This document shows, piece by piece, positions 1 to 64,000 of a stretch of 64,000 nucleotides of DNA. Below the pieces are notes generated by a model that was not told the DNA's origin, did no database searches, and worked only from the letters and a program-made list of their open reading frames with translations. The stretch covers positions 109,803-173,802 of the forward strand of contig CALRAM010000001.1 in assembly GCA_943353165.1 (NCBI GenBank), written 5' to 3'. How positions within the stretch are numbered: the stretch's first letter is position 1; each line of letters starts with the position of its first letter. The stretch is from an uncultured Candidatus Saccharimonas sp. (GTDB taxonomy: Bacteria > Patescibacteriota > Saccharimonadia > Saccharimonadales > OMJO01). Position numbers and translations under genes: made by a program.

Positions 1-15
1 GAAATAGCACTGATT

Positions 16-648
16 ATGGGCTTTAGTTTCTTGGCCTATAAAAGTGTAGTTGTCAGAGACGAAGAACTAACTATATTGCCCAGGAGCATTAGCTACAAAG
101 TAGGAAAACTTTGGGATATAGCACACCAAGGTATGAGGGAAAACAGATTTCTTCGTGCAGAAAAGGCACTATTATCCATCCTAAAAATCGACCAAAAAAA
201 CGCTGCAGCCTATAACAGGCTGGGCATACTCTATGCCAAACAAAAGGAATACAAGGACGCCATCGACTGCTTTGAAATAGCCAGCAGCATAGAACCCACT
301 GCTTCTAGCCTTCATAACCTAGGTTTGATCTATTACGAAACAGAAAACTACTCCAGAGCCGCTATTGCGTTCGAGGAAGCCCTAAAAAACGAAGAAGACA
401 TGGCTGCCAGGCACATTGCCTACGCCAAAGTACAGGAAAAAATAGGAAACACTAAATTGATGCTAAAGGAAATAGAACGAGCAGTAGAATTAGAACCAAA
501 TCAAGAAAGCTACTCGTTGCTCATCCGCACATACGAAAACCTGGATATGCAGATAGAAGCAGACCTGGCAAAAGACAAACTTAAAAGATTGATAGTTCCG
601 GCTGGCAAAACAAAAAGGTTGCACAGACCTAAACGTGTTGTTATTTAA
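16..648 (+). CDS. TPR-repeat protein
   Basis: 210-aa ORF with 34-aa-type helical repeats (AAAYNRLGILYAKQKEYKDAIDCFEIA; SLHNLGLIYYETENYSRAAIAFEEAL; ARHIAYAKVQEKIGNTKLMLKEIERAVEL). The frame is still open at nt 1, so the start could lie upstream of the window. Confidence 0.6.
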   Translation: MGFSFLAYKSVVVRDEELTILPRSISYKVGKLWDIAHQGMRENRFLRAEKALLSILKIDQKNAAAYNRLGILYAKQKEYKDAIDCFEIASSIEPTASSLHNLGLIYYETENYSRAAIAFEEALKNEEDMAARHIAYAKVQEKIGNTKLMLKEIERAVELEPNQESYSLLIRTYENLDMQIEADLAKDKLKRLIVPAGKTKRLHRPKRVVI

Positions 649-678
649 CCCCTGTTTTGATACAATTTAGTACGAGTT

Positions 679-754
679 GCCGACGTAGCTCAGTGGTCAG
701 AGCGGCTGTTTTGTAAACAGCGGGTCGTGGGTTCGACTCCCTCCGTCGGCTCCA
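679..754 (+). tRNA. tRNA-Thr (anticodon UGU)
   Basis: Cloverleaf read by eye. Acceptor GCCGACG/CGTCGGC; D-arm GCTC..GAGC; anticodon stem GCTGT/ACAGC with loop TTTGTAA (T33, TGT, A37); T-loop TTCGACT; encoded CCA. One U-U mismatch in the T-stem. Confidence 0.85.
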
Positions 755-767
755 AGAATTATCTCAT

Positions 768-853
768 GCAGGGTTAGTGAAGCGGTCAAACACAACAGAC
801 TGTAAATCTGTCGGCTTATGCCTTCGTAGGTTCGAATCCTACACCCTGCACCA
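768..853 (+). tRNA. tRNA-Tyr (anticodon GUA), long variable arm
   Basis: Acceptor GCAGGGT/ACCCTGC; anticodon stem ACAGA/TCTGT with loop CTGTAAA; long variable arm CGGCTTATGCCTTC; T-arm GTAGG-TTCGAAT-CCTAC; encoded CCA. Confidence 0.9.
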
Positions 854-861
854 TATAAAGA

Positions 862-885
862 GTCGGGTATTGTACCCGACTTTTT
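862..885 (+). terminator. Rho-independent terminator hairpin after tRNA-Tyr (centre of a longer palindrome, 829-914)
   Basis: GTCGGGTA-TTG-TACCCGAC followed by TTTTT. Confidence 0.6.
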
Positions 886-1020
886 ATATGGTTCCGGGCT
901 GTAGGATACGAACCGTACGGCGTAGCCGTGGTTCGGTGGAATGAGGACGCGCGCAGATGCTTGCATCGAGCACGCCGGAATGGATAAAGGACGAAGTCCG
1001 CTATCCTACACCCTGCACCA
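886..1020 (+). repeat. GC-rich tRNA-flanking structured element, copy 1 (ORF-less), ending in an exact 18-nt copy of the tRNA-Tyr 3' end
   Basis: It shares motifs with 37917-38055 and 61326-61484: GAACC-loop-GGTTC, GGTTCGGYG, GCRCAG-hairpin-CGAG, and AAAGGACGAAGTCCGCTATCC. Nt 1003-1020 equal 836-853. It is visibly GC-rich against AT-rich flanks. Confidence 0.6.
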
Positions 1021-1097
1021 ATTTAACAATCCGACATTTGACGGGTTTTTAAATTGCTCCCGGTCTAAAAAATTCGATTTTTGAGCTAGGTGAATTA

Positions 1098-1319
1098 TTG
1101 CAACATGCGCTGACTCGTCCCGAGACGTATTATTGGGGCACCGAGATAGACCTCGACGATCCGGCCGACTCGCCTTACCTTGATACTATCGAAGACCTGG
1201 TTGAGACCAACAGGTTCGTAATGACCTCATGGGGAGCTTTTATCCCTTTGTTTGAAGATGACATAGCTATTCCGTACCCAAGTATTGTCGAGCTCCCGCT
1301 CGATATGCGCCTAGATTAA
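1098..1319 (+). CDS. hypothetical small acidic protein (TTG start in the ORF track)
   Basis: 73-aa ORF followed by a hairpin with a T-run. No recognisable motif. Confidence 0.3.
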   Translation: MQHALTRPETYYWGTEIDLDDPADSPYLDTIEDLVETNRFVMTSWGAFIPLFEDDIAIPYPSIVELPLDMRLD

Positions 1320-1330
1320 TATTATTTATT

Positions 1331-1361
1331 TCGCTCTTATCTGTATTAAGGGCGATTTTTT
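1331..1361. terminator. hairpin + T-run between convergent genes
   Basis: TCGCTCTT..loop..AAGGGCGA followed by TTTTTT. It sits between the 1098-1319 (+) and 1382-1711 (-) ORFs. Confidence 0.45.
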
Positions 1362-1381
1362 ATTAAAGGGCCTGAATAATT

Positions 1382-1711
1382 CTATTTATTTTTGAGTGCT
1401 TTTTTTTGGAGTCGTTTTTGGGCTGCAATGCGCACCAGAATATTGAGGCTGGCAGCAATAATACCAACGCCTATCAGCACATAAAATATCGTAAATAGCT
1501 TGGTGCCTGGTGTGGTGGGGTGAATATCGCCGTAACCCACGGTGGTAATAGTGATCACCGAAAAATAAACCGCGTCTATCCAGCTCAAGTGCAGGAACCT
1601 ATGATAAAAGACCGATCCAGTAGCAATCACAGATAAGGCTGTTAGCACCACCCACTTGAAGTGTAGGGCTGTATCAACTGCTTCAGAGGTAGTTTGTTTA
1701 GACATATTCAA
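1382..1711 (-). CDS. minimal two-TM potassium channel (pore-only, KcsA/Kcv-like)
   Basis: 109 aa: TM1, pore helix, canonical selectivity filter TTVGYGD, TM2, basic tail. Confidence 0.85.
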   Translation of the reverse strand: MNMSKQTTSEAVDTALHFKWVVLTALSVIATGSVFYHRFLHLSWIDAVYFSVITITTVGYGDIHPTTPGTKLFTIFYVLIGVGIIAASLNILVRIAAQKRLQKKALKNK

Positions 1712-1771
1712 TATTATAGTCGTTTTTGCATTGGATATCTATATTATAAAAATCTTATGCTAAAATAAATT

Positions 1772-2554
1772 ATGATGAAACCAAAAACAGATCAAGGCAA
1801 AAAACTACAGCGATTCAATTTTATTATGGGCTCTGTGCATCTAGTGCAAGCATCAGCCATGCTGATAATTTTAAATTACGCCTTAAAGCTACCTATTATT
1901 ACTAGATTTTTTGATATAGATCCCAATGGAGAATATGCTGTGGTAACCGAAACGCTAGTTAGGGTACCAATAGCCATTGTTGGCCCACTATTTTTGCTGG
2001 TGGCAGCGTTTTTTCACTTTTTTGTTGCTTCGCCATTGTACGTTCGACGCTACGAGGCAAATATAAAAAATGGTATCAATCCAATGCGCTGGCTAGAGTA
2101 CTCCATTAGTTCGTCGCTGATGATTACAGCGCTACTGATGATGGGTGGACTAATCGAGCTGCCAAGCGTAGTTTTTGTTTTTACTCTGAATTTTTTGATG
2201 AATATCTGGGGCTTAGAGATGGAGCGCTACAATCAGCTAACCAATAAAACATCTTGGTTTCCATTCAATATCGGCATTATCGCCGGCATAGTACCCTGGA
2301 TAATCGGAGGTATTTACTTTTGGGCCAGTACCAACAACATTGCCGATTCTATACCATGGTACGCCCAGCTAGGTTTTGTGGTAACATTTTTGCTATTTAA
2401 TACCTTTGCTATCAATATGTGGCTGCAGTACAAACAGATTGGCAAATGGAAAAACTACGTCTATGGCGAGCGAACCTACATTTGGTTGAGCCTTATCGCC
2501 AAATCGTTACTAGCCTGGATAATAGTTCTAGGCACCCTGAGCGCTACCAACTAG
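1772..2554 (+). CDS. heliorhodopsin (7-TM retinal protein, inverted topology family)
   Basis: 260 aa. It follows heliorhodopsin 48C12 blocks as I recall them: LQRFNFIMGSVHLVQ, RWLEYSISSSLMI (counterion-position Glu109, nt 2096-2098), IAGIVPWI, GERTYIWLSLIAKSLLAW (Schiff-base-position Lys244, nt 2501-2503). Confidence 0.85.
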   Translation: MMKPKTDQGKKLQRFNFIMGSVHLVQASAMLIILNYALKLPIITRFFDIDPNGEYAVVTETLVRVPIAIVGPLFLLVAAFFHFFVASPLYVRRYEANIKNGINPMRWLEYSISSSLMITALLMMGGLIELPSVVFVFTLNFLMNIWGLEMERYNQLTNKTSWFPFNIGIIAGIVPWIIGGIYFWASTNNIADSIPWYAQLGFVVTFLLFNTFAINMWLQYKQIGKWKNYVYGERTYIWLSLIAKSLLAWIIVLGTLSATN

Positions 2555-2632
2555 CGCCTAGCGCCGGCCGGGGCAAAAGGGGTATAATGAAGCGATGAAG
2601 AATTACTACCGAATTATGTTGGGGGCGGGGAG

Positions 2633-2980
2633 ATGAGCGAACTCGAAAAGATGCAAAAGCGAGTAATCGATTTCCGCGACGCACGCGATTGGAAACAATT
2701 TCATAACCCAAAAGATATGGCTATTTCGTTAAATCTTGAAGCATCTGAATTGCTTGAGCACTTTCAATGGAAAGACAGTGAGGAAATAAGTGATTACATC
2801 AAAAAAAACAAGTCATCAATAGCAGACGAGCTTGCCGATGTTATGTACTGGGTACTACTGATGGCCAATGATATAGATGTGGATATTACTGAAAGCTTTG
2901 AAAAAAAGATGAAACACAATGAAGGTAAATATTCGATTGAAAAAGCCAAGGGTAACCATAAGAAATATACTGAGCTATAG
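2633..2980 (+). CDS. mazG: MazG-type all-alpha nucleoside triphosphate pyrophosphohydrolase
   Basis: 115 aa. Motifs: RDWKQFHNPKDMAISLNLEASELLEHFQW and ELADVMYWVLLMAN, a typical small MazG/YpjD signature. Confidence 0.75.
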   Translation: MSELEKMQKRVIDFRDARDWKQFHNPKDMAISLNLEASELLEHFQWKDSEEISDYIKKNKSSIADELADVMYWVLLMANDIDVDITESFEKKMKHNEGKYSIEKAKGNHKKYTEL

Positions 2981-2983
2981 CGC

Positions 2984-5023
2984 ATGGCGCAAATAATAAC
3001 ATTTGATTTCAGCCCAATAGGTTTTGACGAGGTGCGTGATTATCATTACGGCCGTGACTGGCCTGTTGTCTATATACTTGAGTCAAATAACGAAGCATAC
3101 GTCGGTGAAACCACGAATTTTTATAACCGAAGCAGGCAGCACTATGAAAATCCCGACAGAAAGAGGTTAAAAAATGCTCATATTATTACAGATGAAACAT
3201 ATAACAAGTCTGCCGCTTTAGATATAGAATCATTTCTTATAACACATCTTGCCGCTGAGGGTACTTTTTTATTGCAAAATAGAAATGACGGTATACGTGA
3301 TCACAACTACTATCAAAGGGATGAGTACCAGGCAAAATGTGAAGTTATCTGGAAAGAACTGATTGAGAAAAAACTTGTTCAAAAAGAAGTTTATGAGATA
3401 GAAAATAGTGACCTATTCAAATACTCACCATATAAGTCATTGACTGAAGAACAACACGATTTTGTTAAGCAGTTGGTTGAAGATATTGAAAAGGATAATG
3501 CCAAAACGTATGTAGTAGAAGGTGCACCAGGCACCGGGAAAACAATCCTCGCCACATATCTTGTGAAGTATTTGAAAGATAGACGAAGCACAAAACATTT
3601 AAAGATTGCGCTTGTGGCGCCAATGTCGAGCTTGCGCGGGACAATACAGCAGGTTTTCCGTGCAACAGCCGGCCTTAAAGCAAATATGGTGATTGGACCT
3701 AGCGGGGTAGCAAAAGAGGCATACGATCTTGTAATTGTTGATGAGGCGCACAGACTTAAAAAGAGAAGAAACCTCGGCGCTGGATTTGGAGCATTTGATA
3801 ATGTTAATAAAAAACTTGGGCTTTCAAAAGAATCCACTCAACTTGACTGGATTCTTGGGAGTTCAAAGCGTCAGGTCTTGTTTTATGATCAAGGACAGAG
3901 TGTTTTGCCCTCAGACATTCATGACATAGATTTACGTAGCAAGGGTGCGCAATTTTATACGCTCACAAAACAGATGCGCATACAGGCTGGTGAAGAATAT
4001 GTTCTACTAGTCGAAGCTATACTTAATCAAAGGGAAATTATTAGCACAAAACTAAATAATTATGAATTTCAAATATTTGATGATGTCGCAGAAATGCACC
4101 ACGCGATCAGGCTTAGAGATAAAGAGCACGGACTCTCTCGCCTTGTTGCAGGTTTTGCATGGCCATGGTTTACTAATCCAGCAAGTCCTGGCCCAAAACA
4201 AGATTATGATATTGAGATCAATGGTTATAAATTAAGGTGGAATAATAAAACAAAGGACTGGGTGAACTCAACTGGTGCTATTAATGAAGTGGGGTGTATT
4301 CATACAGTACAGGGCTATGGAATGAACTATGTGGGTGTGATTATAGGCCCCGAGCTTTATTATGATGAGAAAAATAAACGAATAACGGTAGATAGAAGTA
4401 AATACTGTGATCGCAATGGGCATGCTGGTGTTACGGACCCTGATGAGCTAGAGCGGTATATTAAGAATATATACAGAACATTGCTTACTCGTGGTATAAA
4501 AGGTACCTATGTATATATTGTTGATGAAAATCTCAGGAATTATTTTAAGATGCTGTTAAACCAAGAAACTGCTCAAGAGCCGCTGGCTGAAGTATTTTAT
4601 AGTGAAAATAAAGTATTGGACTTCCTTAAAATGAAAATGGTCGGAATACCTTTGGTTGGTTCTGCCCCTTGTGGCAACCCAATGCTCGGGGAAGAGAATA
4701 TTGAAGAATATATTGAAGTCGAAAAAAGCAAAATTAGACCCGGCTACAATTACTTCATACTACGTGCGATTGGTGACTCGATGAACCTTGCCGGAATAAA
4801 TGATGGCGATTTAGTACTCTGTCGTCAGCAATTAAAGGCCGACACTGGTGACAGGGTGGTTGCACTCTTAGGTGACAATGTGACAATAAAAGTATATGGG
4901 CCTCGTAAAGACGGCGTGCGATTTCTTTTGCCGAACAGCTCGAATAGTGAGCATGCCCCTATAGCCCCCAGTGAAGGCGATAGTGTACAGGGCATTGTGC
5001 AAGAAGTTTTAACTGCAGATTAA
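2984..5023 (+). CDS. three-domain protein: N-terminal GIY-YIG-like (COG3410 type), DUF2075/Schlafen-like P-loop helicase-type ATPase, C-terminal LexA/UmuD-type S24 self-cleaving peptidase domain
   Basis: 679 aa. PVVYILESNNEAYVGETTNFYNRSRQHY (GIY-YIG-like); Walker A GAPGTGKT; Walker B LVIVDEAHRL. The C-terminus aligns by eye to LexA: IPLVGSAPCG (Cys563-Gly564, nt 4670-4675, UmuD-like cleavage pair), GDSM (Ser599, nt 4778-4780), VTIKV (Lys636, nt 4889-4891). It starts 4 nt after the mazG stop. Confidence 0.8.
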   Translation: MAQIITFDFSPIGFDEVRDYHYGRDWPVVYILESNNEAYVGETTNFYNRSRQHYENPDRKRLKNAHIITDETYNKSAALDIESFLITHLAAEGTFLLQNRNDGIRDHNYYQRDEYQAKCEVIWKELIEKKLVQKEVYEIENSDLFKYSPYKSLTEEQHDFVKQLVEDIEKDNAKTYVVEGAPGTGKTILATYLVKYLKDRRSTKHLKIALVAPMSSLRGTIQQVFRATAGLKANMVIGPSGVAKEAYDLVIVDEAHRLKKRRNLGAGFGAFDNVNKKLGLSKESTQLDWILGSSKRQVLFYDQGQSVLPSDIHDIDLRSKGAQFYTLTKQMRIQAGEEYVLLVEAILNQREIISTKLNNYEFQIFDDVAEMHHAIRLRDKEHGLSRLVAGFAWPWFTNPASPGPKQDYDIEINGYKLRWNNKTKDWVNSTGAINEVGCIHTVQGYGMNYVGVIIGPELYYDEKNKRITVDRSKYCDRNGHAGVTDPDELERYIKNIYRTLLTRGIKGTYVYIVDENLRNYFKMLLNQETAQEPLAEVFYSENKVLDFLKMKMVGIPLVGSAPCGNPMLGEENIEEYIEVEKSKIRPGYNYFILRAIGDSMNLAGINDGDLVLCRQQLKADTGDRVVALLGDNVTIKVYGPRKDGVRFLLPNSSNSEHAPIAPSEGDSVQGIVQEVLTAD

Positions 5024-5056
5024 CGTTATGGCTGCCCCAAAACCCCATAATCATCT

Positions 5057-5090
5057 CCCTACTATAACTGCCGCCCGCCGCGTGGTAAGA
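5057..5090 (+). promoter_or_regulatory. copy 1 of the repeated motif CCCTACTATAACTGCCGCCCGCCGCGTGG..., with a degenerate -10 (TGGTAAGAC) and no downstream + strand gene
   Basis: Near-identical over about 28 nt to the copies at 5745, 6909 and 7913. Confidence 0.4.
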
Positions 5091-5146
5091 CCGGCCCAAC
5101 AGCTTGACATCGACTCGCCCCAAGTTCAGCACTAGATAAGATACTG

Positions 5147-5680
5147 CTACTTTTGTGAAGTGTAAAAAATGCGAGTCTTGTTGGTAAGCAATTCATAATC
5201 CTCGTCGCTGTATGCGCAAATAATTATTTCGCTAATTGGGGCGACTGACTCTTGCTGGTAGCTGTGTATGGCCTCATGTGCTAGATCGATAGCTTCTTCT
5301 TTTGGATAGCCATAAACGCCAGCTGAAATTAGTGGGAAAGCAATGGAGCTTGAGCCACTTTGCTCGGCTAGCCACAAGGACTGTAAGTAGGCGCTCTTTA
5401 GCAGCTCTGAGGTGTTGCGACTGTTATCATAAATTGGCCCTACCGCGTGCACAACATATTTAGCAGGCAAATTGAATCCAGGAGTAATTACTGCCTCGCC
5501 AGTCTCGCAAATACCAATGGTGGTGCAGGCCTCGGCCATTTCGTGCCACCCAGCAGCATCAAAAATAGCCCCGCATACACCAGAGCCACCTAAAAGTTGA
5601 GTGTTTGCAGCATTAACAATACAATCAACCTCCAGCTTTGTTATATCGCCTCGGTGTACTTTGATTTTATTTTTTTGCAT
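5147..5680 (-). CDS. macrodomain protein (ADP-ribose binding / O-acetyl-ADP-ribose deacetylase, YmdB-like)
   Basis: Motifs: GDITKLEVDCIVNAANTQLLGGSGVCGAIFDAAG and IAFPLISAGVYGYP. The ORF extends to 5725, but the Met at 5680 (MQKNKIKVHRGDIT) fits the family N-terminus. Confidence 0.85.
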   Translation of the reverse strand: MQKNKIKVHRGDITKLEVDCIVNAANTQLLGGSGVCGAIFDAAGWHEMAEACTTIGICETGEAVITPGFNLPAKYVVHAVGPIYDNSRNTSELLKSAYLQSLWLAEQSGSSSIAFPLISAGVYGYPKEEAIDLAHEAIHSYQQESVAPISEIIICAYSDEDYELLTNKTRIFYTSQK

Positions 5681-5744
5681 AGCATTATTATAGTCTATAT
5701 TCCTGCTGCAAATAACCCCAAACACTAAACCCCAAAATTCACAA

Positions 5745-5780
5745 CCCTACTATAACTGCCACCCGCCGCGTGTTATTATA
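5745..5780 (+). promoter_or_regulatory. copy 2 of the repeated motif, ending in an extended -10 (TGtTATTAT, 5771-5779) 8 nt before the ATG at 5788 (near-leaderless)
   Basis: CCCTACTATAACTGCCACCCGCCGCGTGTTATTATA. Confidence 0.5.
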
Positions 5781-5787
5781 AATACTT

Positions 5788-6903
5788 ATGGCTAAACCCA
5801 ATAACCTAATTTCTAATTTGCTAGCTAACGTGATCGGTTTTGCTAAAAAAAATACGCTTATTAGCACCGGCATGGCAGTTGTGGCGCTGGCCGTGATTTC
5901 TGGCGTGGCTTTTGGAGCGTTTAGTAGCTCTAGTCCAACCATTGCGCCCACACCGGCTCCTACCACCACGCCGCCTAGCCAGACAAAGCCAGACACCACC
6001 GAGCCTACTGCCACGCCAGCTACTGACCCTGTGGTGACCTATGTACGCAAAAAAACTACCACTCCAACACCCGCACCAACTCCAACACCCGCACCAACTC
6101 CGACCCCCACGCCCACTCCAGTAGAATCTCCACAAATAGTTTTATCGGACAGGACAGTTTCGGCTAGTACGGCTGGACTTACTCAAATAGACCTTACCGC
6201 TATCTACGATTCAGGCTATGGTGGCACGTCGCCGATACCAGGAGTTTTGGATGACAGTTTCGTACCTATGCCCTTGAATGGTAACGACTTCTACTTTTTT
6301 GGTACTAACCACGGGCTAGCCAATACTATATTTTGGAATTCAAATAATGCACTAACCTTCGGCGCAGTATTTAATTCATCAATAGTGAGCATAAACCACG
6401 ACACAGGCCCAGCTATACTGATTGGTAATTATGACAGACTGTTATCGGATATTTATTATTCAAATACAGTAACCTCAGACAGCAAATACAAAATCTATAG
6501 GATGATCGTTAAGTTTGCCGACTATTATACAGATACAACTAACCTAGATGCTGGAATCTACCAAATTAGATTAGTCAAAGAAAATGCGGGAGCAAAGAGG
6601 CAGTGGGTTGAGGTTTCGATTATATCAAGCCCGCCAAGCCCCGGCTACTCAAATAACCCTGCGGTTAGCTACCCGTCTGGCGTAAACGGCTTGGGTCAAC
6701 CACAGGATTCAAATGGTCTGGCAATCGACCCTACCAAGGACTCTCCCTATAACATTACTAGCGGAACGGCTTCATCTTTCATTAATCCACCAGGTTCGCT
6801 CTATTCGACTGCTAGTCCTGCGGTCGGGACAAGCCTTTTGCTGCAAAGTGATGAGCTCGGCAATACCTGGACCTTTACCGAACACGCCTATCTAAATATT
6901 TAG
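5788..6903 (+). CDS. membrane-anchored surface protein with a Pro/Thr-rich linker
   Basis: 371 aa: N-terminal TM segment, PTPAPTPTPAPTPTPTPTP linker (nt about 6057-6120), then a Ser/Asn/Tyr-rich extracytoplasmic domain. Confidence 0.6.
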   Translation: MAKPNNLISNLLANVIGFAKKNTLISTGMAVVALAVISGVAFGAFSSSSPTIAPTPAPTTTPPSQTKPDTTEPTATPATDPVVTYVRKKTTTPTPAPTPTPAPTPTPTPTPVESPQIVLSDRTVSASTAGLTQIDLTAIYDSGYGGTSPIPGVLDDSFVPMPLNGNDFYFFGTNHGLANTIFWNSNNALTFGAVFNSSIVSINHDTGPAILIGNYDRLLSDIYYSNTVTSDSKYKIYRMIVKFADYYTDTTNLDAGIYQIRLVKENAGAKRQWVEVSIISSPPSPGYSNNPAVSYPSGVNGLGQPQDSNGLAIDPTKDSPYNITSGTASSFINPPGSLYSTASPAVGTSLLLQSDELGNTWTFTEHAYLNI

Positions 6904-6908
6904 GTAAG

Positions 6909-6944
6909 CCCTACTATAGCTGCCGCACGCCGCGTGGTATGATA
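6909..6944 (+). promoter_or_regulatory. copy 3 of the repeated motif, with extended -10 TGgTATGAT (6935-6943); an AGGAG RBS precedes the ATG at 6973
   Basis: CCCTACTATAGCTGCCGCACGCCGCGTGGTATGATA. Confidence 0.55.
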
Positions 6945-6972
6945 CAAATACCGTATGTAAGGAGATAATCTT

Positions 6973-7854
6973 ATGCCTAGATACAACATGAATGATCAAG
7001 AATATGCCGAGTATACAAAATTGTCTAAAGAGCATCAGCAAAAGTTTTGGAAAATATTGAGCTCTCGGCGGAACGTTTTAACGTGGACGGCATACTATAC
7101 GTCGTTAATTTTAGTACTTGTAGGAATAGGGTTCTTGCCTCCAAAACTGAGAGATAGCAATTGGACAGGATTAATATTTACGGTAGCAATGGTAACACCA
7201 GCCTTGTATTTTTGTTACTTTTTGATTTTCTTTGTTAAAACAAGCAACAAACCACTTCAAAAAATATTGACTGCAAAGAATGAGCGCATTGCTGCAGCGA
7301 AAATTGCAAGTACAACGCGTATTGCTACAGCGAAAATTGCAAAAACAGAACAGACTGCTGCGATTCATAAGTCATATAACCAAGATGAAGAAAACGTAAC
7401 GAGGGGATTACTGTTTGCAGCGTGCGCAATCCCGATAGCTATGATTGTATATTTATTTCTTTATTATTTTGGATTCTTTGCATCTCTTTCCTCATGGCTA
7501 TTTGGGTACCTAGTCGTACAATTTTATACTGCTGGTGCTAGAGCAGAGGCAGTCAAAGGATTTCGTAGATTGATAGTGTTGGTCGTTGTGGGTGTGGTAC
7601 TTTTCATCCAGGCTGGAATTGCCATGGATGTATTAAGATATTATGCTGCAAACCAGGAATTAATGATAAGCCAAGGGTATGATAGATTTTGGACTGTGAT
7701 TAGTGTCCTAACGAATCCAAAAGTGTATTACATAGACAATCTGCAGAACATATTGATAACAATAGGTTTTGCAACACTTGGGCTGTACTCTCAAATCAAG
7801 AGCCTACACAAAAACCGAAAAAGCATACTAGCTACCACCAAGAAAAAAGCATAA
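6973..7854 (+). CDS. polytopic membrane protein, unknown function
   Basis: 293 aa with several hydrophobic spans. It has an in-frame 33-nt tandem duplication (7288-7309 / 7321-7342; IAAAKIASTTR / IATAKIAKTEQ). Confidence 0.55.
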   Translation: MPRYNMNDQEYAEYTKLSKEHQQKFWKILSSRRNVLTWTAYYTSLILVLVGIGFLPPKLRDSNWTGLIFTVAMVTPALYFCYFLIFFVKTSNKPLQKILTAKNERIAAAKIASTTRIATAKIAKTEQTAAIHKSYNQDEENVTRGLLFAACAIPIAMIVYLFLYYFGFFASLSSWLFGYLVVQFYTAGARAEAVKGFRRLIVLVVVGVVLFIQAGIAMDVLRYYAANQELMISQGYDRFWTVISVLTNPKVYYIDNLQNILITIGFATLGLYSQIKSLHKNRKSILATTKKKA

Positions 7855-7912
7855 TAACCGGCGTGAGTCGTTAATAGGAATTGACTATTAACTCCCTAAA
7901 AATCTAAACAAG

Positions 7913-7948
7913 CCCTACTATAACTGCCGCCCGCCGCATGGTATGATT
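7913..7948 (+). promoter_or_regulatory. copy 4 of the repeated motif, with extended -10 TGgTATGAT; an AGGAG RBS precedes the ATG at 7978
   Basis: CCCTACTATAACTGCCGCCCGCCGCATGGTATGATT. Confidence 0.55.
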
Positions 7949-7977
7949 AAGCATAATAATAAAGGAGAAATTGTACG

Positions 7978-9144
7978 ATGGATCATCAAGATCAAAATTC
8001 AGATTCTACACCTGTACCTGCTGTTCCTTCTACTCCATTACCATCAAATCCTCCTGTTGCAACTGCAATTACATCACAAGTTTTAGCAGCACAGCCTGAC
8101 CAACCCCAGAAGCACATAATGCAGAGATACAATAGACTTGGCCTAGGTATATACTTGGCCTTTGTCATACTAATATTACTAAATTTATTCTTTTTTGGCG
8201 GCAACATAGTAGGAGTACTTATTGTTAGTAACATATTTTTCTTCGCAGTACCTGTATTGTTTTTTATAAATATATTTATTATAGGTTACTTGAATGCATT
8301 TTCAACGAAAACAATCGTAACTCGCGTTAAAGATGGCTTACCAGGCAGCACTGCAGCGCCAAGTAATGTTGCTAGCCCCAGCATTGTTAGCCGTATTACT
8401 AAGATCGAAATAGTGCTGGCTTATGTTGTATTAATTTTCGCATCACTTTCGATACTAACTCTGATACAACGACTTTTTTATAGGGTAACCTTTGCATTTG
8501 AGCCACTTTTTGGTGTCAGCCCAGTGCTCACGCGACAAGTAAGGTCAGTTGCTGAATTAATTCTAGGGGTGGTAGCTATATCGGCATTGACGTTATTATT
8601 TGCACGGTTAGGTCGAAGGTATGCCCTAAAAAGCTCAAATCAAACTACTAAACGCAAAAGCATTGGAATTAAAGCCATCATAGGCATACTAATAATCTAC
8701 ATTGTTTTACTTGCTGTATCACTAATTATTAATTTTGCTGAATCGAACAAGGAAGGGCAGTCATCAGACGCTTCATTAACTTTTTGTGAACGTTTTTTTG
8801 GGATTAATATTGCAACTGCCGAAAGTCAGATTGGTGAATTGTCAGCTAATTGGGTGATTGGTGAGACTAATACAAAAAAAGTCTGGAATACGCACGTAAA
8901 AGAGGTCCAAGCACTAATAGATGCAGCTCCTGCGGAACTTCGTGATAATTCTGCTGCATATCTTAGAATGGTCAAGGCACAAGCCGAGTTAAGAACTAAA
9001 TACGGCTATATTGACACTAGTGAGTACCCAGCTGGAGTATACGATAAGTTCGAAATTGACCACGATCAAGATTCTCAACAATCTGGAAAATTCTATGACG
9101 GTGTCGTAAAATACTGTGATAAAGACCCATCGTCAGATTATTGA
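7978..9144 (+). CDS. polytopic membrane protein with a Pro-rich N-terminus and a soluble C-terminal domain
   Basis: 388 aa with multiple TM spans. No recognisable catalytic motif. Confidence 0.55.
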   Translation: MDHQDQNSDSTPVPAVPSTPLPSNPPVATAITSQVLAAQPDQPQKHIMQRYNRLGLGIYLAFVILILLNLFFFGGNIVGVLIVSNIFFFAVPVLFFINIFIIGYLNAFSTKTIVTRVKDGLPGSTAAPSNVASPSIVSRITKIEIVLAYVVLIFASLSILTLIQRLFYRVTFAFEPLFGVSPVLTRQVRSVAELILGVVAISALTLLFARLGRRYALKSSNQTTKRKSIGIKAIIGILIIYIVLLAVSLIINFAESNKEGQSSDASLTFCERFFGINIATAESQIGELSANWVIGETNTKKVWNTHVKEVQALIDAAPAELRDNSAAYLRMVKAQAELRTKYGYIDTSEYPAGVYDKFEIDHDQDSQQSGKFYDGVVKYCDKDPSSDY

Positions 9145-9178
9145 ACAGAGTACTAACCAAAAACACAACACACACCCT

Positions 9179-9225
9179 AACTGGTCAGATTTGATGATCC
9201 GCTACCCGAATTGCTTATTAAAAAA
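9179..9225 (+). repeat. 47-nt intergenic repeat, copy A (partner at 19927-19973)
   Basis: 42 of 47 nt identical to the partner by hand alignment. It contains a relic mini-ORF, MIRYPNCLLKK... Confidence 0.6.
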
Positions 9226-9315
9226 AAGCAAACTGTTGCCAGCCGCCAAAACTAGTGGCGACCTAATAAGTACTGGTGTATAGTAATAAATATAATTAAT
9301 AAAGGAGTAGATTGA

Positions 9316-9537
9316 ATGATTTTGAATATATTGGGTTATAGCTTATCAATAGTTTGGCTAATGTTCTGGATATTTTTGTGTATTTTAGTAGCATTCTGGC
9401 CAGCATCAGTTGCCAAACAAAAGGGACACAACTTTTTGGGCTGGTTCATATTAAGCATATTCTTTTGGTGGATAACGCTCTTCGTAGCAATATTCTTACT
9501 AAAAGACAAAAACAAAACAACTGATCACGAAAGCTAG
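9316..9537 (+). CDS. small two-TM membrane protein
   Basis: 73 aa with two hydrophobic helices. An AGGAG RBS lies upstream. Confidence 0.5.
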   Translation: MILNILGYSLSIVWLMFWIFLCILVAFWPASVAKQKGHNFLGWFILSIFFWWITLFVAIFLLKDKNKTTDHES

Positions 9538-9642
9538 GCTAACTACCTAAAAAAACATGGTCGCGTGGTAAGATAATAAGCGTAAGTAGCAACAGCGTTC
9601 AGCTAATATGTTGAACGCCCAATTAAAAAACTACAATATATT

Positions 9643-10509
9643 ATGAGCATAAAAACACGCAAAATTTTACCCGTCATTGGCCTCGCACTTTTTGCATTGG
9701 TATTTTTGCTACGCCCGGGCATTGCATCGGCTCACCAACCTCGCATCGTGGAAGATCGCCTAACGGTAGTAACGGAGCCGGAGATCTCGAAAGCCTACTA
9801 CGCCAAGCTCGAAGGGGTGCCAGATATTTATACTATTAGCTCTAGCCAAGACTTTGACCTTTATGTTGGTATTTTGGTTCCGGATATTGCAGGCCAAAAG
9901 AAAGATATAACTGTAATAGTATTAAAAGACGGCAACCAAATCGCCGTTCTAGATGGCATTTCGTTTGCATGGACACAGTTCTATGAGCCATTTGGTGCCG
10001 ACAAGTACTGGAAGGGAGGCGAGTACAGTGCAGCTGCCGGGCCAGGCAAATATGAGGTCCGCGTATCCAGCACCAATAACGACAGTAAATACGCACTTGC
10101 TATAGGAGAGACAGAAAAGTTTGGCCTAAGCGATAGTCTGAGTACGACCACATTAATACCGCAGATCAAAAAAGATTTCTTTAACAAGTCTCCAGCTGGA
10201 TTCGTATTTTCGTCATTGGGGCTAGGGCTAATCGCAGTTATGTACATACTTGCGTTTATTTTTGGATTTGCCTACCATGCATTACTAAAAAAGTTTGCCA
10301 AGGGCACTACTCGTGGAGCCGTCAGAAATATCGGCACCCCCGACCGCTTGCTGCGTGTAGCTATCGGCGTGGGGCTGCTACTTTGGGCAATTACAACCTC
10401 CTGGAGCCCATTTCTACTCTTCTTCTCTGGCTTTGCATTTTTTGAAGCCATATTTAGCTGGTGTGGATTTTATGCCGCTCTAGGCAAAAAAACCTGCCCT
10501 ACACAGTAG
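9643..10509 (+). CDS. secreted/membrane protein with a C-terminal DUF2892 (YgaP-like) two-TM module
   Basis: 288 aa. Signal peptide ending ASAHQ; C-terminus RLLRVAIGVGLLLWAI...FEAIFSWCGFYAALGKKTCP is typical of DUF2892. Confidence 0.5.
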   Translation: MSIKTRKILPVIGLALFALVFLLRPGIASAHQPRIVEDRLTVVTEPEISKAYYAKLEGVPDIYTISSSQDFDLYVGILVPDIAGQKKDITVIVLKDGNQIAVLDGISFAWTQFYEPFGADKYWKGGEYSAAAGPGKYEVRVSSTNNDSKYALAIGETEKFGLSDSLSTTTLIPQIKKDFFNKSPAGFVFSSLGLGLIAVMYILAFIFGFAYHALLKKFAKGTTRGAVRNIGTPDRLLRVAIGVGLLLWAITTSWSPFLLFFSGFAFFEAIFSWCGFYAALGKKTCPTQ

Positions 10510-10788
10510 TTGAGCGTATATGTAACCGCAACAATGCGGCGATAGCTGTTAAGATATAAAACAATCGTAAGTATCGGAAATTAACAAGGACTGTCCACAC
10601 AAAGCAAGAAAAATGTTACTAAAGCCTAGGCACCTCAGCTCAGATTATTAACTCTGGTTTTTTGAAAGCTCAGTTATTCGTAGGGGTAAATAGTAGGGTC
10701 TATCTTGCGTATGCGATTTTAGATAGCTATTTTAGAGATGTCTTCCTAATACTAACGCTAATTATATTAGATAGTTCAAGTTGTCCTT

Positions 10789-11616
10789 TTAATTTGTAGC
10801 CTGACTTACTTTATTCATAACTGCCTTTTTATCAAATATGTCAATATCTAAGCCTATTTCACGGCAAATCTTACGTGCATTGTCTTCGCCACCTACATAA
10901 TCAAACACTTTTTGTACATTTTTTAAGTAGCGGTCATCTTCAACACGGGGCAGTTCTCGCATAAGCAAGGTAAGTTCTTCTTTAGAAGGTGGAGCATAAC
11001 CATTATGTACAAACCTTATTACTGAAAATAGATTTGCCGCTTGGTATTTATATCCTTCATTATTTAGTTTCAGCTGTTTGTTTTCTATTGAACTCAAAGC
11101 GCCTGGTAATGAAACGAGTTTATCCTGCCAGTCACTAGAGAAAATGTCTCTTATGGAAATTGCATTGCCGTTTAACTTTAGTCCAACATGCTTTTTAAGA
11201 TTATCGATGGCTTCAGTACCGTCCATAATATTTATGTCAAAAACAAGATTATTAGCAAAATCCCTTATGTCTTTGTTGCCAACAAAAGACTTAATTAGAA
11301 CTTTTTGTGTAGGTCGCTGAATACGCCCTTCATAAAAACCTAGATCTATTAAATATGAAAGGTACTTGTCGCTCCCCTTTGTAACAATTTGGTCATAATC
11401 ACGTTGAAATAGTTTCCTGTTACTATGGTAATATTTATCGATTGCGTTACGAACACTGCCCGCAATTAAGTAAACCTCAACACCTACGGGAAGATTTTTT
11501 ATTACAGCTTTAAAAACTTTTCGCCCTCGCTCGTCTTTAAAATCGATAGGAAGAGTATTATTCATATTCCAAGCATAACGATAAGAGTAGGTATTGGTCA
11601 AACTAAATTTTATCAA
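10789..11616 (-). CDS. putative nucleotidyltransferase (Pol-beta superfamily, CCA/poly(A) polymerase head-like)
   Basis: 275 aa. VYLIAGSVRNAI...QRDYDQIV resembles the GG-VRD...D-D head motif with longer spacing. The likely start is the internal Met (MNNTLPIDF). Confidence 0.35.
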   Translation of the reverse strand: MIKFSLTNTYSYRYAWNMNNTLPIDFKDERGRKVFKAVIKNLPVGVEVYLIAGSVRNAIDKYYHSNRKLFQRDYDQIVTKGSDKYLSYLIDLGFYEGRIQRPTQKVLIKSFVGNKDIRDFANNLVFDINIMDGTEAIDNLKKHVGLKLNGNAISIRDIFSSDWQDKLVSLPGALSSIENKQLKLNNEGYKYQAANLFSVIRFVHNGYAPPSKEELTLLMRELPRVEDDRYLKNVQKVFDYVGGEDNARKICREIGLDIDIFDKKAVMNKVSQATN

Positions 11617-11639
11617 AGTGGTTGAGGTATAATAATTAC

Positions 11640-11831
11640 ATGCAGCTGATAAAAAAAATTTCAGCAGATGAGATGGTTGGAGAGTTTCTCAAAGCCGAGT
11701 TACACTCTTCGCGCTTTCGAGCGGGCAGTCTGAGAGCGCTTACGATGTTAGGCTACAATGAGGACGTTATAGAAAATCCTCATTACGATGACGCTAACCA
11801 GAACAAAAAAATAGCCGGCAAGATAAATTAA
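11640..11831 (+). CDS. hypothetical small protein, probably leaderless
   Basis: A TATAAT box at 11628-11633 lies 6 nt before the ATG at 11640. The ORF track starts at a TTG at 11622. Confidence 0.35.
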   Translation: MQLIKKISADEMVGEFLKAELHSSRFRAGSLRALTMLGYNEDVIENPHYDDANQNKKIAGKIN

Positions 11832-11890
11832 ATGGTATATTATTCTTATGTCTAAACCGAATAATTAATATATATAAAAAGGACAAAACA

Positions 11891-12244
11891 ATGAAGCCAA
11901 ATGATAATGACAACCACGATAACAGCCACCCAGCCAGTACAGACCCAACTATCTGCGACCCTGATAAATACAAAATGATTTTTGAAAACGATAGAGTTAG
12001 GGTGCTGGAATACAAAGACAAGCCCGGCGAAAAAACAACCCGCCACCACCACCCAGACACCGTGACCTTTACGCTGTCGGCTTTTGACAGAAAGCTGTAT
12101 GTAAATGGCGAAGAGAAGGTGGTAAACAAAAAAGCCCACGAGGCCGGCTGGCAAGACGAGCAGTTTCATATTGGAGAGAACATCGGCACAACAGACACGC
12201 ACACGATACTAGTGGAGCTCAAAGAACCGCGACCTTCGATATAA
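11891..12244 (+). CDS. cupin-fold small protein
   Basis: 117 aa. VRVLEYKDKPGEKTTRHHHPDTVTF...GENIGTTDTHTILVELK is a typical single-barrel cupin pattern. Confidence 0.55.
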   Translation: MKPNDNDNHDNSHPASTDPTICDPDKYKMIFENDRVRVLEYKDKPGEKTTRHHHPDTVTFTLSAFDRKLYVNGEEKVVNKKAHEAGWQDEQFHIGENIGTTDTHTILVELKEPRPSI

Positions 12245-12312
12245 CAGAGTATAGTATTCCGAAAACAATTGATGACTTTGGGCTAAAATGGTACAATCAC
12301 ATCTGTTATTTT

Positions 12313-12387
<75 letters not shown>

Positions 12388-12458
12388 ACAATTATAGTTG
12401 AAAAAGCTAACTTTATCTGTTAATATATTTAAAGAATATTTGAAAAGTAAAGGTATCT

Positions 12459-12662
12459 ATGGCAAAGAAACAAGGAAAACGAAAACTGGTAGGTATGGTG
12501 TCCGAAGAAAGTGGCCACCGGCACTATTACACGCCCAAAAATACTATAAATACGCCTGACAAGCTCCAACTGCGAAAATATGACCCCGTACTGCGTAAAC
12601 ATGTACTCTACGTAGAAACAAAGAAATCTCTGGGTCGCAACGAAGTCAAAAAGAAAAAATAA
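12459..12662 (+). CDS. rpmG: 50S ribosomal protein L33
   Basis: [38 protein letters not shown] matches the L33 core, with a Lys-rich C-terminal tail. Confidence 0.85.
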
Positions 12663-12740
12663 TTCTATAATTTTTTTTAGTTACAGTAAATCATGGCTAA
12701 AATAAATAGAATCTACCTAATGTAGATTCTTTATTTTGGC

Positions 12741-12810
12741 AGGGGCGCGTGGAATCGAACCACGATCTAAGGTTTTGGAGACCTTTATACTAACCGTTGT
12801 ACTACGCCCC
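12741..12810 (-). tRNA. tRNA-Trp (anticodon CCA)
   Basis: The minus strand reads GGGGCGT-AG-TACAACGGTTAGTA-T-AAGGT-CTCCAAA-ACCTT-AGATC-GTGG-TTCGATT-CCAC-GCGCCCC-T. No CCA is encoded. Confidence 0.9.
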
Positions 12811-13055
12811 TAAACACCTAATCTATTGTACAGGTTTTTTCTAGCAGACGAACTATTCTTGAACATGGCTTCTCTTGCTCTGGCTTGTTTTTCATCTGTA
12901 TACGCTTCGTAGTATACAAGCTGAAGAGGCCTCCTGTGTTTGGTTGATTTAACTAGTCCATCATTGTGCTGATTGAATCTTTTAGTCAAATCAGATGTAT
13001 ATCCATAGTATAAGTTACTATCTTTTAATGATCGTAAGGTATAAAAGTAAAACAT
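12810..13055 (-). CDS. small stand-alone GIY-YIG nuclease (UPF0213/YhbQ-like)
   Basis: 81 aa. YFYTLRSLKDSNLYYGYTSDLTKRFNQHN (GIY...YIG...R..QH) and a later conserved E (YYEAYTDEKQARAREA). Its TAG stop overlaps nt 1 of tRNA-Trp. Confidence 0.8.
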   Translation of the reverse strand: MFYFYTLRSLKDSNLYYGYTSDLTKRFNQHNDGLVKSTKHRRPLQLVYYEAYTDEKQARAREAMFKNSSSARKNLYNRLGV

Positions 13056-13066
13056 AGATTAAATCA

Positions 13067-13138
13067 TCGTGGAATCGTCCGAGCCCCGCGGGGCTCAGGA
13101 TTGGAGACCTTTATACTAACCGTTGTACTACGCCCCTA
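13067..13138 (-). pseudogene. partial/rearranged second copy of tRNA-Trp (5' half intact through position 37, T-loop remnant, no 3' acceptor strand)
   Basis: 13101-13138 is a perfect 38-nt direct repeat of 12775-12812. It is followed on the minus strand by TCCT-GAGCCCCGCGGGGCTC-GGACGATTCCACGA (compare GGTTCGATTCCACGC in the intact gene). Confidence 0.7.
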
Positions 13139-13246
13139 TGTTTTTAATTAACAGGTACATACTACTCTTAAATTGCTAAATTGTCATCAATAATGTAATC
13201 ATTTGGATTTTTTAATTTAACGATAAAGTGTTATACAATATACTTT

Positions 13247-13912
13247 ATGAATAAAACTGTTTTGACTAAACCAACTTTAATAATTCTGTACGGCTTTCCT
13301 GGGGCTGGTAAAACATTTTTTGGTCGTCAGCTGGCTATTGACATTCATGCTGCTCATTTGCAAACAGATAAAGTTAGATATGAAGTGTTCGAAAAACCCA
13401 CGTACTCCAAAGATGAAAATTCTACAGTCAGTAATCTTACAAACTATATGGTAGAAGAATTTTTAAACGCTGGAAACAGCGTAATATTTGATTCTACGGC
13501 CCAAAGTATTTCACAACGCAAAAATTTAAAGCAAAAAATTATAAAGACCAAAGCCCAAACATTATTGGTGTGGATACAGATAGACGTAGAAAGCGCTTTT
13601 ACTAGAGTGGCATCGCGTGATAGGCGTAAAATAGACGATAAATTTAATACTGATATGGACCGGACATCCTTTGACGATCAATTATCTAAAATGCAAAATC
13701 CACAACAAAACGAAAACTACGTCGTAATAAGTGGTAAACACAATTATCAAATGCAACGTGCTGCTGTTATGAAAAAATTCTTTGATTTAGGTCTGATAAA
13801 TGCGACTACCGCAACAGATAACATGGTAAAACCAGGCATGGTAAACCTGGTTCCTATGCAAAGTGGTGGTAGATATGACGATACCAGAAGAAATATAGCT
13901 ATCAGAGGATGA
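13247..13912 (+). CDS. P-loop kinase-like ATPase (AAA_33/zeta-toxin-like fold)
   Basis: Walker A LYGFPGAGKTFFG. 221 aa. Confidence 0.6.
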   Translation: MNKTVLTKPTLIILYGFPGAGKTFFGRQLAIDIHAAHLQTDKVRYEVFEKPTYSKDENSTVSNLTNYMVEEFLNAGNSVIFDSTAQSISQRKNLKQKIIKTKAQTLLVWIQIDVESAFTRVASRDRRKIDDKFNTDMDRTSFDDQLSKMQNPQQNENYVVISGKHNYQMQRAAVMKKFFDLGLINATTATDNMVKPGMVNLVPMQSGGRYDDTRRNIAIRG

Positions 13913-14601
13913 GTCAAAAAAAAGTTAGTGTTGAGGGCATTGGGCCGTTGATACTGATGCGAAGAAAAAACAACAAAAACATTCGGATTAGTATCTCGCC
14001 TAGTGGGGTTGTAAAAATTGGGATGCCGCCTCTGATGCCATACGCTATAGCTATTGGCTATGCCAAGCATAAAGCCGAATGGATAAACAAACACCGTCCT
14101 GCGATACCGATGATTAGAAATAATACAAATGTGGGCAAGGCACATCATATAATTTTTAGGGAAGGCAAGAGTCTGCGAAGTAGTAGTGTATCTAATAATA
14201 TAATTATCTGGATGCCGGCCGGTAGTCTTTATACCGATGATAAAGTTCAAAAACTAGCAAATACGGCTATAGTCAGAATGCTAAAAAAAGAATCTGTCCA
14301 ACTATTACCCCCAAAACTAAAGTATCTGGCAGAAAAACATGGGTTTGAATACAAATCAGTTGTCATAAAAAAACTGAGCTCTAGATGGGGTAGCTGCGAT
14401 AGTAGCAAAAATATAACCCTGAATTGTTATCTCTTGGAGTTACCGTGGAATCTTATAGATTATGTTTTGCTACACGAGCTGGTACACACTAGAATCATGG
14501 CGCACGGAAAAAAATTTTGGTCAGAACTAGATAAATACGTAACCGACCTGCCCAACGCTCGAAAAAGTATAAAGCAATACAAACCAACTCTAGAAATGTA
14601 G
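13909..14601 (+). CDS. DUF45/YgjP-type (M48/WLM-like) zinc metallohydrolase
   Basis: C-terminal LLHELVHTRIMAHGKKFW (HExxH) is typical of the YgjP family. An ATGA overlap links it to the upstream gene. Confidence 0.7.
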   Translation: MSQKKVSVEGIGPLILMRRKNNKNIRISISPSGVVKIGMPPLMPYAIAIGYAKHKAEWINKHRPAIPMIRNNTNVGKAHHIIFREGKSLRSSSVSNNIIIWMPAGSLYTDDKVQKLANTAIVRMLKKESVQLLPPKLKYLAEKHGFEYKSVVIKKLSSRWGSCDSSKNITLNCYLLELPWNLIDYVLLHELVHTRIMAHGKKFWSELDKYVTDLPNARKSIKQYKPTLEM

Positions 14602-14636
14602 CAACCAAAACGCTTACGCTGTATGATAAAAGCATC

Positions 14637-15740
14637 ATGAACGAAGATATTGTACCCCCTATCAACGAAAGCGCAGACCTAGAAAGAGAAAGATTAAATA
14701 GTCTGATAAATAGTATGGGCGACGGCGTAATAGCAATAGATGAGTCAAAAACGGTGGTACTGACAAATGGTGCCGCCCTGAATATATTGGATGTAAATGG
14801 TTCCCTGACAGGAAAATCACTAGGAACCGTCCTAAATTTGATAGATAAAAACAATCAGCCGGTTGATATATCCGCAATCATCGATAATACAAATACTTCT
14901 ACTGCATCCCGCGAGTGGCGAATAAAGTACTCCAATGAAGAAATAGCAAATCTGTACACCAGCATAGCTCCTGTCAAATTGGGATATGGCAAAAAAGGAA
15001 TGCGAGGCTACGTTATATTGATAAGGGACATTACCAGAGAAAAATCGCTGGAAGAGGAAAGGGATGAGTTTATCAGCGTTGTCAGTCACGAACTCAGAAC
15101 ACCTGTTGCGATTGCAGAAGGTAACGTCAGCAATGCTATTTTTTTACTCGAAAAACAAAATATCAGTCCTCCTATAACTGAATCTTTGAAACAAACCTAT
15201 TCACAAATAATATTTTTGGCAGGCATGATAAACGATTTGTCTACACTATCCAGAGCAGAAAGAGGCAAACTAATAATTGATATTGAACCCATAAATGTTG
15301 ACTCGTTAATCAACGAACTAGTAGCGAGCTACACCGATGAAGCACAAAAAAAATCATTGCAGATTAAAGCACACCTTGACCCCAAACTAGAAGTTTTACA
15401 ATCTAGTCGTTTATATGTAACAGAAATACTCCAAAATTTTATAACTAACTCTATAAAATATACGCAAGCAGGCCATATCGTGGTTGGCGCTATTCCTAAA
15501 ACTAACGGTATAGAGTTTTATGTTCAGGATACAGGGATAGGAATTAGCAAAACAGACAAAGATAAAGTTTTTGATAAATTCTTTCGTAGCGCTGACTTTC
15601 GTACCAAAGAAAACAAAGGCACCGGTCTGGGACTCTACGTTACTATGAAACTCGCAAAATTGATAAATGCAGAAATCAAAGTAGAAACCGAGATAAACGT
15701 GGGATCTACCTTTATGATATTTGTACCAAATCTTAAATAG
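14637..15740 (+). CDS. cytoplasmic sensor histidine kinase (PAS + HisKA + HATPase_c), no adjacent response regulator
   Basis: H-box FISVVSHELRTP; N-box ILQNFITNSIKYT; G-boxes QDTGIGIS and GTGLGLY. No TM segment. Confidence 0.85.
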   Translation: MNEDIVPPINESADLERERLNSLINSMGDGVIAIDESKTVVLTNGAALNILDVNGSLTGKSLGTVLNLIDKNNQPVDISAIIDNTNTSTASREWRIKYSNEEIANLYTSIAPVKLGYGKKGMRGYVILIRDITREKSLEEERDEFISVVSHELRTPVAIAEGNVSNAIFLLEKQNISPPITESLKQTYSQIIFLAGMINDLSTLSRAERGKLIIDIEPINVDSLINELVASYTDEAQKKSLQIKAHLDPKLEVLQSSRLYVTEILQNFITNSIKYTQAGHIVVGAIPKTNGIEFYVQDTGIGISKTDKDKVFDKFFRSADFRTKENKGTGLGLYVTMKLAKLINAEIKVETEINVGSTFMIFVPNLK

Positions 15741-15825
15741 TGTTTGACTATCTTTTGGTTTCGCGGTACTATTGACTTGACGACATCTACAAGTTTTGTA
15801 GGTGTTTTAAATTTTAGGAGACAGT

Positions 15826-16218
15826 GTGGCTATTAAAAAAACAATCCAACCCCGTAGCACAAAGAAAACGGAAAGCATCAGAGACAAGGCTAGTAAAGTG
15901 CCAAAGTCAAAACCAGAAAGACGCAGAATACACAGTGCGGTTTCAAAATTTAGCTTTTTAGGCGTATTCATAAAAACTATCCTGAGACCATTTGATAAAA
16001 AGCCTGTCAGAAAAACTTTGCATATAATTGGACTGGTCCTATGGCCACGCTATTTTAGAGGCGCATGGTCGGAACTCAGACTGGTTATATGGCCATCTAA
16101 TAGAGAAACACGAAAACTAACGAGCGCAGTTATCGTATTTGCATTTGTCTTTGGGGCGATAATCTCAATTACAGATTATGGCTTAGATAAAGTTTTCAAG
16201 AAATTTATACTTAAATAG
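15826..16218 (+). CDS. secE: preprotein translocase subunit SecE with a basic N-terminal extension
   Basis: The C-terminal single TM (RETRKLTSAVIVFAFVFGAIISITDYGLDKVF) and its position immediately upstream of nusG support the call. Confidence 0.75.
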   Translation: MAIKKTIQPRSTKKTESIRDKASKVPKSKPERRRIHSAVSKFSFLGVFIKTILRPFDKKPVRKTLHIIGLVLWPRYFRGAWSELRLVIWPSNRETRKLTSAVIVFAFVFGAIISITDYGLDKVFKKFILK

Positions 16219-16225
16219 GGAGATA

Positions 16226-16774
16226 ATGACAATGATCAACAGATATGACACAAAGAAACACTGGTATGCCATCCATACTTATAGCGGTTACGAAGAAAAA
16301 GTAGCTGAAACAATTAGACAACGTGCCGAAAGTTTGGATATGAATGACAAGATTTTCAATGTTATCGTACCAAAAGAAAAAATGATTGAAGTAAAAAATG
16401 GCAAAAGAAAAGTAGTAGAAAAACGTATTTTTCAGGGCTATGTCATGGTCGAAATGAAAATGGACGAAGCCAGTTGGTATATGGTCAGAAATACACTTTC
16501 TGTTACTGGCTTTGTGGGCAGCGGTACAGAACCAACACCTATCGAAGACGAAGAGATGGAAAAAATAATGAAACGTATGGGTCGTGAAGAACCAAAACAC
16601 AAAATTGATTTCAATATCGGCGAAGTAGTCAGCATAACTGACGGTCCGTTTAAAGGTTTTGACGGTTCAATAAACGAAATAGATGCCCAAAAAGGCAAGC
16701 TAAAAGTACTAGTAAATATGTTTGGCAGAGATACGCCAGTTGAGCTAGATAGTTTGCAGGTAAAACGCGTTTAA
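16226..16774 (+). CDS. nusG: transcription termination/antitermination factor NusG
   Basis: NGN domain WYAIHTYSGYEEKV; KOW motif GEVVSITDGPFKGFDGSINEID. Confidence 0.9.
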   Translation: MTMINRYDTKKHWYAIHTYSGYEEKVAETIRQRAESLDMNDKIFNVIVPKEKMIEVKNGKRKVVEKRIFQGYVMVEMKMDEASWYMVRNTLSVTGFVGSGTEPTPIEDEEMEKIMKRMGREEPKHKIDFNIGEVVSITDGPFKGFDGSINEIDAQKGKLKVLVNMFGRDTPVELDSLQVKRV

Positions 16775-16886
16775 ATTTTGAACTGATTTTATCTCTGGAC
16801 AACAGGGGTAATTTATAGTAAACTAAAAGAGTTACGCACTCAGTCTGATCAACTAATCAGATTAAGCGCATTTATAGGAGACAAAT

Positions 16887-17315
16887 ATGGCTGGAAAAGT
16901 TGTAAAAGCAAATCTAAAAATGAAACTAAAAGGTGGTCAGGCTAATGCTGCGCCACCAGTTGGTAGTACCCTAGGCCAATACGGCGTAAACATGATGGAC
17001 TTCATCACTCCATTTAATGAACAAACCAAAGACCAAATGGGCAAAAATGTTACAGTTCATATAGCAATATACGAAGACAGATCTATGAGCTTTAGAGTAG
17101 TCAGCGCACCTGCTGACGATTTGATTAGAGACGCATTAGGAATCAAAAAAGGCTCTGGAAAACCGAATAGCGAAAAAATTACTAAAAAATTAACAGATAC
17201 GCAATTGACAGAGATAGCAGAAATAAAAGCCAAAGACATGAACACAGACGACATACCCGCAGTCAAAAAAATGATTGCCGGTACTGCCCGTAGTATGGGT
17301 GTTGAAATAGCGTAA
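16887..17315 (+). CDS. rplK: 50S ribosomal protein L11
   Basis: GGQANAAPPVGSTLGQYGVNMMDFITPFN is the canonical L11 N-domain. Confidence 0.9.
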   Translation: MAGKVVKANLKMKLKGGQANAAPPVGSTLGQYGVNMMDFITPFNEQTKDQMGKNVTVHIAIYEDRSMSFRVVSAPADDLIRDALGIKKGSGKPNSEKITKKLTDTQLTEIAEIKAKDMNTDDIPAVKKMIAGTARSMGVEIA

Positions 17316-17377
17316 TATTAATATAATTTGTGGGACCCGAAACTTTTAATAATCGGGGTTTGTACCACGAAAGGAAT

Positions 17378-18331
17378 AACATGACTAAAGCTACTACAGA
17401 ACTGAAAGATACAAAACCAAAAAAAGAAGATATTTTGATTACTGAAACTGAAATATCTAAAGCTGATTCTACTAAAAAAGCTACAAAAACCGAAAAAGCT
17501 ACGCCAACGGCTAAAGCAGGAAAAAGAAGCTCCAAGTCAGTCAAAGAAGAAGCCGATAAAACAACCAAAGAACTACGAAAAGCCACTCCGGCTACTGACG
17601 ATACACCTGCAAAGGTAACTCCTGTTATTCGTGCCAGAACTACTCTGGAACGTCGCAGCAAAGCTTACCGTGCTGTTGCGGGTCAAATCGATAAAGAAAA
17701 GCTGTACCCATTGGCAGAAGCTTTAGACCTAGTTATAAAAACTAATCCAGTTAAATTTGACGCTACAGTAGAGCTCCACGTAAATTTGGGAGTTGATCCA
17801 CGACATGCTGACCAAAATATACGGCAAACTGTTGTTTTGCCTTCCGGAACAGGCAAAACTATAAAAGTAGCTGTTTTTGCAGACAGTGATGATATAGAAA
17901 AAGCTAAAAAAGCTGGAGCAGACATAGCTGGTGGAGACGAATTCTTGCAACAACTAGACAAAGGTATCATAGATTTTGATATCCTGATTTCTACACCGTC
18001 TATGATGGCAAAACTAGGTAAATATGCACGTATCCTAGGTCCAAAAGGTCTGATGCCTAACCCAAAAAGTGGAACTGTTACTCCAAATGTATCCAAAGCT
18101 GTCACTGAGGCAAAAACTGGAAAAATAGAATACAGAGTAGATACGACCGGTATAGTTCATATTGGCGTAGGAAAAACTAGTTTTGGCGTAGAAAAGCTGA
18201 CTGTAAACACCCAGGCTATTTTGGACAGCATAAAAGCTTCCAAACCCGCTAGCGTTAAAGGCATCTATTTTAAATCAGCGTTTTTGACTTCTTCTATGGG
18301 ACCCAGCGTAAAGCTAGAGATCACCGTTTAG
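17378..18331 (+). CDS. rplA: 50S ribosomal protein L1 with a Lys/Thr/Ala-rich N-terminal extension of about 100 aa
   Basis: The L1 core runs from RSKAYRAVAGQIDKEKLYPLAEALDLV to the end (FDATVELHVNLGVDPRHADQNIR, GPKGLMPNPKSGTV). The ATG at 17378 lies within the longer ORF that starts at 17330. Confidence 0.85.
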   Translation, partial: NMTKATTELKDTKPKKEDILITETEISKADSTKKATKTEKATPTAKAGKRSSKSVKEEADKTTKELRKATPATDDTPAKVTPVIRARTTLERRSKAYRAVAGQIDKEKLYPLAEALDLVIKTNPVKFDATVELHVNLGVDPRHADQNIRQTVVLPSGTGKTIKVAVFADSDDIEKAKKAGADIAGGDEFLQQLDKGIIDFDILISTPSMMAKLGKYARILGPKGLMPNPKSGTVTPNVSKAVTEAKTGKIEYRVDTTGIVHIGVGKTSFGVEKLTVNTQAILDSIKASKPASVKGIYFKSAFLTSSMGPSVKLEITV

Positions 18332-18365
18332 CATATTTTTTTCATTGTCCTGATACAATAGCAGT

Positions 18366-19124
18366 ATGGTAATAATAGGGATAACTGGAGCAATTGGTCA
18401 CGGCAAAACAACCCTAGCCAAAGCTTTTGAAAGCGCTACGACTAGTTCTATACATCTGGAAATAGGCGATTTGGTCTGTGAAGTAGCAAATAAACTGAAC
18501 GAGCACCTGACTGTTTTACCTACAAAAAACGATTATCAATCTATAAATAATTGGCTACGGTTTTTGCCTGATATTTTGCAGACATTTACTCATACTGAAT
18601 GCACCCTTAATGATTTGGCTCTAAAAGGAGCCCCAAACGACTCTGATATTTCTGTGCATAATAATTTGTTTGAATATTTGGACAAACTACAGATAAATCC
18701 AGAATTATCTAAAATCAAAATTACAGCTTCTAATAAAGAAAACTACCGGGATTTTCTGCAATGGCTGGGAGGTTATTTGATCATAAAGATAAATCCTGGA
18801 ATATGGTCCACGGAAATTATCCACAGATTAAATGATTCAGATAAAATGTTGGGTGTAGTTGGCGGGATAAGGTACCCCTTCGATGCCCAAACTATACGCA
18901 AAGCCGGAGGTGTTATAGTTCAGATTCAACGAAACGGTAGCACAGAGCAGGATTTGGCCGACGCCACAGAGTCACAGCGTAGACTGATAGAACCCGATAC
19001 AGTTGTAGATAACAATTCCAGCATTGCAGACTTGAAACTGGCTGCAAAAATAATTCTAGCTGACATAAAGGCTGGAAATCTAGCTAAAAAATACGACTGC
19101 AAAAGAATCAATTTAAATAAATAG
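18366..19124 (+). CDS. P-loop NTPase, dephospho-CoA kinase / dNMP kinase-like
   Basis: The N-terminus IIGITGAIGHGKTTLAKAF is CoaE-like. The rest is divergent. Confidence 0.45.
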   Translation: MVIIGITGAIGHGKTTLAKAFESATTSSIHLEIGDLVCEVANKLNEHLTVLPTKNDYQSINNWLRFLPDILQTFTHTECTLNDLALKGAPNDSDISVHNNLFEYLDKLQINPELSKIKITASNKENYRDFLQWLGGYLIIKINPGIWSTEIIHRLNDSDKMLGVVGGIRYPFDAQTIRKAGGVIVQIQRNGSTEQDLADATESQRRLIEPDTVVDNNSSIADLKLAAKIILADIKAGNLAKKYDCKRINLNK

Positions 19125-19310
19125 TTCCAAAAATAACGCTACTAATTATCATATGACTATTGCTTGTTGTAGGTATTGCCGTCATCTAGTGTGACGGACT
19201 AAGTGTTACCGGTTGAAAATGTTGGATTTAACACCTTATAATGTGAGACCTTAATTAGCTCATTATATAAACTTGAAAATAAAGCTGGTATGTGTTAGAA
19301 TAAATATATT

Positions 19311-19862
19311 ATGAGTGAACGTCCATTTTCTATTCAGCGTGGTGTTGGAAACAAAACCAAAGACGGTGATCTATCTTTTGTTCGCGAGCTTGGAAGTTAT
19401 GCAGAAGATGTTGGTGTAGTTCTACATGCCACTCTGGGCATGTCCGCGATTGAGCTTGTACGGCGTTCTGAAATCAAATCATTGCAATCTGAGCATCCAC
19501 AGCTAAATAGGGATGACTTAGAAGACTTTCTCCAAAGATATAAAAGAGGTCAAGGTAAAATCCTTAGTGACTTTATAAATGTCGCTGTAATCGGTGCTCG
19601 TCTGTATGAAGTTGAAAATGGAGTTATATGGTTGGGTGGTCAGCTTAGCGAAGATTGTCAAGACGCAATGAGTGACAACAGGGTAGTGCTCTCTAAAATG
19701 CTGAGTGAAGCAACGGGGTCAACTATTGAACTTCCCGAGAGGGAGCTTTATGTAAATATCGGTGTGGTTGATGAGAATGCTGATGATGCAGCACCATTGT
19801 TGGATTATGTGGCTAGTAAATTGCCCGACAAACTTTTCCTCTACGATGTAGATATTCACTAA
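19311..19862 (+). CDS. hypothetical protein
   Basis: 183-aa ORF. An extended -10 (TGtTAGAAT, 19291-19299) lies about 11 nt before the ATG. Confidence 0.45.
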   Translation: MSERPFSIQRGVGNKTKDGDLSFVRELGSYAEDVGVVLHATLGMSAIELVRRSEIKSLQSEHPQLNRDDLEDFLQRYKRGQGKILSDFINVAVIGARLYEVENGVIWLGGQLSEDCQDAMSDNRVVLSKMLSEATGSTIELPERELYVNIGVVDENADDAAPLLDYVASKLPDKLFLYDVDIH

Positions 19863-19926
19863 ACTTCGGACATCCAAGTAGAGCAGGGTTGCGAGAATCT
19901 AAAATATCACTAGAGCGTAACAAACA

Positions 19927-19973
19927 AACTGGGAAGATTTAATGATCCGCTGCCCGAAATGCTTATTAAAAAA
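19927..19973 (+). repeat. 47-nt intergenic repeat, copy B (partner at 9179-9225)
   Basis: 42 of 47 nt identical to the partner. It contains a relic mini-ORF, MIRCPKCLLKKILK. Confidence 0.6.
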
Positions 19974-20047
19974 GATACTAAAATAATGCTAATGCTTGCA
20001 CCGGCCTTCGCACAAAACGTACAATAGGTATAACTATTGGAGGAATT

Positions 20048-20761
20048 ATGGGAGTTTATAGCAACACACAAATTCACGAAGCTCTAAGAGATGGGCATAT
20101 AGTTTGTGTACCCCATGACCCAAAACACGTTGCACACGCCAGTCTAGACGTAACGCTGGGCTATTACTACTATCGGCCAGAAAAAGACGGGCATCAGACT
20201 ATATATAATCCTTTTGATGAAAATGATGTCAGAAGATATTTTTCTGGACCACAGAAAGCTATCGCCCACAAAGATTGGTGCGATCAAAACGGAGTTAAGC
20301 AACTAAAAGGTATCCCCCCGGATCATCCAATCATACCTTTGGGACCTGGAGAGCGTATTTTGGCCCACACACACGAGTTTTTTGGCATAAAACCACCTGG
20401 AGCGTATGAATTAAAATCTCGCTCTAGTTGGGGCAGAAATGGCGTGGCTGTATGTTTTGATGCTGGCTGGGTTGATCCAGGATATATCAACAGGCTGACT
20501 CTAGAAATCTACAACCTAAATAACAAAGAAACGATATTATTGCCCGTTGGCGAGAGGATAGCGCAGGCTATATTTCATGAAACAGGTCCAGTGGAAGGCA
20601 ATTATGGCGAAGGCAGAGACAAAGGTTTTAGCGGAAAGTATCAATCGGGCACTGATTTGAACGAACTTATAGCACAATGGACTCCCGAACAAATGCTGCC
20701 AAAAGCCTATAAAGATACTAGAAATCTTCCGAAAGATATACAAGGTTTAAAAGCACGATGA
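20048..20761 (+). CDS. dcd: dCTP deaminase / dUTPase-superfamily enzyme (long form)
   Basis: The N-terminus IHEALRDGHIVCVP...ASLDVTLG and GERIAQAIF fit the Dcd family pattern. 237 aa. Confidence 0.7.
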   Translation: MGVYSNTQIHEALRDGHIVCVPHDPKHVAHASLDVTLGYYYYRPEKDGHQTIYNPFDENDVRRYFSGPQKAIAHKDWCDQNGVKQLKGIPPDHPIIPLGPGERILAHTHEFFGIKPPGAYELKSRSSWGRNGVAVCFDAGWVDPGYINRLTLEIYNLNNKETILLPVGERIAQAIFHETGPVEGNYGEGRDKGFSGKYQSGTDLNELIAQWTPEQMLPKAYKDTRNLPKDIQGLKAR

Positions 20762-23097
20762 CAACGCAGTCTCTAGTTCGAAAAGGAAGTTTTATAGTTA
20801 TTGAAGGCACGGACGGGTCTGGCAAAGGTACCCAGTTTGAACTACTAGCAAACAGATTGACCAAAGAAGGTTACCAAGTAGAAACTTTTGATTTCCCTCA
20901 ATACAGCGAAGATTCTAGCTATTTTATAAAAAAATACTTAAATGGTGAATATGGAACAATGGAAAAAGTAGGACCATACACCGGCTCGATTTTTTATGCT
21001 TTGGATAGATACCAAGCAGCTACCAAAATTCAAAAAGCCCTCGACGCCGGGAAAGTTGTACTAGCAAATAGGTTTACAGGCTCAAATATGGCCCATCAGG
21101 GCGCTAAATTTGACAACAAAGAAGAACGGTTGGGGTATTTTATCTGGCTGGATAATTTGGAGTTTCAGATATTGAACATACCTCGTCCAGACAAATCATT
21201 TATTTTACGCGTACCAGCGTATATTTCCCAGGCGTTAGTCGATAAAAAGCCCCAGAGAGCATATACTGACAAAAAACGAGATCTGCATGAAGCTGACATA
21301 GATCATTTGGAGAAATCTGTTGAAGTTTATGATGATTTGTGTCAACTATTTCCAAAAGACTTTGCCAGAATCGACTGCGTACGCGATAGAACTATTTTGC
21401 ATATTGAAGTCATACACGACATGCTCTGGAAAACCATCGAACCTTTACTGCCTCCTAAGTTGGATATATCGGCAGAATCACCGAACGAAATAGTTCACAC
21501 CAAAATAACTAATCCGTATCTAGAGAAACAATTAGATGGAAGTTTTGTTATTACAGAAGAAGGAAACAAGTTTCTAGGTGAGGCCGTAACAAACACAGAG
21601 GGCTCTGTGTATGGTTTTTATGACAAACTCAGTCCAATGACTATAGCTGCAGCCATGGCACGCCTGAGCCGCCGAAGTGACGATATGCGAGTAACAATAC
21701 TAGATGAATTTACAAATACTAGCGGCAAAGATACTGATTTGCTGCGTAGAGTTATCACTGCCTACGGCGACGACTCGGTACAGCAATTGGCTGGACAGCA
21801 CATAGTCGTAGAGGGAGCCAGCAATTTATTAACAAAACAAATAGAATGGGGCAGGCTGGCATCTTATCTAGAACAATCAACTAGATATATTTACTATGAT
21901 AAAAAAGATGCCAATGGAAAATACAGTTATTTTGTGCCATCAGAATTAGACGAAAATACCACCTCCTTATATGTCAGTGCAAGTGATAAAATATTTGATC
22001 TGTACTCTATTATGGTTAGGAAATTAACTGAGTATATTACTGCCGAATCAAAAACTGCAAAATCAGATCAAGACCCAGCCTGGCGGTCTGCTGTTCGGGC
22101 CCAAGCCTGCGACGTGGCACGAATGGCTCTGCCTGTGTCTGCTAAATCTACAGTGGGAATATACGCTAGTGGGCAGGCACTGGAGCATATGATTATGCGC
22201 TTGAAAGCCAGCCCTAGTTTAGAAGCCAGACAAACAGCCGAAAGCATACTAGTAGAAGCCCGAAAAACTATACCAATTTTTCTAGAGCGGGCAGACAAAC
22301 CAGACCGTGGCGGAGCCATGACAGCTTATTTTGCAAATACTCGTCGTGCTGTTGCTGCTCTGGCCGATAAACTATTGCCCGAAACATATGGATATTTGCC
22401 AGAAGCTGTCACTCTGGTCAGACATTGGCCAATAAACGAAATAGACTTGGTTCCACATATGCTGTACGAACATAGCAGCATGTCCTTGGCAGACATAAAA
22501 GTTAATGTAGATAAAATGTCGATAGACGAAAAGATTACTATTTTTGAAACTTATATGGGAGAGAGACTAAACCGGCGGCAAAAGCCCGGTAGAGCAATGG
22601 AGCAAGCTAGATATACTTGGGATTTGGTTTGCGATTACGGTATATTTCGTGATCTGCAGAGGCACAGAATGGTTGATGATTTGCAATGGCAGCAACTCAG
22701 CCCAAGGTATGGTTACGATATTCCAGAACTGATAAATGAAGCTGGACTCTCAGAAACTTACGAAAAATGTTTTGATCTGTCTTTTCAACTGTACGGTTTA
22801 TTGCAAGCGTCTGGATATTATTACGAAGCACAATATGCCACTCTGCTAGGGCACAAAATGCGCTGGACAGTCACCTACAACGCCAGGCAAGCCTTTCATT
22901 TACACGAAATTCGTACCACACCACAAGGTCATCCCGGTTATCGCAAATTGGTAAAACAGATGCACCAAATACTTTCAGAAAAACACCCGATGATAGGAGA
23001 AGCCATGAAATTTGTAAACCACGATGAAGACCCTGAATTAACCAGACTAGCCGCTGAGAGAGCAACTCAGTACAAACTAGAAACATTGGACCAATAA
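20758..23097 (+). CDS. thyX: fusion protein: thymidylate kinase (N-terminal, about 210 aa) + long-form FAD-dependent thymidylate synthase ThyX (C-terminal, about 530 aa)
   Basis: P-loop FIVIEGTDGSGKGTQ and the ALDRY motif indicate Tmk. The ThyX signature is IFRDLQRHRMV, plus HLHEIRTTPQGHPGYR. The frame is continuous, and an ATGA overlap links it to dcd. Confidence 0.8.
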   Translation: MTTQSLVRKGSFIVIEGTDGSGKGTQFELLANRLTKEGYQVETFDFPQYSEDSSYFIKKYLNGEYGTMEKVGPYTGSIFYALDRYQAATKIQKALDAGKVVLANRFTGSNMAHQGAKFDNKEERLGYFIWLDNLEFQILNIPRPDKSFILRVPAYISQALVDKKPQRAYTDKKRDLHEADIDHLEKSVEVYDDLCQLFPKDFARIDCVRDRTILHIEVIHDMLWKTIEPLLPPKLDISAESPNEIVHTKITNPYLEKQLDGSFVITEEGNKFLGEAVTNTEGSVYGFYDKLSPMTIAAAMARLSRRSDDMRVTILDEFTNTSGKDTDLLRRVITAYGDDSVQQLAGQHIVVEGASNLLTKQIEWGRLASYLEQSTRYIYYDKKDANGKYSYFVPSELDENTTSLYVSASDKIFDLYSIMVRKLTEYITAESKTAKSDQDPAWRSAVRAQACDVARMALPVSAKSTVGIYASGQALEHMIMRLKASPSLEARQTAESILVEARKTIPIFLERADKPDRGGAMTAYFANTRRAVAALADKLLPETYGYLPEAVTLVRHWPINEIDLVPHMLYEHSSMSLADIKVNVDKMSIDEKITIFETYMGERLNRRQKPGRAMEQARYTWDLVCDYGIFRDLQRHRMVDDLQWQQLSPRYGYDIPELINEAGLSETYEKCFDLSFQLYGLLQASGYYYEAQYATLLGHKMRWTVTYNARQAFHLHEIRTTPQGHPGYRKLVKQMHQILSEKHPMIGEAMKFVNHDEDPELTRLAAERATQYKLETLDQ

Positions 23098-23103
23098 CGC
23101 AAA

Positions 23104-23475
23104 TTAGAGGTTATTTTGCACATTGTATACAAAAGTATGTGGCGTACCGTCTGGTTGTACAAAAATGCTACATTTCATAGTGTTTTCTGATAATTCCAAT
23201 GTAAATTCAGCATTTTCTTTAGGTAGTACAGGCAGATCTTCTGGATTAACTCCCAATCCTTCTAGCCAGTATTCGTGGACCAGATCATGTGGGCCAACAA
23301 CAAATACCGCTGTCATTTTATCTATAGTACCCTCCACCACTTGACTGTAGCGACACATCAAACTATCTGCATCTTCACGTGCAGCTTGTTCGGTTGACCT
23401 TTTTGGCTGTTCTTCTTTACTTTTTTCTAAAATTGTCATTTTCCTAGCGCCTAGATACAGAGTATGCGTGTGCAT
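23104..23475 (-). CDS. hypothetical protein
   Basis: 123-aa ORF with a possible start at 23439 (MTILEK). No motif recognised. Confidence 0.4.
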   Translation of the reverse strand: MHTHTLYLGARKMTILEKSKEEQPKRSTEQAAREDADSLMCRYSQVVEGTIDKMTAVFVVGPHDLVHEYWLEGLGVNPEDLPVLPKENAEFTLELSENTMKCSIFVQPDGTPHTFVYNVQNNL

Positions 23476-23810
23476 TGTACCCTGTGAATTAATATTTTTT
23501 TGTAGTTCAGACTACAAAAAAGTTGGCGAGGATTGAATTGAGAGATCAACCCTTTTGAACTGCAACTTTTCTGTGGTTTGAATTACTTTCAATTACAAAA
23601 TGTACGCCTGTAAAGTATGGTTGTCAATACTATTTTTATAATATATTATTTACAGTATGAAAATCTTTCAGCTAAATGGATCACTACTCAGTCTATATGG
23701 GCTGTGCTTCAGTTTGGTTGAAGCCTCAGATACTTAGTATCTGAACAGTACAGTCCAAAAAATAAATAGGCTTCAACCAAAAGCCTATTTTTTAATTTGA
23801 GGAGAATACT

Positions 23811-23984
23811 ATGAAAGAAAACTACACAGAGCCAGAACAAACAGAAAATGTAACCGTAGAACAAATTCCTAACTACAAAACTTTGGGAAGAGCTCTAATA
23901 GGTTATGCCGGCACAGAAAGCGAGGCGGATTTACCCGATATACCTAGAGTGCCCAATGAATACTGGGCAAATATGCCTGGATGA
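23811..23984 (+). CDS. hypothetical small acidic protein (57 aa, below the ORF-track cutoff)
   Basis: GGAG RBS 7 nt upstream of the ATG. It reads MKENYTEPEQTENVTVEQIPNYKTLGRALIGYAGTESEADLPDIPRVPNEYWANMPG. Confidence 0.3.
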   Translation: MKENYTEPEQTENVTVEQIPNYKTLGRALIGYAGTESEADLPDIPRVPNEYWANMPG

Positions 23985-24003
23985 TTTAGATACATGCATA
24001 TCC

Positions 24004-24032
24004 TTGACTGGAAGCTAATAATAAGGTAAAAT
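24004..24032 (+). promoter_or_regulatory. sigma70-type promoter of the rplJL operon
   Basis: TTGACT (24004-24009), a 17-nt spacer, then TAAAAT (24027-24032). Confidence 0.55.
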
Positions 24033-24039
24033 TGTAGAG

Positions 24040-24219
24040 ATTTACCAAAGACGGTGACGGACGCAACAAAAGCGAACTAAGAATGTCACCTAGGATGAAT
24101 CGTTTACAGTTGTCTTATTGTTTTCGAGCATTTTAAAAAAGTCTTTGGTAAGCCCAAAGGCTTTTTTAGTTCCTTTACAACCCAAAAGGTCGATATTTAA
24201 TTAAACAAGGACAAAATCT
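24040..24219 (+). promoter_or_regulatory. ribosomal protein L10 leader with terminator/antiterminator alternative pairing
   Basis: ACCAAAGAC (24044-24052) can pair with GTCTTTGGT (24141-24149). The same CTTTGG can instead pair with CCAAAG (24154-24159), followed by TTTTTT (24162-24167). Confidence 0.55.
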
Positions 24220-24744
24220 ATGGCATTAACAAAAGACAAAAAGAATGATGTAGTGGCAGAAGTTAGTCAATTATTGGCTACTTCTAAAATGACAGTTGTA
24301 ACCGCTTTTCGCGGGACTCCTGTAAAAGCTCTGCAACAACTACGAAAAGAAGGCAAAGATAACGGCACAACCATGCAGGTTATCAAAAACCGATTGGTCA
24401 TAAAAGCGATCCAAAACACAGAAGGTTTCAAGGATGTGGACACAAGCGCACTGAACGGAATGCTTTTGTACGCTTTTAACAGCGTCGATGAAGTAGCTCC
24501 AGCTCAAGTTATAGCCAACTTTGCAAAAACTCAGGCCAGCCTAGAGTTTGTAGGGGCGATAACTGCCGAAGGTACCTTTTTGGGACCGGACGAAGTAAAA
24601 GCACTGGCAGCATTGCCAAGCAAAGCACAGCTAGTAGCCGGAATCATCAATACGCTAAACTCACCAGTACATGGAATAATGAGCGGTCTATCAGGAGACC
24701 TACATGGCCTACTGAAAGCATTAGAAACCAAAGCAAGTAATTAA
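24220..24744 (+). CDS. rplJ: 50S ribosomal protein L10
   Basis: 174 aa, positioned before rplL. It has a typical L10 N-terminus (KKNDVVAEVSQLLATSKMTVVTAFRGTPV). Confidence 0.9.
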   Translation: MALTKDKKNDVVAEVSQLLATSKMTVVTAFRGTPVKALQQLRKEGKDNGTTMQVIKNRLVIKAIQNTEGFKDVDTSALNGMLLYAFNSVDEVAPAQVIANFAKTQASLEFVGAITAEGTFLGPDEVKALAALPSKAQLVAGIINTLNSPVHGIMSGLSGDLHGLLKALETKASN

Positions 24745-24768
24745 ACTAATTAGAAGGAGAAATATATT

Positions 24769-25140
24769 ATGGCAGATCTAAAAAAATTTGCAGAACAACT
24801 AGTTAATCTAAGTGTTCTAGAAGTAAACGAACTAGGAAAAATATTAAAAGATGAATACGGTATAGAACCTGCTGCAGTAGCTGTTTCTGCTGGACCAGCT
24901 GCCGACGCAGCTCCTGTAGAAGAAGCAAAATCAGAGTATGACGTAATTCTAAAAGATTCAGGCGCCCAAAAAGTTGCCGTAATCAAAGCAGTTAAAGACA
25001 TCACAGGATTGGGACTTGGCGAAGCCAAAGCAATCGTAGATGGTGCACCAAAAACTGTACTAGAAAAAGCCAAAAAAGACGATGCCGAAGCAGCCAAAAC
25101 AGCTCTAGAAGCAGCCGGTGCGACAGTAGAGTTGGCCTAG
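24769..25140 (+). CDS. rplL: 50S ribosomal protein L7/L12
   Basis: Ala-rich hinge and C-terminal domain [28 protein letters not shown]. Confidence 0.9.
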
Positions 25141-25217
25141 GTCAACTTTACAGGAGCACTCTGAGTCTATCGAAGAGTGCTCCTGTAGAACTAGTTTATA
25201 ACTAGAATCTACATCTT

Positions 25218-25245
25218 AAAGCCCTCTATTCAAAGAGGGCTTTAA
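25218..25245 (+). terminator. terminator hairpin after rplL
   Basis: AAAGCCCTCT-ATTCAA-AGAGGGCTTT. A second long hairpin lies at 25151-25186. Confidence 0.5.
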
Positions 25246-25347
25246 ATATTTATCCACAGTTTTGCATACACTCTTTGACTTGATTTTACTTTCGTGGTAC
25301 TGTATCAGAGATAAAAAGAAAAGTTGCGTGAGATCAACGGAAACAAA

Positions 25348-25860
25348 ATGGCAGACGTCCCAGACAAACAAATAAAAAGATTAAAAGCTCTGATTGCGGA
25401 GTCAGAGACTAGCCTTGCTGCTGCAAAAGAATTGCTATCCAGCGTAATAGGTAGCGACGATACCTTGGATCCTTCAGAAATACGACCTGACCCTATGGGA
25501 AGGATTATAGAAGGCGTTTTTGACGGCCAAAATATGGTAGGATCTGACGCTAAAACCTACCCAGTACCTGCAAACTACGCTAGCAAATCAAAACTGGTAC
25601 AAGGCGACATCCTGAAAATGACAATAGCTGAAGACGGAGCATTGCTGTACAAACAAATCGGACCAATACCAAGGAAACAATTAGTAGGTCTCTTGAAACA
25701 GGATACTGGTCAGTATTTTGTAGAAGTAGCCGACAGAAGTTTTAGAGTGTTATTGGCCAGTGTTACCTATTTTAAGGCCAAACCAGGCGACCAAGTAAGT
25801 ATAAACGTGCCAGAAGACGATACTCATGCAGAGTGGGCAGCTTTAGAAGCAGCTCTGTAA
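25348..25860 (+). CDS. hypothetical protein
   Basis: The ATG at 25348 (MADVPDKQIKRL) lies within the ORF starting at 25324. No motif recognised. Confidence 0.45.
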   Translation: MADVPDKQIKRLKALIAESETSLAAAKELLSSVIGSDDTLDPSEIRPDPMGRIIEGVFDGQNMVGSDAKTYPVPANYASKSKLVQGDILKMTIAEDGALLYKQIGPIPRKQLVGLLKQDTGQYFVEVADRSFRVLLASVTYFKAKPGDQVSINVPEDDTHAEWAALEAAL

Positions 25861-25965
25861 TAATTTAGCCTTTATTGAGCAGAAATTTATACCATAATTA
25901 GTACCTATAGGTACAGCAGATAAAACAACATCCGGAAGCAATTAGTTGAAGTATAATGTCTATAC

Positions 25966-27408
25966 ATGGGACAAGCGCTTTATAGAAAATACCGTTCAAA
26001 ATCTTTGGCTGAAGTTGTCGGGCAAAAACATATTACCGACACCCTGATGAATGCCCTAAAAAATAATCGTATTTCTCATGCATATTTATTTACTGGTCCA
26101 AGGGGAGTCGGAAAAACAAGCGTTGCTAGGATATGGGCTCACGAAATAAATGGCCTACCTTATACTGAAAACCAGATTCATCTGGATATTATAGAAATTG
26201 ATGCCGCCAGTAACCGTAGAATAGACGAAATTAGGGAACTCCGCGACAAAGTACAGCTGGCCCCTTCTAGCGCCAAATACAAGGTTTATATCATTGACGA
26301 GGTGCATATGTTGACGAAAGAAGCGTTCAACGCACTTCTAAAAACACTTGAAGAGCCACCCGAACATGCAGTATTTGTGCTGGCCACCACTGAAGCACAT
26401 AAACTACCAGAAACTATAGTCAGCCGTACCCAAAGATTTACATTTAATGCCATAAATATTGATGATGCGGTGCAACACCTAAAAGAAATAGCCAAAAAAG
26501 AAAAAATCGAAATAGACGAAGGCTCATTAAAATTAATAGCGCGACATGGAGATGGGTCATTGCGCGACAGTATCAGTATCCTGGATCAAGCCAGTAACAT
26601 AGGAAAAATAATAGAAGTTGCTGACATAGAAAACCTGATAGGTATAGTATCCGAAGACGGCATAAAACAGATTGTAGCAGCACTGATTTTAGGAGACACC
26701 AAAACTACAAGCCAGTTATTTGTAGAATTAACCAGCAACGTTGGTACTGCCCAGCAAATCGCCATTCAAATCAACCAAGAATTACGCTCTATGATAGCTA
26801 GCGGCAATGTTTTGTCCAAGCAAATGACGAATTTGATGAAAGATCTCATCATAGTACCATCATCCAATGATCCTGTTACTTATCTGCAGATAGCGTTATT
26901 TGAGGCAACGACGTCCATAAACGAACTGCAAAATGTACCACAAAAACAAACGCTCATAAACCCAAAACCAGAAAAAGCTATAACAGACATTCGTAGCGAT
27001 AAACCTGCAGATACAGAAAACAATGACACACCCACATACGACTCAGTAGTCACGGACGACACCCTCAACCAAAGCGATTTATGGTCAAAAGTACTAACAG
27101 AAATAAAAAAACATCACAACACGCTATATAGCATAGCTAGAATGGCAAAAGTTAGCATTTCTGACCATCAAATTGATCTACAGTTTTCTTTTTCGTTTCA
27201 TCAAAAAAGAATAAACGAAACAAAAAATCGACAAATGATTGCAGATACAATTTTTAAAATAACAAACGAAAACTACGCAGTTACGACATCTATTGGGGAT
27301 AAAATTGTCGATGTCGGCACAAAACCATCAAAAACAAAAAAAGAAGAAAATTCTAATTTAGAAAACATTAGCAATATTTTCGGTAGTGCTGAAGTGCTAA
27401 AATCTTAA
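25966..27408 (+). CDS. dnaX: DNA polymerase III subunit gamma/tau
   Basis: YLFTGPRGVGKTS (Walker A), IIDEVHMLT, SRTQRF sensor. Confidence 0.9.
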   Translation: MGQALYRKYRSKSLAEVVGQKHITDTLMNALKNNRISHAYLFTGPRGVGKTSVARIWAHEINGLPYTENQIHLDIIEIDAASNRRIDEIRELRDKVQLAPSSAKYKVYIIDEVHMLTKEAFNALLKTLEEPPEHAVFVLATTEAHKLPETIVSRTQRFTFNAINIDDAVQHLKEIAKKEKIEIDEGSLKLIARHGDGSLRDSISILDQASNIGKIIEVADIENLIGIVSEDGIKQIVAALILGDTKTTSQLFVELTSNVGTAQQIAIQINQELRSMIASGNVLSKQMTNLMKDLIIVPSSNDPVTYLQIALFEATTSINELQNVPQKQTLINPKPEKAITDIRSDKPADTENNDTPTYDSVVTDDTLNQSDLWSKVLTEIKKHHNTLYSIARMAKVSISDHQIDLQFSFSFHQKRINETKNRQMIADTIFKITNENYAVTTSIGDKIVDVGTKPSKTKKEENSNLENISNIFGSAEVLKS

Positions 27409-27419
27409 GTGAGCACCTA

Positions 27420-28775
27420 ATGGATTATAAAGCAGCTAAAATACCTCCCCAAAACACAGAAGCAGAGGCTTCGCTATTGGGTGCTGTCCTAATAGACACA
27501 GATGCCATAGTAAAAATTGCCGACACAGTGTCAAAAGAGGATTTTTACGAAGATCGCCACAAGAGAATCTATGAAGCTGTCCTTCAACTATACGAAAAGC
27601 ATAGCCCTATAGATGTTTTAACGCTTTCTGATCAACTTCGCAGTACGGGCTTTTTGGATATGGTTGGAGGTGCTTCGTATTTGACCGAACTGACTAATTT
27701 TGTACCAACGGCCGCCCACGTAGAACAATATGCCGAAATTGTAAGTCAAAAATCTCTAAGACGCCGATTGATAAAATCATCCCAAGACATAGTAGGTTTA
27801 GGCTATGATGAAGCTAAAAATCTACAGGAACTCATAGAGGAAGCCGAAACAAGTTTATTTGAAGTTAGCAAGAGACATATAAAACAAGACGTAACTAGTT
27901 TAGAAACAATATTGAGCGAAAGTTTTGATAGATTGGACGAACTCCACAAAGATAAAGGAAAAATAAGAGGTGTGCCCACAGGTTTTAAAGATCTAGACAA
28001 TATATTGGCCGGATTACAGAGATCTGACTTGTTTATTTTAGCAGCTAGACCGTCTATGGGTAAAACAGCTCTGGCGTTGAATATAGCTCATAATGTCGCT
28101 GTAAAATCAGGGTTACCGGTACTAATGTTTAGCCTGGAAATGAGCAAAGAACAATTAGTAGACCGCATGTTAGCAATGGAATCAGGCGTAGACGCGTGGG
28201 CTTTACGAACCGGCAACCTGACTGATTCAGATTTTGAAAAGATAGGCCAAGCTATGGGTACTCTCAGTGAAGCCCAAATCTATATTGATGATAGTCCGGG
28301 TATAACAGTTAGCGATTTAAGGACAAAATCTAGGCGCGAGGCTCACCAAAGGGAACTGGGGCTTATAATTGTTGACTATTTACAACTGATGAGCGGAGGA
28401 AGCCGTTATGGGGGTGAAAGCAATCGTGTTCAAGAAATATCAGAAATTTCTAGGGGTCTGAAAGGCATAGCCAGAGAACTAAATGTACCATTATTGGCTC
28501 TTAGCCAGCTAAGTCGTTCAGTAGAAAACCGTAGTCCACAAATACCACAGCTGTCAGATTTGAGAGAATCTGGATCTATCGAACAAGACGCCGATGTTGT
28601 AGCTTTTATTTATCGAGAAGAATATTATAATCCAGAATCAGACAGAAAAAATGTGACTGACATATTTATAAAAAAACATAGAAACGGCCCGACAGGGGCT
28701 GTTGAACTATATTTTGATAGAGAAAAACAACGTTTCCGAAGTTTGGACAATAAACACGCTACACCATTTGACTGA
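27420..28775 (+). CDS. dnaB: replicative DNA helicase DnaB
   Basis: PPQNTEAEASLLGAVL N-terminus; Walker A ARPSMGKTA; IIVDYLQLM; LSQLSRSVE. Confidence 0.9.
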   Translation: MDYKAAKIPPQNTEAEASLLGAVLIDTDAIVKIADTVSKEDFYEDRHKRIYEAVLQLYEKHSPIDVLTLSDQLRSTGFLDMVGGASYLTELTNFVPTAAHVEQYAEIVSQKSLRRRLIKSSQDIVGLGYDEAKNLQELIEEAETSLFEVSKRHIKQDVTSLETILSESFDRLDELHKDKGKIRGVPTGFKDLDNILAGLQRSDLFILAARPSMGKTALALNIAHNVAVKSGLPVLMFSLEMSKEQLVDRMLAMESGVDAWALRTGNLTDSDFEKIGQAMGTLSEAQIYIDDSPGITVSDLRTKSRREAHQRELGLIIVDYLQLMSGGSRYGGESNRVQEISEISRGLKGIARELNVPLLALSQLSRSVENRSPQIPQLSDLRESGSIEQDADVVAFIYREEYYNPESDRKNVTDIFIKKHRNGPTGAVELYFDREKQRFRSLDNKHATPFD

Positions 28776-28815
28776 TTTCTGTTAAGGTTATCTGTCTCAG
28801 TGATATAATAAACCT

Positions 28816-29997
28816 ATGAATAAATACAAAAAAGCATTTCTTATTGATTGGAAAAGATATATTGTAATTATGTTTTCTGTCGTGGTAATCATTGGCATTT
28901 TATTATTTCAGCTGGGCAGACTGACCGGTCAGGCAAATAAAGCTGAAGTTTCAGTATATAAAACAAATGTTTCGTACAGAGAAACAGTTAGAAATCCTAT
29001 CAATGCGCCATATTATGTTGTACGTAACAGCATTCAAAAGCTAATCAAGCCCAAAAATATTGTTGTTCCTAGGTTTACCAGTGTACTTTTTGCCGCCCTA
29101 ATATTGTTTGCGTTTTTTTCTGTCTTGTCTCTATGGTACGAAACCAGGATGTTAGTGTTAGGCACCCTCTTGTTCGCCTCTTCTAGTTGGTTTTTACATA
29201 TTGCCAGAATTGGTCTACCTGATTCAATGCAAGCTCTGGGAATTATTTTAGTTCTTTTATCTGCATGGCTACATCAAACCAAAAAACTTAAACTTGCTAC
29301 ACTTTGTCTGATATTAAGTATTGGATTTTTGGTGTATGTACCAGGAATGATTTGGCTGATATTGGCTGCGATATTGTGGAAAGGTAGAGCGCTAAAAAAA
29401 GATTTCTCTGGAATTTCTAAAAAGTTTATAATCTCCTGTATTTGTCTGATATCCATTATAGTTACTCCGCTACTGTGGACAATATTTAAAAATCCTAGCG
29501 TTTTATATGAATTGACTGGACTTCCGAACACGCTTAATATTCAACACTTACTGTCAAATTTTTATAATATACCGCTACAAATTTTTATTCGGGCAACTCC
29601 AAACTCTATTTCAAATATAGGGAACCTCCCGTTACTAGATGTATTTACCACCGCTATGTTCGTAATTGGTGTTTATGCCAATATGAAAACCAGAAAATTG
29701 GACAGAAGCAAACTAACTTTTGGCCTACTTTTTATAGGAATATTATTTAGTACACTGGTAGACAGTCCGCTATTGCCTATGATGATTGTACCTGTTTACC
29801 TTTTTGCGGTGTCGGGAGTGTCATTTATGCTAGACGAATGGTTTACGGTGTTTCCCAGGAATCCGTTAGCCAAAGGTATAGCTACAACTCTGATATCTGT
29901 ATTGGTTTTATCCGTAGCTTATTACCATATAACTAATTATTTTATTGCTTGGCCAAATAATACAGATACAAAATCAAGCTTCTCCGAGCGCATCTAG
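28816..29997 (+). CDS. polytopic membrane protein (possibly a GT-C-type glycosyltransferase)
   Basis: 393 aa with about 10 hydrophobic spans. The family assignment is not secure. Confidence 0.4.
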   Translation: MNKYKKAFLIDWKRYIVIMFSVVVIIGILLFQLGRLTGQANKAEVSVYKTNVSYRETVRNPINAPYYVVRNSIQKLIKPKNIVVPRFTSVLFAALILFAFFSVLSLWYETRMLVLGTLLFASSSWFLHIARIGLPDSMQALGIILVLLSAWLHQTKKLKLATLCLILSIGFLVYVPGMIWLILAAILWKGRALKKDFSGISKKFIISCICLISIIVTPLLWTIFKNPSVLYELTGLPNTLNIQHLLSNFYNIPLQIFIRATPNSISNIGNLPLLDVFTTAMFVIGVYANMKTRKLDRSKLTFGLLFIGILFSTLVDSPLLPMMIVPVYLFAVSGVSFMLDEWFTVFPRNPLAKGIATTLISVLVLSVAYYHITNYFIAWPNNTDTKSSFSERI

Positions 29998-30041
29998 CTA
30001 CTTTTTGATACAATATAATAGATATAAAAGGAGAATAAATT

Positions 30042-30335
30042 ATGAGTAGATTTGATCAGGCAAAGATGTTGCTAAAAGTTAAAAAACTACAAAAAGAACT
30101 ACAAAAAATGATCATAACAGTTGAACAGGGCGATGGAGCTGTTTCTGTTGAAATAACTGGCGAACAAAAAATCAAAAAAATAAATATAGACCCAGAAAGA
30201 GTTGACCTCAACGACATTGCACTACTAGAAAGGTGGCTAGAAGACGCTGTCAAAGAAGCTATAGCCGAAAGTCAAAAGATAGCTGCCGAAAAAATGCAAC
30301 CGATGATGGGTGCACTAGGCGAACTAGGCTTGTAA
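30042..30335 (+). CDS. ybaB: nucleoid-associated protein YbaB/EbfC
   Basis: 97 aa. Supported by the position before recR, plus GDGAVSVEITGEQKIKKINIDPE and a LLE...V..A motif. Confidence 0.8.
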   Translation: MSRFDQAKMLLKVKKLQKELQKMIITVEQGDGAVSVEITGEQKIKKINIDPERVDLNDIALLERWLEDAVKEAIAESQKIAAEKMQPMMGALGELGL

Positions 30336-30355
30336 CCAAAGGATTTACCAAAAAA

Positions 30356-30961
30356 ATGAGCATACTTCCTTCAGCACTTACCGACGTTATAGAGTCATTT
30401 GGATTATTGCCTGGAGTAGGACCACGAACGGCAGAACGCTATGCCTATTATTTGCTAAAAAACAAACCTGAATATGCGATGTCAATTAGTAAAAACTTAG
30501 AGAAACTGCATGATAACATTGACTATTGTAAAGTGACCTATGCTTTGGTACAAAAAGGCACAGAACTATCAAATTTGTACGATAATCCAGACCGAAACAA
30601 ACATTTAGTAGCAGTTGTTGCTGAGCCCTTTGACATAGTAGCAATCGAAAAAACTGGACAATACGGGGGAACGTATCATGTGCTAGGAGGATTGGTTTCG
30701 CCTATCGACGGAATAGGCCCAGAACAGTTACACATAAAAGAGCTGATAACACGAATAAAAAAGGACAAGGTCGAAGAAATTATTTTAGCAACTAACGCTA
30801 GTGTTGAAGGAGAATCTACAGCGCTCTATATTCAGCAACAAATTTCAGATTCAAATATCAAAATAACTCGCTTGGCACGCGGATTGCCTGTAGGCGTAGA
30901 TTTGGAATATGCAGACTTGATAACATTGGGTAGAGCCCTGTCAGGCAGGACTGCAGTATGA
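30356..30961 (+). CDS. recR: recombination protein RecR (zinc-finger cysteines not conserved)
   Basis: The HhH motif LPGVGPRTAERYAYYLL and a Toprim region (VAVVAEPFDIVAIEKTG, ILATNASVEGESTA) support the call. Only one Cys is found where the C4 finger is expected. Confidence 0.8.
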   Translation: MSILPSALTDVIESFGLLPGVGPRTAERYAYYLLKNKPEYAMSISKNLEKLHDNIDYCKVTYALVQKGTELSNLYDNPDRNKHLVAVVAEPFDIVAIEKTGQYGGTYHVLGGLVSPIDGIGPEQLHIKELITRIKKDKVEEIILATNASVEGESTALYIQQQISDSNIKITRLARGLPVGVDLEYADLITLGRALSGRTAV

Positions 30962-31986
30962 ATACCTACAAAGAAGCCAAAGGTATAAATGAATTAGTAT
31001 CAAAAGCTACCAAGATACTTATCATTCAAGCTGACAACCCTGACGGCGACAGCCTGGGTAGTTCATTGGCATTAGAGCAAATACTGGGTGATCTAGGCAA
31101 AGATCCTGTAATGTATTGCGGAGTAGAAATTCCTAAATACTTGCACCATATGCCAGGCTGGGATAGGGTTCAAAAAGATATCCCAAACCAGTTTGACCTG
31201 TCCATCATAGTGGACACAAGTGCCATTAATTTACTAGAATCTATGGACAGAAAAAACCAAAGATCATGGATATCTGCAAAGCCGTGCATAGTTTTGGACC
31301 ACCATGACGTAAAAGCCTCTATACCATTCGCAACTATAGTCTGCTACCAACCAGTTGTTGCCACTGGCGAAATTATTTACGAATTGTGTCTTCAAAATGG
31401 TTGGAATATAAGTTTAAGCGCCCTCAACGCGTTAGCTACTTCCGTACTGTCTGACAGCCTAGGACTAATGAGTGAGGCAACTTCTGCACGAACAGTACAC
31501 ATAATTGCGGAAATGATAGAAAAAGGCGTCGACTTGGCAAAGCTGGACAATGATCGTCGTACTACTATGCGCAAAAGCCCTGAACTCATAAAATACAAAG
31601 CTAAACTGTTAGAACGCATAGAGTACTTTTATAATGACCGTATAGCCGTCGTAACTATACCGTGGACTGAAATTGCCCAATACAGTCAATCTTATAACCC
31701 AAGCATGCTAGTCCTAGACGAAATGCGCATGACAGAAAATACCGACATAGCGATTGCTTTCAAACTATATAACGATGGGAAAATAACGGCCAAGATACGC
31801 TGTAATTACGGAATTGGAATTGCAAATAAATTGGCTGAACATTTTGGAGGTGGAGGACACAAATACGCCAGTGGATTCAAAATTGTTGACGGTAGGAGCT
31901 TAGAAACCATAAAATCAGAGTGTATAGAACTGTCCACCGAATTACTAAAATCTATAACAGAAAAGAACCCCGATGAAACTCTATAA
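30958..31986 (+). CDS. DHH/DHHA1 phosphoesterase (NrnA-like oligoribonuclease / pAp phosphatase)
   Basis: NPDGDSLGSSLAL, DHHD-type motif LDHHDV, and a DHHA1 GGGGH motif (HFGGGGHKYASGF). Confidence 0.75.
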   Translation: MNTYKEAKGINELVSKATKILIIQADNPDGDSLGSSLALEQILGDLGKDPVMYCGVEIPKYLHHMPGWDRVQKDIPNQFDLSIIVDTSAINLLESMDRKNQRSWISAKPCIVLDHHDVKASIPFATIVCYQPVVATGEIIYELCLQNGWNISLSALNALATSVLSDSLGLMSEATSARTVHIIAEMIEKGVDLAKLDNDRRTTMRKSPELIKYKAKLLERIEYFYNDRIAVVTIPWTEIAQYSQSYNPSMLVLDEMRMTENTDIAIAFKLYNDGKITAKIRCNYGIGIANKLAEHFGGGGHKYASGFKIVDGRSLETIKSECIELSTELLKSITEKNPDETL

Positions 31987-33415
31987 TACTTTAACTAGAA
32001 AAATAGAAATTTTTAAAACTATAAACCCCAAAAAAGTTAGTTTGTACTCTTGTGGTCCAACTGTGTACGACTACTACCATATTGGTAATCTACGAAATGC
32101 TGTATTTAACGACACCCTACGGCGTACCTTGGAACTTAACAACTTCAAAGTTAGCCAGATTATGAATATAACAGATGTAGGCCACTTAGCAGCAGATAAC
32201 GACGAAGGTGAAGACAAGCTAGAAAAAGGAGCTTTTAGGGAAGGCAAAACTGTCGAAGAAGTAGCAAAACATTACACTCTAAGCTTCAAAAATGACATGC
32301 TAAGCATGAACATATTACCCCCAAATGCCTATCATAGTCCTACCTATAACGACAATTACGCCCGAGCAACGGAATTTATAGATCAACAGATAGAAATGGT
32401 AAAGATACTGATAGACAAAGGTTATGCCTATATAACTCATCAAGCAATTTATTTTGATGTATTAAAATTACCAAGCTACGGAGAGTTAACTGGTCAAAAT
32501 CTTAAAGACAAAGAAAATGGAGCCAGAAAAGAAGTTATTACAGATAAATCCAAAAAGCATCCTTATGATTTTGCATTATGGTTTTTTGCGGTAGATAGAT
32601 TCCAGAAACATTCAATGATATGGAAAAGTCCCTGGGGAGTTGGTTTTCCAGGTTGGCACTTGGAATGTTCGGCAATCATACACACACTACTAGGTGACCC
32701 CATAGACATTCATACCGGTGGAGTTGACCACATTGGCACTCATCACCCTAACGAAATGGCCCAAACGCAAGCAGCCTTCGGACACAAACTGGCAAATTAT
32801 TGGATACACAATGAATTCATACTTGTAGATGGATTGAAAATGGCCAAATCAAAGCAAAATAGCTATACGCTGAAAGATTTGGCCGTAAAAGGATACGACG
32901 CTTTAGAGTACAGAATGATGGTATTGCAGGCCCATTATAGAAAAGAGCTCAACTTTTCATGGGAAGGCCTAGAAGCCGCTAGAAACAGACTAAACAAAAT
33001 TAAATCTATCGCTGTAATGCGTTTTCAACCATCAGCTTTTAATGATTCGGGCGTTTCTGCCAAATCATTAATGGAATGCTTGGAAAATATGCAATTGTCT
33101 TTATCTAACGATTTAAATACACCCACAGCTCTATCCCAACTCAGTGAAATAGTTAACAGCATAGAGTCTTTGGGATTGGCCTCTGGAACAAAAGTTCAAT
33201 ACATAAAGTTTCTAGAAAAATTAGACTCAATGTTGGGCCTAGCTTTACTAGAAACAAAAGATTTGGACAATACACTACAAGCTATACTGAAAAGCCGAAC
33301 AAATGCCAGACAAAACAAGCTATGGAATGTTTCTGACGAATTAAGGATAGAGCTACATTCTCATGGTATTTCAATTAGAGACACAGACCAGGGTCAAATT
33401 TGGTTTAGAATTTAA
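31973..33415 (+). CDS. cysS: cysteine--tRNA ligase
   Basis: LYSCGPTVYDYYHIGNLR (HIGH), KMAKSKQN (KMSKS), GWHLECSA zinc site. Confidence 0.9.
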   Translation: MKLYNTLTRKIEIFKTINPKKVSLYSCGPTVYDYYHIGNLRNAVFNDTLRRTLELNNFKVSQIMNITDVGHLAADNDEGEDKLEKGAFREGKTVEEVAKHYTLSFKNDMLSMNILPPNAYHSPTYNDNYARATEFIDQQIEMVKILIDKGYAYITHQAIYFDVLKLPSYGELTGQNLKDKENGARKEVITDKSKKHPYDFALWFFAVDRFQKHSMIWKSPWGVGFPGWHLECSAIIHTLLGDPIDIHTGGVDHIGTHHPNEMAQTQAAFGHKLANYWIHNEFILVDGLKMAKSKQNSYTLKDLAVKGYDALEYRMMVLQAHYRKELNFSWEGLEAARNRLNKIKSIAVMRFQPSAFNDSGVSAKSLMECLENMQLSLSNDLNTPTALSQLSEIVNSIESLGLASGTKVQYIKFLEKLDSMLGLALLETKDLDNTLQAILKSRTNARQNKLWNVSDELRIELHSHGISIRDTDQGQIWFRI

Positions 33416-34482
33416 TCTCTACTTATCCCCTTAGTGTCCATAACATCCAATATTAGAACTTTCAGGCAACCTGCGGCTGGGATAGCTACAAAAGCTCCTA
33501 GAATGCCACCCAAAGATGCTCCCAATATCGTTGCAGTAAAAACCAGTAATGGTGTAAGTTCATTTTTCTTTGCCTGGATTTGAGGCTGCAAAGTTACATT
33601 TTCAACTTGTTGATAAATGCTAAAGAACAGGAACATAATCAAAGCTAAAGGTACAGACGAAAACAGGCATACTGCAGTAACGGCTACAGATGCAATTGTA
33701 TTACCTACAAGCGGAATTAGTCCAAACAAAAATACTATTCCTCCCATAGCGACCACATTTATAGACACGTTAAGTACGCTACTGGAAACTAGTAGTGCAA
33801 ACATAGCAAAAAAGGCGGCTAATGCAGATATCAATACTTGACCGTTTACGTAAGCAGTAACAATATTATACATTTTTTCAGCTAGAACTTGGTGATGATC
33901 TCTGTGCGATTTTGGATGCAATTTCCAATATCTTTTTAATATACTAGGTCCTTCTGCAAGTAACATAAATGTCAGCACAAAAACCGTCATAACAGACGCC
34001 AGGGCACTGCCAATATGCGAAACATTGTTCAGTACGGGTTCTTGAAGGTTTTTGGTGCGTGCTCTAACTGTCTGGCTCAAATTGTCAAAATTTGTTTGCA
34101 GATTGTTTCTTTGTACAAACCTACCGACGACTCCAGAGCCTTCGTGAATTGTTTCCAAACTGGAAGGTACCGCGCGGACAAAGTTAATAGTTTGGCTGAC
34201 AATTGGCGGAACAACTACAGCCACAAAAGTTCCCAAAATTAATACAACAAACAAATATGCAATTCCTGTGGCTGCTGTTCGACTTTTTAATCTTAATTGT
34301 TTTGCTAACCAGCTGACCGCTGGGTTCAAAGCTAAAGCCAGAAAGAATGCTATGAATATCAAACCAAAAACATATGTTAGCCTTTGAGCAAAATGTAGAA
34401 TAGCAAATGTAAGTATAAATATACCAAGTACCCGAAACACGGTTCTATTGGATATAGTTATCTCTACTTTCTTTTGGTCCAT
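33412..34482 (-). CDS. AI-2E family transporter (PerM/YhhT-like permease)
   Basis: 356 aa, 8 TM. The C-terminus GASLGGILGAFVAIPAAG is typical of the family. Confidence 0.7.
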   Translation of the reverse strand: MDQKKVEITISNRTVFRVLGIFILTFAILHFAQRLTYVFGLIFIAFFLALALNPAVSWLAKQLRLKSRTAATGIAYLFVVLILGTFVAVVVPPIVSQTINFVRAVPSSLETIHEGSGVVGRFVQRNNLQTNFDNLSQTVRARTKNLQEPVLNNVSHIGSALASVMTVFVLTFMLLAEGPSILKRYWKLHPKSHRDHHQVLAEKMYNIVTAYVNGQVLISALAAFFAMFALLVSSSVLNVSINVVAMGGIVFLFGLIPLVGNTIASVAVTAVCLFSSVPLALIMFLFFSIYQQVENVTLQPQIQAKKNELTPLLVFTATILGASLGGILGAFVAIPAAGCLKVLILDVMDTKGISRD

Positions 34483-34497
34483 AGTATCATTATGCTT

Positions 34498-35628
34498 TTA
34501 TGTTCGTTTTTTTGCAATAACCTGAGCGTAAAGTCCTATTATCACAGGGCCCACCCTGGCTACATCATAATTCAGTATGTGTTTTGATTGCCACACAGAA
34601 GCTTTTTTTCTATTCAGAGAATTAAAAGCAAAGTATTTAAGTGTTTTTATCAAAAGTGTAGTATTTTTGGGATCAAATAATTGATTAGGTCTGTCTTTTA
34701 ACACAGATCTATATCCAATATTATCGCCACCTAGCACAACATTACTTTTTGATGCCATTGCCTCTAGCAATACTATTCCAAAACTCTCCCCACCTAGACT
34801 GGGAAATATGGCAATATCTGCACTAGCCAAATAGTTAGGTTTTTCTTTTTCAGTCAGAAAGCCGGTAAATTGGACACATTTGGATAATCTATGATGTTTT
34901 ACATAATCATGCAGTTGCGATTCTTGCGGCCCTTTTCCGCAAACAAGCACACGAACACCACCCAATAAATTCTGTAAATGCATCTCTTGAATAGCTTTTA
35001 AAAGCTCCATGCACCCCTTTCTCTCTACTAATCGACCCAGGAATACTATGTTTACTTTGCCATCATCGTATTTCTTTATTTTTTTGCCCGCATGAAATAA
35101 AGATAAATTTATAACGTTGGGTGATACGAGTGAGCTTACTCCGAAATTTTTCTTAGCAAACTTTCTGGCAGGTTCTGAGACGCTAATTACTGAATCAAAT
35201 TTCCTTAGATTTTTCCACAATATAATTCTGAGTAATTTAGTGGCGTATTTTTCTTTTGCAGAAAAGGGAATAATATGAAAAGTTCCTATAATAGCTGTTT
35301 TTGGACTAGCCGCTTTTATGACTCTACCGGCCATAAATGGACTATACGGCATCTGAATATGCAAAACATCAAATTGCTGGGCGTCTAAGAGATCTTTTAT
35401 TTTTTTCTTGTTCGATGGTAGAGGTGTGGACATACGATTTTGGTTAAAATGAACCTGTATATTTTTGCTCATACTATGTATATTTTTGATGTCTTTTCTA
35501 TTTGTTTGTCCAACTATATAATGAACCTCGTGCCCATTTTTTGTGTACCAATTACCTAGAGTCAGAACGTATTGCTGAACTCCGTCAGATTTGTCCAGAC
35601 TATCGTCCAGAACCATACCTATTTTCAT
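34498..35628 (-). CDS. glycosyltransferase family 4 (GT-B)
   Basis: GGESFGIVLLEAMA (E-x7-E motif). Confidence 0.8.
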   Translation of the reverse strand: MKIGMVLDDSLDKSDGVQQYVLTLGNWYTKNGHEVHYIVGQTNRKDIKNIHSMSKNIQVHFNQNRMSTPLPSNKKKIKDLLDAQQFDVLHIQMPYSPFMAGRVIKAASPKTAIIGTFHIIPFSAKEKYATKLLRIILWKNLRKFDSVISVSEPARKFAKKNFGVSSLVSPNVINLSLFHAGKKIKKYDDGKVNIVFLGRLVERKGCMELLKAIQEMHLQNLLGGVRVLVCGKGPQESQLHDYVKHHRLSKCVQFTGFLTEKEKPNYLASADIAIFPSLGGESFGIVLLEAMASKSNVVLGGDNIGYRSVLKDRPNQLFDPKNTTLLIKTLKYFAFNSLNRKKASVWQSKHILNYDVARVGPVIIGLYAQVIAKKRT

Positions 35629-35629
35629 G

Positions 35630-36736
35630 TTATTTTACCGTCTGCTTATATAGGTCTTCGTATTGGTCAATTATGTTTTTATACGAAAACTGTTTTACGT
35701 ATTCTAGCGCCCATTCCTTCCATAATGTCCTGATATCCTCGTCATATAGCATGATATTTAATTTTCGGGCAAACTCCTCTGAATCTTTTGGATTAACCAG
35801 ACTGAGGGAACCTTTGCCTTTCATGACAGAGCTATAACCAGGGTTGTCACCTGCAACTATTGGAATACCGCAAGCCATTGCTTCTAGTAAGACTATGCCA
35901 AAACTTTCGCCAAATAATGCAGGAGAACAAAAAACAGTGGCGTTAGCCAATAGTTCCATTTTCTTATCGTCTGCAACATAACCCAAAAATTTAACTTTAT
36001 CTAATTCTAGTTTCTTGGATAAGCTCTCTAGCTTCTCGCGGTCTGGACCATCCCCCGCTATCAGAAGTCTTGTTTCTGGATTTTGCTTTAATACCAGACT
36101 GTATGCTTGCAGCAAATATTTTATACCTTTTCTCTTTTCTAATCTTCCAATGTATAAAATATTTGAAGTAGTGCTGTTTTTGGTGCTACTTTTGTATGTA
36201 TTCAAATCGATGCCATTGGGAATTATACGGACATTCTTTTCTGTCAAACTACGAATATATACAGCTCCAGCGTCTGAAACTGCGGTCAAGGTGTCCAAAT
36301 ATTTCAATACTGACTTGGTGTACGGGGTAATTATGGCTTCTATGGTTTTGCTCATAACTGTATCCGGTAATTTTGCATGAAAGGTGGCGATGTTTTTTGC
36401 CTTACTCCTAGATAAAATCTGACGACTAAGGATTGGAACCCACGGCTCATGAAAATGTATTATATCAAAATTGTGTTTATGTAATTCTCTGGTTAATGAT
36501 TCTGTATTTACGCTGACAGAAATCTGTGAAGTAGTATGAAAAGGCGATTTTAAATCTGTTGACCTACCTATCAAAAGTATCTTTTGGTCGTAACTTTCAG
36601 GAATAATTTTGGGGGCAGGGGATATGATGTATGCGTCATATCCGCGATTGTTGAGTTCATGAAAAATAGCCAGGACGCATTCCTGGACGCCACCACTTTT
36701 AAATATATTGTATGGACAAACCAAGCCTATTTTCAT
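35630..36736 (-). CDS. glycosyltransferase family 4 (GT-B)
   Basis: FGESFGIVLLEAMACGIPIV (E-x7-E motif). It lies in tandem with the preceding GT4. Confidence 0.8.
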   Translation of the reverse strand: MKIGLVCPYNIFKSGGVQECVLAIFHELNNRGYDAYIISPAPKIIPESYDQKILLIGRSTDLKSPFHTTSQISVSVNTESLTRELHKHNFDIIHFHEPWVPILSRQILSRSKAKNIATFHAKLPDTVMSKTIEAIITPYTKSVLKYLDTLTAVSDAGAVYIRSLTEKNVRIIPNGIDLNTYKSSTKNSTTSNILYIGRLEKRKGIKYLLQAYSLVLKQNPETRLLIAGDGPDREKLESLSKKLELDKVKFLGYVADDKKMELLANATVFCSPALFGESFGIVLLEAMACGIPIVAGDNPGYSSVMKGKGSLSLVNPKDSEEFARKLNIMLYDEDIRTLWKEWALEYVKQFSYKNIIDQYEDLYKQTVK

Positions 36737-36759
36737 ATTACTAACAGTATAACCAAGGT

Positions 36760-37689
36760 TTAACGCTTTGCCAAAAGCCGTCGCAGTTTTTGGGGCATAA
36801 ACGGTGCTATGTCTTTAGCGGTAGCAATGACAGTTGGTGCATGTGCGCTGACAACTGATTCCATAATCGTTACTTTTGAAAAAATTATTTTTAGGTGTTG
36901 GGCCACGATATCATTGTTAAAATACCTATCGTCCTTTACTGCGATATGACAAACTGGCAGGTCAACCTGCATGTTGCATAGATCAGCAGTCAGCATAGTC
37001 ACAGATGTATCCATATATGTTCTGATATCGTTTGATTGCCACAGAATTATTTCAAAATTTATTCGATGATTTTTTTCTGCCTCGTCTGCATCTTTTAGTT
37101 TGCTATGAGTGTCTGCAACCCTGTTATACGTAAACCTTATCAAACTGGGTCTCAGCAAAACGTGTTTTATAAACAATGCAGGTAGCCAATTTGAAAAAAA
37201 GCTAGACGTGTATCTAAAGATTAAGTAATTTCTACGCTTAAACCGAAACTCATCATGGTGCACAAAACCTACTGTGCTGACAAGCAGATCTACCTTTTTA
37301 GCCAAGTCTGGATAACGTTGAAGCATCCTAGTAACTATCAAAAATCCCAACGACATTCCCATGACGGTAATACGCTTATTTTTGTATCGCAGCTTTATAA
37401 ATGTCGCCAAATAATCAGCCAAATTATCTAGCGAAGGTTTTTTGCCAATCCGATAAAAACTATCCATTCCGCCAAAGCCTGGCAAATCTGGCATAGTTAC
37501 TGTTCCATACCTGTTTAGTTCTAAAGCCAGCCCATACAGGCGCTCTATGCTGGCGTGATGCCCATATACAACAAGCAATTCTTTGTCTTTGCCTTTTGGA
37601 GCAGGCAGACGAAGCATACGTCCGCGTAGGCCATTTATATTCAACGAATGTAGATACTCATCAATGTTTTTGGTAGTTTTTGTCGCCAT
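36760..37689 (-). CDS. alpha/beta-fold hydrolase
   Basis: Nucleophile elbow GMSLG and the HG-type region VVYGHHAS. Confidence 0.6.
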   Translation of the reverse strand: MATKTTKNIDEYLHSLNINGLRGRMLRLPAPKGKDKELLVVYGHHASIERLYGLALELNRYGTVTMPDLPGFGGMDSFYRIGKKPSLDNLADYLATFIKLRYKNKRITVMGMSLGFLIVTRMLQRYPDLAKKVDLLVSTVGFVHHDEFRFKRRNYLIFRYTSSFFSNWLPALFIKHVLLRPSLIRFTYNRVADTHSKLKDADEAEKNHRINFEIILWQSNDIRTYMDTSVTMLTADLCNMQVDLPVCHIAVKDDRYFNNDIVAQHLKIIFSKVTIMESVVSAHAPTVIATAKDIAPFMPQKLRRLLAKR

Positions 37690-37809
37690 ATATGACCCAA
37701 CTCTACACGGTATTGCTATATTTCAGCAACCTTTATCAATATTTATTCGACTATTTAGCACTTATAAGCTAAAATCTAACCTGTTAGTTGGTGTAAAATT
37801 TAGCTATGA

Positions 37810-37884
37810 TGGGATGTGGCCAAGTGGTAAGGCACCAGTTTTTGGTACTGGCATTCGGGGGTTCGAATCCCTCCATCCCAGCCA
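37810..37884 (+). tRNA. tRNA-Gln (anticodon UUG)
   Basis: Acceptor TGGGATG/CATCCCA; anticodon stem CCAGT/ACTGG with loop TTTTGGT; T-arm GGGGG-TTCGAAT-CCCTC; encoded CCA. Confidence 0.8.
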
Positions 37885-37892
37885 CAAAATGT

Positions 37893-37916
37893 CCACCTCA
37901 TGTAGGTGGTTTTTTT
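37893..37916 (+). terminator. Rho-independent terminator after tRNA-Gln
   Basis: CCACCT-CATGT-AGGTGG followed by TTTTTTT. Confidence 0.65.
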
Positions 37917-38055
37917 GTAGGTTTGACTGCGGTCTATTAGAACCCCACGACAAAGTCGTTAAAAGGGTTCGGCGTAGAGATGCTAGGCGCAGGAGTTTAC
38001 TCCGAGCATGGCTGAACAGAAAAGGACGAAGTTCGCTATCCCTTCAACCCAGTCA
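37917..38055 (+). repeat. GC-rich tRNA-flanking structured element, copy 2 (ORF-less), ending in a diverged copy of the tRNA-Gln 3' end
   Basis: GAACCC...GGGTTC hairpin (37940-37970), GGTTCGGCGTAG, GCGCAG-GGAGTTTACTCC-GAG, and AAAGGACGAAGTTCGCTATCC (38021-38041; 20 of 21 nt match 986-1006). Nt 38038-38055 match 15 of 18 nt of 37867-37884. Confidence 0.6.
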
Positions 38056-38225
38056 GGGTTCGACAAACTACATATTTGTGAGACTAACGGACCATTTTTG
38101 ATTTAGTAATTCAAATACCCAAAATAAAGATCGATATAAAACATATCTATAAAACAAAATATATTGACTCCGTATATGTAATATTGTGTTATAATACTAC
38201 TGTTTAAAAGATACTAGAGAGAAAT

Positions 38226-39335
38226 ATGCCAAATATTGAACTATGGCCTGATGTATTCGAAATAGAACCTATCCCGTCAGAATTACGGACACTAAACGTA
38301 TTGTCTGACGAATTATTGCCTATTATGGTTAATTTATCTCAAACCGAGCAATATAAAAAATTGGAAAAAATTGGTGCTGCTATGTCTGAAGACAATCTAG
38401 TGCCTGAAATTTCAGATACTTTGATGCATATTTCATCACACAGGAATGCCAGAGTTATTGCTATTAGAGGGCCAGAACCTGATGACGCTGATATAGGTAA
38501 AACTCCGCTGGAGTATCGACAACCCGAAAACAACAAAATTTCTAAAACCGAAATCCGCAGAGGCCTAATCTTGGGCATTATGGGAGTCAATGCTTATGGA
38601 TACACTAGCCAGCAACCTGGCAATATACGAAATGACATAATAGCCATAGATAAACTAAAAAATCTGAACGGTGTTAGCGCCAGCCCAAAAGAGCTGGATT
38701 TGCACACAGAAGATGCATCTTATAACTTAATAGGCGCACAAGATTCTTCAGGTAATATCTTGCCAAACAATTATAACGCCTCGCCAGACTGGCTAACTCT
38801 TAGTTTTTTGAGAAATCCTGACAATATTCCTACTTTTATATCAGTCCCGAATGCTGACAACATTAGCCCAGAAGCGCGCGAACTATTGTCGATGCCTTAC
38901 TACAGAAACTTAACAAACCCAGGGCAGGGTGGAACAGCCAATGATGCTGATTACAATTCTTCTGTAATTTACTCTATCGATGATTCTGAACCTTATTTTC
39001 GTATAAATACTTCAAACATAATAACAATAGCTAGCGCTCCAAAAAAGGCAAAAGAAGCACTGGGAGAGTTTATTTCTCATTTAGATGATATGTCGTTCGA
39101 TTTGCCAGTAACACCTGGAACCATAGTAGTCATAGACAACCTACGCGTCATGCACGGTAGACGTGCATACGGTAAAAATTTACCAAAATATGACGGTTAT
39201 GACCGCTGGCAACAGAGAATAGTCGCAACAGATGATTTGGACAGAATCAAACCGTTTGAAGTTTCCGAACGAATTGTTGATCCTATGGAACTAATAAAAT
39301 TAGCTGCAGTTCGACGCAAAAATGAAGTAGAATAG
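38226..39335 (+). CDS. clavaminate-synthase-like / TauD-family Fe(II)/2-oxoglutarate oxygenase (amino-acid hydroxylase-like)
   Basis: An H-x-E facial-triad candidate DLHTEDAS and the distal VVIDNLRVMHGRRAY are as in VioC/AsnO-type enzymes. Confidence 0.5.
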   Translation: MPNIELWPDVFEIEPIPSELRTLNVLSDELLPIMVNLSQTEQYKKLEKIGAAMSEDNLVPEISDTLMHISSHRNARVIAIRGPEPDDADIGKTPLEYRQPENNKISKTEIRRGLILGIMGVNAYGYTSQQPGNIRNDIIAIDKLKNLNGVSASPKELDLHTEDASYNLIGAQDSSGNILPNNYNASPDWLTLSFLRNPDNIPTFISVPNADNISPEARELLSMPYYRNLTNPGQGGTANDADYNSSVIYSIDDSEPYFRINTSNIITIASAPKKAKEALGEFISHLDDMSFDLPVTPGTIVVIDNLRVMHGRRAYGKNLPKYDGYDRWQQRIVATDDLDRIKPFEVSERIVDPMELIKLAAVRRKNEVE

Positions 39336-39340
39336 ATACA

Positions 39341-40684
39341 ATGAACAAAGTTGCGATAATAGGCTACGGAATAGAAGGCAAACAGTCTGCAAAATATTTT
39401 AGGGACAACGGGAACCTAGTAACTATATGCGATGCAAATGAAGATCTAGATATTCCCAGCTATTACGAAAAAAACCTAGGAAAAGGCCACCTAAATAATC
39501 TAGAAAAATTTGACGTCATAGTCAGAACGGCTGGCATACATCCTGCAAAGATTTTGCAAGCCAACCCTCAGCATCCTGAAATATTAAAACGCATAACGAC
39601 TAGCCTCAACGAATTCTTGGCAGTCTGCCCAAGCCATAACATCATAGGAATTACCGGCACAAAAGGGAAAGGTACAACTTGTACGCTAGTAAAACTAGTG
39701 CTCGATGCCGCTGGAGTTCCTAATCATCTGGGCGGAAATATAGGCATAGCACCACTAACTATGCTAAAAAGTATCAAGCCAAACGATTGGGTGATTTTAG
39801 AGCTTTCCAGCTTTCAGCTGATAGATATCAAACACCACATACCATTGGCTGTGTGTTTGGTTATTTATCCTGAACATTTGAATTGGCATGCCGACATGGC
39901 TGAGTATTTGGCGGCAAAGGCTAATCTATTCAAGCATCAACTATCTTCTGACACCTCAATTTACGATGCAAACTCTGAACAATCCAGACTGATAGCTAGT
40001 GCCGGACCAGCCAAAAAACTCATGTACGACGTGCCCAAAATAGGAAATGAACCAGAGAAAACAAAATCTGCTTATGTCCGTGGTAATAACATTTATCATA
40101 ACAATACTCTAGTAATGCCATTGTCCGATGTTGCATTGCCGGGTCGTTATAATCTGGCAAATATATGTGCGGCTATATCAATAGTTTGGCCAATTATAAA
40201 CGGCGATACGAAATCAATAGTTGAAGTAGTAAGCACTTTCAAGGGATTGGCTCACCATATGGAATATGTGACAGAAATTGACGGTGTTAAATACATCAAT
40301 GATTCCTATTCTACTATGCCGGATGCAACTATAGCGGCAATAGAAACTGTAACTGAACCAAAAGTTTTGATATTGGGCGGTTACGACAAAAAATTACCCT
40401 TTGACAACATGATAAAAGCTATATCGAAGTCCCAAATTAGACAAGTTTTACTGATAGGCTCGCTTGCTAAAGATTTGCAAAAAATGCTAAATGATTCAGG
40501 CATGTCAAAAACAACTTTAGTTGACAATGACATGGAATCAATCGTTCTGGCCTGCAAAAAATTTGCGCAACCAGGCGACACGGTTCTACTATCTCCGGGT
40601 TGTGCCGCAAAAGGCGACGGCTATTTCATAGATAACGTAGACCGCGGCAACCAGTTCAAGCATATCTTGTCTACCACCTACTAA
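39341..40684 (+). CDS. murD: UDP-N-acetylmuramoyl-L-alanine--D-glutamate ligase
   Basis: GITGTKGKGTT P-loop with Mur ligase middle and C-terminal patterns (LGGNIG, ELSSFQL). Confidence 0.85.
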   Translation: MNKVAIIGYGIEGKQSAKYFRDNGNLVTICDANEDLDIPSYYEKNLGKGHLNNLEKFDVIVRTAGIHPAKILQANPQHPEILKRITTSLNEFLAVCPSHNIIGITGTKGKGTTCTLVKLVLDAAGVPNHLGGNIGIAPLTMLKSIKPNDWVILELSSFQLIDIKHHIPLAVCLVIYPEHLNWHADMAEYLAAKANLFKHQLSSDTSIYDANSEQSRLIASAGPAKKLMYDVPKIGNEPEKTKSAYVRGNNIYHNNTLVMPLSDVALPGRYNLANICAAISIVWPIINGDTKSIVEVVSTFKGLAHHMEYVTEIDGVKYINDSYSTMPDATIAAIETVTEPKVLILGGYDKKLPFDNMIKAISKSQIRQVLLIGSLAKDLQKMLNDSGMSKTTLVDNDMESIVLACKKFAQPGDTVLLSPGCAAKGDGYFIDNVDRGNQFKHILSTTY

Positions 40685-40730
40685 TAGCCAGCAGATAATT
40701 ATCTACGACGGTTATGCTAAAATATTAGAG

Positions 40731-41294
40731 ATGAAGCAACCTCGAAACAAAAAAACAAGTTGGCTTCGACCCAGAGTTTTGTCTATATCTAGAATTCATT
40801 TTATTTTTGTATTTAGTTATACTGCCCAGATAGTTTTATTTAACGCATCGAATACACTAACACCATACGCTGTAATGCAACGTTGGATTGTTGCAGGATT
40901 GCTACTAAGTATAAATGTTTTCGTATGGTATATAGCGAAGAATAGAGTTACACATACTGTAACCTACAAAAAATTAGTGTTTTTGATGATTCTTGCAGAT
41001 ATTGCTATGGCTAGTTTCAATGTATATGTTCAACGGGGCATGGCTAGCAAGGCAGTGGCCCTCTACGCTATTCCTATTGTAGTTTCGGCTATTTTAGCTT
41101 CTAGGTCTGCGTTAATTGCTACCTCAACACTGTGTATTATTGCCTACAGTACGACAGCTATTAGTTATTTTGTTCTAAATTTTAATGAAGGCTACAAGGC
41201 AGAACTTTACGGGGAAATAGCTACTTATAGTGTTTTGTTTATTATTTTGGCGCTATTATTGTGGACCGTGGTTCGACACAATCATTCAGAGTAG
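40731..41294 (+). CDS. membrane protein, unknown function
   Basis: 187 aa with 5-6 hydrophobic spans. Confidence 0.5.
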   Translation: MKQPRNKKTSWLRPRVLSISRIHFIFVFSYTAQIVLFNASNTLTPYAVMQRWIVAGLLLSINVFVWYIAKNRVTHTVTYKKLVFLMILADIAMASFNVYVQRGMASKAVALYAIPIVVSAILASRSALIATSTLCIIAYSTTAISYFVLNFNEGYKAELYGEIATYSVLFIILALLLWTVVRHNHSE

Positions 41295-41298
41295 TTTG

Positions 41299-41508
41299 CT
41301 AGCTTTTGCGGAGCATCAGTCGCAGGTTTGATAGATAATGGCTGGGGTTGGTGGTGGGGTGAGATTTTAGATATGCCAAATGACAATCTACAAAAGAAAT
41401 AAGGTTATCGGGCCATAATAAAGTGTTTGCTCTGTAAGCTGACTCTGTAACCAAAAAAGGGTCAGACTCCATAGCCTGTAAAGCGTCTGATATTTCTAAT
41501 TGATCCAT
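41299..41508 (-). CDS. hypothetical small protein
   Basis: 69-aa ORF with an AGGAGG RBS. A 17-codon Lys-rich mini-ORF (MSKDKGRKETKKPKAPK) lies immediately upstream at about 41523-41576. Confidence 0.4.
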   Translation of the reverse strand: MDQLEISDALQAMESDPFLVTESAYRANTLLWPDNLISFVDCHLAYLKSHPTTNPSHYLSNLRLMLRKS

Positions 41509-41771
41509 AAAAACCTCCTATATTTTCGGTGCTTTAGGTTTCTTGGTTTCTTTTCTACCCTTGTCTTTACTCATAACTGTATATAAGTATACACCCGTAA
41601 GGTCATAATAACTACCTTATTTGTATGCCAAAAACCAGTTATGCTAGACAAAATACAAATCATGTGCTATTATTATAGTAATTGTTTAAATGAATCCGGG
41701 TTAGTGTGACTAATGTACTCGACTTCATAAGGGCAACCGAGTACTAAACTAACTGATAGGATTCTATTTTT

Positions 41772-43010
41772 ATGTATAAACCAAACCGAAATGGCGTTGG
41801 CCCAAGTGGCTCGCGCGGAAGAGGACTGAGTTATTCCTCGAGCAATCGAGGTCGTAGCAACAGTCGTGGCAGCAGAAAGCAGTCTATTGACCCTAGGCGC
41901 TTCATAAAGGCCGCCCAGCCGATAACTGCAGTGGACTATGTTGCTGACAATATGTTCAATGATTTTGATATTCATGAACTGTTAAAAACAAATATCGCTG
42001 CACGTGGTTACAAAGCACCCTCTCATATTCAAGACAAATCTATTCCAGTAGGCCTACAAGGCAAGGATGTTATCGGCATAGCCAACACAGGAACTGGCAA
42101 AACGGCTGCATTTTCTATACCACTTCTAAACAAAATGTTGTCTAGCCCGAAAAGTCGAGCTCTGATAATTGCTCCAACACGCGAACTAGCCATGCAGATA
42201 GAGAGCGAGATACGCTTGTTTGCAAAGGGCAGTGGCCTGATGGGTGCGCTATTGATTGGCGGAATGCCAATACAGCGTCAATTTCGTGAACTACGCGAAA
42301 AACCAAATATCGTCATAGGAACACCTGGCAGGATTAAAGACCACGTAAAAAGAGGCGAACTTGCCCTGCACACTTTTGACATCATAGTATTAGACGAAGT
42401 TGACCGTATGGTAGACATGGGCTTTATAGATGATATACGGTACTTGCTGAATGAATTACCCAAAGAACGACAATCGCTGTTCTTTTCTGCTACATTGGAC
42501 GCAAACTTACGCAGTTTGATAGAAAGTTTTATGCGAGATCCAGTCATGATTTCCGTCAAAACTGGAGACACTAGCGACAATGTAGAACAAAACGTAGTAT
42601 ATTTTCAGGGTACAGGCCAAAAAATAGATATGCTTCATGACATTCTAATCAAACCAGATGTATCAAAAGTATTAATATTTAGCGAAACAAAACGTAACGT
42701 AGAGCGCTTGAGCACCAACCTGGTAGAACGTGGCTTTAAAGCTGACGCCCTGCATGGCGACAAATCTCAATCCCAAAGATTACGTGCCCTAAAAAGCTTT
42801 CGCGATAATAACGTAAACATTTTAGTGGCTACTGATGTAGCTGCTAGAGGTATTGATGTTGCAGACATTACGCATGTTATAAATTTTGACATTCCTAACA
42901 CCTATGATGACTATACTCACCGTGTAGGTAGAGCAGGTCGCGGCAGCAATACTGGATTTGCACTTACTTTCGTAGAGCAAAGCGCAGCATCAAACTACGG
43001 TCGATACTAA
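41772..43010 (+). CDS. DEAD-box ATP-dependent RNA helicase with an RG/RS-rich N-terminus
   Basis: Q-motif region, AxTGTGKT (IANTGTGKTAAF), VLDEVDRM, SAT, HRVGRAGRG. Confidence 0.9.
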   Translation: MYKPNRNGVGPSGSRGRGLSYSSSNRGRSNSRGSRKQSIDPRRFIKAAQPITAVDYVADNMFNDFDIHELLKTNIAARGYKAPSHIQDKSIPVGLQGKDVIGIANTGTGKTAAFSIPLLNKMLSSPKSRALIIAPTRELAMQIESEIRLFAKGSGLMGALLIGGMPIQRQFRELREKPNIVIGTPGRIKDHVKRGELALHTFDIIVLDEVDRMVDMGFIDDIRYLLNELPKERQSLFFSATLDANLRSLIESFMRDPVMISVKTGDTSDNVEQNVVYFQGTGQKIDMLHDILIKPDVSKVLIFSETKRNVERLSTNLVERGFKADALHGDKSQSQRLRALKSFRDNNVNILVATDVAARGIDVADITHVINFDIPNTYDDYTHRVGRAGRGSNTGFALTFVEQSAASNYGRY

Positions 43011-43038
43011 TTAAATACTGTAAGTAAACTGGTAGAAA

Positions 43039-43527
43039 CTATCTGCTGGACTTTTTGTATTTAGCTTTGACTTGAAATAGTAAATAAAATCCAATTCCAG
43101 AGACTACAATACTCATGACAACATTAGTTCTTGCGTTATTAATAAACGGAATCATCAAGACATAGACAACATTCAATAATGCAGACAAAAATAACAGATC
43201 CCAACCTTTTTTATTGTTTTTCATGAGTGGTTTATACGACATCAGCAAGGTGATTGCACTTATTGAGAGAATTATAATTCCAGCAAATAAACCTAGTTTT
43301 TCCATACTACTATATGTTTCAGAGATATACAGAACGTTTTCAATAGAAGTATTGCCGTAAAGAGTATTCCACAAATCAAACGCCCAAATAACTTGCATTG
43401 CTCCAAAAATTATAGCAATCCAAGGTAAAACTTTGGTTAATGAAGTTTTAGTAGAGTTTGATATACTTGGCAGGTTTATAAAAAATCGTTCTAGTTTAGT
43501 TTCTATGATCGCAACTTGTTTTATCAT
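43039..43527 (-). CDS. membrane protein, unknown function
   Basis: 162 aa with 4 hydrophobic spans. Confidence 0.5.
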   Translation of the reverse strand: MIKQVAIIETKLERFFINLPSISNSTKTSLTKVLPWIAIIFGAMQVIWAFDLWNTLYGNTSIENVLYISETYSSMEKLGLFAGIIILSISAITLLMSYKPLMKNNKKGWDLLFLSALLNVVYVLMIPFINNARTNVVMSIVVSGIGFYLLFQVKAKYKKSSR

Positions 43528-43617
43528 AAATTTTCCTTTGTTTAGCTTATGGTTATAAGCTTATACCCAATATAAAGATACCGCAAGTATTCTTTGTTAT
43601 AGATGTACAATATACAT

Positions 43618-46600
43618 ATGAATAGTTTTGTTACAGAATACAACTTGTTGAACAAACAGCAAAAAGAAGCAGTAGACTGCATAAATGGACCATTGCTAGT
43701 TATAGCAGGACCTGGCACTGGAAAAACACAATTATTAAGCTTGCGAGTTGCAAACATACTAGACAAAACAGATACTCTGGCAGAAAACATACTCTGCCTG
43801 ACTTATACAGAGTCTGGGGCGCAGACAATGCGAAACCGTCTAGCAAGTTTCATAGGCCAATCAGCCTATGATGTCAGAATTGGTACGTATCATGCTTTTG
43901 GAAATGAAATCATCAGAAATTATGCAGAATATTTCGAAGACGACCCGTCGCTGGTACCAATAGACGATCTAGGAATAGATACAATCTTAAGAAAACTATT
44001 TGATGATTTACCATTCAGTAGCTTGCTAAAAAGTAGTCAGGCATACCTAAGCGATCTGCGGACATTTATAGGGGATAGCAAAAGAGCGCTATTAAACCCT
44101 GATGACTTAACAAAAATAGCAAATAACAATCTAGATATCATAGAGAATCTGACAAATTTAGTAAAAACAGAACTGGCAACTGTAGTTACTATGAATAAAG
44201 ATGCCATGAATTCATTTGTAAATCTGCAGAATGCTTTTTCCGCAGTAAAAGCTCCATTGTCGTATAGGTCTGATATCCCAAATTTATTTGTTATGGCAAA
44301 CAAAGAACTAGAAGAAGCGAACAATAGCTATCTACAGACAAACAAAACTACACAAGTTACAAAATGGAAAAATAAATGGCTGGCAAAGGATTACGAAGGA
44401 AACTGGGTTTTTGAAGGCAAAAGGTCAAACCAAAAAGTTTTGGCAGCAGCAAAAATGTATGAATCCTACCAAAAAATTCTGATAGAAAATAATTTATTTG
44501 ATTATGACGATATGATAATGCGTGCAGTAAAAGGGCTCCAAATGTCTGATGACGTCAGATATACTTTGCAGGAAAAATACCAATATATTTTGCTAGACGA
44601 ATTTCAGGACACTAACCCGGCACAACTAAAACTAGTCGAGTTATTATGCAACAATCCAGTAAACGAAGGCAGGCCCAACGTAATGGCAGTTGGTGACGAT
44701 GACCAAGCGATATATAGCTTTCAAGGATCTGACTACTCCAATATGCTGACATTCAAAAATATGTTCGTAGATACCGCTGTTGTAGCTCTGACTGCAAATT
44801 ATCGCAGTCATGCCGATGTATTGCACGTTGCGCACAATATAGCAGAGCAAATAGAGCATAGACTCCATCATGAAGAAAAAGGTATCAAAAAAGTTTTGAC
44901 CGCAGAAAGTAAACTCGTTCCAAAAGATGCAGTTATAGCACGGCATGAATTTGTTAGTGATATATCCCAGTACGCATGGGTGGCGGAGAAAATAGAAAAA
45001 CTGCAAAAAGCAGGGATACCGTACAAGGAAATTGTAGTACTGGCACCAAAACACAAATTTCTGGAACCATTAATACCTTTTCTGCAGCAAAAAAACATTC
45101 CTGTGCATTATCAAAAAAGAGAAAACATACTAGACGCTCCGTTAATAAAAGAACTTCTTACGATGGCAGAATTAGTAGTGGCTCTGAATGAAAATAAAGC
45201 ATCGGCCAACGAATTATGGTCAGTTGTACTTAGCTACGACTTCTGGAACCTTCCGACCTCATTAATTTGGGAGATATCCTGGAAATCTTTTGACGACAGA
45301 ACTTCGTGGGACAAACTATTATTTGAGAATGAGTTACTGAAACCGATTTGTCTATTCTTTTTCAAACTGTCTAATGCATATAACACAGAGATAATGGAAA
45401 CAATGCTAGATTACTTAACCGGGATAGAGGCACTGGACCTAAAAGAAGAATCCATCATAGAACCATTTATGTCACCATTCAAAAAATATTACTTTGACAA
45501 CCAGACGAATGAATCTAGTTACTGGAATGCGTTAACACTTTTAGCTGTTCTGAGATCTCACCTCAGAAATAGCAAACCTACAAAGAGCGGTTCGGCAATG
45601 TATCTTTCTGATTTATTGTCGTTTTATAAAGCTCACGAACTAGCAAATATACCAATACTAAACACCAATCCACATCAAGAAAGCGAAGATGCAGTTCAAA
45701 TTATGACTGCTTTCAAAGCAAAGGGGCAGGAATTTGAAACTGTTATTTTACTCTGTAGCACAGACGAAGTTTGGGGCACCAAAAGCCGAAGTCACAGTTC
45801 AAACATTACATTGCCTTACAATTTGTCATTCATAAGATATGCAGGTGCCACGAACGATGAGAGACTTCGTTTGCTATTTGTGGCAGTAACTAGAGCCAAA
45901 TCGCATTTATTTTTGACAAGCTATGCTTCAAACATGTCAGGAAAGGCTACTGTACCGTTAAAATATTTAGATGAAATAAAACAAGAAGGAAAAACATTTA
46001 GTCGTGTTTTGCCTGCAAAATATGCAGATATATTACAAACGGAATTTTTAGTCGAAAAACCTGAAATATTAGAACTATTCTGGCAACAAAGACATATAAA
46101 TGGATTAAATAATATAACTCTTAAAAATTTATTGGCCCCTAGGCTTCAAAAATTTAAATTGAGCGCCACGCATCTGAACGGATTTATAAATGTATCAACT
46201 TCCAGCCCTGATCAATTTTATTTAAATACTATACTGAGATTTCCTAGTGGTATGAGTCCTAGCGGACAATACGGAAATGCTATGCATGAAACATTAAAGG
46301 GAATTCATAATAAGCTGAGGGCAGAAAACAAAACACCTACAGTAGATATGATACTAGATGATTTCCGCATAAGAATGAATTCCAAAGGTTTGAACAAACA
46401 AAACACAGATCAATACTTGGAAAGGGGTTCAAACTCGCTAAAGCTATATTTGAAAAAGTACCTAAATACTTTTGACATAAATGACGAGCACGAATTTGAT
46501 TTTGCTAATCAAGGGGTTACATTGGGAGATGTTATATTGACCGGCAAAATAGACAAATTGCAAATAAACCAAAAAACAAAAACAATCATTGTTACAGACT

Positions 46601-46944
46601 ACAAAACAGGCCAATCGGCAAATAAATGGTCCAATTCAGATGCAAAATTACTAAATTTTAGACGGCAACTTTGTTTCTATAAAATACTGATAGAAAACTC
46701 TAATAAATACAGAGGGTACAAAGTAGAGGAAGGGATTATAGAATACGTAGAGCCCGACGAAAATAACGAGATACAAAAGCTGCGTATGACTTTTGACGAC
46801 GAAACCGTGAACACGACTAAACAATTGATACGGAAAGTCTGGGAACACATTCAGGCATTGAACTTTCCTGATACTAGTAGCTATTCAAAAAATTCCAAAG
46901 GAGTCTTGGAGTTTGTGGATGATATATTGGATTCTAAAATTTAG
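43618..46944 (+). CDS. UvrD/PcrA-family SF1 helicase fused to a C-terminal RecB-type PD-(D/E)XK nuclease domain (AddA-like)
   Basis: VIAGPGTGKTQ (motif I), ILLDEFQDTN, VGDDDQAIYSFQG, FVAVTRAK. The nuclease motif is GKIDKLQINQKTKTIIVTDYKTGQ. The Met at 43618 is preferred over 43603. Confidence 0.8.
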   Translation: MNSFVTEYNLLNKQQKEAVDCINGPLLVIAGPGTGKTQLLSLRVANILDKTDTLAENILCLTYTESGAQTMRNRLASFIGQSAYDVRIGTYHAFGNEIIRNYAEYFEDDPSLVPIDDLGIDTILRKLFDDLPFSSLLKSSQAYLSDLRTFIGDSKRALLNPDDLTKIANNNLDIIENLTNLVKTELATVVTMNKDAMNSFVNLQNAFSAVKAPLSYRSDIPNLFVMANKELEEANNSYLQTNKTTQVTKWKNKWLAKDYEGNWVFEGKRSNQKVLAAAKMYESYQKILIENNLFDYDDMIMRAVKGLQMSDDVRYTLQEKYQYILLDEFQDTNPAQLKLVELLCNNPVNEGRPNVMAVGDDDQAIYSFQGSDYSNMLTFKNMFVDTAVVALTANYRSHADVLHVAHNIAEQIEHRLHHEEKGIKKVLTAESKLVPKDAVIARHEFVSDISQYAWVAEKIEKLQKAGIPYKEIVVLAPKHKFLEPLIPFLQQKNIPVHYQKRENILDAPLIKELLTMAELVVALNENKASANELWSVVLSYDFWNLPTSLIWEISWKSFDDRTSWDKLLFENELLKPICLFFFKLSNAYNTEIMETMLDYLTGIEALDLKEESIIEPFMSPFKKYYFDNQTNESSYWNALTLLAVLRSHLRNSKPTKSGSAMYLSDLLSFYKAHELANIPILNTNPHQESEDAVQIMTAFKAKGQEFETVILLCSTDEVWGTKSRSHSSNITLPYNLSFIRYAGATNDERLRLLFVAVTRAKSHLFLTSYASNMSGKATVPLKYLDEIKQEGKTFSRVLPAKYADILQTEFLVEKPEILELFWQQRHINGLNNITLKNLLAPRLQKFKLSATHLNGFINVSTSSPDQFYLNTILRFPSGMSPSGQYGNAMHETLKGIHNKLRAENKTPTVDMILDDFRIRMNSKGLNKQNTDQYLERGSNSLKLYLKKYLNTFDINDEHEFDFANQGVTLGDVILTGKIDKLQINQKTKTIIVTDYKTGQSANKWSNSDAKLLNFRRQLCFYKILIENSNKYRGYKVEEGIIEYVEPDENNEIQKLRMTFDDETVNTTKQLIRKVWEHIQALNFPDTSSYSKNSKGVLEFVDDILDSKI

Positions 46945-46993
46945 GACGCCCCTTCGTAGGGGCGCACACTAAAAGCTATATAATTTTTTTTGG

Positions 46994-47641
46994 TTATTTT
47001 TTATTGGATTTTTTGGTTTTAGCTTTTTGACCTGAAAATATCTCTTTATACAGATTCATCCCCAATACAACGCCGATTATAGGAGCTACCATGTAGGACA
47101 CACTTACCGAACGAACACCAAGTGCGACTGCAGGGTTTAGTATTCCGTTAGAAGCAAATGCGGCTATGATACAGCCCACAAACAAGCTAGTACCAATGAT
47201 TACGGCCTTTTGACTCTCATCATAAGCCTTCATGGTTGCAGCGGCTATGCCAAGACCAAATATCAGTGCACCTACACCTTCAGCTACCATGACTCTATAG
47301 TCTACATTTTTGATAGCTATTTCTTTAATTGGACTGTCTATTAAATACTCCATTAATTTCCAGGCAGCTAGACCACCCAGCAATTGGGCTGCAATATAGA
47401 CTAGAGCTTGCGCTGTATCAATTTTTTTTAGGGTCCAATTACCTATTGTTACTGCAGGGTTAAAATGAGCCCCAGAAACAGAGCCTAGTACTAATATCAA
47501 TAGCCCCAAGGTTAAACCTGCGGCTGCAGCATAGAAAAAAGGAAATGTTGTTCGTATGCTCATTGAATATATAGCAGTTGTTAATATTGCTGTACCTAGA
47601 AACTCCGCCATTAATTTTGATGATTTTTCTTTACCAAACAT
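46994..47641 (-). CDS. MIP-family channel (aquaporin/glycerol facilitator)
   Basis: Two NPA boxes (HFNPAVT, LNPAVAL). 215 aa, 6 TM. Confidence 0.9.
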   Translation of the reverse strand: MFGKEKSSKLMAEFLGTAILTTAIYSMSIRTTFPFFYAAAAGLTLGLLILVLGSVSGAHFNPAVTIGNWTLKKIDTAQALVYIAAQLLGGLAAWKLMEYLIDSPIKEIAIKNVDYRVMVAEGVGALIFGLGIAAATMKAYDESQKAVIIGTSLFVGCIIAAFASNGILNPAVALGVRSVSVSYMVAPIIGVVLGMNLYKEIFSGQKAKTKKSNKK

Positions 47642-47742
47642 TTAACCCTCCAGTTTTTAGAACAAATAATGATGAACTAAGCATAGCGCTTTTATAAAAT
47701 ATTACAAATAGATAATAAAACTCTGAGCGTATGTCAGAAATA

Positions 47743-48723
47743 TTAGCTGGTTGGAGGGCCGATAATGTAAACCGGCAGATCACCTTTTGTTAGAGTGGCG
47801 GCAACTCCTAGTGTATAAATAAGCTTGCTCAGAAAAGCATTGTTCTTGTATATGTCAGACTTATTGCTGTATAACCTATCTGAAATGCTAGCAAGTCGCC
47901 ACACATCAACCACAAAAGCTTGTATCTCGCCTCCGCTCAATGAACGTATGATTTCTTGATCTACTGTTTGATCTTTGAGCATATTTAATATAATAAACAT
48001 TTCGTTGTGGGTGCCGTCAAGTTCTTTGACAATTTTGCCACTATCTATAATTGTATCCATAACTGCCGACCCAGAATACTTTGAGTCGCGAACTAGGTCT
48101 AATTCGGCATATTCCTGAAAATTTGCCATGGCGTCATCCAAACCTGTTGTATCAATTCCAAGACCTTGTATGGTTGCCTTTATGTGCTCCGAATTTGATG
48201 CTATGTTCTGGATAATCAATGGCGCATTATCTATGGCGCCGCAGCCTGATTTGTCTTCGGAAGAGTGATTGTCTGTATGACCCCCGAAATCTATCTTTGC
48301 AGTTTTTAGGGCACTCACAGAATCAGCGAACACCTCCTGGAGTGGTTTTTTGTCGTGTTTTCCTAATCCAATTCTAGATGCGGCAGCCATTGTCGGTCCG
48401 CCTCCAAAAACTTTTGCTCGGTTTAAAGATCGTTTTTTTATAGTTTGATCCTGATAAACTTTTAAAGTAACTCGGCCATCACCGCAACCGTCATCATCCA
48501 GCATAGTACCGTCTTTGTAGTTATCTACTGGAACCAATATTTCTCCATTGCTTATAGCATCAACAACTAATTTTATTTTTTCTGTAGCTACTACGTCAAT
48601 TCTATCATTGTGGGAAATATTTCCGCTTCCAATACCTATGCCGTCCAGCAGAAGAGTGACTTCAAAATCTGGTTTTTGCATACCAATTGTATCAATGTTC
48701 ATAATATCTTTTTCAATTTCCAT
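47743..48723 (-). CDS. hypothetical protein with conserved-looking Cys/His/Asp clusters
   Basis: 326 aa. Motifs: DDDGCGDGR and GGHTDNHSSEDKSGCGAIDN. No family recognised with confidence. Confidence 0.45.
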   Translation of the reverse strand: MEIEKDIMNIDTIGMQKPDFEVTLLLDGIGIGSGNISHNDRIDVVATEKIKLVVDAISNGEILVPVDNYKDGTMLDDDGCGDGRVTLKVYQDQTIKKRSLNRAKVFGGGPTMAAASRIGLGKHDKKPLQEVFADSVSALKTAKIDFGGHTDNHSSEDKSGCGAIDNAPLIIQNIASNSEHIKATIQGLGIDTTGLDDAMANFQEYAELDLVRDSKYSGSAVMDTIIDSGKIVKELDGTHNEMFIILNMLKDQTVDQEIIRSLSGGEIQAFVVDVWRLASISDRLYSNKSDIYKNNAFLSKLIYTLGVAATLTKGDLPVYIIGPPTS

Positions 48724-48828
48724 AACTTATGTATTTCTAATAAAACAGTTATCCACTACTCTACACCTTTTTATTATAATAATCAATAACCCTACATATG
48801 GTATGCTGTTAGTGAAGGGGAACGCTAT

Positions 48829-49149
48829 ATGGAAGAATACGAGTCATTAAAAGGATTGGAACCAGAGTTTTTAACAGATACTACAGAAACTGTAATGTCT
48901 CGTACGCACGTTGACTACTTGGATGAATCGCTCAGAAAAAACAATCCAGAACTGCATCTGAAAATACATAGAACTATAAAAGCTATCTATACAGAGGCCA
49001 ACGACAGAGGTGAATTGGAGCTAGACGATTCAGGCCACATAGAGCTAACAACTAACCAGTTTAGAGGTTTTTTGGCTATGTCGGTTATGAGGGGAGCGAT
49101 GGTGGCTCTAGTCAACACAACCCTGCCTGAAAAAGATTCTTTTAACTAG
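48829..49149 (+). CDS. hypothetical protein
   Basis: 106-aa ORF divergent from 47743-48723. Confidence 0.4.
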   Translation: MEEYESLKGLEPEFLTDTTETVMSRTHVDYLDESLRKNNPELHLKIHRTIKAIYTEANDRGELELDDSGHIELTTNQFRGFLAMSVMRGAMVALVNTTLPEKDSFN

Positions 49150-49186
49150 TAGCCCAGCTGCGACTGAGCGGAAATAGATTTTAGGG

Positions 49187-49612
49187 CTAGCGTCGTTTGC
49201 GCCGACGAAGGCCAGCCACCTGTAGTCGCACTTCATGCCTATCTATTAGGCTCTGGGCGTGCTCTATAGAAACCTGATCTTTTGCCTGGCTTTTTAAGCG
49301 TTTTGCTTCTGTTATAGCTCGTTGAACTTCTGTTTCATCTATGTCGGTTTCATGGTCTGCTTCGTCGACCAATACACGCAATACGTTATCTTTTACTTCA
49401 ATGACTCCGCCGTTAGTTGCATAGCTTTCCATCATATCATCGCGGTCGCTAGAATTTCTGCGAACGCTGACTACTCCATGTGTAGCTACACTTATCAGTG
49501 GCATATGCCCGTCCAATACACCGATTTCACCCTCCATGGTGGGCAACAATACTTCGTAAACATCACCTGCAAATTTCAGGCCGCTCAGTGTAACCAATTC
49601 AAACCTAATCAT
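49187..49612 (-). CDS. atpC: F1 ATP synthase subunit epsilon
   Basis: 141 aa, last gene of the atp operon. It has a typical beta-sandwich N-terminus and a helical C-terminus. Confidence 0.85.
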   Translation of the reverse strand: MIRFELVTLSGLKFAGDVYEVLLPTMEGEIGVLDGHMPLISVATHGVVSVRRNSSDRDDMMESYATNGGVIEVKDNVLRVLVDEADHETDIDETEVQRAITEAKRLKSQAKDQVSIEHAQSLIDRHEVRLQVAGLRRRKRR

Positions 49613-49657
49613 TTTTGCCCTCTAATAACGAAATTTGTCTTGAACCATTGCTGGAAA

Positions 49658-51070
<1,413 letters not shown>

Positions 51071-51940
51071 TTATTTAATTGCTTCCGCTCCGCTAGTTAT
51101 TTCTGCTAGTTCCTGGGTAATTGCCGCCTGACGAGCAGTGTTAAATGCCAACGTCAAATCGTCTATCAAATCAGACGCGTTATCGGTGGCGCTTTTCATA
51201 GCCATCATTCGCATCGAGTGCTCGCTGGCAACGCTTTCCAGCATCGCTTGCCATAACTGTACTTCCAAAAGCCTGATCGTAACATTATCCAGAACAACCT
51301 CTACAGATGGCTCGAATGTAGCATTTGATAATGGCTCCTCGCCTTTGTCGTTGCCATCAAAAGTTGCCGGTAACAAGGCTAGCGTATTCGCTTCTTGTAG
51401 CAAGTTTGAGCGAAAATTTGTGTAGATTAATTTTATATCGTCTACCTGTGCGGCGGTGTACAAATCTACTACCATATTCAATACAGGACGAATATCGTTA
51501 GCCGTAGGGTGGTCTCCAAAACCAGGATATGCAGCCAACAAATCAACGCCCTCAATTCTTTTTACAAACTGTGCAACCTGATTCCCCATAGCGATTATCT
51601 TTACTTTTATGCTACTTTTTTGGTCTTCTATGATAGCTTTGGACAGTAGTCTGAGTATATTTGAGTTATAGGCACCAGCCAATCCACGATTGCTAGTTAT
51701 GACAACATAAATACGACTTTTTACCTGACGCTTTATGTATAGAGGGTGTTGTTCTACGTCCGTCAATGAACTGAGTCTGGACAATAATGAATGCGCAGCT
51801 TCTCGATATTCTCTACCGTGAACAGCATGTTCCTGGGCTTTGCGCATTTTGCTGGCTGCGACCATCTCCATTGCCTTTGTTATCTGGCGTGTATTTTTTA
51901 CGGAGCTGATCCTGCGTTTTAGGGTTATAGTGTTTGCCAT
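51071..51940 (-). CDS. atpG: F1 ATP synthase subunit gamma
   Basis: 289 aa. IKRRISSVKNTRQITKAMEMVAASKMRKAQ N-terminus and ITQELAEITSGAEA C-terminus. Confidence 0.9.
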   Translation of the reverse strand: MANTITLKRRISSVKNTRQITKAMEMVAASKMRKAQEHAVHGREYREAAHSLLSRLSSLTDVEQHPLYIKRQVKSRIYVVITSNRGLAGAYNSNILRLLSKAIIEDQKSSIKVKIIAMGNQVAQFVKRIEGVDLLAAYPGFGDHPTANDIRPVLNMVVDLYTAAQVDDIKLIYTNFRSNLLQEANTLALLPATFDGNDKGEEPLSNATFEPSVEVVLDNVTIRLLEVQLWQAMLESVASEHSMRMMAMKSATDNASDLIDDLTLAFNTARQAAITQELAEITSGAEAIK

Positions 51941-51945
51941 GCTGA

Positions 51946-53508
51946 TTATTTTTTAGCTTCAACCTTTTCTGTTTGGATATAGCTTTGAGCAATTTTGTTA
52001 GCTAGCTTAATTATTTTTTCTCTAATGCTTGCGTCAGGCTCGTCGCCGGTATTTACGATATCCATTTGCTTTGAATGATCGTGCTTTAGTTCACGCAACA
52101 AATTGGCTTCTACATTTTTGACTTTATCTATAGGAACTTTATCAAAACAACCTTCGCTGGCGGACAGTAGTATTGCGTACATTTGCCAAATAGAATACGG
52201 GCTGTACTGAGGCTGTTTCAACAACTCAGTCAATCGTTGACCACGTTCTATCCTTTGTCTAGTTTCAGCATCCAAATCAGTAGAGAACTGTGCAAAAGCA
52301 GCCAGCTCGCGGAACTGTGCCAAATCTATTCGCAGCGATTTGGCTACGCTCTTTACGGCCTTTGTTTGTGCGTTACCACCAACTCTGGATACAGACAATC
52401 CAACAGAAATTGCTGGACGAATACCCTGATAAAACAAGGCTGTTTCCATAAAAATCTGTCCATCTGTAATAGAAATAACATTTGTAGGTATGTAGGCGCT
52501 AATATCGCCAGCTTGGGTTTCAATTATTGGCAGGGCAGTCAGCGAACCAGCTCCTAGTTCATCGCTAAGTTTTGCGGCTCTTTCCAAAAGTCGCGAGTGC
52601 AAATAGAATACATCACCAGGATAAGCTTCACGGCCTGGTGGACGCCTTAGCAACAAGCTCATTTGGCGATAGGCTGCAGCGTGTTTTGTTAGGTCGTCAA
52701 AGATAATCAATGCATGCTGTCCGTTGTCTCGGAAATACTCGCCCATAGAGGCACCGGCATAAGGCGCCAAATACTGAAGACTAGCTGGATCTGCGGCGCT
52801 AGTTGCCACTACAATTGTTTGATCCATAACACCTTCACGCTTTAATCTCTCGACCAATCTGGCAACCTTGCTAAGCTTTTGACCTATTGCTACATAAATA
52901 TTAATCACTCCTGTGTTTTGACGGTGTTGATTTATCATAGTGTCAACGGCTATGGCAGTTTTGCCTGTTTGACGATCACCAATCAACAGCTCTCTTTGTC
53001 CGCGTCCTATAGGTACCATCGCGTCAATCGCAGTTATACCAGTCATCATCGGTTCATGAACGCTTTTTCTGGCTAAGACGCCAGGAGCGATTTTTTCTAC
53101 TGGGCTAGTCAGTTTTGCTTTTATTTCTCCTTTTCCGTCTATGGGCTCTCCCAGAGGATTAACAACGCGACCTACAAGCTCCGGCCCAACAGGTACTTCT
53201 AGTATTTTGCCCGTCAAATGCGCGTGAGTACCAGCCAATATATTTGTGTCGTCGCCCAGCAATACTGCTCCAATCTCGTTTTCGCCTAAATTGAATGCAA
53301 AAGCTGTCAGAGTAGTTCCGTCAATGGCGTCTATTTCTATCATCTCGTTATAGCCACAGTTTGTCAGGCCATAAATCCAAGCAACTCCGTCACCAACCTT
53401 GGTCACGATGCCTACTTTTTCTATTTCTGGGCGCTGTTTTAGCTGCGATATTGCTTCTCTGATATTGCCCGAAAGTTCTTTGATTGATACATCGACAGTT
53501 GTCTTCAT
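51946..53508 (-). CDS. atpA: F1 ATP synthase subunit alpha
   Basis: [11 protein letters not shown] Walker [32 protein letters not shown]. Confidence 0.95.
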
Positions 53509-53509
53509 T

Positions 53510-53914
53510 TTATTCCTTTCCGGCTCCGGTTAATCTTTTGAATTTATTTAGCTTTGATTGCGTTGTCATATCTAAAGCTTCATTTGGAAAATTTATCCTG
53601 ACGCCACCTAAAACTTCTGGGTCTATGGCTTGGTTTATTCTGATGGTGGAGGCGTCAGGGTATGATGCTTTTAGCAGCTCCGATATGTCAGTAGTGTTTT
53701 GATCGTCCAATTGATGAGCACTAACAGCTGTAACTTCAACAACACCATTGTCAGCTCTGTATTGCATGATATCTCTGATCAAAGAATCAAACTCAGCTAC
53801 TTGCTGCTCGGCAATTAAATAGGCTGCTACTTCCATAGCCAGAGTTTTCATATCAACGACGCCCATTGTTTTTCGGCCTATTGTTTCGGCTAGCTGATGT
53901 CTAGTAGGTTTCAT
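53510..53914 (-). CDS. atpH: F1 ATP synthase subunit delta (short form)
   Basis: Supported by its position between atpF and atpA, and by an OSCP-like C-terminus [21 protein letters not shown]. Confidence 0.7.
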
Positions 53915-54456
53915 TATTTTTTAGTTAGTCCTTTTATGACTCTATCTACTATCTGAGCGTCCTTTTTGGCATCTATTTTTTCTCCGACTATTGCCTCGGT
54001 AGCTTCTGATATCAAGCCAATCAAATCTTTTTCTAGCTTTCGTCTGGCCTGAACTGACTCTTCGGCTATGCGAGCCTCTGCGTCTACCAACATCAGGTCT
54101 GTTTTTCTTCCGGCTACTTTTTCTGCTTCACGGATAATATCTCTGGCTTCTTCGTGACCGTTTGATATTATTTTGTCTGCCTCCAACCTTGCATCCCGAA
54201 GTGCAATTATGACTTGTTCGTCCATCTGTGCCTTTTGTTTTTCCATTTGCAAGCCCATTTGAACTCCTGCATCTATAGTTTTTCGTCGTTCTGTCAACAT
54301 TTTGCCGATAGGCCCAAACGCAAACTTTTTCAGTAGGGCAAACACCAATACAAATGTAACCAACTGAATGATGAATACTTTTGGACTAACGCCCAAAGCT
54401 TCTAACGGAGAACTACTGGCAGTTGTTTCGCTGGCCATGAATATATTTTGAATCAT
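53914..54456 (-). CDS. atpF: Fo ATP synthase subunit b
   Basis: Single N-terminal TM followed by a long charged helix. Operon position supports the call. Confidence 0.85.
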   Translation of the reverse strand: MIQNIFMASETTASSSPLEALGVSPKVFIIQLVTFVLVFALLKKFAFGPIGKMLTERRKTIDAGVQMGLQMEKQKAQMDEQVIIALRDARLEADKIISNGHEEARDIIREAEKVAGRKTDLMLVDAEARIAEESVQARRKLEKDLIGLISEATEAIVGEKIDAKKDAQIVDRVIKGLTKK

Positions 54457-54476
54457 TATTTATAAACCTTTTTTAT

Positions 54477-54710
54477 CTACTTGATTATGAACAAACTAGC
54501 GAATACTAATAGAGCCATCAGCTCGACTACGGCTACGAAAACCAATATCTGACCCAAATATTTAGCAGCTTCTGGGTTACGGCCTACAGCGTTCATGAAC
54601 GAAGCACCAATCAAGCCAACTCCAATTCCCGGTCCAATCATTCCAAAACCCATCATGATACCTTTTCCTAGGATATCTAAGCTTCCTGTTATTTCTGATA
54701 AGTACAACAT
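54477..54710 (-). CDS. atpE: Fo ATP synthase subunit c
   Basis: 77-aa helical hairpin. GRNPEAA loop, with the carboxylate in VVELMALLVF. Confidence 0.9.
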   Translation of the reverse strand: MLYLSEITGSLDILGKGIMMGFGMIGPGIGVGLIGASFMNAVGRNPEAAKYLGQILVFVAVVELMALLVFASLFIIK

Positions 54711-54755
54711 ATTTTCTATCTCCTTCTTACTAAATTTATAATAATTAATACACTT

Positions 54756-55604
54756 TTATGATGAACTACTAACCGCCATTTCGGTCAAAGAGTCATATTT
54801 GACATCTTCTTTGGCCTCATGGCTGTCGTCGCTATGTTTTATAGCTAACGACAGATAGGTTACACTCAACATCACGAAAATATACGCCTGAAGTAAACAC
54901 ACTCCCAGTTCTAGAATCAAAAACGGCAAATCTGTCAGAGGTGCTACATTTTTTCCCAAATAGGCAAAGACGGTAATTATGATTTCTCCGATGGCTATGT
55001 TTAAAAATAGCCTCAGCGCCAAACTGAATAACCTGATAAATTCACCAAAAACTTCGTAGATTCCTACAAAATAAGTTAGAGGATTCCATAATTTACCCGC
55101 AAAATAGTGTCGTAAATGTTTTATGAACCCAGATTCGCGAATAGCAAAATACTGAACCAAGCTCAACGAAACGACAGAAATCGCTAGTGTGGCGTTTAGG
55201 TCGGCTGTAAAAGCACGCAAAAAAGGCTGGTCGTGGTAAACCAAGGCTTCACCGACGCCTGGCATCAAGCCAAGCAAATTACTCAGTGCAATAAAAAAGA
55301 ACATGGTGGCAAAATAGGGACCGTATTTGAGGGCTTTTTCTTTGCCACCCAAAGCACCTTCCAACAAGTTTGATATAAATTCTGATCCTGCCTCCACGAA
55401 CTGTGTCAGTCCGCCTTTTGGTCTAATCGTCATTCGTCTGGCAACTCTGATGAGTATTACAACAATCAAAACTGAACATATCCAGGCAAAAATCATAGAG
55501 TTGGTGATTGGCCAGCCGTTAACATCAAACAAAGTCTGTGGCTTGATATGTACAGTCGGACCTGTTTCTGCTGCAAATTTTGTAAAAGCACCAAACGCCA
55601 TCAT
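54756..55604 (-). CDS. atpB: Fo ATP synthase subunit a
   Basis: LALRLFLNIAIGE contains the essential Arg. 282 aa, polytopic. Confidence 0.9.
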   Translation of the reverse strand: MMAFGAFTKFAAETGPTVHIKPQTLFDVNGWPITNSMIFAWICSVLIVVILIRVARRMTIRPKGGLTQFVEAGSEFISNLLEGALGGKEKALKYGPYFATMFFFIALSNLLGLMPGVGEALVYHDQPFLRAFTADLNATLAISVVSLSLVQYFAIRESGFIKHLRHYFAGKLWNPLTYFVGIYEVFGEFIRLFSLALRLFLNIAIGEIIITVFAYLGKNVAPLTDLPFLILELGVCLLQAYIFVMLSVTYLSLAIKHSDDSHEAKEDVKYDSLTEMAVSSSS

Positions 55605-55921
55605 GATTTATCTTTCTTTGATTGTTTATGGTTGATGTTTATAACCGTTTTTCGAACTATCGCATACGAGCCTAACAGGGCAACGACTAATCCAATAATC
55701 GTCCACACAGGGTACTTGTGGTATCGGCTATCTAGCCAACTACCAAAAAAGATCGGTATCAACACAGCCAAGGCCAATTGCCAGCCCATTTCTAAACTAG
55801 AAGTAGCGAATAACATCTTTGCATCGCTAGCATTAGTCGCAGAGGAATCTACACTAGTAATTGGCAGTCCTTTTGTTTTTTTGAGTGTGGTGTTTTTAGG
55901 CATACCAAAATAGTATAACAA
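55601..55921 (-). CDS. AtpZ/AtpI-like small membrane protein at the head of the atp operon
   Basis: Two TM helices (GWQLALAVLIPIFFGSWLD, WTIIGLVVALLGSYAIV). It overlaps the atpB start by 4 nt. The start may be the internal Met at 55903. Confidence 0.55.
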   Translation of the reverse strand: MLYYFGMPKNTTLKKTKGLPITSVDSSATNASDAKMLFATSSLEMGWQLALAVLIPIFFGSWLDSRYHKYPVWTIIGLVVALLGSYAIVRKTVININHKQSKKDKS

Positions 55922-55944
55922 CAGATACGGTTATAGCCAAATTT

Positions 55945-56595
55945 TTAGTGGTAGATTGATTTTTTGAGTCGTTCCAAAAAAGTTGCCTGATGTCCTCCGC
56001 CGCAACTAGCGGGATCACGCTCGGTGTTTGCTTTGTGTGCATCAGTCGGCACCGTGGCAAATAACTGGTCTAGCTTTTCCTGCGATGTTTTGCCGTAATC
56101 TATCAATAATCGGTCTTCGCTACGAATAACCACGTTAGCAATGTTGCTAATCTTTTTGCCATTTAGAATAAAACTTAATTGTTTGCCGTCTTTGCCGTCA
56201 GCGTATATTGTGTAACCCTTGTTTTCTACTTTATCAAATACGCTGTCAGTTCCTATTAGTTTGTCGCCTAGGGTGTAGCCCAGATTGGCGAAAAAGTATC
56301 CCCAAGTTGCGCCCTCTGCGTGTACGTGTACCAGCCCATTATTCTGATCGTGCATATGAACTCTTATCTTAGGATTATTTGAGTCATGTACGGTGCAGGC
56401 ACTAACTTCCTCGTAAAAAGTAAAGCTCTTTAATTCATCCCGGCGACCGTTTATGTACAGAGCAAAATTTGCATGATAATGCACGTCTGTGCTCCTATAG
56501 GTTATGAACCTAAATGCAATAATACTTAGAGTTCCCAGCAAAAAAGCGACGCCTAAAAAAATAAACTTTTGATGTGTCTTTTTGTTTATATTCAT
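55945..56595 (-). CDS. membrane-anchored extracytoplasmic His-rich protein, unknown function
   Basis: Trimmed to the Met at 56595 (MNINKKTHQKFIFLGVAFLL...), because the upstream part of the 296-aa ORF overlaps the glutaredoxin gene. His clusters: HYHANF and VHMHDQNNGLVHVHAEG. Confidence 0.5.
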   Translation of the reverse strand: MNINKKTHQKFIFLGVAFLLGTLSIIAFRFITYRSTDVHYHANFALYINGRRDELKSFTFYEEVSACTVHDSNNPKIRVHMHDQNNGLVHVHAEGATWGYFFANLGYTLGDKLIGTDSVFDKVENKGYTIYADGKDGKQLSFILNGKKISNIANVVIRSEDRLLIDYGKTSQEKLDQLFATVPTDAHKANTERDPASCGGGHQATFLERLKKSIYH

Positions 56596-56631
56596 GAATA
56601 TATAATAACGCACTATGCTAATATAATAGTC

Positions 56632-56871
56632 ATGATAACGATGTATTCGACAACTTGGTGTGGATATTGCCACATGGCAAAAGCATACTTTGATAAACTG
56701 GGCGTAAAATACAAGGATATTGACATAGAAAAGCACCCAGCAGAGGCAAAAATAGCAGTCGAAAAATCTGGCCAAATGGGCGTACCTGTTATAGATATAG
56801 ATGGCAATATATTGGTAGGTTTTGACCGTCCCCAAATTGACCTCTTGTTACGAGAAAAAAAGCTAATTTAG
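56632..56871 (+). CDS. glutaredoxin/NrdH-like thioredoxin-fold protein
   Basis: MITMYSTTWCGYCHMAK (CxxC), GVPVIDIDG. Trimmed from the ORF starting at 56569. Confidence 0.8.
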   Translation: MITMYSTTWCGYCHMAKAYFDKLGVKYKDIDIEKHPAEAKIAVEKSGQMGVPVIDIDGNILVGFDRPQIDLLLREKKLI

Positions 56872-56946
56872 CAAAACGCTGACCTTTAAAGCTCCTAGAT
56901 TTACTTGACTAGATATGGTATAATCTGCATGTTTTAGGAGTAATTA

Positions 56947-57408
56947 ATGAATTCTTATACACCAGCCCCCCAGTTTAGAGTCGATGGCTCAGCGCCTGCA
57001 GATGTCGAGTTGTCTCTTCACGAACTAGAACAATCTATAAATACCGATCCATACCTACTGGACGAAGCCTTGACAATGGCAATAGCCCTTAGGCTACCCG
57101 CTAACTCCACAGCGAGTCTTTTGGAAATAGCAGAGCAAACAAAAGTTACTTCACCACTGTGGGACTTGAACGCCGTCATAAAAATGTGGCAAGAATATGA
57201 AGAAAACCAAACTTGGAAATATCTAGATTTTGACGATGATTCAAACGAAGAAATACGTCAAAACCATCTCATAAAAACACTAGTGGAACAACTTCACAAC
57301 AATAACGCCAAAAGCCACGACGCAACACGCCAACAAATCCGAACAACACGTATGTCTTTATTTATTGGTAGAATTATTACTTTCGAGAGCAACCACGAGT
57401 CAAAATAA
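56947..57408 (+). CDS. hypothetical acidic protein
   Basis: 153-aa ORF with a GGAG RBS. Confidence 0.4.
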   Translation: MNSYTPAPQFRVDGSAPADVELSLHELEQSINTDPYLLDEALTMAIALRLPANSTASLLEIAEQTKVTSPLWDLNAVIKMWQEYEENQTWKYLDFDDDSNEEIRQNHLIKTLVEQLHNNNAKSHDATRQQIRTTRMSLFIGRIITFESNHESK

Positions 57409-57459
57409 TTCAGAGAGCGCTTCTGCAATAAAGCCCAAAAATCCTATATACTATAGGGC

Positions 57460-58029
57460 ATGTCCTACGAAGATTATAAGTCAAAAGAATCAGTCACAAT
57501 CGTATATACAGGTGAAGGCAAGGGAAAAACAAGCGCCAGCATCGGTTTGCTGGTTCGTGCCCTAGGCAACCGAAACAAAGTGGCCTTTATTCAGTTTATA
57601 AAATACTGGGGGGTTAGCGAGCATGTATTTTTAAGAGATATTGGACCGTTATTCCAGGACCAGCTTTTTTTCTACAAAGGTGGTAAAGGCTTTTATAATG
57701 CCGGAGAGCATAGCGCCCAAGCGATTACCAAAAAACAACACCTGTCTGCGGCCTTGGATACTTACAAAAAGGCTTTAGAGTGCGCAAAGAGCGGAGAATA
57801 CGACGTCGTCATCTGTGACGAGATAAACAACGCCGTACACGATGGTCTGCTAAATAAAACTCAGCTAAAAAACTTGATTGTTTCCAAGGCTCCAAATACT
57901 AGTCTGTGCTTGACTGGCAGAAACTTTCCAGATGTTTTGCTAGAATACGTTGACATCGCTACAAATATGGACAAAATAAAACACCATTTCGATGACAAGT
58001 TTCTAGCAAACAAGGGCATAGATTTTTAA
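57460..58029 (+). CDS. cob(I)yrinic acid a,c-diamide / cob(I)alamin adenosyltransferase (CobA/BtuR type)
   Basis: IVYTGEGKGKTSASIGLLVRALG P-loop, FIK, CDEINNAV pattern. Confidence 0.7.
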   Translation: MSYEDYKSKESVTIVYTGEGKGKTSASIGLLVRALGNRNKVAFIQFIKYWGVSEHVFLRDIGPLFQDQLFFYKGGKGFYNAGEHSAQAITKKQHLSAALDTYKKALECAKSGEYDVVICDEINNAVHDGLLNKTQLKNLIVSKAPNTSLCLTGRNFPDVLLEYVDIATNMDKIKHHFDDKFLANKGIDF

Positions 58030-58070
58030 TATTTGGCAGGGTTATACTCAGCTAAAAGTCAGTAAAACTA

Positions 58071-58679
58071 ATGAGCACAACCGAAACACCAATCCACGTT
58101 TATCCCCAAAAACACAGAAAACGCAAGCCTTCTTCAGCTACGGCCCTCGCCATAGCTGTATTTTTTGTATTAATCTACCAAACTGGGTGGCTGAATACGC
58201 CCAAAAAGATACTAGAGAAATCCCAGCCGGGATTGTACAGTGTTAGCCGGTTTGATGACGGCGATACTATAGTAATTAATATGGATGGTACCCTAGAAAA
58301 AATACGTTTTATTGGTGTTGATACACCCGAAACACACGATCCGCGAAAAGTCGTTCAGTGTTTTGGGCAGGCCGCGTCGGAATATACAAAAAACCTTATA
58401 GACAACAAAAAGATTAGGCTGGAATCCGACCCATTGTCTTCAAACCGTGATCGATATAACAGATTGCTACGATATGTATATTTGCCAGATGGCACGTTAG
58501 TAAACCAAAAACTCATATCCGAAGGTTATGGCTTTGCATATACTGGTTTTCCTTTTACAAAATCGTCAGATTTTGTATTGGCCCAAAAATCAGCTAGGGA
58601 AAACAACAAGGGGTTGTGGAATGATTGCACGCCAGCCATAAATAAATACGGTGGTTATACTTCTAACGACGATAATTAG
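58071..58679 (+). CDS. membrane-anchored thermonuclease (staphylococcal nuclease fold)
   Basis: N-terminal TM. DGDTIVI, IRFIGVDTPET, RYNRLLRYVYLPDG, GYGFAY. Confidence 0.85.
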   Translation: MSTTETPIHVYPQKHRKRKPSSATALAIAVFFVLIYQTGWLNTPKKILEKSQPGLYSVSRFDDGDTIVINMDGTLEKIRFIGVDTPETHDPRKVVQCFGQAASEYTKNLIDNKKIRLESDPLSSNRDRYNRLLRYVYLPDGTLVNQKLISEGYGFAYTGFPFTKSSDFVLAQKSARENNKGLWNDCTPAINKYGGYTSNDDN

Positions 58680-59524
58680 GCCATAGGGTTTTTTCGGGGA
58701 GATTCGTGTTTTCTTTGTAATGCATGTTTTAATGAACGTTTTCTGGTCTTTGGATCGTACAATCTCCTAGACGAACGCATAAATATGTATCCTAGCGTGT
58801 AAAATGTAGTCACCAATCGTGGGGCGATACTGTCGATGCCATGGCTAGAGTACGAATCACGAAACATGCGACCATATTTCATAAATCCTGTCCATGAATC
58901 ATCGTAACGCCTAGCTGAGGCTCCAGCATGAAGTCTTTTGTCATAAATAATACGGTAATTTGACTGCTTCAAATGAACTGCCAAATCCAGATCTTCGTGG
59001 ATATGATTGTTTTTGCAAAGACCGCTTTTAACCAATAACCAGACATTACGACGAATCGCCATATTGCTACCAAACAAAAACGGGCAAGATGGCGAAAGTT
59101 TCTGTAACATTTTGCGGGTTATGTGGTCCAGCCAATAGTTTAGCCACGGGAATGGCATGTCATAGTAAGAAACCGGACCTGTAACAGCAGACACGTCACT
59201 AGACTGGAAATCGTATTTAATTTTTTGGACCCAATCAGTCGGCAACACTGTATCGGCGTCTATGCGGGCTATTATGTCGCTTTTTGCGGCGTCAAATCCT
59301 GTATTTCTGGCAGCTTGTACGCCCCTTTGCGTTTCTGACAACAATGTAACTTGTGGATATTTTTGGATGATTTGAACTGAATTGTCAGTAGAGTTATTAT
59401 TCACCACTATTATTTCGTCAGCGCCATCCGACTGTAATAAAATGGCGTCTAAACAAGGAATAATGTAGTTTTCTTCGTTATAAACTGGTATAACTATAGT
59501 TAACGATAATGCTTTTTTAATCAC
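58676..59524 (-). CDS. glycosyltransferase family 2
   Basis: LTIVIPVYNEENYI, IVVNNNSTDNS, RIDADT. Confidence 0.8.
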   Translation of the reverse strand: MIKKALSLTIVIPVYNEENYIIPCLDAILLQSDGADEIIVVNNNSTDNSVQIIQKYPQVTLLSETQRGVQAARNTGFDAAKSDIIARIDADTVLPTDWVQKIKYDFQSSDVSAVTGPVSYYDMPFPWLNYWLDHITRKMLQKLSPSCPFLFGSNMAIRRNVWLLVKSGLCKNNHIHEDLDLAVHLKQSNYRIIYDKRLHAGASARRYDDSWTGFMKYGRMFRDSYSSHGIDSIAPRLVTTFYTLGYIFMRSSRRLYDPKTRKRSLKHALQRKHESPRKNPMA

Positions 59525-59542
59525 TACGATTCATACTATCAA

Positions 59543-60640
59543 ATGAAACATTTAAACCATAATACCAAAACCTCTGGACGCATAAAATCAAAACTCTTGT
59601 CCTGGTGGCACGCAAACTTTTGGAACAAAGTTTTAATAATTACGTTCACAATACTAGTTATATCAGTAGGGGGGATGTATGGAATCGCACAGTGGTACAT
59701 TTATAGCCACAAAAAAACCCCCCTTATGATCGGAGCGACCTTTATACCGGACTACGCCCAGAGCTTTGGTTTAGACCCAAAGGAAACATTGAGCGCAATG
59801 ATAGATGATTTGGGCATCAAAAGAGTTCGACTAGTTAGCTATTGGGAAAATGGAGAGAGTCAACGGGGCAAGTACGATATGTCTTTTCTGGATTGGCAGT
59901 TCGAAATGGCAGAAAAAGCAAATGTAAAAGTTTCTCTGTCTATTGGCTTGCGCCAACCGCGTTGGCCAGAATGCCACCTACCAGGCTGGGCAAACAAAAT
60001 TCCAAAAAGCCAATGGCAACCAGAACTAGAAAAATACATTGCCGTCGTAGTTAACCGTTACAAAGACAGTCCAGCCCTAGACAGCTATCAACTAGAAAAC
60101 GAGTATTTTCTAAAAGCTTTTGGGGAATGCCCAGACTTCAGCAGGGACAGACTAGTTTCTGAATACAATTTGGTAAAGAGATTAGACCCAAAGCGCACCC
60201 TAGTTGTCAGCATGAGCAACAACGCCCTTGGCACTCCATTGTACGAACCAACTCCAGATATGTGGGCCATTTCCGTCTACAAAAGAGTCTGGGACAAAAC
60301 CTTTACTCATAGATACTTTGAATACCCGTTTCCGGCATGGTACTACGCTTTCCGAGCTGGCTGGGTACAAATAACCCGAGGTCACGATTCGTTCATTCAC
60401 GAACTACAAGCCGAAGCTTGGCTACCAAGTGGTATAGCTATCCAAGACGCACCATTGGCAGAACAAGATAAATCATTGGACGCCAAACGGCTAAAAGACC
60501 GTTTTGAATATGGCAGAGCTACTGGCATGCGTACGATTGATATGTGGGGCGTAGAATGGTGGTACTGGAGAAAAGTCAAGATGAATGACCCAAGCGTCTG
60601 GAACGTCGCCAAAGAAGAGTACAAAAAAAGTAATAAATAA
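59543..60640 (+). CDS. membrane-anchored TIM-barrel glycoside hydrolase-like protein (clan GH-A type)
   Basis: N-terminal TM. YQLENEYF (N-E acid/base motif) and HELQAEAW (candidate nucleophile Glu). Confidence 0.45.
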   Translation: MKHLNHNTKTSGRIKSKLLSWWHANFWNKVLIITFTILVISVGGMYGIAQWYIYSHKKTPLMIGATFIPDYAQSFGLDPKETLSAMIDDLGIKRVRLVSYWENGESQRGKYDMSFLDWQFEMAEKANVKVSLSIGLRQPRWPECHLPGWANKIPKSQWQPELEKYIAVVVNRYKDSPALDSYQLENEYFLKAFGECPDFSRDRLVSEYNLVKRLDPKRTLVVSMSNNALGTPLYEPTPDMWAISVYKRVWDKTFTHRYFEYPFPAWYYAFRAGWVQITRGHDSFIHELQAEAWLPSGIAIQDAPLAEQDKSLDAKRLKDRFEYGRATGMRTIDMWGVEWWYWRKVKMNDPSVWNVAKEEYKKSNK

Positions 60641-60700
60641 CAGTTTCGTAACAATAATGCACTTTGTCAATACGCTAAAAACCTGTACAATGGTTACGGT

Positions 60701-61162
60701 ATGAAAAAGAAGCCAAACATCCCCAAACAGATAGTCAACAGACGCGCCAAGCACGATTACGAGCTGGACGATTCTTTGGTGGTGGGTCTGGAACTAACTG
60801 GAGCCGAAGTAAAAGCCCTAAGAATGGGACATGGTCATCTGCGAGGGTCGTATGTAACAGTAAAAGACAACCAGCTCTGGCTGCTAAATGCCACTATAAC
60901 TGGATCTAATTCGGCACCATTAACAGACGAACAAAAAGTCCGCACACGCAGGTTACTGGCAAAGAGAAAAGAAATAGATGCATTTATCTCTGCCAAACAG
61001 CAGGGAAGATCCATAGTACCCTTGCAGCTTTTGACGGGTGGACGATACATAAAACTACGAATGGCAGGTGGACGAGGCAAAAAACTGCACGACAAACGTG
61101 CTTCTCTAAAAGAACACGACGAAAAAAGAGCTATGAGCGCCGCCATAAAAGCAATGCGCTAA
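60701..61162 (+). CDS. smpB: SsrA-binding protein SmpB
   Basis: NRRAKHDYELDDSLVVGLELTGAEVKALR, KRKEIDAF, KLHDKRASLKEHD. Confidence 0.9.
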   Translation: MKKKPNIPKQIVNRRAKHDYELDDSLVVGLELTGAEVKALRMGHGHLRGSYVTVKDNQLWLLNATITGSNSAPLTDEQKVRTRRLLAKRKEIDAFISAKQQGRSIVPLQLLTGGRYIKLRMAGGRGKKLHDKRASLKEHDEKRAMSAAIKAMR

Positions 61163-61210
61163 GCATTATTTGCTAGAAACCACTCTGTTCGCTATAATTT
61201 ATCACTGTAA

Positions 61211-61285
61211 TCCGGAGTAGCTCAATGGTAGAGCACCGCCCTGTTAAGGCGATTGTTGCCGGTTCGAGTCCGGCCTCCGGAGCCA
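61211..61285 (+). tRNA. tRNA-Asn (anticodon GUU)
   Basis: Acceptor TCCGGAG/CTCCGGA; anticodon loop CTGTTAA; T-arm GCCGG-TTCGAGT-CCGGC; encoded CCA. Confidence 0.85.
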
Positions 61286-61293
61286 AAATAATA

Positions 61294-61325
61294 GTCCCAG
61301 CCAAAGGTTGGGGCTTTTATTTTGC
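61294..61325 (+). terminator. terminator hairpin after tRNA-Asn
   Basis: GTCCCAGCC-AAA-GGTTGGGGC followed by TTTTATTTT. Confidence 0.6.
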
Positions 61326-61484
61326 CGTTCTGGAAACCAGAACCTCGAACCGCAGGTTCGGTGTAGCGAACTCACGCACAGGAGCTTCCGCCGAGAAAAT
61401 GAGGAAACGTGCCGCAGGCAGCCCCGGCCTCTCTTCGAGTCTGAGCCTGAGGGCTCATCCCTCATAGTTGAATGACCGGAGCCA
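61326..61484 (+). repeat. GC-rich tRNA-flanking structured element, copy 3 (ORF-less), ending in CCGGAGCCA (the tRNA-Asn 3' end)
   Basis: CTCGAACC (61344-61351) mirrors GGTTCGAG of the tRNA T-loop (61261-61268). It also has GAACC-GCA-GGTTC, GGTTCGGTGTAG, GCACAG-GGAGCTTCC-GCCGAG, and AATGAGGA...GCCGCAG (compare AATGAGGACGCGCGCAG at 940-956). Confidence 0.55.
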
Positions 61485-61560
61485 TAAATAACACCACTGC
61501 TTGCCGCGGGCTTTTTTATGATTTCTGGCTCGATATAACAGCCTGGGCTATAATTTAGAT

Positions 61561-61803
61561 ATGAACGACAGCCGTATCAACCCAGCCACAATTACTGGCC
61601 GCATAAATGCCAAAGCTATTGAGCTCATAGCGGCAAACCCAGAAGGTATTCGCTGGGCGGATTTGCTAAAACAAATTCAAATCTCAGACCAGAGCTACCA
61701 CCCCAAAACGGTCAATGGCTGTGTCTGGAAGCTAGTCGAAAAGTTTCCTGACATAGTCTATAAACCAGAAAAAGGCTTGTTTCGATCCGTCAAATATAAA
61801 TAA
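61561..61803 (+). CDS. small winged-helix-like protein (Mrr_N-like pattern)
   Basis: 80 aa. AIELIAANPEGIRWADLLKQI...VNGCVWKLVEKFPDIVYKPEKGLF. Confidence 0.4.
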   Translation: MNDSRINPATITGRINAKAIELIAANPEGIRWADLLKQIQISDQSYHPKTVNGCVWKLVEKFPDIVYKPEKGLFRSVKYK

Positions 61804-61942
61804 AATTGTGCCAACAACATTTTCATTCAAAAGTATTAGATAGCAAATCTGTAATTCATTCATTTGTTAAAAGCCCTGGCCTCTATAAACGATATATATA
61901 CCTACTATTGACAAAATGACTTGATTGTAGTATTATGTGCAT

Positions 61943-62524
61943 ATGAAAAATTATTGTGAAACACTATGTCCACAGCGTGATAACTGTCAGTCTGCGGTAG
62001 ATGCCGCGTTCGCGAGCTCAGAATCGTTACGACAACAGCATGAGTTATTTACATCAGCACTACAAAACGCTGATGAGGCTGCGCGCTTGGGCGCTTTAGC
62101 AATATCTAATGGTGAGATATCTGCCGAACAACACGATAAGTTTGTTGACCCGCTTATAGCTGATCGACCAGACTACCCAGCTATTTTAGTAAGTATTGGC
62201 AAAAAAATTACTGATGCTGACCAAACTTCTGTTAAAAACAAAGAAGCTCTAAATATATTTGAAGAAGGTATGGAAAAATGTAGTGGACCAACCCTTGGCG
62301 TATTTCGTACGCTCCAATTAGAAATGCGCAGAAAAAGTAATAATCCCGGAAAGATCCTTGTTTCTATTGGTAAGGGCCTACAAATTGACAAGTGGTCAAC
62401 AGTGTCTCCAGGAACGTTGGCAAGAATCAGTGAAGAAGATAGAAGTCTTACACTCGATGCAATCCGAAAGCATGGCAGGTGCGGAAACCCTTCCGTTAAA
62501 AGGAAACTGTTCCGTCTACACTGA
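61943..62524 (+). CDS. hypothetical protein
   Basis: 193-aa ORF from the ATG at 61943 (GTG at 61937 in the track). No motif recognised. Confidence 0.4.
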   Translation: MKNYCETLCPQRDNCQSAVDAAFASSESLRQQHELFTSALQNADEAARLGALAISNGEISAEQHDKFVDPLIADRPDYPAILVSIGKKITDADQTSVKNKEALNIFEEGMEKCSGPTLGVFRTLQLEMRRKSNNPGKILVSIGKGLQIDKWSTVSPGTLARISEEDRSLTLDAIRKHGRCGNPSVKRKLFRLH

Positions 62525-62581
62525 GCGTAACTATCAGCCTACCAGAGCATTAAATATTTATATTTGATATGATTAGGTCAA

Positions 62582-63589
62582 ATGAATTTTATATTGTTTG
62601 GACTGGCAAAAACGGCTACTAGCGAATACGTTGTGCCGTGGTTTATGTATGCGGTAGTAGTAGCTGTAATGGTTGTTTATGCTCTGATCGAAGCAAGCCA
62701 CACACGCAAAGACCACGAAGTATTATTTCCAGAAGCAGTCAAATGGTCAATTTTTTATGTTTCGGTGGCGCTTTTGTTTGCCGTGCCTGTGTACTATTTC
62801 ATCGGTGCGCAAGCATCTGGCGAATACCTGGCAGCATGGGCAATAGAAAAGGCCCTCAGCCTGGATAACCTGTTTGTTATTGGCCTGATATTTGCTAGCT
62901 TTAGGGTGCCCCGCAAACTAGAAAGGCGAATGCTAAACTATGGTATTGCCGGAGCCATAGTCTTCCGATTGATTTTTATATTGGCTGGGTTGGAACTGCT
63001 AAAACGTTTTGAATGGGTCAGCGTAATTTTTGGACTCATCCTTTTACGAGCCGCCTGGGAGGCATTTCAGGAAGCAAGGGGCAGGAATGCCATAGAACAC
63101 GATTTGGCCATAACCGACAAAAGACTATGGAGAACAATGTCCAGATTTTTGCCCATAAGCCGGGCGTACGATGGGCATAAACTCATCACCAAAATAGACG
63201 GAAAGAGGATGCTGACCCTGATGGCTGGAATCATAGTGCTAATAGAATTTACTGACATAATGTTTGCGGTAGACAGCGTGCCCGCCGTATTGGCGGTCAG
63301 CCCAAACAGATTCATAGCCTATTCTAGCAATATATTTGCACTGCTGGGTCTGCGAGCACTGTTTTTTGTGTATCAGTCGCTGGCTCCGCGTTTCTGGGCA
63401 TTACCGTGGGCTTTGGCAGGCATACTGGGCTGGATAGCTTTCAAACTGATTGCATCTCCGTTGGGGCTACACGTCTCTATAACTATCAGCCTAGCAGTTT
63501 TGGCAGTACTGCTTGGTGGAAGCATTCTGGCGTCTGTTGTTTGGAAAAAAGAGTTCAAAACACAGCCCATAAAAATCAAGACTAATTAA
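62582..63589 (+). CDS. TerC-family integral membrane protein
   Basis: AIEKALSLDNLFVIGLIF and EFTDIMFAVDSVPAVLAV are the duplicated TerC signature. Confidence 0.8.
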   Translation: MNFILFGLAKTATSEYVVPWFMYAVVVAVMVVYALIEASHTRKDHEVLFPEAVKWSIFYVSVALLFAVPVYYFIGAQASGEYLAAWAIEKALSLDNLFVIGLIFASFRVPRKLERRMLNYGIAGAIVFRLIFILAGLELLKRFEWVSVIFGLILLRAAWEAFQEARGRNAIEHDLAITDKRLWRTMSRFLPISRAYDGHKLITKIDGKRMLTLMAGIIVLIEFTDIMFAVDSVPAVLAVSPNRFIAYSSNIFALLGLRALFFVYQSLAPRFWALPWALAGILGWIAFKLIASPLGLHVSITISLAVLAVLLGGSILASVVWKKEFKTQPIKIKTN

Positions 63590-63613
63590 GGTACATGCTA
63601 AACTATAATTTAT

Positions 63614-64000
63614 ATGCAACGAAAAAAGCCACGCTTTTCTATAGTAATACCTGCCTATAATGAGGCCCAATACATTTCTAAAACACTAGAATCTCTGCAC
63701 CATCAAAATTACGATGGAGAGTTTCAGATTATAGTAGTGGACAACAACAGCTCCGACACAACCGCAGCAGTTTCAAAGAGTTTGGGTGCTACGGTTGTAA
63801 AAGAAAATAGGGCTGGCGTATGCTTTGCCAGACAAAAAGGGACCGAAATAGCAGAGGGTGAAATTATTATATCTACAGATGCAGACACTTATTTCAGCCC
63901 TAATTGGCTGACAAATATAGACAATTCCTTTCACAAAAACCCAAAAGCTGTGTCAGTAGCAGGCGGATGCCGTTATGTTGACGGACCTATCTGGGCATCG
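63614..64000 (+). CDS. glycosyltransferase family 2 (3' end beyond the window)
   Basis: ATG at 63614. FSIVIPAYNEAQYI, IIVVDNNSSDTT, STDADT. No stop before nt 64000, so it is absent from the ORF track. Confidence 0.75.
   Translation, partial: MQRKKPRFSIVIPAYNEAQYISKTLESLHHQNYDGEFQIIVVDNNSSDTTAAVSKSLGATVVKENRAGVCFARQKGTEIAEGEIIISTDADTYFSPNWLTNIDNSFHKNPKAVSVAGGCRYVDGPIWAS

Follow-up and report, generated by a model that had tools for sequence, protein, structure and literature searches.

What is the GC-rich, gene-less block that lies directly behind an intact tRNA-Tyr gene in a 64,000-nt stretch of DNA from an uncultured Candidatus Saccharimonas sp. (the window, by which we mean the whole of the stretch analyzed), and why does the 3' end of that tRNA appear there a second time? 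A reading made without database searches (the sequence-only reading) had given structured RNA or a hairpin-dependent DNA element as its headline options, with a miniature element aimed at the universal tRNA T-loop and scars of fold-back repair as alternatives, and had named further copies, their position 3' of tRNA genes and the orthologous loci of relatives as the places to check. Its description of the anatomy was confirmed. The G+C content is 35/60 in 941-1000 and 0.59 in 930-1002, and 0.40 in the whole window. The long palindrome at 829-914 was recovered as arms 844-869/873-898 (88% complementary) and 829-846/897-914 (89%), and the best ungapped inverted-repeat score in 760-1100 was 17, compared with 6.8 +/- 1.0 (maximum 10) in 200 shuffles. 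The copy of the tRNA-Tyr 3' end is exact, ATCCTACACCCTGCACCA occurring exactly twice, at 836-853 and 1003-1020, and the helix proposed to close the block was present in the minimum-free-energy fold, with 881-908 pairing with 1002-1029 (75% over 28 nt). The recurring core, GGTTCGGYG-N12-GCRCAG-N10-CGAG, starts at 930, 37966 and 61355, always on the + strand and 70-82 nt after a tRNA gene (Tyr, Gln and Asn, respectively), compared with 0.03 occurrences in shuffles; the small self-complementary hairpins listed for it were present at all three sites, and the near-identical stretch common to the Tyr and Gln copies includes the 20-mer AAGGACGAAGTYCGCTATCC at 987 and 38022.

What the sequence-only reading missed is that the block is composite (Table 1): a cassette consisting of a terminator, an inverted copy and a partial direct copy of tRNA sequence is combined with a separately conserved 73-nt module, X1 (~73 nt, window 930-1002), that is placed in the T-loop of this partial second copy of the tRNA 3' third. 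The cassette (854-1020) comprises ~167 bp without genes and is crossed only by short overlapping ORFs, and ARAGORN detected no tRNA or tmRNA in 854-1100, 37885-38100 or 61286-61520. The proximal 18-mer contains the last two nucleotides of the T-loop, the 3' strands of the T-stem and the acceptor stem, the discriminator and CCA, and the same 18-nt boundary was found in most intact family members. The terminator stem (862-869/873-880) had a terminator-like score on the - strand and is followed by a T5 run on the + strand, and the trailer and terminator segment is completely different in the close relatives L247 and L210. The inverted copy pairs with 829-853, or alternatively with 1002-1013, and with 16/18 matches to a perfect complement it was the best among the family members examined; it carries T in place of A58. 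A central hairpin of the same type is also present in L032 and L046. X1 is flanked on its left by GGTTCG, which pairs with 909-914. X1 itself has one long, irregular hairpin, P3/P4 (941-981, tip 956-967), with a conserved C950·A972 mismatch, and a second hairpin, P5 (989-999, GGAC-GAA-GTCC), and ends in GCT; the score of 930-1020 with covariance model R1 was 83.2 bits. The flank 3' of the distal repeat is conserved in L247, and the direct repeat extends beyond its 18 nt at about 78% identity (836-871 versus 1003-1038; 881-898 versus 1046-1063), and therefore 1003-1065 is the start of a second, older, truncated unit. The stretch 1021-1075 is the remnant of an earlier unit common to the window and L247.

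Table 1. Features of the tRNA-Tyr block and the other family members in the window.
Feature	Positions	Strand	Basis or detail
tRNA-Tyr(GTA), intact, CCA encoded	768..853	+	ARAGORN; Rfam tRNA model, 63.2 bits
18-nt repeat, proximal copy (tRNA positions 59-76)	836..853	+	exact duplicate of 1003-1020
A-rich trailer, terminator hairpin and T-rich tract; centre of long palindrome	854..888	.	sequence, inverted-repeat search, terminator scan
Inverted ("mirror") copy of tRNA-Tyr positions about 51-76	889..914	+	one bulge, ~4 mismatches
Small central hairpin, ACGGC-GTA-GCCGT, between inverted and direct tRNA-derived arms	915..929	+	sequence, fold
GGTTCG, T-arm 5' half (tRNA positions 52-57) of partial direct tRNA copy	930..935	+	
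X1 core, conserved hairpin module	936..1002	+	covariance model R1; covariation
18-nt repeat, distal copy, read as displaced tRNA 3' end	1003..1020	+	exact duplicate
Older trailer, weak terminator (1028-1047), start of older inverted copy	1021..1075	+	direct/inverted repeats, terminator scan, L247
Second family member, behind tRNA-Gln(TTG)	37885..38055	+	core pattern; R1, 69.3 bits
Third member, degenerate, behind tRNA-Asn(GTT)	61286..61484	+	core pattern; R1, 34.1 bits

Three of the six tRNA genes in the window bear a unit. The tRNA-Gln copy has its terminator at 37893-37909, X1 at 37966-38037 and a decayed repeat with 3 mismatches at 38038-38055. The tRNA-Asn copy retains an X1 remnant (61355-61438) and a repeat split by a nested ~43-nt insertion, with CCGGAGCCA at 61476-61484, and an orthologous element with the same nested insertion was identified in L004. 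Searching with the core pattern and covariance model R1 brought the family to 93 copies in Saccharibacteria loci, a count that is biased because the loci were selected with a pattern derived from the window. Linkage to tRNA genes is strict: a tRNA lies within 450 nt upstream on the same strand for 69 of the 93 copies, the nearest tRNA is on the opposite strand for 0/93, and every copy with a nearby tRNA is behind it. These tRNAs represent 25 anticodon types. An exact 17-18-nt copy of the tRNA 3' end, usually starting at T-loop position 59, accompanied 32 of the 61 pattern hits with a tRNA upstream, and the bases to the left of the core motif track the T-stem of the local tRNA (55 matches versus 31.6 expected in 29 elements, p<0.0002). 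The junction has the form GGTTCG/X1/N59, in which the junction base varies and A58 is usually lost or changed; in variant L231 the insert is exactly between A58 and A59. A reverse-transcription signature at m1A58 was considered and rejected, as it is absent from other copies and the junctions of other cassette families lie at tRNA positions 54-62. Those families are marked by repeat lengths of 15, 18 and 19-23 nt, some are without X1, and a second 3'-end copy was found in 27/107 metagenomic tRNA-Tyr loci; in general, cassette units are 80-230 nt long, gene-less and without a linked integrase.

As judged by these searches, the family appears to be widespread and, as far as seen, restricted to Saccharibacteria. 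A phage or plasmid origin was rejected: of 5 chance pattern hits in viral contigs, 0 passed covariance model R1, and no X1 core match was found in phage and plasmid collections. Searches of Rfam 15 were in line with the statement that the block is no named RNA family, since only the six tRNAs in the window passed the gathering threshold and permissive scans of the three blocks gave sub-threshold chance matches only. Literature searches found no earlier description, and a family of gene-less cassettes behind Saccharibacteria tRNA genes is apparently undescribed.

Covariation of the X1 stems was clear, with 82.6% of cells paired versus 68.8% in shuffles and 181 double changes versus 59 (0/500 shuffles were as high), both this and the analysis of strand bias at individual pairs having been made on a hand-mapped structure. 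The covarying stems contained 8 G·U and 10 A·C pairs, compared with 91 and 4 in the tRNA stems of the same loci (Fisher p=5e-7), P5 had 0 wobble pairs among 128 pairs, and the wobble pairs that do occur in covarying stems are rare and strand-symmetric. The lack of a G·U excess over A·C, unlike in the tRNAs of the same loci, favors DNA hairpins over RNA. Structured RNA was one of the headline options of the sequence-only reading. In its fullest form, X1 and the tRNA-derived arms would be the gene for a structured, tRNA-shaped non-coding RNA with three hairpins and an "acceptor" helix that closes the molecule and terminates in NCCA. Such an RNA would be transcribed either by read-through or from a promoter of its own and would serve as mimic, decoy or processing substrate for the neighboring tRNA 3' end. 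We consider this unlikely. It is true that the fold of the window copy is a four-way junction with a free ...CCA tail, that P3/P4 covariation is strong, that GCUUGC-type tetraloops are frequent in P4 and that about half of the window tRNAs have a copy. X1 also has many conserved unpaired positions and an invariant C·A mismatch, equivalent to a G·U pair on the opposite strand, which would likewise suit a functional RNA, and once the upstream arm is added the fold is better on the + than on the - strand in 52/73 copies, an advantage that fits + strand RNA as well as + strand single-stranded DNA. Against an RNA gene are the absence of a G·U excess and of wobble pairs in P5, the position of the block downstream of an intrinsic terminator with no promoter-like site adjoining it on either strand in our scan, the poor closing helix of most copies, and the absence of an Rfam match. 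In addition, copies decay, with lower core scores at more degenerate repeats (Spearman rho -0.44, p=3e-4), and are absent or replaced in close relatives, while adjacency to the cognate tRNA and an exactly bounded repeat are what insertion predicts and are needless for a trans-acting RNA. The structured-RNA option is therefore weakened by the pair bias, by the terminator without a promoter and by decay in step with the tRNA-end repeat. A separate point, which counts against the cassette reading given below, is that the inverted copy is well kept only in the window element and weak in most other copies; it may be dispensable.

The exact 18-mer behind a conserved scaffold admits another RNA interpretation, to which we attach very little probability: that the block is a guide RNA composed of a scaffold and an 18-nt 3' guide (cf. 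TnpB omega-RNA and homing crRNA), with TTCGA of the T-loop as adjacent motif, or a minus-strand RNA whose 18-nt tRNA primer-binding site would prime a reverse transcriptase. Retroviral primer-binding sites have this same length, the 18 nt that separate position 58 from the 3' end. The match in length, the tRNA-specific character of the 18-mer, the fact that TTCGA precedes the genomic target and not the copy, and the good fold of the window copy's minus strand (z = -4.1) all agree with such a guide or primer site. It is contradicted by the lack of a linked effector gene (TnpB, IscB, Cas, IS110 recombinase or reverse transcriptase), by repeats of 15 to 23 nt in other cassette families, by the lack of any Rfam match and by the inverted copy, which would sequester the guide. 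The minus strand is also not favored across the family, and the minus-strand RNA with a primer-binding-site-like 18-mer was rejected for want of any such advantage across 73 copies and because another pair shows a bias opposite to the minus-strand bias of C·A. It had been considered in view of the better minus-strand fold of the window copy and of the invariant C·A, which would be G·U on that strand.

Comparison of the cores with one another and with relatives bears on whether the DNA itself moves. The nearest-neighbor core was located at a different tRNA type in 37/51 cases, and near-identical X1 cores do occur at different tRNAs and in different genomes: between GGTTCGG and GCT, the copies L062 (Met) and L046 (Lys) share 96% identity, while their flanks are unrelated. 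In one MAG, the copy at tRNA-Ser(GGA) has the 18-mer of tRNA-Ser(GCT). These comparisons point to movement of the conserved X1 module between different tRNA genes. No pair of cassettes differing solely in the presence of X1 was found. The whole 167-nt unit as conserved mobile element was rejected because 96%-identical cores have unrelated terminators and arms. At the orthologous loci cassettes are present, absent or replaced, and the repeats delimit the segment that differs: L247 and L210 have 96-97% identity to the window upstream of tRNA-Tyr and both have an unrelated 81-nt cassette after the tRNA, L247 having in addition the window's distal repeat and the flank beyond, and thus the window's flanks around a different cassette; L120 (flanking protein 89% identical) has an empty site with no cassette, and L122 has a different core. 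No exact match to the flanking protein was obtained, and homologues of it served for the comparison. Tandem arrays were found, for example in L118 and L117, with further multi-copy loci in L039 and L078.

The same comparisons speak against the repair scars of the sequence-only reading. In a fuller version of that idea, the block would be a local replication or repair by-product at a highly transcribed tRNA gene, without a mobile element; fold-back priming at two palindromes, that of the terminator and TTCGAA in the T-loop, would give direct, inverted and direct copies. The direct-inverted-direct arrangement is indeed centered on two palindromes, and small flipped segments (GAACC to GGTTC) in some inverted copies are typical of quasi-palindrome template switching. 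Nevertheless, a purely local origin is highly improbable given that the 73-nt core shows conservation and covariation at 25 tRNA types in many genomes, that cores with 96% identity have unrelated flanks, and that a relative with 96-97% identity contains an unrelated cassette whose terminator also differs. This explanation is largely refuted and could survive only as the source of the tRNA-derived arms during insertion. By comparison, the miniature non-autonomous, DNA-hairpin-dependent element targeting the T-loop, offered by the sequence-only reading as an alternative, is the reading favored by the comparative data.

In the search for an enzyme, no recombinase, transposase or other protein family was enriched near copies (72 loci), no recombinase or transposase was found near the three window copies, and tblastn with IS200 and IS608 TnpA queries identified no Y1 transposase within the 1.65 Mb of loci searched. 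That no enriched, adjacent or Y1 enzyme was found in these loci counts against the mechanism described below. Large-serine-recombinase elements integrate at tRNA-Gln in L110 and L111, and this recombinase was considered as the cassette integrase and rejected: its element entered later, between the tRNA and a cassette already in place, with the crossover in CAGCCA and not in the T-loop. In L008, two X1 blocks enclose a 3-kb unit that carries genes.

These loci bring into consideration the tRNA-integrating islands and tycheposons, which integrate in the 3' part of a tRNA gene, restore the tRNA and leave a partial 3'-end direct repeat, and in which each newcomer displaces the older units outward from the tRNA, so that remnants accumulate in arrays (doi 10.1101/2020.12.28.424599). 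Like these elements and CIMEs, the cassettes in the window and the other loci have 3'-end direct repeats, an intact tRNA and remnant arrays; in the window the direct repeats flanking the cassette are identical and the tRNA is intact (836-853 = 1003-1020). They differ in that islands and tycheposons are kilobases in length and encode an integrase or derive from elements that do, whereas the cassettes are 80-230 nt, have no gene or linked integrase, and carry an inverted target copy and a conserved, covarying hairpin module; no integrase was found in the cassette, near the window copies or enriched near the 72 loci. The cassettes could nonetheless be leftovers of larger integrase-carrying, tRNA-integrating islands or prophages, with X1 as a conserved attachment-site arm and the short units as CIME-like deletion derivatives moved in trans by the island integrase. 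In favor of this are the classic signature of tRNA-integrating elements, with tRNA 3'-end direct repeats, a restored tRNA and newer units displacing older ones (doi 10.1101/2020.12.28.424599), the elements in L110 and L111 and the 3-kb unit in L008. We regard this origin as decidedly unlikely: only in L110 and L111, among 93 copies, is an integrase situated between tRNA and X1 core, and there the junctions show a separate element between the tRNA and a pre-existing cassette, with crossover in CAGCCA. Moreover, the surroundings of the copies show no enriched gene family, the core was not found in viral contigs, phages or plasmids, random deletion would not yield the same 150-170-nt unit ~90 times, and X1 keeps its identity while the remaining cassette is unrelated.

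Other known systems share part of the anatomy. As in integrons, the units form arrays, and new units probably enter on the tRNA-proximal side because distal copies decay and because of the arrangement in L247. As with attC, the cassette unit ends in an imperfect palindrome that, by analogy, would imitate a double-stranded target when folded as a single strand, with arm structure conserved above sequence and bulges or mismatches in the stem. Unlike in integrons, the arms of the palindrome reproduce the 3' end of the local tRNA, most cassettes are gene-less and X1 is conserved in sequence where the attC center is variable; the use of single-stranded DNA is presumed here, and no integron integrase, attI or RYYYAAC...GTTRRRY core sites were found at the junctions or near the copies. 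X1 taken alone would fit an IS200/IS605 miniature (a palindrome-associated transposable element) in having no terminal inverted repeats of its own, no target duplication and a fixed orientation, in its insertion directly after a short motif (TTCGA of the T-loop), in hairpins near both ends after a similar purine-rich motif (AGCGA-GGAC and AGCGGAAAA-GGAC) and in strand-symmetric stem conservation, as expected for DNA hairpins. It differs from them in that it occurs only in tRNA-derived T-loops, a target far more specific than a pentanucleotide, that its two hairpins are not near-identical and that the junction usually lacks A58 or has another base there. Casposons target the 3' ends of tRNA genes and CRISPR arrays grow leader-proximally; the likeness to casposon and CRISPR spacer integration is one of staggered, site-specific integration that duplicates a defined segment, and the differences are that there is no Cas1 gene, no terminal inverted repeats on the cassettes and a range of repeats from 15 to 23 nt between families. 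The cassettes are not typical MITEs: the inverted arms are locus-specific copies of the local tRNA and there is no short flanking duplication.

Taken together, we assign window 854-1020, with moderate confidence, to a large Saccharibacteria family of non-autonomous, hairpin-dependent integrative DNA cassettes. Such cassettes would insert successively at the 3' end of tRNA genes, each supplying a replacement tRNA 3' end and its own terminator and displacing the previous tRNA 3' end downstream; this displacement would account for the direct repeat (18 nt here, from T-loop position 59). In the cassette the tRNA 3' third is also represented twice, once inverted and once as a partial direct copy, and on a single strand these two may form a hairpin with a stem that mimics the double-stranded end of the tRNA gene. 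X1 (~73 nt, two hairpins) occupies the T-loop of the direct copy, between positions 57/58 and 59, and would itself have moved between different tRNA-derived T-loops. By analogy with integron attC, CTX-phage attP and IS200/IS605 ends, the hairpins would act in single-stranded DNA, and a recombinase or transposase encoded elsewhere would act in trans. Further points against the cassette assignment are that a 167-nt double-stranded circle would be an awkward recombination substrate and that the single-stranded route is inferred.

A bolder version, which we offer tentatively and consider somewhat unlikely, is that this is a hitherto unrecognized, protein-gene-free integration system of Saccharibacteria. 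In it, cassettes would "program" themselves with one inverted and one direct copy of the tRNA 3' end, fold in single-stranded form to resemble the end of the tRNA gene, and be joined into the T-loop region by an enzyme of the host; X1 would represent a novel type of miniature single-stranded-DNA element with specificity for T-loop DNA hairpins. It would amount to integron attC-like recombination aimed at tRNA genes, and natural competence, which delivers single-stranded DNA, could be a transmission route. If true, this hairpin-programmed mechanism would be a new way for gene-free DNA to target an essential universal sequence without destroying it and could provide a compact, reprogrammable integration module. 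Even under the more ordinary reading, the family yields a covariance model, a strain-typing marker and a search target for the recombinase. Saccharibacteria genomes are only about 1 Mb in size, yet half of the tRNA genes in the window (3/6) carry units, and at one tRNA-Tyr sequence one in four environmental loci has a cassette. At tRNA loci such cassettes cause breaks in metagenome assemblies, and they serve as markers of genome-plasticity hotspots.

The block behind tRNA-Tyr consists of an ordered series of parts (see table), and all of the elements listed in a sequence-only reading of this DNA were borne out. The arms of the long palindrome described there are 88-89% complementary, with an inverted-repeat score of 17 versus 6.8 +/- 1.0 in shuffles; the core said to recur behind tRNA-Gln and tRNA-Asn was found as an exact pattern three times in the window versus 0.03 expected; the near-identical stretch includes a 20-mer common to the tRNA-Tyr and tRNA-Gln copies; the 18-mer from the tRNA-Tyr 3' end occurs twice exactly; and 35 of the 60 nt in 941-1000 are G+C. 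The direct repeat runs on more weakly past 18 nt; 1003-1065 is therefore the beginning of a truncated unit of greater age. Comparison of the three window blocks with Rfam yielded no matching family.

Features of the window at and around the cassettes
Feature	Position	Context	Source
tRNA-Tyr(GTA)	768-853	immediately 3' of tRNA-Thr(TGT)	ARAGORN
A-rich trailer, then terminator hairpin, then T-tract	hairpin 862-880	behind tRNA-Tyr	
Inverted copy of the final ~26 nt of tRNA-Tyr	889-914		
Small hairpin	915-929		
GGTTCG	930-935		
GC-rich stretch, GCT at its end	936-1002		
Second, exact copy of the final 18 nt of tRNA-Tyr	1003-1020		
K+ channel, heliorhodopsin, MazG-like protein, Macro-domain protein	within 1382-6903		
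GIY-YIG nuclease + Schlafen-type helicase + S24 peptidase fusion	2984-5023		
smpB	60701-61162	directly upstream of tRNA-Asn and its cassette	

A core-pattern scan of species-representative genomes, using a pattern taken from the window, gave 118 stretches, mostly from Saccharibacteria/Saccharimonadales MAGs, the others being chance matches in GC-rich genomes; a few matches carry non-Saccharibacteria labels, and MAG bins are possibly contaminated. A covariance model built on 29 copies (its E-values are rough) identified 93 copies in the scanned loci, and in the window just the three. A same-strand tRNA lies within 450 nt upstream of 69 of these 93 copies, and no copy is closest to a tRNA of opposite orientation; those left over belong to arrays, sit at contig edges or follow later insertions. 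Copies sit behind 25 anticodon types. The tail 3' of the core is exactly the last 17-18 nt of the upstream tRNA in 32 of 61 tRNA-linked pattern matches, and starts at T-loop position 59, whether the base there is A, G, T or C. The bases left of the core GGTTCG likewise track the local tRNA T-stem (55 matches versus 31.6 expected, p<0.0002), and in some elements this match extends into the variable loop (14 nt in the locus L008). Based on both flanks, the right half of each block is a copy of approximately tRNA positions 44-76, with the conserved ~73-nt hairpin module, X1, located at position 58. In a shorter variant (L231), A58 and A59 directly flank the insert. One MAG locus labelled Babeliales (L044, 7407-7591) has X1 5 nt past tRNA-Ser(CGA) and lacks both a terminator and an inverted copy; because the 18-nt tail there fits another Ser tRNA type, the locus is rearranged. 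No prior description of the family was found in the open-access literature.

Two hairpins make up X1: P3/P4, which is long and irregular, and the short P5. Among 72 distinct copies, paired cells amounted to 82.6% versus 68.8% in shuffles, none of 500 reaching the observed level, two-sided changes were found in 181 cells versus 59, and the covariation score was 0.40, compared with 0.17 in shuffles and 0.04-0.10 with partners slid by 1-3 columns. These counts indicate that the hairpins are under selection. The earlier proposal of a structured RNA or a hairpin-dependent DNA element is upheld as regards self-complementary hairpins, which covary, while its RNA form is disfavoured. A tRNA-shaped non-coding RNA is possible: it would suit the topology, the conservation of unpaired bases and the folding advantage of the plus strand, seen in 52 of 73 copies when the upstream arm is added. 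For the core alone, both strands fold equally well. The wobble statistics are contrary to it: covarying X1 stems have 8 G·U and 10 A·C pairs, hence no G·U excess, whereas 124 same-locus tRNAs have 91 and 4 in their acceptor and T stems (Fisher p=5e-7), and P5 stems have no wobble in 128 pairs. Read on the minus strand, one invariant C·A and one common A·C become G·U, and another pair is G·U on the plus strand. Further points against an RNA are that the block sits behind a terminator and that copies decay and turn over. We infer from the X1 pattern that DNA hairpins are constrained, a few mismatches in them being deliberate.

Evidence of mobility came from several comparisons. The closest core relative was at a different tRNA type in 37 of 51 cases; for example, over the stretch GGTTCGG to GCT, L062 (Met) and L046 (Lys) share 96% identity, with unrelated terminators, inverted copies and 18-mers, and in one MAG the 18-mer of tRNA-Ser(GCT) is in the copy at tRNA-Ser(GGA). 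Among orthologous tRNA-Tyr loci, reached via homologues of a flanking TPR protein, one site is empty (L120) and in another the block contains a different core (L122). Scanning metagenomes with the 3' half of tRNA-Tyr yielded 120 loci. In two of them, L210 and L247, the sequence upstream of tRNA-Tyr is 96-97% identical to that of the window. Both loci match the window exactly through the tRNA CCA, after which comes an 81-nt cassette that is unrelated, has another terminator and lacks X1; in L247, identity resumes at the distal repeat and continues through ATTTAACAATCCGACATTTG.CGGGTTTTTAAATTGCT.CCGGTCT. A second tRNA-end copy was present in 27 of 107 metagenomic tRNA-Tyr loci, with repeat lengths of 15, 18 or 19-23 nt that imply several cassette families. 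Tandem arrays exist in which distal copies are more decayed, and the core score drops as 18-mer mismatches rise (rho -0.44, p=3e-4). Purely local fold-back repair, raised earlier as a source of such scars, may through template switching shape the cassette arms; alone, it fails to explain the conserved core and the cassette replacement. Assemblies of relatives repeatedly break in the tRNA-Thr/tRNA-Tyr and cassette region (contigs of L119, L123 and L124 end ~180 nt past the TPR gene), suggesting that palindromes or repeats, or strain heterogeneity at the tRNA-Tyr site, disrupt assembly.

The position that X1 takes behind tRNAs is filled elsewhere by at least four further, unrelated cassette cores (L122 3466-3660; L153, L235, L098, L147, L205, L240, L163, L135, L158 and L140), with tRNA-end repeats of 15, 20, 21, 22 or 23 nt. 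In L008 (4260-7660), two X1 blocks 3071 bp apart are 90% identical over 163 nt, including flank past the 17-nt tRNA-Met repeat, and bracket three membrane-protein ORFs; cassettes can therefore carry genes or be duplicated along with them. A ~43-nt nested insertion (TCTTCGAGTCTGAGCCTGAG.GCTCATCCCTCA.AGT.GAATGA) splits the distal repeat of the tRNA-Asn cassette (61421-61484), and its presence also in L004 indicates an old cassette that has been passed on vertically. No gene for tmRNA turned up in the window. Just downstream of the tRNA-Tyr cassette, genes in 1382-6903 are accessory- or defence-like in look. Cumulative GC skew climbs to a maximum at ~30000-33000 and falls afterwards, which could mark a switch like that at a replication terminus, or a shift in gene orientation.

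No protein was enriched near copies (72 loci), no recombinase was found near the three window copies, no Y1 transposase was identified in the 1.65 Mb searched, and the X1 core was absent from viral contigs, phages and plasmids. Elements of 3.8-5.7 kb lie between a tRNA and its X1 cassette in L111 (1649-5634) and L110 (78-5994), each with a large serine recombinase gene whose end overlaps tRNA-Gln; their recombinase was rejected as the cassette integrase, these elements being later insertions between tRNA-Gln and an already present cassette. In L111, perfect 124-bp inverted repeats flank the recombinase gene and a second perfect 100-bp inverted pair is nearby, which could be either an assembly artefact or a segment that can invert. 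If the cassettes were ordinary remnants of integrase-bearing islands, parent elements would be required, and the loci examined contained none. Guide-RNA or primer-binding-site readings are unlikely, as they have no linked effector and are at odds with the range of repeat lengths. The suggestion of a miniature T-loop-targeting element is supported by the position of X1, its tRNA linkage and signs of mobility, but not by any linked enzyme. X1 alone partly resembles a miniature IS200/IS605-type element in lacking its own inverted repeats or duplication, in its fixed orientation and insertion after TTCGA, and in having hairpins near both ends, although its target is confined to tRNA-derived T-loops, its junction base varies, and the defining enzyme and motifs of that type were not found for it.

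Folded single strands imitate a duplex target in integron attC sites and the CTX-phage attachment site. The cassettes are alike in that their inverted and direct copies, once single-stranded, would pair into a stem mimicking the duplex of the tRNA-gene end, though the enzyme and motifs that define those systems were not found here. The cassette pattern fits the known logic of tRNA-gene-integrating elements, which is the most likely reading: an incoming element would bring a new tRNA 3' end, the old end would be displaced to become the distal repeat, and older units would be pushed outward by new arrivals, as described for tycheposons (doi 10.1101/2020.12.28.424599). In contrast to tycheposons and other tRNA-integrating elements, the cassettes here are 80-230 nt and gene-less, every one contains an inverted copy of its target, though a weak one in most, and the T-loop of the displaced copy holds X1 as a separately conserved, mobile module.

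Follow-up and report, generated by a model that had tools for sequence, protein, structure and literature searches.

Within the window, by which we mean the whole 64,000-nucleotide stretch of DNA that was analysed, a heliorhodopsin (HeR) gene and the gene of a pore-only K+ channel stand back to back, in divergent orientation, on either side of a short spacer. The features of the locus are given below with the evidence behind each assignment; loci from other genomes that were compared with the window carry L numbers.

679 to 853, plus strand: tRNA-Thr(TGT) and tRNA-Tyr(GTA), found by ARAGORN and by Rfam
1098 to 1319, plus strand: orf73, what is left of a conserved 133-aa gene after truncation at its 5' end, with 82 % identity to the L054 protein over residues 56-133 of the latter
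1331 to 1355, plus strand: hairpin of terminator type followed by a T-run, in the gap where the orf73 remnant and the channel gene converge (terminator scan)
1382 to 1705, minus strand: coding sequence of a two-transmembrane (2-TM) K+ channel, 107 aa from ATG 1705, or extending to TTG 1711 for 109 aa (PF07885, 3ouf, ortholog alignment)
1712 to 1771: divergent spacer of 60 nt with two back-to-back promoters (seven aligned spacers)
1713 to 1741, minus strand: promoter-like site of the channel gene, with -35 TAGATA at 1741-1736, a 17-nt spacer and -10 TATAAT at 1718-1713
1755 to 1766, plus strand: extended -10 of the HeR gene, cTTATGcTAAAAT, 8 nt before ATG 1775
1775 to 2554, plus strand: HeR coding sequence from the second ATG (259 aa, MKPKT...), or from 1772 (260 aa) (PF18761, PDB alignments, homolog starts)
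2552 to 2632, plus strand: GC-rich palindrome and GGTATAAT promoter-like/5'UTR element, directly after the HeR stop

The plus-strand gene encodes a canonical heliorhodopsin for which retinal binding is predicted. The Pfam profile PF18761 matched the 260-aa ORF at E=7.3e-81 (271.5 bits, against a cut-off of 26.7), across residues 12-256 of the 260 and over the whole profile (positions 1-242 of 242). A PDB sequence search returned TaHeR (6is6, E=9.5e-54) as the best solved relative, with E=1.9e-47 for 9ljj, whose chain we take to be the 48C12 sequence, and 2e-47 for the chain named 48C12 (6su3). The two key residues by which the first-pass annotation had recognised the protein hold up in alignments to the solved HeRs. 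In the numbering of the 260-aa ORF, which is used here for Glu109, Lys244 and His23, the counterion Glu109 of helix 3 is kept, with RWLEYSISSS aligned to RWFEYSISAS and RWVEYSLSSS and the glutamate corresponding to E107 of 9ljj. Likewise kept is the Schiff-base Lys244 of the SxxxK motif in helix 7, with LSLIAKSLLAW aligned to LSLVAKSALAW, S240-L-I-A-K244 to SLVAK, and the lysine to K241 of 9ljj; the same site is also aligned with TaHeR. His23 and the histidine of the FHF motif are both present in these alignments, and the basic N-terminus (MKPKTDQGKKLQR) is compatible with the positive-inside rule, that is, with the predicted inverted topology in which the N-terminus is cytoplasmic. No second HeR was found within the 64-kb window, and a search of it for type-1 rhodopsins, with an approximate bacteriorhodopsin query, gave no significant match (best E-value 0.61). 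HeRs are well represented in this group of bacteria, with 80 reported in Saccharimonadia and SLIAK listed among their common motifs (Chiriac et al. 2022). The suggestion that the chromophore would have to be scavenged is consistent with the work of Jaffe et al. 2022 (PMC9296517), in which blh was not found in rhodopsin-bearing Saccharibacteria and retinal uptake from hosts was proposed.

The gene on the opposite strand encodes a minimal two-helix pore with predicted K+ selectivity, and is a lineage-wide gene of Saccharibacteria. The Pfam family Ion_trans_2 (PF07885) matched its product at E=1.1e-21 (76.9 bits, cut-off 22.5), and the best PDB match, to NaK2K (3ouf, E=1.5e-16), covers residues 21-91 and places a pore helix between two transmembrane helices. 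The TTVGYGD filter, which had been read correctly from the letters alone, occupies residues 56-62 and is invariant in 11/11 aligned orthologs. The C-terminal tail is short and basic, and a protein of 107-109 aa offers no space for a gating or sensor domain. A second channel of the same type was not found within the 64-kb window.

Both ORFs and the 60-nt gap between them lie where the first-pass annotation had placed them, with the starts slightly shifted on the basis of ortholog alignments and of the conserved -10 boxes. The channel gene probably begins at ATG 1705 (107 aa), its orthologs starting with MSK or MTK, and the HeR gene probably begins at the second ATG, at 1775 (259 aa), so that the spacer becomes 69 nt long. 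When seven spacers were aligned, the only conserved blocks were two -10 boxes, one for each gene, and neither a shared operator nor any other conserved element was found besides them. The channel site scored 10/12 in the promoter scan, and its -10, which ends 7 nt before ATG 1705, is kept at orthologous loci. On the HeR strand the aligned spacers carry an extended -10 of the form TGcTAAAAT or TGcTATAAT, 5-8 nt before the ATG, and HeR has this extended -10, cTTATGCTAAAAT, in front of it in almost every setting, channel-linked or channel-less. Because the -10 boxes are only 7-8 nt from each ATG, leaderless mRNAs are predicted, and both transcripts are probably of this kind, each gene having its own promoter. 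The idea that one short divergent control region serves both genes is not supported, as two separate -10 boxes are all that is conserved and the HeR -10 travels into contexts that have no channel. Divergent and with separate conserved -10 boxes, HeR and channel do not form one operon under a single promoter.

The closest loci come from freshwater Saccharibacteria/Patescibacteria MAGs, and of the first ten genes of the window only the orf73 remnant, the channel and HeR recur in any of the related loci, so that the pair has survived rearrangement on both sides. On the left, a rearrangement boundary lies just right of the tRNA pair at 679-853, and the 3' end of the tRNA-Tyr gene is shared with the channel-less locus L020, which starts with it (window 806-853 matches L020 1-48 at 100 %). 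Nucleotide homology of the window with L054 and L008 starts at 1071, shortly before orf73. Homologs of orf73 were found at 13 loci, and in related loci the full 133-aa gene is convergent to the channel; an assignment of orf73 to DUF7672 was rejected, as there was no Pfam match and orf73 corresponds to the C-terminal 78 residues of the conserved 133-aa ORF. The left block boundary falls inside a neighbouring gene, of which a truncated remnant is left, and this looks like passive retention. On the right, the element at 2552-2632 is the homology boundary and leads into a MazG-like gene; its first 38 nt (2552-2589) also follow the HeR stop in L020, L021 and L023, and a 75-nt copy of it is found after orf211 in L020 and L023. 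By Pfam, the genes 3' of HeR comprise the MazG-like gene, a fusion of GIY-YIG, Schlafen-type helicase and S24 peptidase domains, and a macro-domain gene. The fusion gave weak AbiO/Nhi-like matches in PADLOC.

Recurrence of the pair was assessed from both genes. The adjacency is not unique to this genome, the divergent arrangement being present in ten distinct Saccharibacteria lineages, and the two ways of sampling gave opposite pictures: the adjacency was constant among the closer channel orthologs and was found in a minority of the lineages sampled from HeR. From the channel side, a divergent HeR neighbour was found in 10/10 distinct lineages with a channel ortholog of at least 65 % identity (the window, L001, L008, L054, L059, L045, L048/57, L042, L055 and L050); all eight orthologs examined at 65-94 % identity adjoin HeR, and five of these had been picked irrespective of HeR. 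From the HeR side, in a sample made up of a genome scan, a metagenome scan and one extra look-up, about 3 of the 12 Saccharibacteria HeR lineages that were sampled independently have the channel beside HeR. It adjoins HeR divergently in L001, L008 and L029/L030, and is absent from the other nine (L002, L003/L022/L033, L004-L006/L025/L027/L028, L020, L021, L024/L026, L031, L032 and L062). Furthermore, both of the channel orthologs at 48-53 % identity have a HeR-free context, in which the channel follows DUF5652/PIF1, and the roughly 18 loci examined in other phyla, among them Parcubacteria, Nitriliruptoraceae, Gaiellales and Thermoleophilia, yielded no K+ channel next to HeR. L056 was set aside as a case of a channel without HeR, being identical to L055 and adding no information.

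The junction itself takes three forms in the ten lineages: six are direct, with spacers of 63-85 nt, three have TspO between the two genes, where it opens a TspO-HeR operon that faces the channel, and one has a 131-aa ORF, so that a gene has been inserted into the junction in 4/10 lineages. The outer flanks of both genes show four to five states across the ten lineages, and the channel always faces HeR or a HeR operon. Synteny is also kept on the channel side across the linked loci (Cupin_2, the 133-aa ORF, TGT, SfLAP and ABC2), and since these neighbouring junctions are largely conserved as well, a retained channel-HeR junction is not exceptional in itself. The link between the two genes is asymmetric and looks loose.

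HeR itself is found in many settings. HeRs 84-95 % identical to that of the window adjoin unrelated genes elsewhere, and comparison of the window with the channel-less loci L020, L002 and L021 (84-93 % nucleotide identity) shows homology running from 1753-1756 to 2578-2593; it starts 16-19 nt before the HeR ATG and stops just past the HeR stop, the relocating span being the -10 box, the HeR ORF and a short 3' element. For instance, in L020 a kinase-like gene and an ABC exporter take the place of orf73 and the channel. The window channel is 94-97 % identical in nucleotides to those of L054 and L008, and the window HeR is 78-92 % identical to the HeRs of these same loci, as against 90-98 % to those of the channel-less L020 and L023. 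The HeR of L021 has an internal breakpoint, at which identity changes from 62-71 % to 98-99 % within the gene. This pattern of identities across channel-linked and channel-less loci indicates that HeR alleles are mosaic and recombine between contexts, and the window has the appearance of a join between a left flank of the channel type and a HeR and right flank of the L020 type. With a window allele near-identical to one beside an ABC exporter, there is no channel-specific type of HeR. The description of the channel as dedicated to HeR in the first-pass annotation is thus not supported, given the HeR-free orthologs at 48-53 % identity and the close relatives of the window HeR, one of them of the same allele type, that stand beside other genes.

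In a tree of HeRs, the channel-linked sequences form the basal branches and are paraphyletic, with channel-less HeRs nested among them, which fits one ancestral arrangement followed by departures or extra copies. Two HeR alleles can be found in one MAG, where L007 and L008 overlap at 95 %, and tandem HeRs occur in L032. Phage carriage was considered as a cause of HeR mobility and rejected, no match being found in 50,697 phage records.

How, then, is the locus to be read? We give about an even chance to the reading in which two autonomous genes of known families stand in inherited back-to-back synteny, and in which HeR is a portable, self-promoted unit. The locus would consist of two functional-looking membrane-protein genes, each driven by its own -10 box, and their arrangement most likely arose once, in the ancestor of one Saccharibacteria lineage, and would have been inherited since, with single genes (TspO, the 131-aa ORF) occasionally inserted between them. 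The portable unit would comprise the HeR ORF, its extended -10 and the short 3' element, and homologous recombination inside the HeR gene would swap its flanks between genomes. The window would accordingly join a channel-type left flank to the HeR and right flank of a channel-less site linked to tRNA-Tyr. HeR and channel would not be a dedicated sensor-effector pair, a lack of coupling that we infer, and the effector of HeR, if there is any, need not be encoded next door. Inherited synteny is favoured because recurrence is confined to one clade, because synteny is also kept in the background, because HeR relocates, because the -10 boxes are separate and because the alleles are mosaic; it is favoured, too, by the lack of a K+ channel beside HeR in other phyla and in published surveys of HeR neighbours. 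Bulzu et al. 2021 (PMC8612252) described glutaredoxin/GSHPx, glyoxalase, catalase and histidine kinases near HeRs and made no mention of potassium, and none of the ten HeR operon groups of Cho et al. 2024 (PMC11109279) is a channel group, Patescibacteria not being among the groups listed there as analysed. By title and abstract, among the matches listed, the literature searched held no report of a HeR paired with a K+ channel or of light-modulated K+ conductance by such a pair; the pairing of these two known families is an unreported lead in that literature. Counted against inherited synteny are the persistence of the pair in the window despite rearrangement on both sides, the constancy with which the channel faces HeR or a HeR operon while the outer flanks vary across the ten lineages, the TMEM175 case described below, the known regulation of neighbour-encoded proteins by HeRs, and the lack of a gating domain in the channel.

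Rather unlikely in our judgement, though still a live hypothesis, is a putative two-component, light-modulated K+ conductance, in which a long-lived photointermediate of HeR would touch the channel, either inside the membrane or by way of cytoplasmic loops and tails, and would shift its open probability, so that light would tune K+ flux and membrane potential in the epibiont. The invariance of the pairing from the channel side, in 10/10 lineages and including 5/5 look-ups blind to HeR, speaks for such coupling, as do the persistence of the pair in the window while both outer flanks changed and a channel that has no sensor domain of its own. Precedent exists, as HeRs have been shown experimentally to bind and regulate neighbour-encoded proteins, including a membrane transporter; in the case of OcHeR, the ABC exporter OmrDE is bound and, in light, up-regulated (PMC11109279). 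Other K+ channels have also been found near HeRs. In L003/L022/L033 the gene directly downstream of HeR, 187 nt away and on the same strand, encodes a K+ channel of the TMEM175 family (PF06736, E=1.6e-24), and in the actinobacterial locus L011 HeR and an RCK-type K+ channel are 4 kb apart, a proximity no greater than chance would give. However, L061 has TMEM175, HeR and the TVGYG channel within one 10-kb region, with about 8 kb separating TMEM175 from HeR, so the TMEM175-HeR adjacency is not fully independent, and it may have arisen by local deletion. Coupling must further contend with divergent genes that are not co-transcribed and that have their own promoters and no shared operator, with a HeR that goes without the channel in 9/12 HeR-centred lineages, with a channel that goes without HeR in deeper lineages (48-53 % identity), and with a window allele that hardly differs from one beside an ABC exporter. 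On this proposal, relocated HeR copies would be served by a channel encoded in trans. In its broader form this proposal makes HeR a putative regulatory photoreceptor for the TVGYG channel and, in another sub-lineage, for TMEM175, giving a light-modulated K+ conductance in a retinal-scavenging epibiont; we judge that form to be just as unlikely.

Improbable, too, is a loose light/redox membrane neighbourhood without direct contact between HeR and channel, whose members would be HeR, TspO, a conserved protein of about 220 aa, a ferric-reductase/NOX-like protein with cytochrome b5, the 2-TM channel and TMEM175, and whose genes would stay close because life in sunlit, oxidising surface water calls for their joint expression or joint use. 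Such a neighbourhood would account for the TspO-HeR operons of L042, L048/L057, L055 and L024 (no paper combining heliorhodopsin with TspO was found in the literature searched), and for the polytopic membrane ORF of about 220 aa that abuts HeR in five lineages, at a distance of 1-7 nt or with a 4-nt overlap. Ferric_reduct and Cyt-b5 genes occur within a few kb in six loci (L042, L045, L050, L055, L057 and L061), on either side of the pair, the L061 region also holds Pirin, GGDEF, MFS and TMEM175, and Bulzu et al. have linked HeRs to oxidative-stress genes (PMC8612252). Yet the window has none of these extra genes, TspO and the ORF of about 220 aa being absent from all 64 kb; no shared regulatory motif was found in the aligned spacers, and the variable membership could equally be explained by plain synteny. 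Least of all, with next to no chance, would the pair be an accident of this single genome or either ORF a spurious gene, given the strong family matches of both and the recurrence of the pair in many independent assemblies.

The choice between inherited synteny and coupling is of some consequence. Experiments have so far established only three types of HeR partner (glutamine synthetase, photolyase and an ABC exporter), and the candidate phyla radiation has supplied none of them. A channel for K+ as partner, if true, would be a new class of HeR output and would offer a natural model for the optogenetic control of K+ conductance by two components, and coupling is inexpensive to test with two proteins as small as these (259 aa and 107 aa), to which only retinal has to be added. 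If there is no coupling, the locus would illustrate the way in which a single photoreceptor gene, carrying its own promoter, passes from one tiny genome to another by recombination inside its own coding sequence.

Among known systems, the window channel most resembles NaK/NaK2K of Bacillus cereus and the MthK pore, with which it shares a two-helix pore of about 100 aa, the lack of a gating domain and the TVGYGD signature; unlike NaK2K, which is an engineered mutant, it has a native K+-type filter, and its tail is short and basic. Kcv and KcsA are further pore-only channels for comparison. TMEM175 is also a K+ channel but is structurally unrelated to the TVGYG channel, and where it lies directly downstream of a Saccharibacteria HeR (L003/L022/L033) it represents an arrangement that the window lacks. 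Light control through a membrane partner is known from sensory rhodopsin II and HtrII, in which SRII signals to a transducer and kinase, and light-controlled K+ conductance from the kalium channelrhodopsins (KCRs), which are single-chain channels, and from BLINK1, an engineered synthetic LOV-Kcv fusion. To our knowledge, none of these combines a heliorhodopsin with a separate tetrameric K+ channel. On the side of the photoreceptor, the window HeR is like 48C12 and TaHeR (6su3, 6is6) in its full-length family match, helix-3 Glu, SxxxK Lys and His23, and differs from them in its Saccharibacteria origin and in having, as read here from sequence, a gene that is portable by itself together with an extended -10 of its own. 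The closest parallels to the locus as a whole are OcHeR-OmrDE, HeR-glutamine synthetase and HeR-photolyase (PMC11109279), where, as in the window, HeR stands beside a candidate effector, and where one of the proven partners is a membrane transporter. In those systems HeR and partner have the same orientation, a single operon is predicted for them and their binding has been measured, whereas the window pair, likewise known from its sequence, is divergent and has separate promoters.

The gene lying directly after heliorhodopsin in several related loci of other assemblies (L-numbers, each in its own numbering) encodes a polytopic membrane protein of 218-224 aa:

L042:3057-3716, L045:3464-4132, L048:3032-3706, L055:3054-3710 and L057:3032-3706, all minus strand, 218-224-aa membrane protein

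The two genes are separated by 1-7 nt or overlap by 4 nt, and this fast-evolving protein, which belongs to no Pfam family, looks translationally coupled to heliorhodopsin. As a candidate co-transcribed partner it is stronger than the divergent TVGYG K+ channel; the window itself has no such heliorhodopsin-linked membrane ORF.

A second association is found directly upstream of heliorhodopsin, and a third within a few kb of the heliorhodopsin/channel pair, on a side that varies by lineage:

L042:4533-4928, L048:4543-4911, L055:4542-4937 and L057:4543-4935, minus strand, and L024:4544-4939, plus strand, TspO/MBR gene
L042:1359-3055, L045:593-2325, L050:5400-7114, L055:1359-3052 and L061:3751-5483, ferric-reductase/NOX-like gene (Ferric_reduct, FAD_binding_8 and NAD_binding_1), in each case paired with cytochrome b5

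TspO lies directly 5' of heliorhodopsin in at least four lineages, the channel being present in some and missing in others, and TspO and heliorhodopsin likely form one operon; no mention of the two together was found in the literature searched.

Two K+ channel families adjoin heliorhodopsin in Saccharibacteria, the second being structurally unrelated to the TVGYG channel:

L003:6310-6948, plus strand, TMEM175-family K+ channel (PF06736, E=1.6e-24), likewise in L022 and L033

In these three loci heliorhodopsin is upstream of the TMEM175 gene on the same strand, at a distance of 187 nt, and in L061 the family occurs ~8 kb away from heliorhodopsin. Separately, a Nitriliruptoraceae MAG carries a non-adjacent RCK-gated K+ channel (L011:137-1948, plus strand; Ion_trans_2 and two TrkA_N/TrkA_C) ~4 kb upstream of heliorhodopsin.

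The heliorhodopsin gene is mosaic, with recombination breakpoints inside it (window 1833-2554 compared with L054, L020 and L021), and the nearest relatives of the window's channel differ from those of its heliorhodopsin. One contig bears tandem heliorhodopsin genes (L032, 948-1727 and 1837-2292), and a single MAG yields two alleles with 95% identity that overlap at contig ends (L007/L008); multi-copy heliorhodopsin may explain some of the loci where the channel is missing. The following lie on the flanks of the window's pair:

1098-1319, orf73, corresponding to residues 56-133 of a conserved 133-aa protein; a remnant truncated at its 5' end, whose full-length gene runs convergently with the channel gene at related loci
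2552-2632, GC-rich palindrome and GGTATAAT promoter-like/5'UTR element, 3' of the heliorhodopsin stop (also L020 2719-2743, 3596-3633 and 4276-4350; L023 656-693 and 1333-1407; L021 1431-1464)
2633-5725, defence-like cluster adjoining heliorhodopsin, made up of a MazG-like pyrophosphatase, a 679-aa fusion and, on the opposite strand, a macro-domain protein

On the left, a rearrangement breakpoint falls at ~1071, immediately right of tRNA-Tyr. On the right, the palindrome/GGTATAAT element is followed by differing defence-type genes, in L020 one for a Type ISP restriction enzyme and in the window a MazG-like one, and its copies flank both sides of an inserted 211-aa gene in L020 and L023, such that the site looks like a cassette hotspot. 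The 679-aa protein fuses GIY-YIG, Schlafen-type helicase and S24 peptidase domains, with weak AbiO/Nhi-like PADLOC matches.

The channel-less locus L020 shares the tRNA-Tyr linkage of the window, and its heliorhodopsin is 95% identical to the window's, with a different divergent upstream neighbour:

L020:856-2673, minus strand, ABC exporter, 605 aa

This arrangement parallels the experimentally demonstrated OcHeR-OmrDE, a heliorhodopsin-ABC exporter pair for which binding and light up-regulation were measured (PMC11109279).

Follow-up and report, generated by a model that had tools for sequence, protein, structure and literature searches.

Gene layout and domain architecture

The window, a stretch of 64,000 nucleotides from an uncultured Candidatus Saccharimonas sp., carries a MazG-like gene followed by a gene for a 679-amino-acid (aa) protein, with a macrodomain (Macro) gene on the opposite strand, and all three open reading frames (ORFs) were confirmed at the coordinates given by the initial annotation. 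Only a 3-nt gap separates the MazG stop codon from the ATG of the 679-aa gene.

2633..2980, plus strand: MazG-like gene, first of the operon; 115 aa, DCTPP1-type all-alpha NTP pyrophosphohydrolase
2735..2758, plus strand: metal-binding motif LEASELLE (E36, E39, E42), at least 95% conserved in 22 partner MazG proteins
2825..2839, plus strand: second metal-binding motif DELAD (E66, D69), at least 95% conserved in the same 22 proteins
2984..5023, plus strand: gene of the 679-aa GIY-YIG/SF1B helicase/S24 fusion protein (ORF, Pfam, NCBIfam, homologues)
3059..3286, plus strand: GIY-YIG nuclease domain, about aa 26-101, with Y30, Y39, G41, R49, H53, E82 and N99 (Pfam, conservation, model)
3503..4525, plus strand: DUF2075/Schlafen group-3 SF1B helicase core, aa 174-514 (Pfam SLFN-g3_helicase/DUF2075, PF09848, E 6e-71)
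3521..3544, plus strand: Walker A, GAPGTGKT; K186 in 130/130 homologues
3731..3754, plus strand: Walker B/DEAH box, VIVDEAHR; D253, E254, H256 and R257 in 129/130 homologues
4568..4633, plus strand: flexible linker between helicase and S24, aa 529-550, about 25 residues; pLDDT <50 in the AlphaFold2 model and variable in alignments
4640..5020, plus strand: LexA/UmuD-type Peptidase_S24 autoproteolytic domain, aa 553-679 (Pfam, TIGR00498, PDB LexA, Foldseek)
4670..4675, plus strand: predicted scissile bond Cys563-Gly564, equivalent to LexA Ala84-Gly85; Cys in 128/130 and Gly in 127/130 homologues
4778..4780, plus strand: predicted catalytic Ser599 (GDSM), equivalent to LexA Ser119; 129/130 homologues
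4889..4891, plus strand: predicted general-base Lys636 (VTIKV), equivalent to LexA Lys156; 129/130 homologues
5147..5725, minus strand: Macro gene (ORF)

The architecture first proposed for the 679-aa protein, GIY-YIG plus DUF2075 plus Peptidase_S24, is borne out by a Pfam match to each domain, and more than 120 full-length homologues (56 to 95% identity) share it, placing it far above chance. The AlphaFold2 model of the protein has a pLDDT of 79.8 and a pTM of 0.60. The GIY-YIG domain in it has the topology beta-beta-alpha-beta-alpha, and the best Foldseek matches of the helicase part are RecD2, SLFN11, Dna2, and Upf1. With the linker disordered, neither a confident docking of S24 onto the helicase nor a structural basis for autoinhibition was seen in this model.

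The operon consists of two genes rather than three. The macrodomain gene, earlier counted as a module member, is a chance neighbor: a tblastn search with the Macro protein found it at none of the 26 related genome loci, nor did it turn up in loci L081-L085. A heliorhodopsin gene is not conserved with the pair either and lies outside the unit. The pair had further been assigned to an accessory block bounded by two tRNA genes; this block shows no compositional anomaly, no mobility gene was seen in it, and it is not conserved with the pair.

A nuclease-helicase core with an optional S24 domain

Pfam PF01541 matches residues 28-90 as GIY-YIG (E 1.2e-7), its 32.4 bits exceeding the curated cutoff of 22.6, and the tyrosines and the catalytic Arg, Glu, and Asn of this family are present. 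The seven residues listed above are kept in 122 to 126 of 130 homologues, essentially all GIY-YIG-type members. In two variants (L020 and L023), an N-terminal PD-(D/E)xK-like motif (RIDFII...IIELKQW) replaces GIY-YIG, while the helicase-S24 scaffold and the MazG gene stay the same; judged by these motifs, the nuclease domain is swappable for a PD-(D/E)xK-like domain. The profile match and the intact Walker A and DExH motifs place the middle part among the DUF2075/Schlafen group-3 SF1B helicases, which are ATP-driven translocases.

The C-terminal domain, originally aligned by eye to LexA and UmuD, has a confirmed S24 fold. It is matched by Pfam Peptidase_S24 (PF00717, aa 556-667, E 2.5e-20) and by the NCBIfam LexA model TIGR00498 (aa 550-675, E 1.7e-21). 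A phmmer search against the PDB aligns aa 531-661 to Escherichia coli LexA (E 2.5e-13), pairing IPLVGSAPCG with LPLVGRVAAG, GDSM with GMSM, and VTIKV with VTVKR, and Foldseek superimposes the domain on LexA C-terminal domains with target-normalized TM scores of 0.74-0.75, an rmsd of ~3 Å, and 32-34% identity. The residue numbers initially given (C563, G564, S599, and K636) are exact, and the predicted scissile Cys-Gly and Ser/Lys dyad are conserved in nearly all of the 130 homologues. Even a divergent Flavobacteriaceae-type branch of 730-776 aa (~39% identity) keeps Ala-Gly or Cys-Gly, G-x-S-M, and T-x-K at these sites. The domain thus has the fold, the Ser-Lys dyad, and the Ala/Cys-Gly position of LexA, UmuD, and phage cI, with Cys-Gly as in UmuD, but what it carries is an enzyme, a nuclease-helicase, in place of a DNA-binding domain or 24-residue tail, and it has no HTH.

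The protein is neither a LexA repressor nor UmuD. No LexA_DNA_bind match was obtained, and TIGR00498 covers only the C-terminal domain, its 76.8 bits falling short of the equivalog cutoff of 110.95. The UmuD model NF007621 reaches 49.9 bits against a cutoff of 110, and whereas UmuD is a stand-alone protein of ~139 aa, the domain here shares its polypeptide with more than 550 other residues. No UmuC was identified among the annotated or scanned neighbors in the examined loci.

At the C-terminus, S24 is optional: about 1/8 of the family clusters have it. When members are grouped by similarity of the helicase core, those with and without S24 fall among one another, suggesting that the core works without S24 and that S24 is a regulatory add-on. 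The COG3410-type GIY-YIG plus DUF2075 proteins of Bacillus cereus-group megaplasmids, for example, show 32-34% identity over aa 27-525 and adjoin a MazG-like gene, but they are without S24 and are annotated only as "DUF2075 domain-containing protein."

The MazG-like partner, genomic contexts, and known relatives

The MazG-like protein matches Pfam MazG-like (PF12643, E 1.3e-19) and carries the EExxE...ExxD motifs of the MazG/DCTPP1-like family; its nearest solved structures are 4qgp (1.3e-19) and mouse/human DCTPP1, also called RS21-C6 (3.5e-16). It shares with DCTPP1 an RDWxQFH motif, the EExxE...ExxD motifs, and a C-terminal KY-x-x-L tail, but it is bacterial, 115 aa long, and translationally coupled to a nuclease-helicase. 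Any substrate assigned to it would be a guess from DCTPP1 homology. The predicted catalytic residues are intact and conserved in all four enzymatic modules of the pair.

The MazG-like gene is a real partner of the nuclease-helicase. In agreement with the earlier claim of a linked MazG neighbor, it sits next to the helicase gene at 23 of the 24 related genome loci, with junctions of 1-4 nt overlaps or few-nt gaps. It also adjoins S24-less relatives on at least 20 B. cereus-group plasmids (megaplasmids), and the adjacency recurs in five IMG/VR loci (inverted gene order in two of the five) and in one fecal contig. The two-gene module spans several phyla (Patescibacteria, Bacteroidota, and Bacillota), and between many lineages the pair retains 55-60% identity. 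All that the initial annotation had made its proposal depend on was therefore found: profile support for S24, retention of the Ser and Lys, and conservation of the fusion and its MazG neighbor in other genomes. The optional status of S24, the swappable nuclease, the DCTPP1 likeness of MazG, and the presence of the pair in mobile elements of Bacteroidota and Bacillota go beyond that annotation.

Among the contexts of the pair are accessory or defense-like ones. Carrier plasmids of the B. cereus group also encode HNH endonucleases, a zeta toxin, and a ResIII helicase, and a Bacteroidota copy lies on an integrative element with an integrase and a VapE primase. Several loci have an upstream Fic/RhuM gene matching the PADLOC candidate PDC-S23 (1.7e-112), and other neighbors include HNH, NYN, and Schlafen-AlbA_2 genes. 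Some copies have decayed: one locus (L016) carries a frameshift, and in a close metagenome-assembled genome the gene is split. Patescibacterial copies of the pair are often surrounded by housekeeping genes (RF-1, FtsEX, CTP synthase, and BipA); some loci show partial TspO-Fic-MazG-helicase synteny, and the flanks vary in most. A canonical LexA coexists with the fusion protein in at least one genome (L025), indicating that carriers of this kind have a RecA/LexA system to draw on.

A named defense system, for which PADLOC was consulted, did not emerge. The Nhi and AbiO models match only aa ~142-380 of the 679-aa protein (1e-13), the N-terminal part of the ATPase domain; the Nhi model covers aa 142-379 with its positions 173-374 of 470 (E 4e-13). 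Across the related loci, PADLOC gave partial helicase or GIY-YIG matches and no system model.

The closest described relative in organization is Nhi of Staphylococcus epidermidis (SERP2475), a PD-(D/E)xK nuclease plus DUF2075 helicase with experimentally demonstrated anti-phage activity, whose immunity requires both nuclease and helicase activity and whose preprint names MazG 0 times (10.1101/776245); Nhi-like anti-phage proteins have also been described (10.1101/2022.05.11.491447). Both Nhi and the fusion protein join an N-terminal nuclease to a DUF2075 SF1B helicase in one polypeptide, and the sister variants L020 and L023 even have a PD-(D/E)xK-like motif at this position. However, sequence similarity is restricted to the helicase core, and the fusion protein differs in its GIY-YIG domain, its added C-terminal S24 autoprotease, and its obligate MazG partner gene. 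Given the partial model match and the GIY-YIG nuclease, we take this as likeness in organization, not orthology.

Human SLFN11 (Schlafen group 3) has a homologous helicase domain (Pfam E 6e-71; Foldseek match 7zel), and its nuclease is coupled to an ssDNA or replication-stress signal (PMC13056530; PMC6765204), a coupling also predicted for the fusion protein. In contrast, the SLFN11 nuclease is an AlbA_2-type tRNase, ssDNA is sensed directly via the helicase domain, and there is no S24 domain or MazG partner.

Proposed mechanism and its alternatives

We tentatively favor, at a little under an even chance, an accessory defense-type nuclease-helicase related to Nhi, gated by RecA filaments through self-cleavage and paired with a dNTP-sanitizing pyrophosphatase. 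Four points are inferred rather than read directly: that the switch depends on RecA, which way it works, what MazG acts on, and that the role is defense. In an unstressed cell, the full-length protein would be inactive or restrained, most simply via S24-mediated dimerization or occlusion. When RecA-ssDNA filaments accumulate through phage replication, recombination intermediates, or DNA damage, S24 would dock in the filament groove as LexA does, and Ser599 and Lys636 would cut Cys563-Gly564. The freed 563-residue nuclease-helicase, equal to the natural S24-less members, would then unwind and cut the offending DNA, while the MazG partner would hydrolyze noncanonical or modified dNTPs and so bar them from (phage) DNA synthesis. 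A more pointed version, which we consider somewhat unlikely, is that of a widespread immune nuclease-helicase on which the S24 graft lets RecA-ssDNA arm or disarm the effector directly while the DCTPP1-like partner destroys modified dNTPs; if true, an effector would be controlled proteolytically, without transcription, by RecA filaments, which generically mark phage replication or genotoxic stress. The housekeeping neighbors in Patescibacteria and the lack of a full PADLOC system match count against a defense reading.

In which direction would such a switch work? Cleavage of LexA and phage cI is an inactivation; the activation assumed for the fusion protein would follow UmuD, not LexA, and this counts against the favored reading. 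The reverse, an off-switch resembling restriction alleviation, is unlikely: the S24-dimerized full-length protein would be the active form, and RecA-stimulated cleavage during host damage would remove the enzyme by splitting off the dimerization domain or exposing a degron, sparing host ssDNA gaps and repair intermediates. This follows the logic of LexA and cI, in which self-cleavage parts a functional domain from a dimerizing C-terminal domain, and a single GIY-YIG site cuts one strand, so that dimerization would be needed for double-strand cuts. The flexible linker and absent docking in the AlphaFold2 model also fit a pure tether. ClpXP reportedly recognizes the N-terminal fragment of LexA by its -VAA end (Neher et al. 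2003), and the product of the 730-776 aa branch would end similarly in -AAA, -VAA, or -AAC; HsdR, a precedent, is said to be destroyed in a ClpXP-dependent manner after DNA damage (Makovets et al. 1999). The window-type product, however, would end in ...SAPC, with no obvious degron, and the intermixed S24-less relatives argue for a core enzyme that is active without S24.

Quite unlikely is a housekeeping SOS-type repair module of small-genome bacteria, not defense, in which MazG would sanitize damaged dNTPs and the RecA-activated enzyme would act on stalled forks, flaps, or ends in the manner of Dna2 or RecD2, or would strip RecA filaments. The helicase core resembles RecD2 and Dna2 by Foldseek, GIY-YIG is the UvrC nuclease fold, and DCTPP1-type enzymes are house-cleaning enzymes. 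High conservation of the protein across Patescibacteria, the housekeeping neighborhoods with their partial synteny, and the predicted direct wiring to the RecA signal point the same way, and the 55-60% identity across lineages would fit a conserved repair function as well. Against this stand the patchy spread tied to mobile elements in Bacillota and Bacteroidota, the swapped nuclease domain and optional S24, decayed copies, varying flanks in most loci, and neighbors typical of defense islands; no LexA-box-like palindrome was seen upstream, a weak test. It is very improbable that S24 is a noncleaving domain serving only for dimerization or for recruiting the helicase to RecA filaments. LexA C-terminal domains do dimerize and bind the RecA filament groove (PDB 8trg is among the structural matches), but dispensable catalysis would not be expected to leave Ala/Cys-Gly and both catalytic residues near-invariant over deep divergence.

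Self-cleaving S24 domains are familiar as the switches of repressors (LexA and cI) and of UmuD. Here, an intact and deeply conserved S24 switch, as predicted from its residues, sits on a nuclease-helicase of the family that includes Nhi and the human Schlafen helicase domain. No paper on an S24-bearing nuclease-helicase/MazG pair was found in a literature search, and the module genes appear in public records under no other names than "DUF2075 domain-containing protein" or "nucleotide pyrophosphohydrolase." The DCTPP1-like pyrophosphatase and nuclease-DUF2075 helicase define a conserved two-gene module, directly testable in culturable carriers (B. cereus-group plasmids and Flavobacteriaceae). 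Their sequences suggest that the S24-tipped nuclease-helicase with MazG may be an undescribed enzyme switched by a DNA-damage signal. Should the switch function as predicted from its residues, the RecA damage signal would reach a DNA-degrading motor posttranslationally, independent of transcription. This would be the first known S24 control of an enzyme, as opposed to a DNA-binding or polymerase-accessory function, as well as a prokaryotic functional counterpart of SLFN11 replication-stress sensing, and would represent a new input logic for bacterial defense or genome-guarding enzymes.

The operon and its S24 domain

The window contains a conserved operon, in which a DCTPP1-like pyrophosphatase gene precedes a gene for a nuclease-SF1B motor that carries an intact S24 autoprotease on a flexible linker. 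The three ORFs that the initial annotation had grouped in one module are all present where it placed them.

Genes of the originally proposed module
2633-2980 (+), MazG-like protein, 115 aa
2984-5023 (+), three-domain fusion protein, 679 aa
5147-5725 (-), Macro protein, 192 aa

The TAG that terminates MazG ends at 2980, and the fusion gene begins with an ATG at 2984. MazG retains the metal-binding residues E36, E39, E42, E66, and D69 as well as the RDWxQFH motif, and its nearest solved structures are 4qgp and DCTPP1/RS21-C6 (E 3.5e-16). A perfect TATAAT occurs at 2583-2588, 45 nt 5' of the MazG start codon, with no -35 element paired to it by the consensus scan; several related loci have TTGTAA...(G/C)AAAAT promoter-like elements upstream instead. 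All three domains originally read in the 679-aa protein (GIY-YIG, DUF2075, and S24) were recovered by Pfam.

Domains of the window protein
aa 28-90, GIY-YIG, Pfam E 1.2e-7, above the curated cutoff
aa 174-514, SLFN-g3_helicase (DUF2075), Pfam E 6e-71
aa 556-667, Peptidase_S24, Pfam E 2.5e-20

The S24 fold proposed for the C-terminal domain is supported alike by Pfam, NCBIfam, phmmer, and superposition of a structure model. The NCBIfam LexA model covers aa 550-675 (E 1.7e-21), its score falling under the equivalog cutoff as expected, since only the C-terminal domain is present; on NCBIfam family models, identification of the protein as LexA or UmuD was rejected. A phmmer search against PDB aligned aa 531-661 to E. 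coli LexA (E 2.5e-13), and the residue numbers initially assigned to the window protein are exact.

Cleavage and catalytic motifs of the window protein and E. coli LexA
Scissile region: window IPLVGSAPC563-G564; LexA LPLVGRVAA84-G85
Catalytic Ser: window GDS599M; LexA GMS119M
Catalytic Lys: window VTIK636V; LexA VTVK156R

In an AlphaFold2 model of the window protein, with 60 homologues as input (pLDDT 79.8, pTM 0.60), the structural neighbors of the core are the SF1B helicases RecD2, SLFN11, Dna2, Upf1, and Pif1, and the tail fits LexA C-terminal domains at a target TM of 0.74-0.75. Residues 529-550 are modeled as a disordered linker, and the cleavage loop at 561-564 has low confidence, which would fit a mobile cleavage-site region.

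Searching a collection of 5.8 billion proteins, we found that the best 120 matches listed were full length or nearly so, shared 56-95% identity with the window protein, and all carried both PF09848 and PF00717; those with a named source are Patescibacteria, including Paceibacteria, Kaiserbacteria, Nomurabacteria, and others. An identical copy is present in public "Patescibacteria group bacterium" assemblies. The Cys-Gly pair and Ser/Lys dyad picked out in the initial annotation are conserved in 127 to 129 of 130 aligned homologues.

Residue conservation among 130 aligned homologues
C563, 128
G564, 127
S599, 129
K636, 129
Walker A K186, 130
DEAH box, 129

Two Flavobacteriaceae proteins seemed to lack the cleavage site, which was misplaced in this alignment; a local C-terminal alignment, from which it was read instead, shows the site in both. 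In the 130-sequence alignment, all GIY-YIG-type members keep Y30, Y39, G41, R49, H53, E82, and N99. Because the catalytic residues are conserved, every enzymatic module looks active as judged from sequence.

MazG and the nuclease-helicase as the conserved unit

A scan of one genome per GTDB species gave 26 loci that encode a homologue, complete or partial: 24 from Patescibacteria and 2 from Flavobacteriaceae. By tblastn with the window's neighbors, 23 of the 24 loci for which upstream DNA is available have a MazG-like gene directly preceding the homologue; in the remaining one, L016, the helicase gene is frameshifted (6001-7984). The two genes overlap by 1-4 nt or are separated by a few nucleotides, suggesting that they may be translationally coupled. 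The pairing extends well past S24-bearing proteins. Megaplasmids of the Bacillus cereus group encode S24-less GIY-YIG-DUF2075 relatives with 32-34% identity to the window protein, and directly upstream an annotated "nucleotide pyrophosphohydrolase" with 50-58% identity to the MazG of the window; coordinates were cross-matched for at least 20 records. The pair is also found on a faecal contig whose "phage" label is unverified and in all five IMG/VR loci, in two of which MazG is directly downstream rather than upstream. In these two loci, an S24-less helicase is followed contiguously by MazG (L092, 3457-5366; L093, 3125-5031). Persistence of the linkage despite inverted gene order argues for functional coupling, and it is these two genes, MazG and the nuclease-helicase, that make up the true unit.

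Other genes around the operon are not part of this unit. The Macro gene, the heliorhodopsin gene, the K+-channel-like gene, and the downstream ORFs had a tblastn counterpart in none of the 26 loci; with no shared clusters either, the first three were rejected as system members, and the macrodomain gene drops out of the module as first drawn.

Upstream neighbors of the operon
1772-2554 (+), heliorhodopsin gene, immediately upstream, Pfam E 7e-81, not conserved with the operon
1382-1711 (-), small two-TM K+-channel-like gene beside it, Ion_trans_2 E 1e-21, not conserved with the operon

At 5788-6903 (+), a 371-aa protein without a Pfam match contains an extended low-complexity region rich in Pro and Thr (TPTPAPTPTP...) and is probably secreted or surface located. 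The accessory block between two tRNA genes, initially noted, does not hold up as a genomic island, as its GC content (about 0.38-0.46) resembles that of adjoining sequence and none of the ORFs was identified as an integrase. Assignment to a named defense system was likewise rejected after a PADLOC check, one of the follow-ups initially suggested, gave partial matches only (Nhi, AbiO, PDC-S41, and PDC-S14).

Family diversity and genomic context

When 1.84 billion cluster representatives were scanned exhaustively with HMMER, 458 clusters matched at E <= 1e-30. Most of the best 150 of these are GIY-YIG-DUF2075 proteins of 520-600 aa that end where the window's helicase ends. Of the 138 closest sequences of full length (>=500 aa) that were examined, 20 have S24, about 1 in 8, a count that takes in the window protein and three added locus proteins. 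A branch of 730-776 aa, including the Flavobacteriaceae proteins, has about 39% identity to the window protein; its S24 domain is complete, with an Ala-Gly or Cys-Gly pair, G-x-S-M, the conserved Lys, and a barrel insertion. In a nearest-neighbor table of helicase cores, S24-bearing and S24-less clusters are nearest to each other, indicating from sequence comparison that S24 is an optional C-terminal module, repeatedly gained or lost, and that the core enzyme evidently works without it.

The nuclease also varies. In other Patescibacteria (L020/L021 and L023/L025), MazG, helicase, and S24 are kept and GIY-YIG is replaced by an N-terminal domain of about 260 aa (L020, 1828-2610; L023, 5416-6200). 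Its two versions are homologous to each other and had no match in Pfam or PDB sequence searches; they contain RIDFII...VIIELKQW, read by eye as a putative PD-(D/E)xK motif, so that these variants would have the Nhi architecture. Besides the frameshifted L016 gene, the helicase gene is split (MCX6805130.1/MCX6805132.1) in a MAG whose protein is at least 90% identical to the window's; such decayed copies suggest either a dispensable gene or assembly errors.

Flanking genes vary across most loci, with a few recurrent neighbors. In L003, L010, L020, L081-84, and L085, the gene directly preceding MazG belongs to the Fic/Doc family (RhuM-Fic; L003, 4432-5421; L081, 8408-9601; L085, 9055-9555) and may be a third linked gene in some lineages; the L003 protein matches the PADLOC candidate PDC-S23 (E 1.7e-112). 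An NYN protein also recurs, and HNH endonucleases stand beside the pair in L013, L020, L023, and both Bacillus plasmids.

HNH genes beside the pair
L013, 2745-3452
L020, 4122-4817
L023, 7737-8438
L086, 2993-3916
L087, 3399-4349 and 7055-7912

Pfam did not match the N-terminal domains of these HNH proteins; on visual inspection they resemble domains that read modified bases (SRA/PUA-like), a putative assignment that would suit a DCTPP1-like partner. The Bacillus plasmid loci contain a zeta toxin in one and a ResIII/SNF2 helicase in the other. A Bacteroidota locus with a 747-aa S24-bearing copy (L089, 1-13178) resembles an integrative element, with a tyrosine integrase, two calcineurin-like phosphoesterases, a DJ-1/PfpI protein, and a VapE/BT4734-type primase. 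Directly downstream of the helicase-S24 gene in L021, a Schlafen AlbA_2 protein is encoded at 7585-8592 (E 1.7e-9), so that both halves of eukaryotic Schlafen appear there as adjacent genes.

LexA and RecA were not found within the window. A canonical LexA (LexA_DNA_bind + S24) is encoded in L025 at 9902-10570, 2.3 kb downstream of the module; since the two coexist, the fusion adds to LexA and does not replace it. Upstream of this LexA gene, the direct repeat TGTGTAT-TA-TGTGTAT (9820-9850) is a possible operator. In a weak test for an SOS box upstream of the operon, the motif GAAC-N4-GTTC is not near the operon; its single match in the window (33186) is not above chance. Visual inspection of 19 upstream regions revealed no palindrome common to them; some have the promoter-like TTGTAA...AAAAT.

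Candidate mechanism and relation to Nhi

Self-cleavage of LexA and UmuD is stimulated by RecA-ssDNA filaments. By analogy, such filaments would stimulate Ser599/Lys636 to cut Cys563-Gly564, and the product, residues 1-563, would equal the natural S24-less enzymes; the uncleaved S24 would therefore either restrain the enzyme or carry a latent signal for destruction or monomerization. We prefer restraint, with cleavage licensing activity, although this reading is tentative and falls somewhat short of an even chance. The opposite polarity, in which cleavage disarms the enzyme through the latent signal, in a manner like restriction alleviation, is unlikely. A role in repair, not defense, is given a slightly lower chance; some Patescibacteria copies lie amid housekeeping genes, counter to the mobile and defense contexts of other loci. 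A noncleaving S24 with a recruitment role is very improbable, set beside a scissile bond and dyad kept in nearly every aligned homologue. MazG would remove modified or noncanonical dNTPs, a role suggested only by its DCTPP1 homology and the recurrent HNH neighbors.

The closest characterized relative is Nhi, an anti-phage protein of Staphylococcus epidermidis that joins a PD-(D/E)xK nuclease to a DUF2075 helicase and needs both activities for immunity (10.1101/776245); "Nhi-like" proteins have also been described (10.1101/2022.05.11.491447). The window protein is not an Nhi orthologue, as its match to the PADLOC Nhi model is partial and its nuclease differs. A 2026 paper on bacterial Schlafen proteins concerns an RNase domain and does not mention LexA, S24, MazG, or GIY-YIG (PMC13056530). 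Our literature search found no description of the S24 fusion or of the MazG pairing, only incidental co-occurrence of DUF2075 with S24 and one unrelated paper for COG3410. The window protein is rated as a putative combination of an Nhi-type nuclease-helicase with an S24 switch, whose function is inferred only but whose conservation is strongly supported and which culturable carriers make testable.
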